DNA from: Ylistrum balloti
Lineage: Eukaryota
DNA length: 64,000 bases
Reading direction: 5' to 3'
NCBI RefSeq assembly: GCF_031769215.1
Contig: NW_026782299.1
Span: forward strand, 3,286,001-3,350,000
A program made the translations under genes and the position numbers. This document shows positions 1 to 64,000 of the stretch, piece after piece. Below the pieces are notes generated by a model. It was not told where the DNA came from, did not search any database, and was given only the letters and a program-made list of their open reading frames with translations. How positions within the stretch are numbered: position 1 is the stretch's first letter; each line of letters starts with the position of its first letter.

Positions 1-1277
1 AAGGTACAAAGTCTTATTTAATAACATTTACAAATGACTGTAACAAAGTAGAATGTGGGGGACTATGATTACTAAACTACAAACCTAAAAAACTTAAAAA
101 TAGGTCAGTGGTAGATTTCATTTAAATGGCCTTGGTGTAAGATGGAGGTGAAAAAGCTTGAGGACGGATAGATAACACCACACTTAAACATATTTCTTTA
201 CCACGTTACTATCTTCATTATATTTACTCATTTTTTCTTACAGACAGATTGGCAATCTCTGACAGGACTATCACTTTTTTCCACAATCCAATCAATTTTC
301 TATAAAGAACACATTGAAAAACTGTGCATTTTTACATAACTCTTTCAAAAACAATATCATTTTGATATAAAGATCTACACCTATTCACACTAAATGCTCT
401 AAAAATATCATGCCCGATTCATTGCTTTTCTCCATAATGAAGATAATTCTTTTAACAAAGTTGACCTTGTGTATTTCAATTAAATCTATCAATATATAAC
501 AGCAGTGATATTGTTACATGGTATAGCTGCAGGTGATTTCTGTTATGATCTCCTGATTTTTATAATGTTTTTTCTATCTAAACGGTTACTGTGATAACAC
601 TAACAGTTCCACTTCAGTAATGAAAGTAGCACACAGCGAGACACTTATGAAGGGAGTCATCAGTATGGTTATGTCAGAAAACAAATTTGCTGACAAGGAA
701 AACTGTTGTCCTGTCATGTTAATTGTTCAACTGATTAAATACATCTCATCTTACAGGTGCAATAACGATAATCTTTCAATTCTGCAAAAAGATCTTAACA
801 GTTTTGTTGTATTTTAAAACCTAACAACATCTGAGGTAAACCCGTTCAGACCATTAAATACTGATACAGGTCTTGAAACCTTCAGAAAAGTCTGTCAGTA
901 ATAATATCAGCATATCTCACACTGTTTCACAAATTTGAATTCTCGTCAAACAGTTCCAGCCGATTGAAAATTGACACACACGTACAAGAAAGTGGTCTGA
1001 TGCTAAACAGACACATTAAGTCTAGAACTGCTTTCATTTACACATACAAACCAACAGCAAACAAACCAATATGTTATCTTTTAAATGTAACAATTCAGGT
1101 ACAAATCAGGACCATCTGCAGTTATTGATAAAAGCCTCGTAAGATTTTCTCAAAACTTTCATAATTCAAAAGATCACGATCTTTATTTTGTGCCAGTATC
1201 AGCTTCTTCTCTACATTTTGTTTACAAGAGCTCTCTCATCTCTATAAATAAACATGACAGTGTCCCAGCAGTGTGTC

Positions 1278-4200
1278 TTAGTCCAGTATCACTTGTCCCT
1301 GTGAACCGTCAGGCATTATGTGTTTTTTACCGTGATGAATGTCATACTCTCGACGCAGAAATGCAAAAAGAAGGTCTGTGACTAGGAATATCTGAAAAAG
1401 CAGCACATATATATTAAACAGTAATAGTTTTTAACTCTTCTCTTATATGATATACATAAACCTGCTCATAATTCACATTTCTTGTGCTAAAATTCAGTGA
1501 AGACTATTTTAACAAGTTTGCAAAGATGACATGTACTAGTATCATATTGAAGTCTAATTTTAGGTTTTATTTTCCGTGAATATGTGGTCTTACCTCGGCT
1601 GTTGAGAACACTAAAGCAATGGCAAAGTAGAAGTTAGCATTAGCGCTTCCAGCATATAACCATAGATGATGAAGGATCGGCGCAAACACCGTCGTACAGA
1701 TGAACATGCATGTCACTACAAATGTATTACGCATATCTGAAAAGAAATAGATATTAAGTATTGCACAATTAGGATCCACACTAGATCTAGATTCAATGTT
1801 CTTTTTATAAATAAATACATTCAAACTGTTTATCCACTGTATGTAATAATACCTATTTCTTCCTCTGACTTCTTATTTCTTTACTCAATTTATGTTCACA
1901 TAAGATGCATCATCTAGTGGTGTAGTTGGGTTTTTGTTGATCATGTATGCTACGATATGGATGACACTACATTACTGTAATGTCTATTTTACTGCTTTCA
2001 CATTTCACATATAAAGAATTCATCAAATCAAAGTTTAAAAGGATCATGCACACGATCTATATTTTTCCATTTACAAAACAATTTTCTGAGTTGTCTTCTA
2101 TAGAATGAGCATGAATTTTGTAGAGTTTAGAGACTCAAAAAAGTTTTACATAAATTGAGAATAACACAAAATCAATAACATCTCTTTTGACTCATATAAA
2201 TAAACACTTAAAATGACTCTTTTTCACCTATCAGCATCTATGTTTGAGGCAATGCTTAATTTGTCTACATTTATAAAGACATAACTCCTAATTAACGCAT
2301 TAATCTACATTCACCCAATATTACCTACATAGATACTTACATGAGAACACATGTTTCCATAAAGGTAGTAAACACAGAAAGAGTCCCACATCAGCAAAAC
2401 TGGGATAGGATTTAAATATTCCAATCAGGAAGATTAGGAGGTACAGCAGAAAAAGTGGATGTTCTCTACAATAAACATACAGGATATCTTAATTTCTTAA
2501 TTAATTAATACTTCTAAATTGTCCAGACAAATATTTATCAATTTTTAGTATTGTTTGTTTGTTAGCATTCCATGAATAGCCGGGTCATTCTGAGGCAAGA
2601 ATTACCCCGAAGTAGCTGGTGGCTACCTTACTGAACAAAATTCACGTGTCAAGTCAGCCAAAATTGTTAGAGTAGGGAGACCAACCATCCAGAACCGTTA
2701 GATTAAGAAAGACTCCTTATCCAGAACTATTAGAGAAGGGAAGACCAGTCATCCAGAACTATTAGAGTGGGGAGACCAGTCATCCATAACTGTTAGAGAT
2801 GGGAGACCAGTCATCCAGAACTGTTAGAGAAGGGGAGACCAGCACTCCAGATCTGTTAGAGAAGGGAGACCAGTCATCTAGAACTGTTAGAGATGGGAGA
2901 CTAGTCATCCATAACTGTTAGAGATGGGAGACCAGTCATCCAGAACTGTTAGAGAAGGGGAGACCAGTACTCCAGATCTGTTAGAGAAGGGAGACCAGTC
3001 ATCTAGAACTGTTAGAGTAGGGAAGACCAGTCATCCAGAACTGTTAGAGAAGCGGAGACCAGCCATCCATAACTGTTAGAGTAGGGAAGACCAGTCATCC
3101 AGAACTATTAGATTGGGGAAGACCAGTCATCTAGAACTATCAGAAAAGGGAGACAGCCATTCAGAACTGTTAAAAGAAGGCAGACCAGTCATCCAGAACT
3201 GTTAGAGAAGGGAGACCAATCATCCAGAACTGCTAGAGTAAAATGTCTTGCCAAGGACACAATCATGACAACACAGAATGATTCATTTCTCAGCTTCATG
3301 AAAAACAAAACCGCCTTAGGTTATTAGAATTGAACCAAACACCTCAGATTGTCACTGACATAGTTATCACTGCTCTGAGTCAGTAAAGTCAGAAGAAAAT
3401 TACCTAATATATTGAAATTTATCGGAAATTTCTTATTGGAAAACTACATTCATTTTGAGATATCATTTGCAAGGAATATTTATTACAATACATGCCCATG
3501 GATAACATGATATACTTGAGGTGATCAATATAAAAATTAAAAGTGAAAACAACAGGTCACAATCTCTCCCACTTAAGGGCAATAACTTTGTCAGATACAC
3601 ATAAACATCGTCATAACAGTAAACAATCTGTACATCTGTAAAAAACATCATGACAGTTGAAGGTTCTTTAAAAAAAAATGTAAGTATACAAAGGGAAACA
3701 ACTCAATATGTCTTTCATGATGAATAATTTGATCCTTAGGTCAACACTATACCTGGGGTCATTGTGTAATTATCAATATTTACAACCTCTTGATTTCTTT
3801 AATAGGTTAAATTACATTACAACTGGTTGTTTTTGAGACTGAGAAACAAGTTTGGTGAATAGTAACCAATAAAATTTAAAGGTATGAGGCTTTTTAATCA
3901 GCGATTTCCATCAGTAGAAATGCTGTCCTCAGGCCTTGTCTTCATTGTCCTTCAGTTGTTAAATTTTCTTCAATTACATTTTCATTCAGTAATTATTTCT
4001 ACTCTATAGAATGTGATTTTTTAGATAATAACCATTTTTTGTTTTTTTTTAAAGGATGAAATGTAACCACAACATTTAAGATACATTTTAGTTCATATCA
4101 TCATTAAAATCTTGTTAACCATTAGAAAATATTAAAAAAAAAAAAAAAATGAAAATTTTCAGTAATTTTTGGTGATTCAATCAGTTGCACTGAAAAAGGA

Positions 4201-7200
4201 TACTCTATCAAATTTTATTTGTAGCAGATATATCTGTAGACTAATGTAATTTTGTTATAACACAAGTCACAACATTAAACTTGTAGTGACTGCTATTTGG
4301 CATTACACCCCTTTTTTTAAATCTGACAAAATTTTACCTGTAATTCAGCTGTTTTACATGGATCTTGATGGTTAAATCGCAGTTTACAAGACAATGCTGT
4401 ATGTCTTCATTTCATGATTATTTTCTAGAGCAACACTGACTGTTTCTTACCTGAGTTTGACAGAGAGTGGAACGGTGTAGATGATGACATTGATTTGAAA
4501 TACAAAGATGAAGAAAGTGCGGAAATGCTCAAACATCTCGGTAAAAAAATACCAGAAAACCCCCAGATTTGGTGTCAGATCCGGCACAGTCAATCTGAAA
4601 ACACAGAAATTAGAGAAATAACTGGATATTCTAAGTCTCCTAAAACAACTGCCATAATCAAGCAAAATGATTAATTTGTCAAATATAAAAAATGAATTCA
4701 TGTCAATTTTATTGAAATAAAAAACAATGTTTTAAATCAAAGCAATATTAAATTCTGTGTAAAATTCCTCTCAAATCAGAAAATAAATTAACATACTTTG
4801 CTGTCAAATTAGAAAATTAACACATGATTGAATTACTAATGAATTTCTATCAGTTCAACAGAATATAGAACTATGATATCTTACATAAGACTAAAACATA
4901 ATAATAAAACTCATAGAGGGTTGTGAATTCTGTCCTGCAAAATATCAAATTTTATAGAAAAGCTTTTGTATAAATTTCAGTAGGAAGTTTCCTTTTTTGT
5001 TTGCATGCTTACGTAAAACCATAGGTTGAGTACAGGAAATCCCAGGATTGTTCTAGGTAAGCTGACACACCGATAAATGCTGCTAACCAAGTCAGTGTGA
5101 TGAAACTGATCTGAGAATAGCTGAACAGGGCCTGGCGATCACAGTAAGTCTCACTGGCAGGCTTGGAATGCTTACAAATGGAAATTTAAACAAAAAATTT
5201 GGACAAAGTATAATTATGATAGTTTGTAGCGAAACAAAAATAACTTTCTAAATCTTGTTGTTTATTGAACGAATGGTCCAAATTATTTGTATCAGTAAAT
5301 ATCAAAACATTTCAAATATCAGAAATATATGTGTTGAATGAAATACAATACACTGAATCTGTTCATATTAGACAATTCACATCATCCCTTAGCTCAGATG
5401 GACTATCAAATCAATGTTTGCCAAGCAAATATGTTTTAAATCCAATTTATTGCAAAATATTGTTAAGACTTAAAGTATCATTCACTCAAAATGGTGTGAG
5501 AAAGAGGATTCTCAACCCAAAGGGTAAAGTTCTTATGTTGAAAACGTATGGCTATTCCCAGGTCTGATTCAGAATCTAACTACAAGGGTTGAGATTTCAT
5601 ATCTTCCACTTACATGGTCAGATCTCATATAACTGATATTGATGGTATTTCTGAAGACATGACTGACACTCCTGTTCTTTTATTTGAGAAAGAACTAAAT
5701 ATTACCCTTACATCATACGAACCTTGTAAAAGTAAATAGCCACTGGAGCCAAAAGGATGATGGGATACATTGTGAGGTAGGAAGCTAATGCCAAAAAACA
5801 TCCACACATAATTTTGTTACCTGTAAAAGTAAAAACATTCTATATAATTATCAACATACATTGTAAGATCTTGTAAAGTTAGTAAAGGGCAATAACTCTA
5901 TATCAAATGATGTACCACAGGTAAAAAGATTTGTTAAATATGCCTCAAAATAGATGAAACATAATAACAAAGGACAATACCTCTGAATATATAGGGAAAT
6001 AATGGATGAAGAAGTATATTAATCATATCTCAAGCCAGACAATGTATGCTATTGAAGGACAATAACTCAATACAGTGGCTCCACTGTGATATTCAAAGTT
6101 AAGCACATAATATCATTTGGAGTATGTATGACCTGCAATTTTAAAATTATATAAAGAAAACAACATTACCCTTCAGTAAGAAGTACATGGTAAACAGGAT
6201 TGCCATGTTGTTGAAAATGCCTGTAGACCTGGCAAGGCAGGCTGCTATACAGTATGGATTGAAAGCATGACTGAAAAGGTAGAGACAAAGCATAATTTAA
6301 TAGAACTACAGTGTTCCATCAAACACAGGGATAAAATTCAACATTAGTTCATTTATCAATAATTGAAAAGTAAAACCACAATATGATTTTAAGAAATGTA
6401 TATTCATAAACAGCCTTTTTTCAATTGGATAAATATTTGAAGAATTAAATAAACTGAAACCTTTAAGCAATGGGTTAGATTTTCATTGGGTTTTTTTTGC
6501 AATTTTTCACATTCAGCACATTTCAGGTAGAGAGAGAAATTTGTTGAGGAACAAACATTTTCAGCATGATCATTTTTCTAACACATTAGTATTAGAAAGT
6601 AAATGGGACAATTTATAGTTTACAAATCCCTGACAGGTCACAGGACACAACATTTCTTGTCTGTATATAACTCTGAGGATGAAACAACCCAGAAATGTAT
6701 GACAATGCTGAAAGTTAAATAAACATGGATGAACTACCTAGGAATACTCACGCTATTGTGACAAACAGCTGGACAGATTGTAGGTCCTCTGTTCGCAGAA
6801 TAAGGCTATCTACATCAGTAGCATAGTTCTTGACATTATGGGCCTGATGCATTAACTATACAAACAGATTGTGATGGGAATAAGTTGAAATCTTTTATAT
6901 CCAAGGATTAACTCAAGAAAGCTGAAATAATTCACCCACTGGTTTATTGATCTATCATTACAATGTGTACAATAGTTGTCTTGGAAATAACAGTAAAATC
7001 TACAACACAGGAGTTATTGCGAGTGTATTCTGTATCTCCTACATTATCCAAGTCACCTCTCTAAATATTTATAATAAAGAATAACCTGTAGATCACTTAG
7101 GCAATAAGAATTGTATGGTTTAAGTGTCACTACACTTGAAGATTTTTGGAGATGAAGAATGAGGAAAATGTTATTTGTCTCTTAAAATAAAAATAAAAAA

Positions 7201-10200
7201 CATTCATGCAGCACTTTAACTCTACATATCCTTCCACTTCTCTCAATTTTTTCCTTAAATATTTTTCTAAATATTTGTCAGACCTTTCAAAAACATATCT
7301 TCATCTGTGTTTGGCCTAATGGAATGCATTGATATATATATATTTATAATTACCAAATATCCTCCGAACATCCTTGTAATTTTCAACAGCAGGATAGCAC
7401 ACACCAAATCAAAGGCCTGAAATATGGAATATTGGGTACTTTGTTAGATATCTGGGAGAAAGAAAAACACACACATGAGCATACATGATAAATAATGTAT
7501 CAAACATATCTATACACAGAAACTGTGAATCACACATTTACATAGGTATAGCTATATTTGAATTACACAGGATTAACTGAAAATGTGAATTACACCTACT
7601 TACTTTAAAATCATCTATAATTATTATGTGAATCACATCTATTGTGCGATTCACACCTGCAAACTGAAAATGTAAAACAAACCTACAAGCTAAAAGTGTG
7701 AAACATACCTACCAACTGAATATTATACTGGTATACAATTATTATGTGAAACACCTACGAACTGAAAATGCAAATTATATCAAAACACAGATAATAGGTA
7801 TCACACCTAAATGCAAATCCTACATGATGTATAGGTACACAGATAATAAGAATCACACCAATGCACAGAAAATGTGAATCACACATAAAAAGCTTAAGTG
7901 AATCACACACTATACACATAGTGTGTATCTTAAAGTCAAATGATAAACATTGCCCGATCTCAATTCTTGAAAGACAAGTGATTTTTGTAAGATTCAAGTG
8001 TAGAATATCAATTCAAATTTTAATGAGTCTCAATACTTAAGAGATAGAAATAGCAGGTTTTCAAAATTTGAGTTAGTCCCTAAGGAAAAGCAGAGAGCAG
8101 GACTTAAGTATGTTGGACCCAAAACCCACTGGAATATTAAATAACATTGAATATTTTAACCTGTGCCCTTATCTCAACAGTCATGATAATTAGGTATAAC
8201 ACAAAAAATTCATACAATTAACTTTAACAATAATCTAAAGTCAATATGAAATAGAGGACAGAAGTTCTATATATATAACACATTTACAACACAACACTCC
8301 AACATTATTTTTTAAGATTTTGAAAATTTACAAGTCTGGGTACTGAGTTTTTGTAAATAACTATTAAATCAAGTATAAAGGTGACAAAACAATTACTCAG
8401 AACTTACCACAAACATCAAATTGATGTTGTTTTGTGAAAACTTGCTCATGAAGCCCAATAACCTCAGCATCAAAGGTGTCTGGAATTGAAATGAAATTGG
8501 TACTAGTTCATAAAATATAACATTTAGATGATCCTGTTTATATGATTAAGCATATTATATCTAATAACAAGACCTTCATACACAGATGATGAAACAAATC
8601 TGTGTATCTGATAATGTGAATCACAAACGTCCTTTATATACAGATTATATACAAATATATGATAATTGATCAGATAATAACATATATTTAATTGATTCTG
8701 TTTAAGACCAGACCCATTGACCTCTTGCTTTATGAACATGTAATGACTTCTAACAAATACGCTATAAACAGGAAACCTACTTCCTTGAGCTGTAAGAAAA
8801 CAACTAGCATCTCAACAGGGTCACATATTTCTTTTGGAAAGAATTTGTACTGAATTCCCCTACACAATCTTAACTAACAATGTGTATGGAATACTGGTAA
8901 GGCTTAATATTTATGTTCATATGTCTTTGTGTCCCTATATGGGCACATGAATCATGTAACAAATCTAGATCAACAAGCCATCCCTTTAGAGGGAACCCGA
9001 AACCACCAGTCTTTTTTAACTATTTTACCAGAGAAAAGCTCATGCAGCAAAAATGGGGGTAGGCTTATCTCAATCTAATCTAATATTGGATAATTAATAG
9101 GTTGCGATTTGTCAAATAATTAGACCAAAAGGAAAAGCCTCACAAGGCTGCAATTAACTATACTCTATGAAATAAGCTTCAGTTTAAAGAAAGAGTATCT
9201 TATCTGAAAGACAAAAAGGACATTCCAAATAAAATATGAAATACAACACAAAATACAAACCTCATGAAAAAGGTCTCCTGAATATGGAGAAATAAAACTC
9301 TGCTTCAGAGACAAGCCTTCCATTGCTGTAAAAGAAATTGCAAACACTAACTTAAAGTGCCATAACAATAGTGTATATACAATTTGTGTTTTCTGTTTTC
9401 AAAATTAAAAGAAAACTAATTCATTTATATTGTAGAAGCTCAGAGTACAGGTCCCCTTGCCAGCCTCAGCTATTAGGAATTTCCCTTTAGACAAGTGGTA
9501 AATTGTCTAGCTAGAGACTGATGGGCTGCTTGTTTGAACGTTAACCCCACCAGTGGCTGGGTGTTTTTCCTTACTCCTTCTTATAACAATATAAAAGGGT
9601 AAAACATCCATATCCAAATATGAAACTAGCACATTACCATATCTGGTTTTGACAAATTAAAGGAACTTGTGTATGGCACTATCAAGACACATTTTGTGAA
9701 ATGATTGCTGGAAAGTGCATTTGGTTTGTACGTGTACATGAACAGCACTTGTTTGGGTTGTAGTTTGTGAACTGGGAAAATTTTTGAAAAAATATGATGA
9801 CAGGAAAACTTTTGTATTGTGTTTTTTATATGCATGAGGGTCAAAATTATATATAATTCATATATATCATATACATAAATTTTTGAATTTTCCCAATCTT
9901 CACAATGATCAATTAAGCATATACCATACAAGCTAAGGCAAGAGAACACAACTGGAAGGGAATGTAGTGTGGAAGATTTTAACTGTATGTGGTGTTTTAG
10001 ATGTGGTCATTTTCAACGAAGCACTATAGGGAATTTCCCTTCAGCTTCACTTGAATGGCAGTTGACTGGGTTTGATCCTCAGTGGTGGCTTATAATTCAG
10101 TTATATATACTTTCCATCTCTGTTAACCATTAAAGGGGTTTCGACAGCTCGACCATTCGGTTAAGAGGGGTAGCCTTTTTAACATCAGGTGAAAATCAGG

Positions 10201-10678
10201 GGTGTGTGAATCAACGCTCCTCACCTATGTCAGTATGTGTTTCTCATGAAATTGGGAAATGGACCGGTTCGTGCTGACGTGGTTGTTTCCTTGGGTATTT
10301 AGGAGCACTATTCCTTATTTTGTTAATTTGTCTGGATTACATCCGACGGGCCTCTCATACCTATTCGATGAGGTAGCTACCAGCTATCACTAACTGACTT
10401 CCACTCAAAATGACCTTTCCTCTAAAGATAGGTAAATACATTTACATGTACTTGATTAGCTGCAAAATTGTCAGAGCTAGGCCGGCTAGGGAGGGGGGAT
10501 ATACAAACATGAGCACTTGTAATTATCATTCAAATAAAAACATACCTCTCTCCCATGAGGTCATCGGTGTCACAATTTCTGCTCTCGTTGAAAGCCATTC
10601 TGGGAGAAATGATCTGTAAAGCCAAAGCCGGAAGAATACTCCGGCTATAACGCAAACCAGAGTTTGCAAAGCCGCCAT
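1278..10678 (-). CDS. PIGU: GPI transamidase subunit PIG-U, complete 12-exon gene, 439 aa
   Basis: Exons in transcript order: 10546-10678, 9261-9325, 8408-8479, 7354-7416, 6752-6855, 6170-6270, 5723-5820, 5013-5170, 4451-4594, 2341-2465, 1594-1736, 1278-1391. All junctions are GT-AG and phases are consistent (1320 nt). Recognisable PIG-U motifs: [88 protein letters not shown]. Confidence 0.96.
2666..3240. repeat. Intronic minisatellite, ~31-32 bp unit (CCAGTCATCCAGAACTGTTAGAGAAGGGAGA-like), about 18 copies
   Basis: Direct tandem repeats visible inside the PIGU intron between exons at 2465 and 4451. Confidence 0.9.
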
Positions 10679-10870
10679 TATTGTTTCCGTGTCAGGGTCT
10701 CAATCGTGCTCAATCGTGTATGATCAATAAAAGGCTCGTAATCAATAATTCAAAACGTTCTGACGACGTTGATTTCAAATATTATTCCGAATGGTGAAAT
10801 ACCGGTAAAGGGAAGGTACTCTTGTGAAATAAACAAAAAACTGCGGGAAACACCAAGGAAATAGTAAGTA
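10679..10870. promoter_or_regulatory. Probable shared (bidirectional) promoter region of PIGU and the first DUSP gene
   Basis: The PIGU ATG is at 10678 on the minus strand. The segment is CpG-enriched, and a plus-strand donor-like GTAAGT at 10864 could end a non-coding first exon. Inference only. Confidence 0.4.
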
Positions 10871-11225
10871 AGTCGTAAATGGTGTTATTTCAATATTTTG
10901 AGGCATTTCATATTTTTTCAATCCGCTTAGAAACTACGTATGTAAAATTATTAGTTAAATGAAATTATTTTGATTTGAACGCAATGTTTATTACCTGTAG
11001 ATGAGTGAAGGAAAATTCGTTGTCATCAGCGTTCATTTATTTTTTTCCCCTCTAATCGCGGTATATCTAGATTATCAGTCCTCTACACCAGACTCATATA
11101 TGTAAATACATAATATACAGGTATAGAAAATACACATGTACATAAATATAGCTATAGTTAAAGTTTGATTGTTGCTATAGTTATAATAAAACCCTTTTGT
11201 TGTTCCCATTTCTCATAAGTATTTC

Positions 11226-11403
11226 TAAATAAGGGCTCTACTACACTTTAAAGTTAGTTAACTTAAATTGGACTAGACATTGAATAGTTTTTTTAATGAG
11301 CCTGTAACCCTTTTGTTGACATGCTAAATAAGGGCTCTACTACACTTTAAAGTTAGTTAACTTAAATTGGACCAGACATTGAATAGTTTTTTGAATGAGC
11401 CTG
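11226..11403. repeat. Local direct duplication of ~79 bp
   Basis: TAAATAAGGGCTCTACTACACTTTAAAGTTAGTTAACTTAAATTGGAC...GAGCCTG occurs at ~11226-11304 and again at ~11325-11403. Confidence 0.85.
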
Positions 11404-12189
11404 ACCGACATGCGTTTCGGAACGACCAATTTGTCGACCCGTATCACTTTGACCTGCTTGACCTCGCACCTGGATAATATTGGTTGCTGTAACATGTTAG
11501 GTTTCCAGAGAATGGATATCCGTGATTGAAACCATCCACCATAAACTTTTTGAGATTTTTTTTGTAAATTTATGTAACTTTCTTAATGCACATTTTTACA
11601 TGCCAAACATCCTCCCACATATGATGAAATAAACTATCAATCCACCCTCGACTACCAATGTTTTGTTGTCGTCTGTTCAGTGAATGAAAATCGATCAGGA
11701 ATAATAGGCCACACCTTGCATTTTTTGGTTACAAATGTGTGAACAAGAACATCTTATATTGAAAAAGTGGTGCTTTTTAATGTCTCACTTTCGATGACTC
11801 ATGAATGAATCGAAATTTGAAATCGCCAATCTCATTTCACTTTCGCCAATGGCGCCTTTGGCGATCGACAGCGCGAGCCCTGAACGATGAAAAATTAACT
11901 TCATTTAAATATTTTGTGTTGTAAAAACGAAATTTTCCAAGAAATATGGTATATTTGAGCAAAAACAACCAAAGCACACATCAACACAGATATACATCAT
12001 TTTTTGTACCATTATTTTTTTTTTTTTTTTTATTTTTTGCTGTCATCCAAATGTCATTCCTGATGATGATTTTTTGTAATGCCTTTGTACTTCTGGGTCA
12101 CTGTAAGCAGACCTTAGCATCTCTGTGACTTAGTGATGTCATCAGAAATGCAAGTGCAGTCACATGTCCAATACACATGTTAATCATTT

Positions 12190-12420
12190 CAGGTGAGCAA
12201 AATTGAGGTCATCAATGACTATCCGAATTGCCCTGCATCTGTGGTCCATAGTCCATCCGTCCGTCTGTAAATAATTTTTGTTATTGCTATTTCATGATGA
12301 TTATTTCTCAAATTTCATGTATATGTTCCCCTTGCTACTTAGTTGTGTGAATTTTATTCCAGGTCATTTTAATTTATTTACGTTTTGTTTGGTGGCAATT
12401 TGTTGACATAGCATAGTTAG
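12190..12420 (+). mobile_element. Fragment of a non-autonomous Helentron/HINE-like interspersed repeat
   Basis: GTCCATCCGTCCGTCTG microsatellite followed by CTCAAATTTCATGTATATGTTCCCC, a motif also present three times at 47456-47730. Confidence 0.5.
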
Positions 12421-12765
12421 TGAGATGGTACTTAAGGGGTCCAAAACTAATGCACCAAGGATATATGTTTTGAGTTTTATGGAGTTGCCAATGGTATTTT
12501 CTGAAGTTCAGAAAAAAATGCCTGGAGCTCAAACAAAACTAGCAAAACCAATATGAGAGGTAAAGTGAAGTAAAGGTGAGTTGAAATAATTTCCTCTTGA
12601 TCATAAAAGTATTACATTTGACCATCATCACCATCACAAAAAATTGTGCTGTCATATTTATTTGAAATAATTATATGTACATTTTGTATATTTGTTCTAA
12701 ATTTTGCTGTTTCAGGTGTTGAAACAACTTATTTTTTATGTGAGAATTACCTGCAAACAAGAAGT

Positions 12766-24140: not shown

Positions 24141-27100
24141 ATGTCTTACAGTCAAATAACATTTAGTCGCGTGAGGGAGTATTTGATGAACGCGAATGAT
24201 TCAAGTTTCAACGGAAAGACTCCAGTGGGTGCCCAGCCAACAGTCATGATGTTTCAGTTTCCTGCTTCACCTAAAGATAATTACAACGAAGTTTATCCTG
24301 GGATCATAATTGGTGATAAGTAAGTTGTTTTATATCTCTTTATTGTTTTACAACAATGTTGTCGATGAATATTCATGTATCACAATTTCTACAAAAAATC
24401 ACTGCCTTTGTACTGTTCCTCAATCTCAGGATTTTTTGTCTGACATATATAAGGCAACATTTAATTCCTATTTAAGATCATGCTTGCAGATACTGATAAA
24501 TGTATTATAATTTCTCCATAATATTTCATAACATTTCTCCATGTTCTGTCAGTCCATTTTCATTTTTGCCCTTTGATGTGAAAAAAGGTCTCGTTCATTT
24601 TCAAAATCAAATTTTAAAATTATATTGAGTATACTGAATACATTTTATTTCATTTTATTATTTTTACTTGATTTTATAATAAAAAAAGTAAAATCATTTG
24701 ACAAAATAATGAAAATTAGACATTAAGATGTTGTTTAAGAGAATGAATATTTAGTCTGATATGAAAATATTTAGTTGTATTATATGTTGAAATATAAGTT
24801 AAGACAAAGGAAGGTATTGTATCTATGACTTTTGTTCTTAAATTTCAGAGTTTGTAGTAAAAATAAGAGACAACTGAAAGCCATGGGTGTGACACACGTT
24901 GTAAACTGTTGCCAAGGCATCAAACTGAACCAAATAGACAGTGACGTTACTTACTTTCGTGATGCAGGCATAACATTCCATGGAATACAAGCATTGGATC
25001 ACAGCTCCTATAATATGACTCCACATTTCAGTGCAGCAGCCAACTTTATAGAAAAAGCATTACAATCAAATGGTAAGGTTGAAATATTGATGACACACAT
25101 ATATATATTATTCATGTGCCATAATGTAAATGTACTTAGATTGGCAAACCTGGAGGGGTACTTTTATTTTAGCACTTGATCCATTTTTGGAATATTAGGA
25201 CAATGATGAATTTGTACATCCACATCCACATGTGACTTAAAAGAAGGGACTGACTTGATTACACAACAACAAAATAGAACAATGTTTATTTCAGAACAAC
25301 AAAACAGAAAAATGTTTATACAGAACAACAAAATAGAACAATGTTTATTTCAGAACAACAAAACAGAAAAATGTTTATACAGAACAACAAAATAGAACAA
25401 TGTTTATTTCAGAACAACAAAACAGAAAAATGTTTATACAGAACAACAAAACAGAACAATGTTTATACAGAACAACAAAACAGAACAATGTTTATACAGA
25501 ACAACAAAATAGAACAATGTTTATACAGAACAACAAAATAGAACAATGTTTATACAGAATAACAAAATAGAACAATGTTTATACAGAACAACAAAATAGA
25601 ACAATGTTTATACAGAACAACAAAATAGAACAATGTTTATACAGAACAACAAAATAGAACAATGTTTATACAGAACAACAAAACAGAATAATGTTTATAC
25701 AGAACAACAAAATAGAACAATGTTTATACAAAACAACAAAATAGACCAATGTTTATACAGAATAACAAAACAGAAAAATGTTTATACAGAACAACAAAAC
25801 AGAAAAATGTTTATACAGAACAACAAAATATAACAATGTTTATACAGAACAATGTTTATACAGAAGAACAAAAAAGAAAAATGTTTATACAGAACAACAA
25901 AACAGAAAAATGTTTATACAGAACAACAAAATAGAACAATGTTTATACAGAACAATGTTTATACAGAACAACAAAATATGACAATGTTTATACAGAACAA
26001 CAAAATAGAACAATGTTTATACAGAACAACAAAATAGAACAATGTTTATACAGAACAATGTTTATACAGAACAACAAAACAGAAAAATGTTTATACAGAA
26101 CAACAAAATAGAACAATGTTTATACAGAACAATGTTTATACAGAACAACAAAACAGAAAAATGTGTATACAGAACAATGTTTATACAGAACAACAAAACA
26201 GAAAAATGTTTATACAGAACAACAAAACAGAACAATGTTTATACAGAACAATGTTTATACAGAACAACAAAATAAAACAATGTTTATTTCAGAACAACAA
26301 AACAGAACAATGTTTATACAGAACAACAAAACAGAACAATTTTTATACAGAACAATGTTTATACAGAACAACAAAACAGAACAATGTTTATACAGAACAA
26401 TGTTTATACAAAACAACAAAACAGAAAAATGTTTATACAGAACAACAAAATAGAACAATGTTTATACAGAACAACAAAATAGAACAATGTTTATACAGAA
26501 CAACAAAATAGAACAATGTTTATACAGAATAACAAAATAGAACAATGTTTATATAGAATAACAAAATAGAACAATGTTTACAGAACAATGTTTATAGAAC
26601 AATTTTTATACAGAACAACAAAATAGAACAATGTTTATATAGAATAACAAAATAGAACAATGTTTATACAGAACAATGTTTATACAGAACAACAAAATTT
26701 AATTATCTTTATCATAGATAGGCTTATATTTTAAAACTTATTAATGATAAGATAATACAATGTATATATTTGTTTAAATGCCACAGTTCAGTTTTGGCAC
26801 TATTTTAAATTATTGGGGAAGACTAAATAAAAACAAAATATGATAAATCAAAAGAAAAACCATAATGATGATAAAGTAATTAAATTTGTGAAAAAATCAA
26901 ATGAACTATTTGTAAAAAAAAAAAAAAGTTAAATGGCAATTGTTTTGTTTTGAAAACTCAAGAAAATTGTTTGCAAATTTTGTATTGTTATTTGATGAAT
27001 AATTATTTTCAAATTAACAGGTGGAAAAGTTTATGTGCACTGCATGATGGGAATCAGCCGATCTGCCACCATTGTTCTAGCTTTCCTCCTGCTGAAGAAA

Positions 27101-27211
27101 AACCTCAGCCTGTTGGAGGCTGTGAAGATGATTCGTGCTAAACGAGAAGTTTTTCCAAATGAAGGATTCATCAGACAACTTTGTATGCTGGAAAGTACAC
27201 TACATACATAG
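24141..27211 (+). CDS. Atypical dual-specificity phosphatase (DUSP3/13/26/29 family), copy 2, 197 aa
   Basis: Exons 24141-24319, 24849-25072 and 27021-27211; same intron positions and phases as copy 1, and the middle exon is 224 nt in both. Motifs: NEVYPGIIIGD, GVTHVVNCC, QALD, catalytic HCMMGISRS, and REVFPNEGFIRQL. Confidence 0.92.
25259..26697. repeat. Compound intronic minisatellite of 29-bp (ACAGAACAACAAAATAGAACAATGTTTAT) and 16-bp (ACAGAACAATGTTTAT) units
   Basis: About 1.44 kb of direct repeats in intron 2 of DUSP copy 2; it produces the many MFIQNNK/CLYRTTK ORFs in the track. Confidence 0.95.
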
Positions 27212-29383
27212 CTTTAAATTGTTATTGTGTTTACAAATTAAAAACTAATAGAACAGGAATGAAAAAGTCTAATTGGGGGTTAAGTCAAGGTTGTCAATTT
27301 AGGCTTTTTATGTTTATGACTTGTGCTACATGCTGTACAGAAATATTCCTTTTATACCTTGATTTTACCAAATTAAATGTATTTTGATATCATTGATGAT
27401 TCAACATTAGAGTCCTTTTACCAAGATTGTTTGCAATGTATTCGTATATCATTTCAGTGTAGCTGTAGTGTTTCATTGTGACCATAAGGTGATTAAATCT
27501 TATGTATTTGAGGATAGGACTTATCTGCTTGTGAATGTTGATGAATATGTGCCAATGACACAAATCGGGCCATTCAAGGTGTTTGAGAAATATTTTTGTT
27601 AACATCATATTTTTGTAAATCTTTTTATCAAATCATGTATAAATACTGATGTTATGATGTTATTTTTTACAGTTGGCACTTCATGAGAATGGAATAGATA
27701 GGTTCCCATGACACTTACAATTAAAATACATAACTGCCTTTGAGGGCCATTAGTCCACTTATATTTATACCCATGTACAGATATGACTCTAAGAAATATA
27801 AGGTTGACTGGCAGTGCATGTACTTTGTTATGTGAAGTTTACATAGAAATGTCATTAGATAAGGATTTTACACAAGAGTTTTGTATTGTTATACTGAGAG
27901 ACTTGTCATTAGGTGTAAACATGATCTCAGATCATTATAATGGGATTTTGATATCTCATAGACTAACATTTACCTGAAATTTACCTGTACATGTGTAAAA
28001 TGACACCAGCATTTCAGCAATCATCCGTCCCTTCCTTATTCTAACCTGAGAAAAACCTGAAAATAGAAAAATGCTGGCTAAGGATTTATTGTTTCATTTC
28101 CTTTTATCATAAGATATGATGAAGATAAACTTGATTTTCCAATGTTTTCCTTGGCTACCTTCGAAATGACATGTGGTTTTTAAATAATTTTGGTATTCAT
28201 GAAATAAACTGATAGGCCATGAGACAAGTTGTGTAATAAGTAGCTGCTCCGTTATTTCACTCTGTGTTAAACATAGTATCAAAAAAATTTGTTTATTTTT
28301 TGTATAGTAATAATTAGATCTGTTATTGATTTTGCGATATGATGTTAAGGAGTCTTGAGATGGTTTTATAAAGATGACTTTGGTTTCTTCTGGTGTTGAT
28401 ATTATGTGTTTGTTTCACTTTCATATTTTTGATTTTGAGATATAGTTGTAAATATTAGAAAATGTATGAGAAAATGTTTTGTCGAATGAAAAATGTTTAT
28501 TGTTCTATAGGTATCCTGTTGTAAGATTTTAAAAAATCTTCAATAATTTTCAAAATAAAAATCCAATTAAGGACCATTTCGGATAGAGCTGTGGAATTCA
28601 AACTTACATTGGCATGTTTTGTCGTGAGTACTTCTAGTACTTTGATCTCTGAAATACAAGTGTCTATACCATTGAATAGTTTCCTGTTGGCTTTGTTCGT
28701 GTGGAGAAGTTATCATTTTTGTGTAAATCTGCACTGTTCTTTGGTAAGACTTGAGCATTTGCTAAGATACAGAGTAAAAAATAATAAGATTCATGAAGAC
28801 TGTTAAGTTTTACATATAGGTACTTAGTTAAAAGTGTGGGCAATAGACCAAACCAATATGATATTATCAGATAAATTTCAATGACATTCCACGTGTGATA
28901 TCAATGAGTGACATCGTACAATATGTAGAAGATTATATTTTATATGTACATCTGAAATACATAAAATTTCACTCACTATTTTTTTTCTATATTTACATGA
29001 ATTTTTAAGTAAATTGTTGTGAAAATGATACATTATATATATGTATGCAAAGACTTGTTTAATTCTTTGTCTGATCATATGTAATTATGTAACATATTAA
29101 GTTTTGTATACATTTTATTTTGCAAGTTTTGTTATTTTGAGTTTTAAACCTGTATAACACATAGTTATCATTAAAAACTCATGTTGAAATTTTTGTTGCA
29201 TCGTTTTGTCGGTAAGATTGACCTGAAAGGCATACATTGTCTAAAACTGCAACACAAAGAGAATGAGTCAGACACCTTGTTGTATGACATTAGTTCACTT
29301 AGGCACTGTTTTCAAAATTCTGCAGTTCTGTTAAAGCAGAAACAACATATCTTTGATAGGTTACAGTGATGTACTATGCATTT

Positions 29384-29620
29384 GGGTGGTCAGGTGGCAC
29401 AATGGTAATGCACTTGCCTTCCACCTAGTCATCTGGGGTTCGATTCCGGGAACGGACATAGAAAGTTACGGGTCACCTGCCCGACCATGTGGCTTTTCCC
29501 GTGGTACTCCGGTTTCCTCCCACAATAAGACCCCTCGCATGCTTACATCTGGGCCAACAAGGGTGATTAGTATAAGTTGAAATAATTTGTTTCGCAATTG
29601 TTGTAAAATAAGTAAAAGTT
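29384..29620 (+). mobile_element. tRNA-derived SINE with a V-SINE-like core
   Basis: A-box-like TGGCACAATGG (29395-29405), B-box GGTTCGATTCC (~29437-29447), core GGTACTCCGGTTTCCTCCCAC, and an A-rich tail. Confidence 0.75.
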
Positions 29621-31180
29621 ATATATTGCTATACATTATTCAAGGTATTTTTTTCGCAATTTCAATCAATTTTCATATAGATGATGCAAAATAAAACAGC
29701 CCAATTATAACTTTAATATGATATTGCCAGATGAAGATTCTAAAGTGCAAACCAGTCGTTAACAGTCAATCAACAGTTACTTAATTGGTTGTATAAGGAG
29801 ATCGCTAATAGGGAAAATATCTTCATTATACCCAGCAAATCAGAATGGATAATTCATTATCGTAGTTAGTGTGGTATTCGATTCTCAAACAAATAAGATC
29901 TTGATAATTGAAAGTGGCAATATTAACATTTTGAATGAATGCCACTGGATTTGGATGGTTGTATATACCAAGGATAAATATGGCTTAGAATACATCTTCA
30001 TACTAAGTACATGTTTGTTAGATTCTGTCATGGGATCAAAATGTATCTAGACAATAACTGCATGAAAATAGAGATGATATTAGAAAGTGAATTTAGCACC
30101 TTTCAATGCAAACTTAACATTGGATACTAATGACTCAAATAATGAATGCCTCATATAGTTTACTGCTGTTTCATCCATTGTGAATTGGGACTAGTTAACA
30201 ATGCTCTGGGCATGAAATGTTGAAACAAGGAGACAAGTGAGGAGAATCATAATGGGTCAAAATAGATGTTTAAAATCTGCAGCTAACCCCATTAAATCTA
30301 AAAAAAATTTGAAAACTGGAACAAAGATGACTGAATTAAATCGCAATTAACGAATATTCACTGTGAATTGATGTGAATAGATTGTCTACTTTTAGCGAAG
30401 ATGACCTGCTGTGATAATCAATGTCAAAATTATAGCTATATTGTTTATCGGGGTCTATAAGTTTAGAACAATGGTAACCACATAACCAAGATCTTGCAGT
30501 TATTATAGCTAGTTAACATGTATCTACATGTACTTTAATTTTATTGTTTACCGGTATTCTATTAAGTGATTAGATTATTGACTTGGTAGGATATTATCTA
30601 GATCACGTTAGAGGGATGACTAGATCAGTTGCAGGAAATAAAAGTAACCGGAAAGTCATCTGGTATTAAACATTAATATTGATACCAGGAAAGAGTACCC
30701 AGATTCATCTTCATGGAACGATGTTTGATGTAATACTGTTAACGAAAATAAGTGGTTTGTTTAAAGATTGAAAGGATTGTGCAAAATACAGGTGAAAATC
30801 ACCTGTCAATACAATTTTTACAAATAATGAATTAAACTGCATCATAAACTGATTCATCCTTTTAGGACTCGTGATCAGTGAAGCTAATGCCATAATATAC
30901 TGTTGGAAATCTTTTGAATGAAGGTGATTGGATCTGATACTGGGAATGGACATGGAATCTGGACTAGCATATACAAAGATTGTCTGGATTGGCAGCAGGG
31001 AACGAGTGTCATTGGAAGAGCTCTTGGGATCTAAAATGGTTTCATTCGTTGCTGAAAATAGATTTGATTGGATTTGCTCCTAGGACAAATCGTTGACTGG
31101 GGGACAGAAGATGGTACAGTAGATTCACCTACTGCAAATGATTATATTTGATTCAGCTGTTGGGAGCAATGGCAACTTTT

Positions 31181-31750
31181 CTACTGGGAACAAACATGGT
31201 TAGTTAATCTACTGGGAACAAACATGGTTAGTTAATCTACTGGGAACAAACATGGTTAGTTAATCTTCTGGGAACAAACATGGTTAGTTAATCTACTGGG
31301 AACAAACATGGTTAGTTAATCTACTGGGAACAAACATGGTTAGTTAATCTTCTGGGAACAAACATGGTTAGTTAATCTACTGGGAACAAACATGGTTAGT
31401 TAATCTACTGGGAACAAACATGGTTAGTTAATCTACTGGGAACAAACATGGTTAGTTAATCTACTGGGAACAAACATGGTTAGTTAATCTACTGGGAACA
31501 AACATGGTTAGTTAATCTACTGGGAACAAACATGGTTAGTTAATCTACCGGGAACAAACATGGTTAGTTAATCTACTGGGAACAAACATGGTTAGTTAAC
31601 CTACTGGGAACAAACATGGTTAGTTAATCTACTGGGAACAAACATGGTTAGTTAATCTGCTGGGAACAAACATGTTTAGTTAATCTACTGGGAACAAACA
31701 TGGTTAGTTAATCTTCTGGGAACAAACATGGTTAGTTAATCTTCTGGGAA
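31181..31750. repeat. 28-bp minisatellite (CTACTGGGAACAAACATGGTTAGTTAAT), about 20 near-perfect copies
   Basis: Period 28 (31181 to 31209), highly homogeneous. Confidence 0.95.
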
Positions 31751-31789
31751 AGATGAGCGTTGTATCAATGCTGGTTAATTTAGCTACTG

Positions 31790-33020
31790 GCAACAACAGT
31801 GATTGGTTCGATAATGGTCAGTAAACCTAATGAGAATGCGATGATTGGATCGATGATGGTCAGCAAACCTACTGAGAATGATGATGATTGGATCGATGAT
31901 GGTCAGCAAACCTACTGAGAATGCGATGATTGGATCGATGATGGTCAGCAAACCTACTGAGAATGCGATGATTGGATCGATGATGGTCAGCAAACCTACT
32001 GAGAATGCGATGATTGGATCGATGATGGTCAGCAAACCTACTGAGAATGACGATGATTGGATCGATGATGGTCAGCAAACCTACTGAGAATGTGATGATT
32101 GGATCGATGATGGTCAGCAAACCTGAGAATGACGATGATTGGATCGATGATGGTCAGCAAACCTACTGAGAATGCGATGATTGGATCGATGATGGTCAGC
32201 AAACCTACTGAGAATGTGATGATTGGATCGATGATGGTCAGCAAACCTGCTGAGAATGCGATGATTGGATCGATGATGGTCAGCAAACCTTCTGAGAATG
32301 ATGATGATTGGATCGATGATGGTCAGCAAACCTGAGAATGACGATGATTGGATCGATGATGGTCAGCAAACCTACTGAGAATGCGATGATTGGATCGATG
32401 ATGGTCAGCAAACCTACTGAGAATGACGATGATTGGATCGATGATGGTCAGCAAACCTACTGAGAATGCGATGATTGGATCAATGCTGGTCAGCAAACCT
32501 GCTGAGAATGATGATGATTGGATCGATGATGGTCAGTAAAACTACTGAGAATGCGATGATTGGATCGATGATGCCTAATTAATCTACTGGAAATGATGAG
32601 GCCTGGATTATGGCTATTTAAGCCACTGGATATGATGATGGTTGGAGCAATGATGGCTTATTCATCAACTGGGAACAGTGATGATTGGATCAAATATGGC
32701 TAATTAAGCTGCTGGATATGATGATGATTGGAACGATGATGGCTAATTCAGGTACTGGGAATGATTAAGGTTGGATTGGTGATGGCTAATTAAGCTGCTG
32801 GATACGATGGTGGTTAGTTCAGTTACTGGAAATGATGACGGTTGTACGGATTACAGCTATTACATCTACTGGATACGATGATGGTTGGAACGATGTGGGT
32901 TAATTGATCAACTTGAAACAGTGATGATTGGATCAGTAATGACCATTTCATCTAATGGAAATGATGAGGGTTGGATCGGTGATGGTTAGTTCAGTTGCTG
33001 AGAACGATGATGATTGGTCA
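31790..33020. repeat. 42/43-bp minisatellite (CTACTGAGAATGCGATGATTGGATCGATGATGGTCAGCAAAC), homogeneous to ~32560 and then a degenerate 43-bp array to ~33020
   Basis: Direct repeats; the 14-aa repeat ORFs in the track (LTIIDPIIAFSVGL, MIGSMMVSKPTENA) come from the 42-bp variants. Confidence 0.92.
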
Positions 33021-33691
33021 AGTTACCAGGGACGAATAGCTTTTAGAATTCTTTTAGGAAATGAGGAGCTAGTTTATCTTCTTAAAAAAAGAAGTGGTAC
33101 GATTCTGAAGCAGCGGAAGTGCTTGATTTCAGTTTGTTGGTAGATACTTATTCATCAAATGAAGTTAAGTGTTAACGCATTTGCTTTCCATCATTTAAAG
33201 TGGTATTTATTTCTGCCGATGAATTTAAAGTATTGAGCCTTTTGTTTCCTCCTATGTCCTGTACCATTTTTATTCAATTCCAATCACTCATTGATTTCTT
33301 GGTAGCTGTACAATAGGGAGTGTGTGGGATAATTTAGACATGAGCAAACATAGCTTGTATGTCAACTCACCTTGATAACAAGGCATCTGCATGGAATCTA
33401 TGATATTGCATCACAAAAATGACATGGATTTGGAAAATGTTATATGTTATTATCAAATGTAAAATCTTTTAAAATGTTTAAACATCGTTGAAACAACCTA
33501 ATGCTTAACATATTGTTAACGTTGAATATGTACTAATAGCATGCATTAGCAAGCTCCTCTTGGACATTCATAAACCACATATCTGAATACTTAGTTTTCG
33601 TGACTATGTTTGGAAATGTTTACTCTTATTTACGAGATGAAGTCTTTGCAGGCGTGGAATATTATCGAGAGTGCACTCAGGCTACCTGAAA

Positions 33692-35154
33692 ATGTTGGAG
33701 ATATCGGATGAAGTGCCTGTCTGTGTTGTCCTTGACAATGGGTCCCATACTATCAAAACAGGATTTGCTGGGGATGATGGTCCAGTTCGGATATTTCGTA
33801 CAGTTAAAGGAACACCATTGCTTGAGGTGGTTACATTTCAGTTTTCTTTGTTCCCTACATTTCTTTATACAACTTTTTTTACAGTGACTGATAAATGGGA
33901 GGACCAATTTTATTTTATTGTGAACAATGTTTACGTATACTGTGTCAACGTATTTGAATAACAATTATGTATGTCTATATTATTTGAACCACAACTTGAA
34001 ATATAGACTTTACCTCAGTGATAATTGTTTGTTTGTTTTCGATTAAGCAAGAATCTAGAGTGTTACTTCAGTAACCAACAATTAATATTTCTATTACATT
34101 CACTAGGATGTGAATTTCAATATACATGTGCTTGAACTGTTGATTTTTGTAGGACCATATGATCAAGGATAGCTCAAAGAAAAAGTGTTACGTTGGTGAT
34201 GAGGTAATTGCAAATATGGATGTCCTAGACATTCGAAGACCAATCGAGCGAGGGATAGTTACCGATTGGGATGCCATGGAGACAGTTTGGCACCATGTAT
34301 TTGATGATATTTGCGTAAAACCGTCTAACGTAAACGTCCTTGTAACAGAACCACAGATGAATCCAAAGTCAAACAGAGAGAAACTGGCACAAATCATGTT
34401 TGAGAAAATTCAGCCTCAAGGAATGTATATTTTTAGCTCCAACGTGTTGTCACACTATGCGTGCGGACGGGTGTCAGGCCTCGTGGTAGATTCGGGCTAT
34501 GAAATGACAAGTGTTGTGTGTGTGTATGAAGGCTATAAAGTTTCTCAGTGTATCTTCAGATCCGATATCGGCGGCAATGATGTTACTAATTACTTGATCG
34601 AACTTCTTGGAAAACGAGGTTACTCGTTCACTACAGCAAAAGAAATTGAGGAAGCTAACACAATGAAGGACAGATTGGCTTTTGTTGCAGAAAATCCTGA
34701 AGCAGTGGATGTGGATTCCATCACAAAGGATTATACGTTATCCAACGGAAATACCATTCACCTTGGTTACGAAAGGTTCCAGTGCGTGGAGGCCATGTTT
34801 AAACCAAAACTGATTGGAAGTAATGACTACGGTATACATGAACTAGTTTTGAAAAGCATCAAAAGTTGCCCTTTTGATACTCGACTTGATATCTGCGCCA
34901 ATGTTATCATTACAGGTGGCAATACAATGATAGATGGGCTAAGTTCTAGATTGGACAAGGAAATTCGGGCAGTATTGCCTACAAACATTCGAATCAAAGT
35001 CATTGCTCCCCCCGAAAGACGCTATTCATCCTGGATAGGAGGATCAATTGTAGGAAGTCTATATACTGCACGGCAAATGTGCATGAGACCAGCAGAGTAT
35101 GACGAATTTGGTCCTAACATAGTTTACAGACCACAATTCTTTAATTATTGGTGA
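33692..35154 (+). CDS. Divergent actin-like protein, copy A, 378 aa
   Basis: Exons 33692-33826 (GAG|GT) and 34153-35154. Actin-fold motifs: VVLDNGS, GFAGDD, YVGDE, PIERGIVTDWD, NPKSNREK, DSG, YEG, RGYSFTT, ERFQC, GIHE, APPER, WIGGSI, EYDE.GP. About 45% identity to beta-actin by manual alignment (170/375). Confidence 0.92.
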
Positions 35155-36119
35155 ATTCCAATGGCTCTTCATCCGGGATTGAAAGATATTTGTACAAATT
35201 TGAAACTTTATTGATGATTCAAGGTATTAGAAAAGGCCAAAATGGATCAGTTGTATAATTGACATACAAGGAACAAAGCGTGATATAATGGATACTAATA
35301 CAAAAGAATCACTTAAGTGCTTACCTACAGCTGTATTTTCGGCGTATGTGGAGTAGAACACCAGTTCCCTATTCAGGAAGTGTGAGATGGTGCCTGCGCT
35401 GTATTTATCAAGTTGGGATGTGGACACAATGCTGCTTAGTGCCTTTCACATTTGCTCCTGTTGTATATACAATAGATGTATAGAATAAACATGCACACAA
35501 AAAAATTTACATATCACCTTATGGTTTGTTTTACCGCTATTTATGGCGTCTAGTCTGAGAACCACTTTTTCAACCGACGCAATAGTGCAATATTTTGGGC
35601 AATGGTGCTAAATGTGACTATAGAATCAAGTTGGTTGTCTTGATCTGTCCGTATATTACTGTATTTTTCGTGTTTTCTCATCAGATATTGCCATATGGCA
35701 TATTAGTTGTTGATGTGTTGATCTGTAAAAACAACTCCTGTTTATATTGCAGGAATGTGATATTATACTAGATATACTAGTCTATGGTTATGCTTATATA
35801 TGTATAAGAACTAATGTTATTTAATGTTGATCACAGCGACTAATGCTACCGTGTTTTCTAAATGTTCATCACTAAGAGAGTTGATGAAAATAGGAAAACA
35901 TTTATGCTAACTAGTACTTTCAATACGATATAGAAAGAGTTAAGAAGACCAAGGTAATCAGCATTGATGAGAAGCCTGATTGTCAATAAATGTAACCACA
36001 TCATTATTTACGACAATGTTTCTAGAAAAAAAATGTAAATCTTGTATCATGGTGTCAGTGTGAAAACAATGTGGGATTTTAAAGGTTTATTTCATATATA
36101 TTGGAAATAAATATATTGA

Positions 36120-36330
36120 TTTTCCACGGAGTATGTTTGATCTATCATTAATGGAATGATATTCCATTCAAGATAATTCGTCCAAGTGTAAGTATCTGTT
36201 ACCAAAGTATGCATATTTGAGCCAGGTGATCATAATGGTATTGCGTATTTAGATTTGTGTCGTTTTTCATACGCTCGCTTCTCGGCACTTTTGAAATCCA
36301 GTTTGCGACACGTTGCAATCAAGATATACA
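36120..36330 (-). mobile_element. Possible highly decayed Penelope-like RT fragment
   Basis: Weak resemblance of the minus-strand reading to the Penelope-like RT C-terminus seen more clearly at 38600-38960. Confidence 0.25.
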
Positions 36331-36512
36331 GATACGGAAATCATAGCTATTGATAGATATCAATATTAATAAATATTAAGGCAATTTCATTAAACGAGTT
36401 CACACTATTAATGATTTATCACTGTGACCCAATGATTACACATAGAAAACACTAGCGACTTCTATATTTCGATACAAATTTAGAATAAGACACAGAAAAG
36501 CGAAATAATAAA

Positions 36513-63600: not shown

Positions 63601-63774
63601 ACTTTTCTGAAAGGCATTATAAGGCAGGAGTACTTAAAATTAACATGACAAATAAAAATTGCTGTTTATGAACACTTACCAGTCCACAAAAAACTCTATC
63701 CGTCCTTTATCTAGTTTCTCAGGAGATGGAGTTCCTAATTCTGCTTTTACTCCAACTAAGATATCTGTGTTTGC
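60642..63774 (-). CDS. EXOSC7: Exosome complex component RRP42, partial (5' exons lie beyond the window)
   Basis: Exons in transcript order: 63680-63774, 63193-63358, 62603-62673, 61601-61721, 61364-61422, 61017-61113 and 60642-60746; phases consistent. Motifs: TDILVGVKAELG, FFVDCSANATPEFEGRGG, WILFVDVLLLECGGNLFDA, SDDPYD, VVDA..EE, GSLDP and the GFLR stop. Confidence 0.95.
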
Positions 63775-64000
63775 CTACAATCAGAACATATACTTAAGAG
63801 TACATGTTTGAAAGCAAAATATTGTGACTGAAAACAATGTATGGAAGATAATAATAAATGGATCTTTGCCAGACTATGTACTGGTCAGCTCTAAATTGGA
63901 TACATACATTTGTTGGTTCTATAATGATAATTCACCTGATCCTAATTTGATTCAGTTAACTTCAAATATCTGCCTCATAACCATAGTTTAGACTATTTTC

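Follow-up and report, generated by a model that had tools for sequence, protein, structure and literature searches.

The ATPase switch of actin is among the most conserved mechanisms of eukaryotes, and a row of actin-like genes in the scallop Ylistrum balloti raises the question of what an actin fold can be for once the residues that work this switch have been replaced. The genes lie in a stretch of 64,000 nucleotides (contig NW_026782299.1, positions 3,286,001 to 3,350,000), here called the window, in which all coordinates below are counted unless another sequence is named. An earlier note, made from the letters of the window alone, had proposed that every intact copy has lost catalytic and phosphate-clamp residues, and that the encoded proteins may bind nucleotide without hydrolysing it or have a remodelled cleft. 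The source of the window is confirmed by the exon-2 translation of the first copy, which matches RefSeq P0001 ('actin, clone 302-like [Ylistrum balloti]') at 100% identity.

The window contains three intact two-exon genes, copies A, B and C, which stand head to tail on the + strand, and a decayed fourth copy besides. Their proteins of 378, 377 and 377 amino acids are about 46% identical to actin, and the spliced models agree residue for residue with RefSeq P0001, P0003 and P0005 respectively. Each copy has a single coding intron with GT..AG ends and phase 0, placed by alignment between actin codons 41 and 42. The features concerned are listed here, with actin numbering in brackets.

33630..33691, + strand: predicted 3' splice acceptor of copy A (cag/GCGTGGA, read from the sequence) and the 40-nt 5'UTR part of the ATG exon
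33692..33826, + strand: coding exon 1 of copy A, 45 codons, GT donor at 33827; holds D15, S18, H19 and K22 (actin D11, S14, G15H and K18)
34153..35154, + strand: coding exon 2 of copy A, stop codon included; Pfam Actin 6e-92
34249-34251, + strand: R78 of copy A (actin H73)
34420..34530, + strand: codons 135-171 of copy A, exactly the segment singled out by the earlier note, with the Q137 position and the entire P2 phosphate loop; GMYIFSSNVLSHYACGRVSGLVVDSGYEMTSVVCVYE
34438-34440, + strand: S141 of copy A (actin Q137)
34489-34503, + strand: D158-S-G-Y161-E162 of copy A (actin D154 to G158)
34510-34512, + strand: S165 of copy A (actin H161)
34519-34521, + strand: C168 of copy A (actin P164)
34576-34578, + strand: N187 of copy A (actin R183)
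37009..37785, + strand: decayed fourth copy (pseudogene) between A and B, with in-frame stops, frameshifts and deletions
about 39161/39162, + strand: equivalent splice acceptor of copy B
39198..39329, + strand: coding exon 1 of copy B; Y18 (actin G15)
39583..40584, + strand: coding exon 2 of copy B; Pfam Actin 3e-89; R77, P140, N157, Y160-E161, S164, C167 and N186 in its own numbering
about 42913/42914, + strand: equivalent splice acceptor of copy C
42953..43084, + strand: coding exon 1 of copy C; Y18 (actin G15)
45388..46389, + strand: coding exon 2 of copy C; Pfam Actin 2e-84; R77, P140, D157, Y160-E161, T164, C167 and N186 in its own numbering

The acceptor common to A, B and C reads cag followed by G/A-T/C-GTGGA, 36-40 nt 5' of the ATG, and its conservation upstream of each start codon indicates that the ATG exon is not the first exon. 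Several other features of the window were recorded. The coding intron of copy C is 2.3 kb long and filled by a 45-nt minisatellite at 44268-45316 (about 23 units, higher-order period 338); the equivalent introns of copies A and B, and that of Argopecten, measure only 215-330 nt. A second minisatellite block, directly upstream of the cluster at 31180-32886, consists of a 28-nt unit repeated 20 times and then a 42-nt unit repeated 18-23 times, and explains the repetitive minus-strand ORFs at 31784-32286. The only public run holding the stretch (run X1) was set aside as evidence of expression in Y. balloti, since its contigs run through introns and intergenic DNA and the run is thus DNA, from another individual. 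Its contig depth climbs from about 10 to 230-5000, with many loose ends, at 38650-39050 just upstream of copy B, a segment that is a high-copy dispersed repeat. Two ORF pieces at 13857-14192 and 24832-25176 (+ strand) are similar, with scores under the curated cutoff (Pfam DSPc; E 1e-4 and 5e-7), to the first half of the catalytic domain of dual-specificity phosphatases; they are probably exons of two paralogous DUSP-like genes.

By Pfam and by modelled fold, the three proteins are members of the actin superfamily. Exon 2 of each matches Pfam PF00022 (Actin) far beyond the 27-bit cutoff, and the AlphaFold2 model of copy A reaches a mean pLDDT of 87.3 and a pTM of 0.84, with block pLDDT of 88-93 in the P1 and P2 loop regions. 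The best 50 Foldseek matches of this model in the PDB are all actin chains (TM 0.88-0.96, rmsd 1.2-2.9 Å), the best of them G-actin at TM 0.91-0.95 and rmsd 1.2-2.3 Å. The best PDB sequence matches of copy A in phmmer are likewise actins, with E about 1e-96 and 45-48% identity, and no actin-related protein (Arp) stands among the best 60 listed, all of which are actins at 317 bits or more; by the ranking of scores alone, copy A is therefore no closer to any solved Arp than to actin, and orthology with a canonical class (Arp1-6, 8 or 10/11) is not supported.

Within this fold the substitutions that the earlier note had read from the sequence were all recovered, by phmmer against PDB beta-actin for copy A and by MAFFT for B and C. 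In the order A, B, C, Q137 has become S, P and P, H161 has become S, S and T, and D157-G158 is Y-E throughout; copy B additionally has N in place of D154. G15 is H, Y and Y, the copy A exon 1 segment DNGSHTIK aligning to DNGSGMVK, and D11, S14 and K18 are retained in the same exon 1 alignment and in the MAFFT alignments of B and C. Also retained are K213 and much of the G301-T304 loop, in which G301 and T304 are kept, G302 is G, S and S, and T303 is N. When copy A exon 2 was compared with all PDB chains (phmmer), actin residues 132-186 aligned without a gap, so that the register cannot shift, and the pairing of MYIFSSNVLSHYACGRVSGLVVDSGYEMTSVV with actin gives Q137S, D157Y, G158E and H161S.

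The same changes are found in other scallops. A word-index search yielded 12 family members, which are A, B and C together with proteins of Pecten maximus, Mizuhopecten yessoensis and Argopecten irradians, the other members being 58-71% identical to copy A. Member P0013 derives from a Logan contig that maps at 99.8-100% to the A. irradians genome; no contig position was found for P0004. A maximum-likelihood tree unites the 12 members in a single clade (100/100) with a long stem (0.68 changes per site), and the A-, B- and C-type groups inside it each include sequences from Ylistrum, Pecten and Argopecten. Both the triplication and the changes of residue thus predate the split of these three genera. 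Compact one-strand tandem arrays, in triplets, occur in Pecten maximus and A. irradians as well, and in the NCBI annotation of Pecten, Mizuhopecten and Argopecten the paralogues figure as isoforms X1-X6 of a single gene.

When the family profile was run against 1.84 billion representatives, the whole family fell into one 50% cluster scoring 720 bits, the single-domain matches ranking next reached about 440 bits and had the conventional pattern D-S-G-K...Q-D-G-D-G-H, and the higher-scoring entries were multi-domain sums. No relatives outside scallops, and none closer than ordinary actin, were found in this search. Two high scorers from Aplysia and Biomphalaria (P0012 and P0014) were rejected as outgroup members, being conventional actins with DSGDG, Q137 and H161 intact that are either internally duplicated or products of fused gene models. 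Protist and environmental proteins with YE or WE motifs (P0199, P0209 and others) were rejected as distant members, as they score below actin and fall outside the clade. Searches of the literature found no paper describing the scallop family and nothing relevant on a scallop actin gene-family survey or on scallop testis actin-like genes, and the public names are generic ('actin, cytoplasmic 2-like', 'uncharacterized protein'). On these comparisons of sequence, A, B and C are best read as paralogues of a Pectinidae-specific orphan family of actin-related proteins. The family is undescribed, and it probably belongs to a known kind, that of divergent actin-related proteins with a non-catalytic cleft.

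All 12 members have H or Y at position 15, P or S at 137, Y or F at 157, E at 158 and a residue other than His at 161, where S, D, T and I occur. The alignment also brought out changes absent from the earlier note, of which H73 to R, R183 to N, P164 to C, T303 to N and a K191E/E195K charge swap are present in 12 of 12 members; H173 is Q in 11. A pattern carried by every member in four scallop genera points to shared ancestry under selection and not to chance, and the coupled changes of H73 and R183 make the pocket look like a compensated rebuild. Alongside these replacements, D11, N12, G13, S14, K18, S155, G156, T160, K213, G301 and T304 are kept in 11 or 12 members, and the metal, phosphate and ribose ligands that are kept also include E214, M305 and D154 (the last in 10 of 12). 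Residues Y306, K336 and R210, around the adenine and ribose, vary within the family. Cleft positions match the actin consensus at 10 of 19 sites and the remainder of the protein at 190 of 368, an equal rate; the signal is therefore one of normally invariant sites that were changed and then fixed, not of an excess of change in the cleft. At the C-terminus (35131-35151 in copy A) the ...HRKCF of actin is replaced in all members by a longer, aromatic-rich tail, for example YRPQFFNYW, FRPEFNKYG or YRPEYFLYW, and C374 is lost.

Constraint within the family differs between cleft and filament surfaces. Residue sets, drawn from general knowledge of actin structures, were compared with random sets of equal size. 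The phosphate and catalytic set (11-18, 73, 74, 137 and 154-161) has a within-family conservation of 0.873, above the mean of 0.765 for all positions (permutation P=0.012), and the F-actin contact set (D-loop, hydrophobic cleft, SD4-SD3, plug and lateral positions) has 0.683, below that mean (P=0.001). These values suggest a cleft that is still functional in some way and canonical filament surfaces that are relaxed. Comparing A, B, C and an Argopecten member two by two gives dN/dS values of 0.11-0.25, with dS saturated, which indicates purifying selection, much weaker than that on actin.

It is hard to reconcile such constraint with the view that these are redundant actin duplicates drifting to pseudogenes, their replacements being simple decay, and we consider that view highly improbable. 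One cluster copy has indeed become a pseudogene, and the individual behind run X1 differs from the window in copy A by 4 nonsynonymous changes (I98L, V167M, K282R and T322P) against 2 synonymous ones, with no exonic indels; these differences are too few to interpret and give no sign of strong present-day constraint. Against decay stand the intact ORFs, the presence in four genera of orthologues of each paralogue, the dN/dS of 0.1-0.25, the fixity of the replaced residues and the existence of spliced transcripts. What decay looks like can be seen next door at 37009-37785, where a copy recognisable as the same family from its P2 loop, still DSGYD, is about three times more polymorphic than copy A in the second individual (25 differences and 5 gaps, 1435 nt). 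The suggestion that the changes are ancestral and selected is accordingly upheld by the orthologues in four genera, the monophyly of the family, its dN/dS and the above-average conservation of the cleft.

The transcripts come from A. irradians, in which three members are represented by Logan contigs L001, L004 and L005; these align to the genome at 99.8-100% and lack exactly the coding intron. Two of the three are from SRR23580857, a gill-tissue metatranscriptome according to its depositors (PMC10989825). The family is thus transcribed and spliced, and not only in the germline. An analogy with the testis-specific Arps of flies and mammals was considered and found unsupported, the two transcripts of known tissue being from gill. 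The Argopecten acceptors equivalent to those of the ATG exons (positions 4997 and 9928 of L003) are used in transcripts L004 and L005. In L004 (bases 30/31) position 6002/6003 of L003 is joined to 9928 through a canonical GT donor (AAT/gtaaga), and since this donor sits in coding exon 2 of the upstream paralogue and the acceptor belongs to the 5'UTR of the next, tandem copies are linked by read-through or chimeric transcripts.

What the altered cleft may still do can be judged from residues studied in actin and its relatives. Residue H73 is the methyl-histidine nucleotide-state sensor of actin. Q137 holds the attacking water in place, H161 has been proposed to serve as base or relay, and either Q137A or H161A abolishes hydrolysis in Arp2/Arp3 with little effect on nucleation or assembly (PMC3587832). 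Arp4, whose residue 137 is T, binds ATP but shows no hydrolysis, and Arp8, which carries G15T, Q137E, H161S and H73R, binds ATP tightly and has basal ATPase activity only (PMC3510490). The gamma-phosphate is held by the backbone amides of 157-159, and the position of S14/G15 depends on the nucleotide state (bioRxiv 10.1101/309534). As the phosphates are held by the backbone amides of residues 14-16 and 157-159 and not by side chains, changes of side chain need not abolish binding or even hydrolysis. In cells, G158L actin behaves like ATP-binding-impaired actin, and G15L, G15K and D157A are tolerated (PMC12174402). The side chain of R183 pairs with D157, and the H73-R183 pocket adjoins the phosphate site (bioRxiv 10.1101/2023.03.25.534205).

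Set against these precedents, the proposal that the scallop proteins bind nucleotide without hydrolysing it stands in part. With Q137 and H161 lost, the Arp2/Arp3 mutants and Arp4 give a fair basis for predicting that actin-type ATPase activity has gone, and both polymerisation-activated ATPase and H73-based state sensing are likely to have been lost. Nucleotide binding is plausible but uncertain; the drift of the adenine contacts Y306, K336 and R210 would argue against tight adenine binding, and E158 might take on a catalytic or metal-binding role.

Read on the changes of sequence, fold, conservation, restriction to scallops and transcription that were directly observed, the family most probably encodes a non-hydrolysing protein, probably holding a cofactor, with a rebuilt cleft still under selection, to which we give a probability of about 0.6. 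The family would have arisen by duplication of an intron-bearing actin gene, and its tandem array, already in place when Ylistrum, Pecten and Argopecten separated, has been maintained. The actin fold and a selected nucleotide cleft would have been retained and the cleft rebuilt, with the water-positioning and relay pair Q137/H161 and the sensor H73 gone and a bulky H or Y placed at the G15 position. The D157-R183 salt bridge of actin would be removed (Y/F157, N183) and an E158/R73 acid-base pair gained nearby, so that a charge pair is relocated and the local charge balance presumably kept. Such a protein would have neither polymerisation-activated ATP hydrolysis nor a phosphate-release switch, and would most likely hold nucleotide, or at least phosphate and metal, constitutively as a structural cofactor, as in Arp4. 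Since conservation in the protein is lowest on the filament-contact surfaces, the products are probably monomeric or hetero-oligomeric actin-shaped subunits or regulators rather than canonical F-actin.

The positions involved also vary together elsewhere. Among 237 actin-like domains outside the family, E158 occurs in 8, of which 7 have R or K at 73 (Fisher p=1.4e-5), and a non-acidic 157 accompanies a non-basic 183 (p=5e-6), these p values, like the two that follow, taking no account of kinship among the sequences. Non-Q137 accompanies non-H161 in actin-like domains outside the family (p=2e-18), and in other divergent actins an aromatic 15 accompanies an aromatic 157 (p=0.002).

This last association also suits a fold that has locked itself without nucleotide. 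Here E158 would fill or neutralise the gamma-phosphate site and pair with R73, the aromatics at 15 and 157 would fill the phosphate tunnel, and the cleft would be kept closed without any nucleotide. Several observations would fit: every family member has E for G158 and R for H73, and these two replacements also occur together in unrelated lineages; the adenine and ribose contacts Y306, K336 and R210 drift; and G158L actin resembles ATP-binding-inhibited actin in cells (PMC12174402). We nevertheless judge it unlikely, because the strong conservation of D11, S14, K18, D154, K213, E214, G301, T304 and M305 is hard to explain without a bound nucleotide or metal. Arp4 (BAF53) has Y at the G15 position, which also counts against a locked, empty cleft. 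Arp8, with T at that position, still binds ATP tightly (PMC3510490).

It is also conceivable that the proteins are rewired, active and possibly polymerising ATPases, in which E158 or D154 activates the water in place of Q137/H161 and the changed filament contacts co-evolved for homo- or hetero-polymers of the paralogues. The actin-fold ATPases ParM, MreB and Hsp70 use an acidic catalytic residue, the constraint on the cleft is above average, and several interface changes are fixed (R62M, G63D, E241T, P243S, D286P and the K191E/E195K swap). This possibility seems distinctly improbable in view of the N at 154 in copy B and the variability at 161, which is unlike that of a relay residue. The interface set is, moreover, significantly less conserved than the rest of the protein, and change and variability extend to both the D-loop and the residues that accept it, T148, L346 and F352.

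The non-hydrolysing, probably cofactor-holding reading, which we prefer, leaves room for a wider and more tentative idea, which we think rather unlikely to hold. The combination of an aromatic residue or His at 15, Arg or Lys at 73, an aromatic at 157 and Glu at 158 might be a recurrent, convergent form of permanently closed, switchless actin fold with the glutamate as a stand-in for the gamma-phosphate, paired with the residue that has taken the place of the sensor histidine. Outside scallops this configuration is found independently in several divergent actin-like proteins, one from a EukProt transcriptome and others from environmental or unassigned assemblies. If the idea is true, such proteins would form a distinct structural class of actin pseudoenzyme and not another drifted Arp.

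A fold of near-actin size with a rebuilt catalytic cleft and without the insertions of nuclear Arps offers a useful natural experiment, which could show which residues are needed for nucleotide binding, for hydrolysis and for sensing of state. The compensated set is compact (loss of D157-R183, gain of E158-R73, loss of Q137 and H161); it is older than the divergence of four scallop genera, has been retained since then, and reappears in part among unrelated eukaryotes. The family adds a mollusc example to the lineage-specific Arp expansions of flies, mammals and protists. In practice, the public label 'actin, cytoplasmic-like' misleads those who take scallop actins as reference genes or who count actin families.

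Conventional actins are about 80-90% or more identical to one another across eukaryotes. The scallop family reaches only 42-49% identity with them, and with this identity and the catalytic set replaced, its proteins are, on their sequences, not conventional actins. They share with actin the fold, the length, the acidic N-terminus, the phase-0 intron between codons 41 and 42 and the core motifs IAPPER..WIGGS, RGYSFTT and NREKM. They differ in the replacement of G15, H73, Q137, D157, G158, H161, P164, H173, R183 and T303, in a 6-residue deletion in subdomain 4 and a 4-residue aromatic C-terminal extension, in altered D-loop, plug and longitudinal contacts, and in a far faster rate of evolution.

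Non-hydrolysing actin folds are already known in Arp4 (BAF53) and Arp8, and these are proposed as the functional model for the scallop family. They too have an actin fold with catalytic and sensor residues replaced, and the loss of the water-positioning and relay residues that marks an Arp4-like pseudo-ATPase is found in the family (Q137 to P/S; H161 to S/D/T/I). Arp4 and Arp8 bind ATP tightly with no or basal hydrolysis, and neither polymerises (PMC3510490). They differ from the scallop proteins in having long insertions and no orthology with them, and there is no hint of a nuclear role for the scallop family; Arp8 keeps D154, G156 and D157, whereas the family has Y/F157-E158.

As lineage-restricted duplicates, the scallop genes also resemble Drosophila Arp53D, the Arps of the obscura group and mammalian ACTL7A/B, ACTRT1-3 and ACTL8, which are young, fast-evolving actin or Arp duplicates that selection has preserved (PMC7038667, PMC8291977). 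Unlike the scallop family, the Arps of the obscura group still have the motif for ATP binding and hydrolysis, and at least one Drosophila gene, Arp2D, is a retroduplicate without introns (PMC7038667), whereas the scallop genes are intron-bearing tandem duplicates. The scallop family differs further from these Arps in being transcribed in gill and not demonstrably germline-specific.

Divergent actin paralogues of protists (the Paramecium subfamilies, Anaeramoeba and the foraminifer Bolivina) have had the same cleft positions replaced independently. Two proteins of this kind come close to the scallop pattern, P0199, a EukProt transcriptome sequence, with Y15/R73/Y157/E158, and P0209, from an ENA contig, with Y15/R73/W157/E158. 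In Paramecium, G158 is kept in all actin isoforms (PMC1852557). The protist paralogues score about 330-345 bits against the scallop profile, on which ordinary actin scores about 440, and they do not group with the scallop clade, so that their likeness to the scallop proteins is one of convergence and not of kinship.
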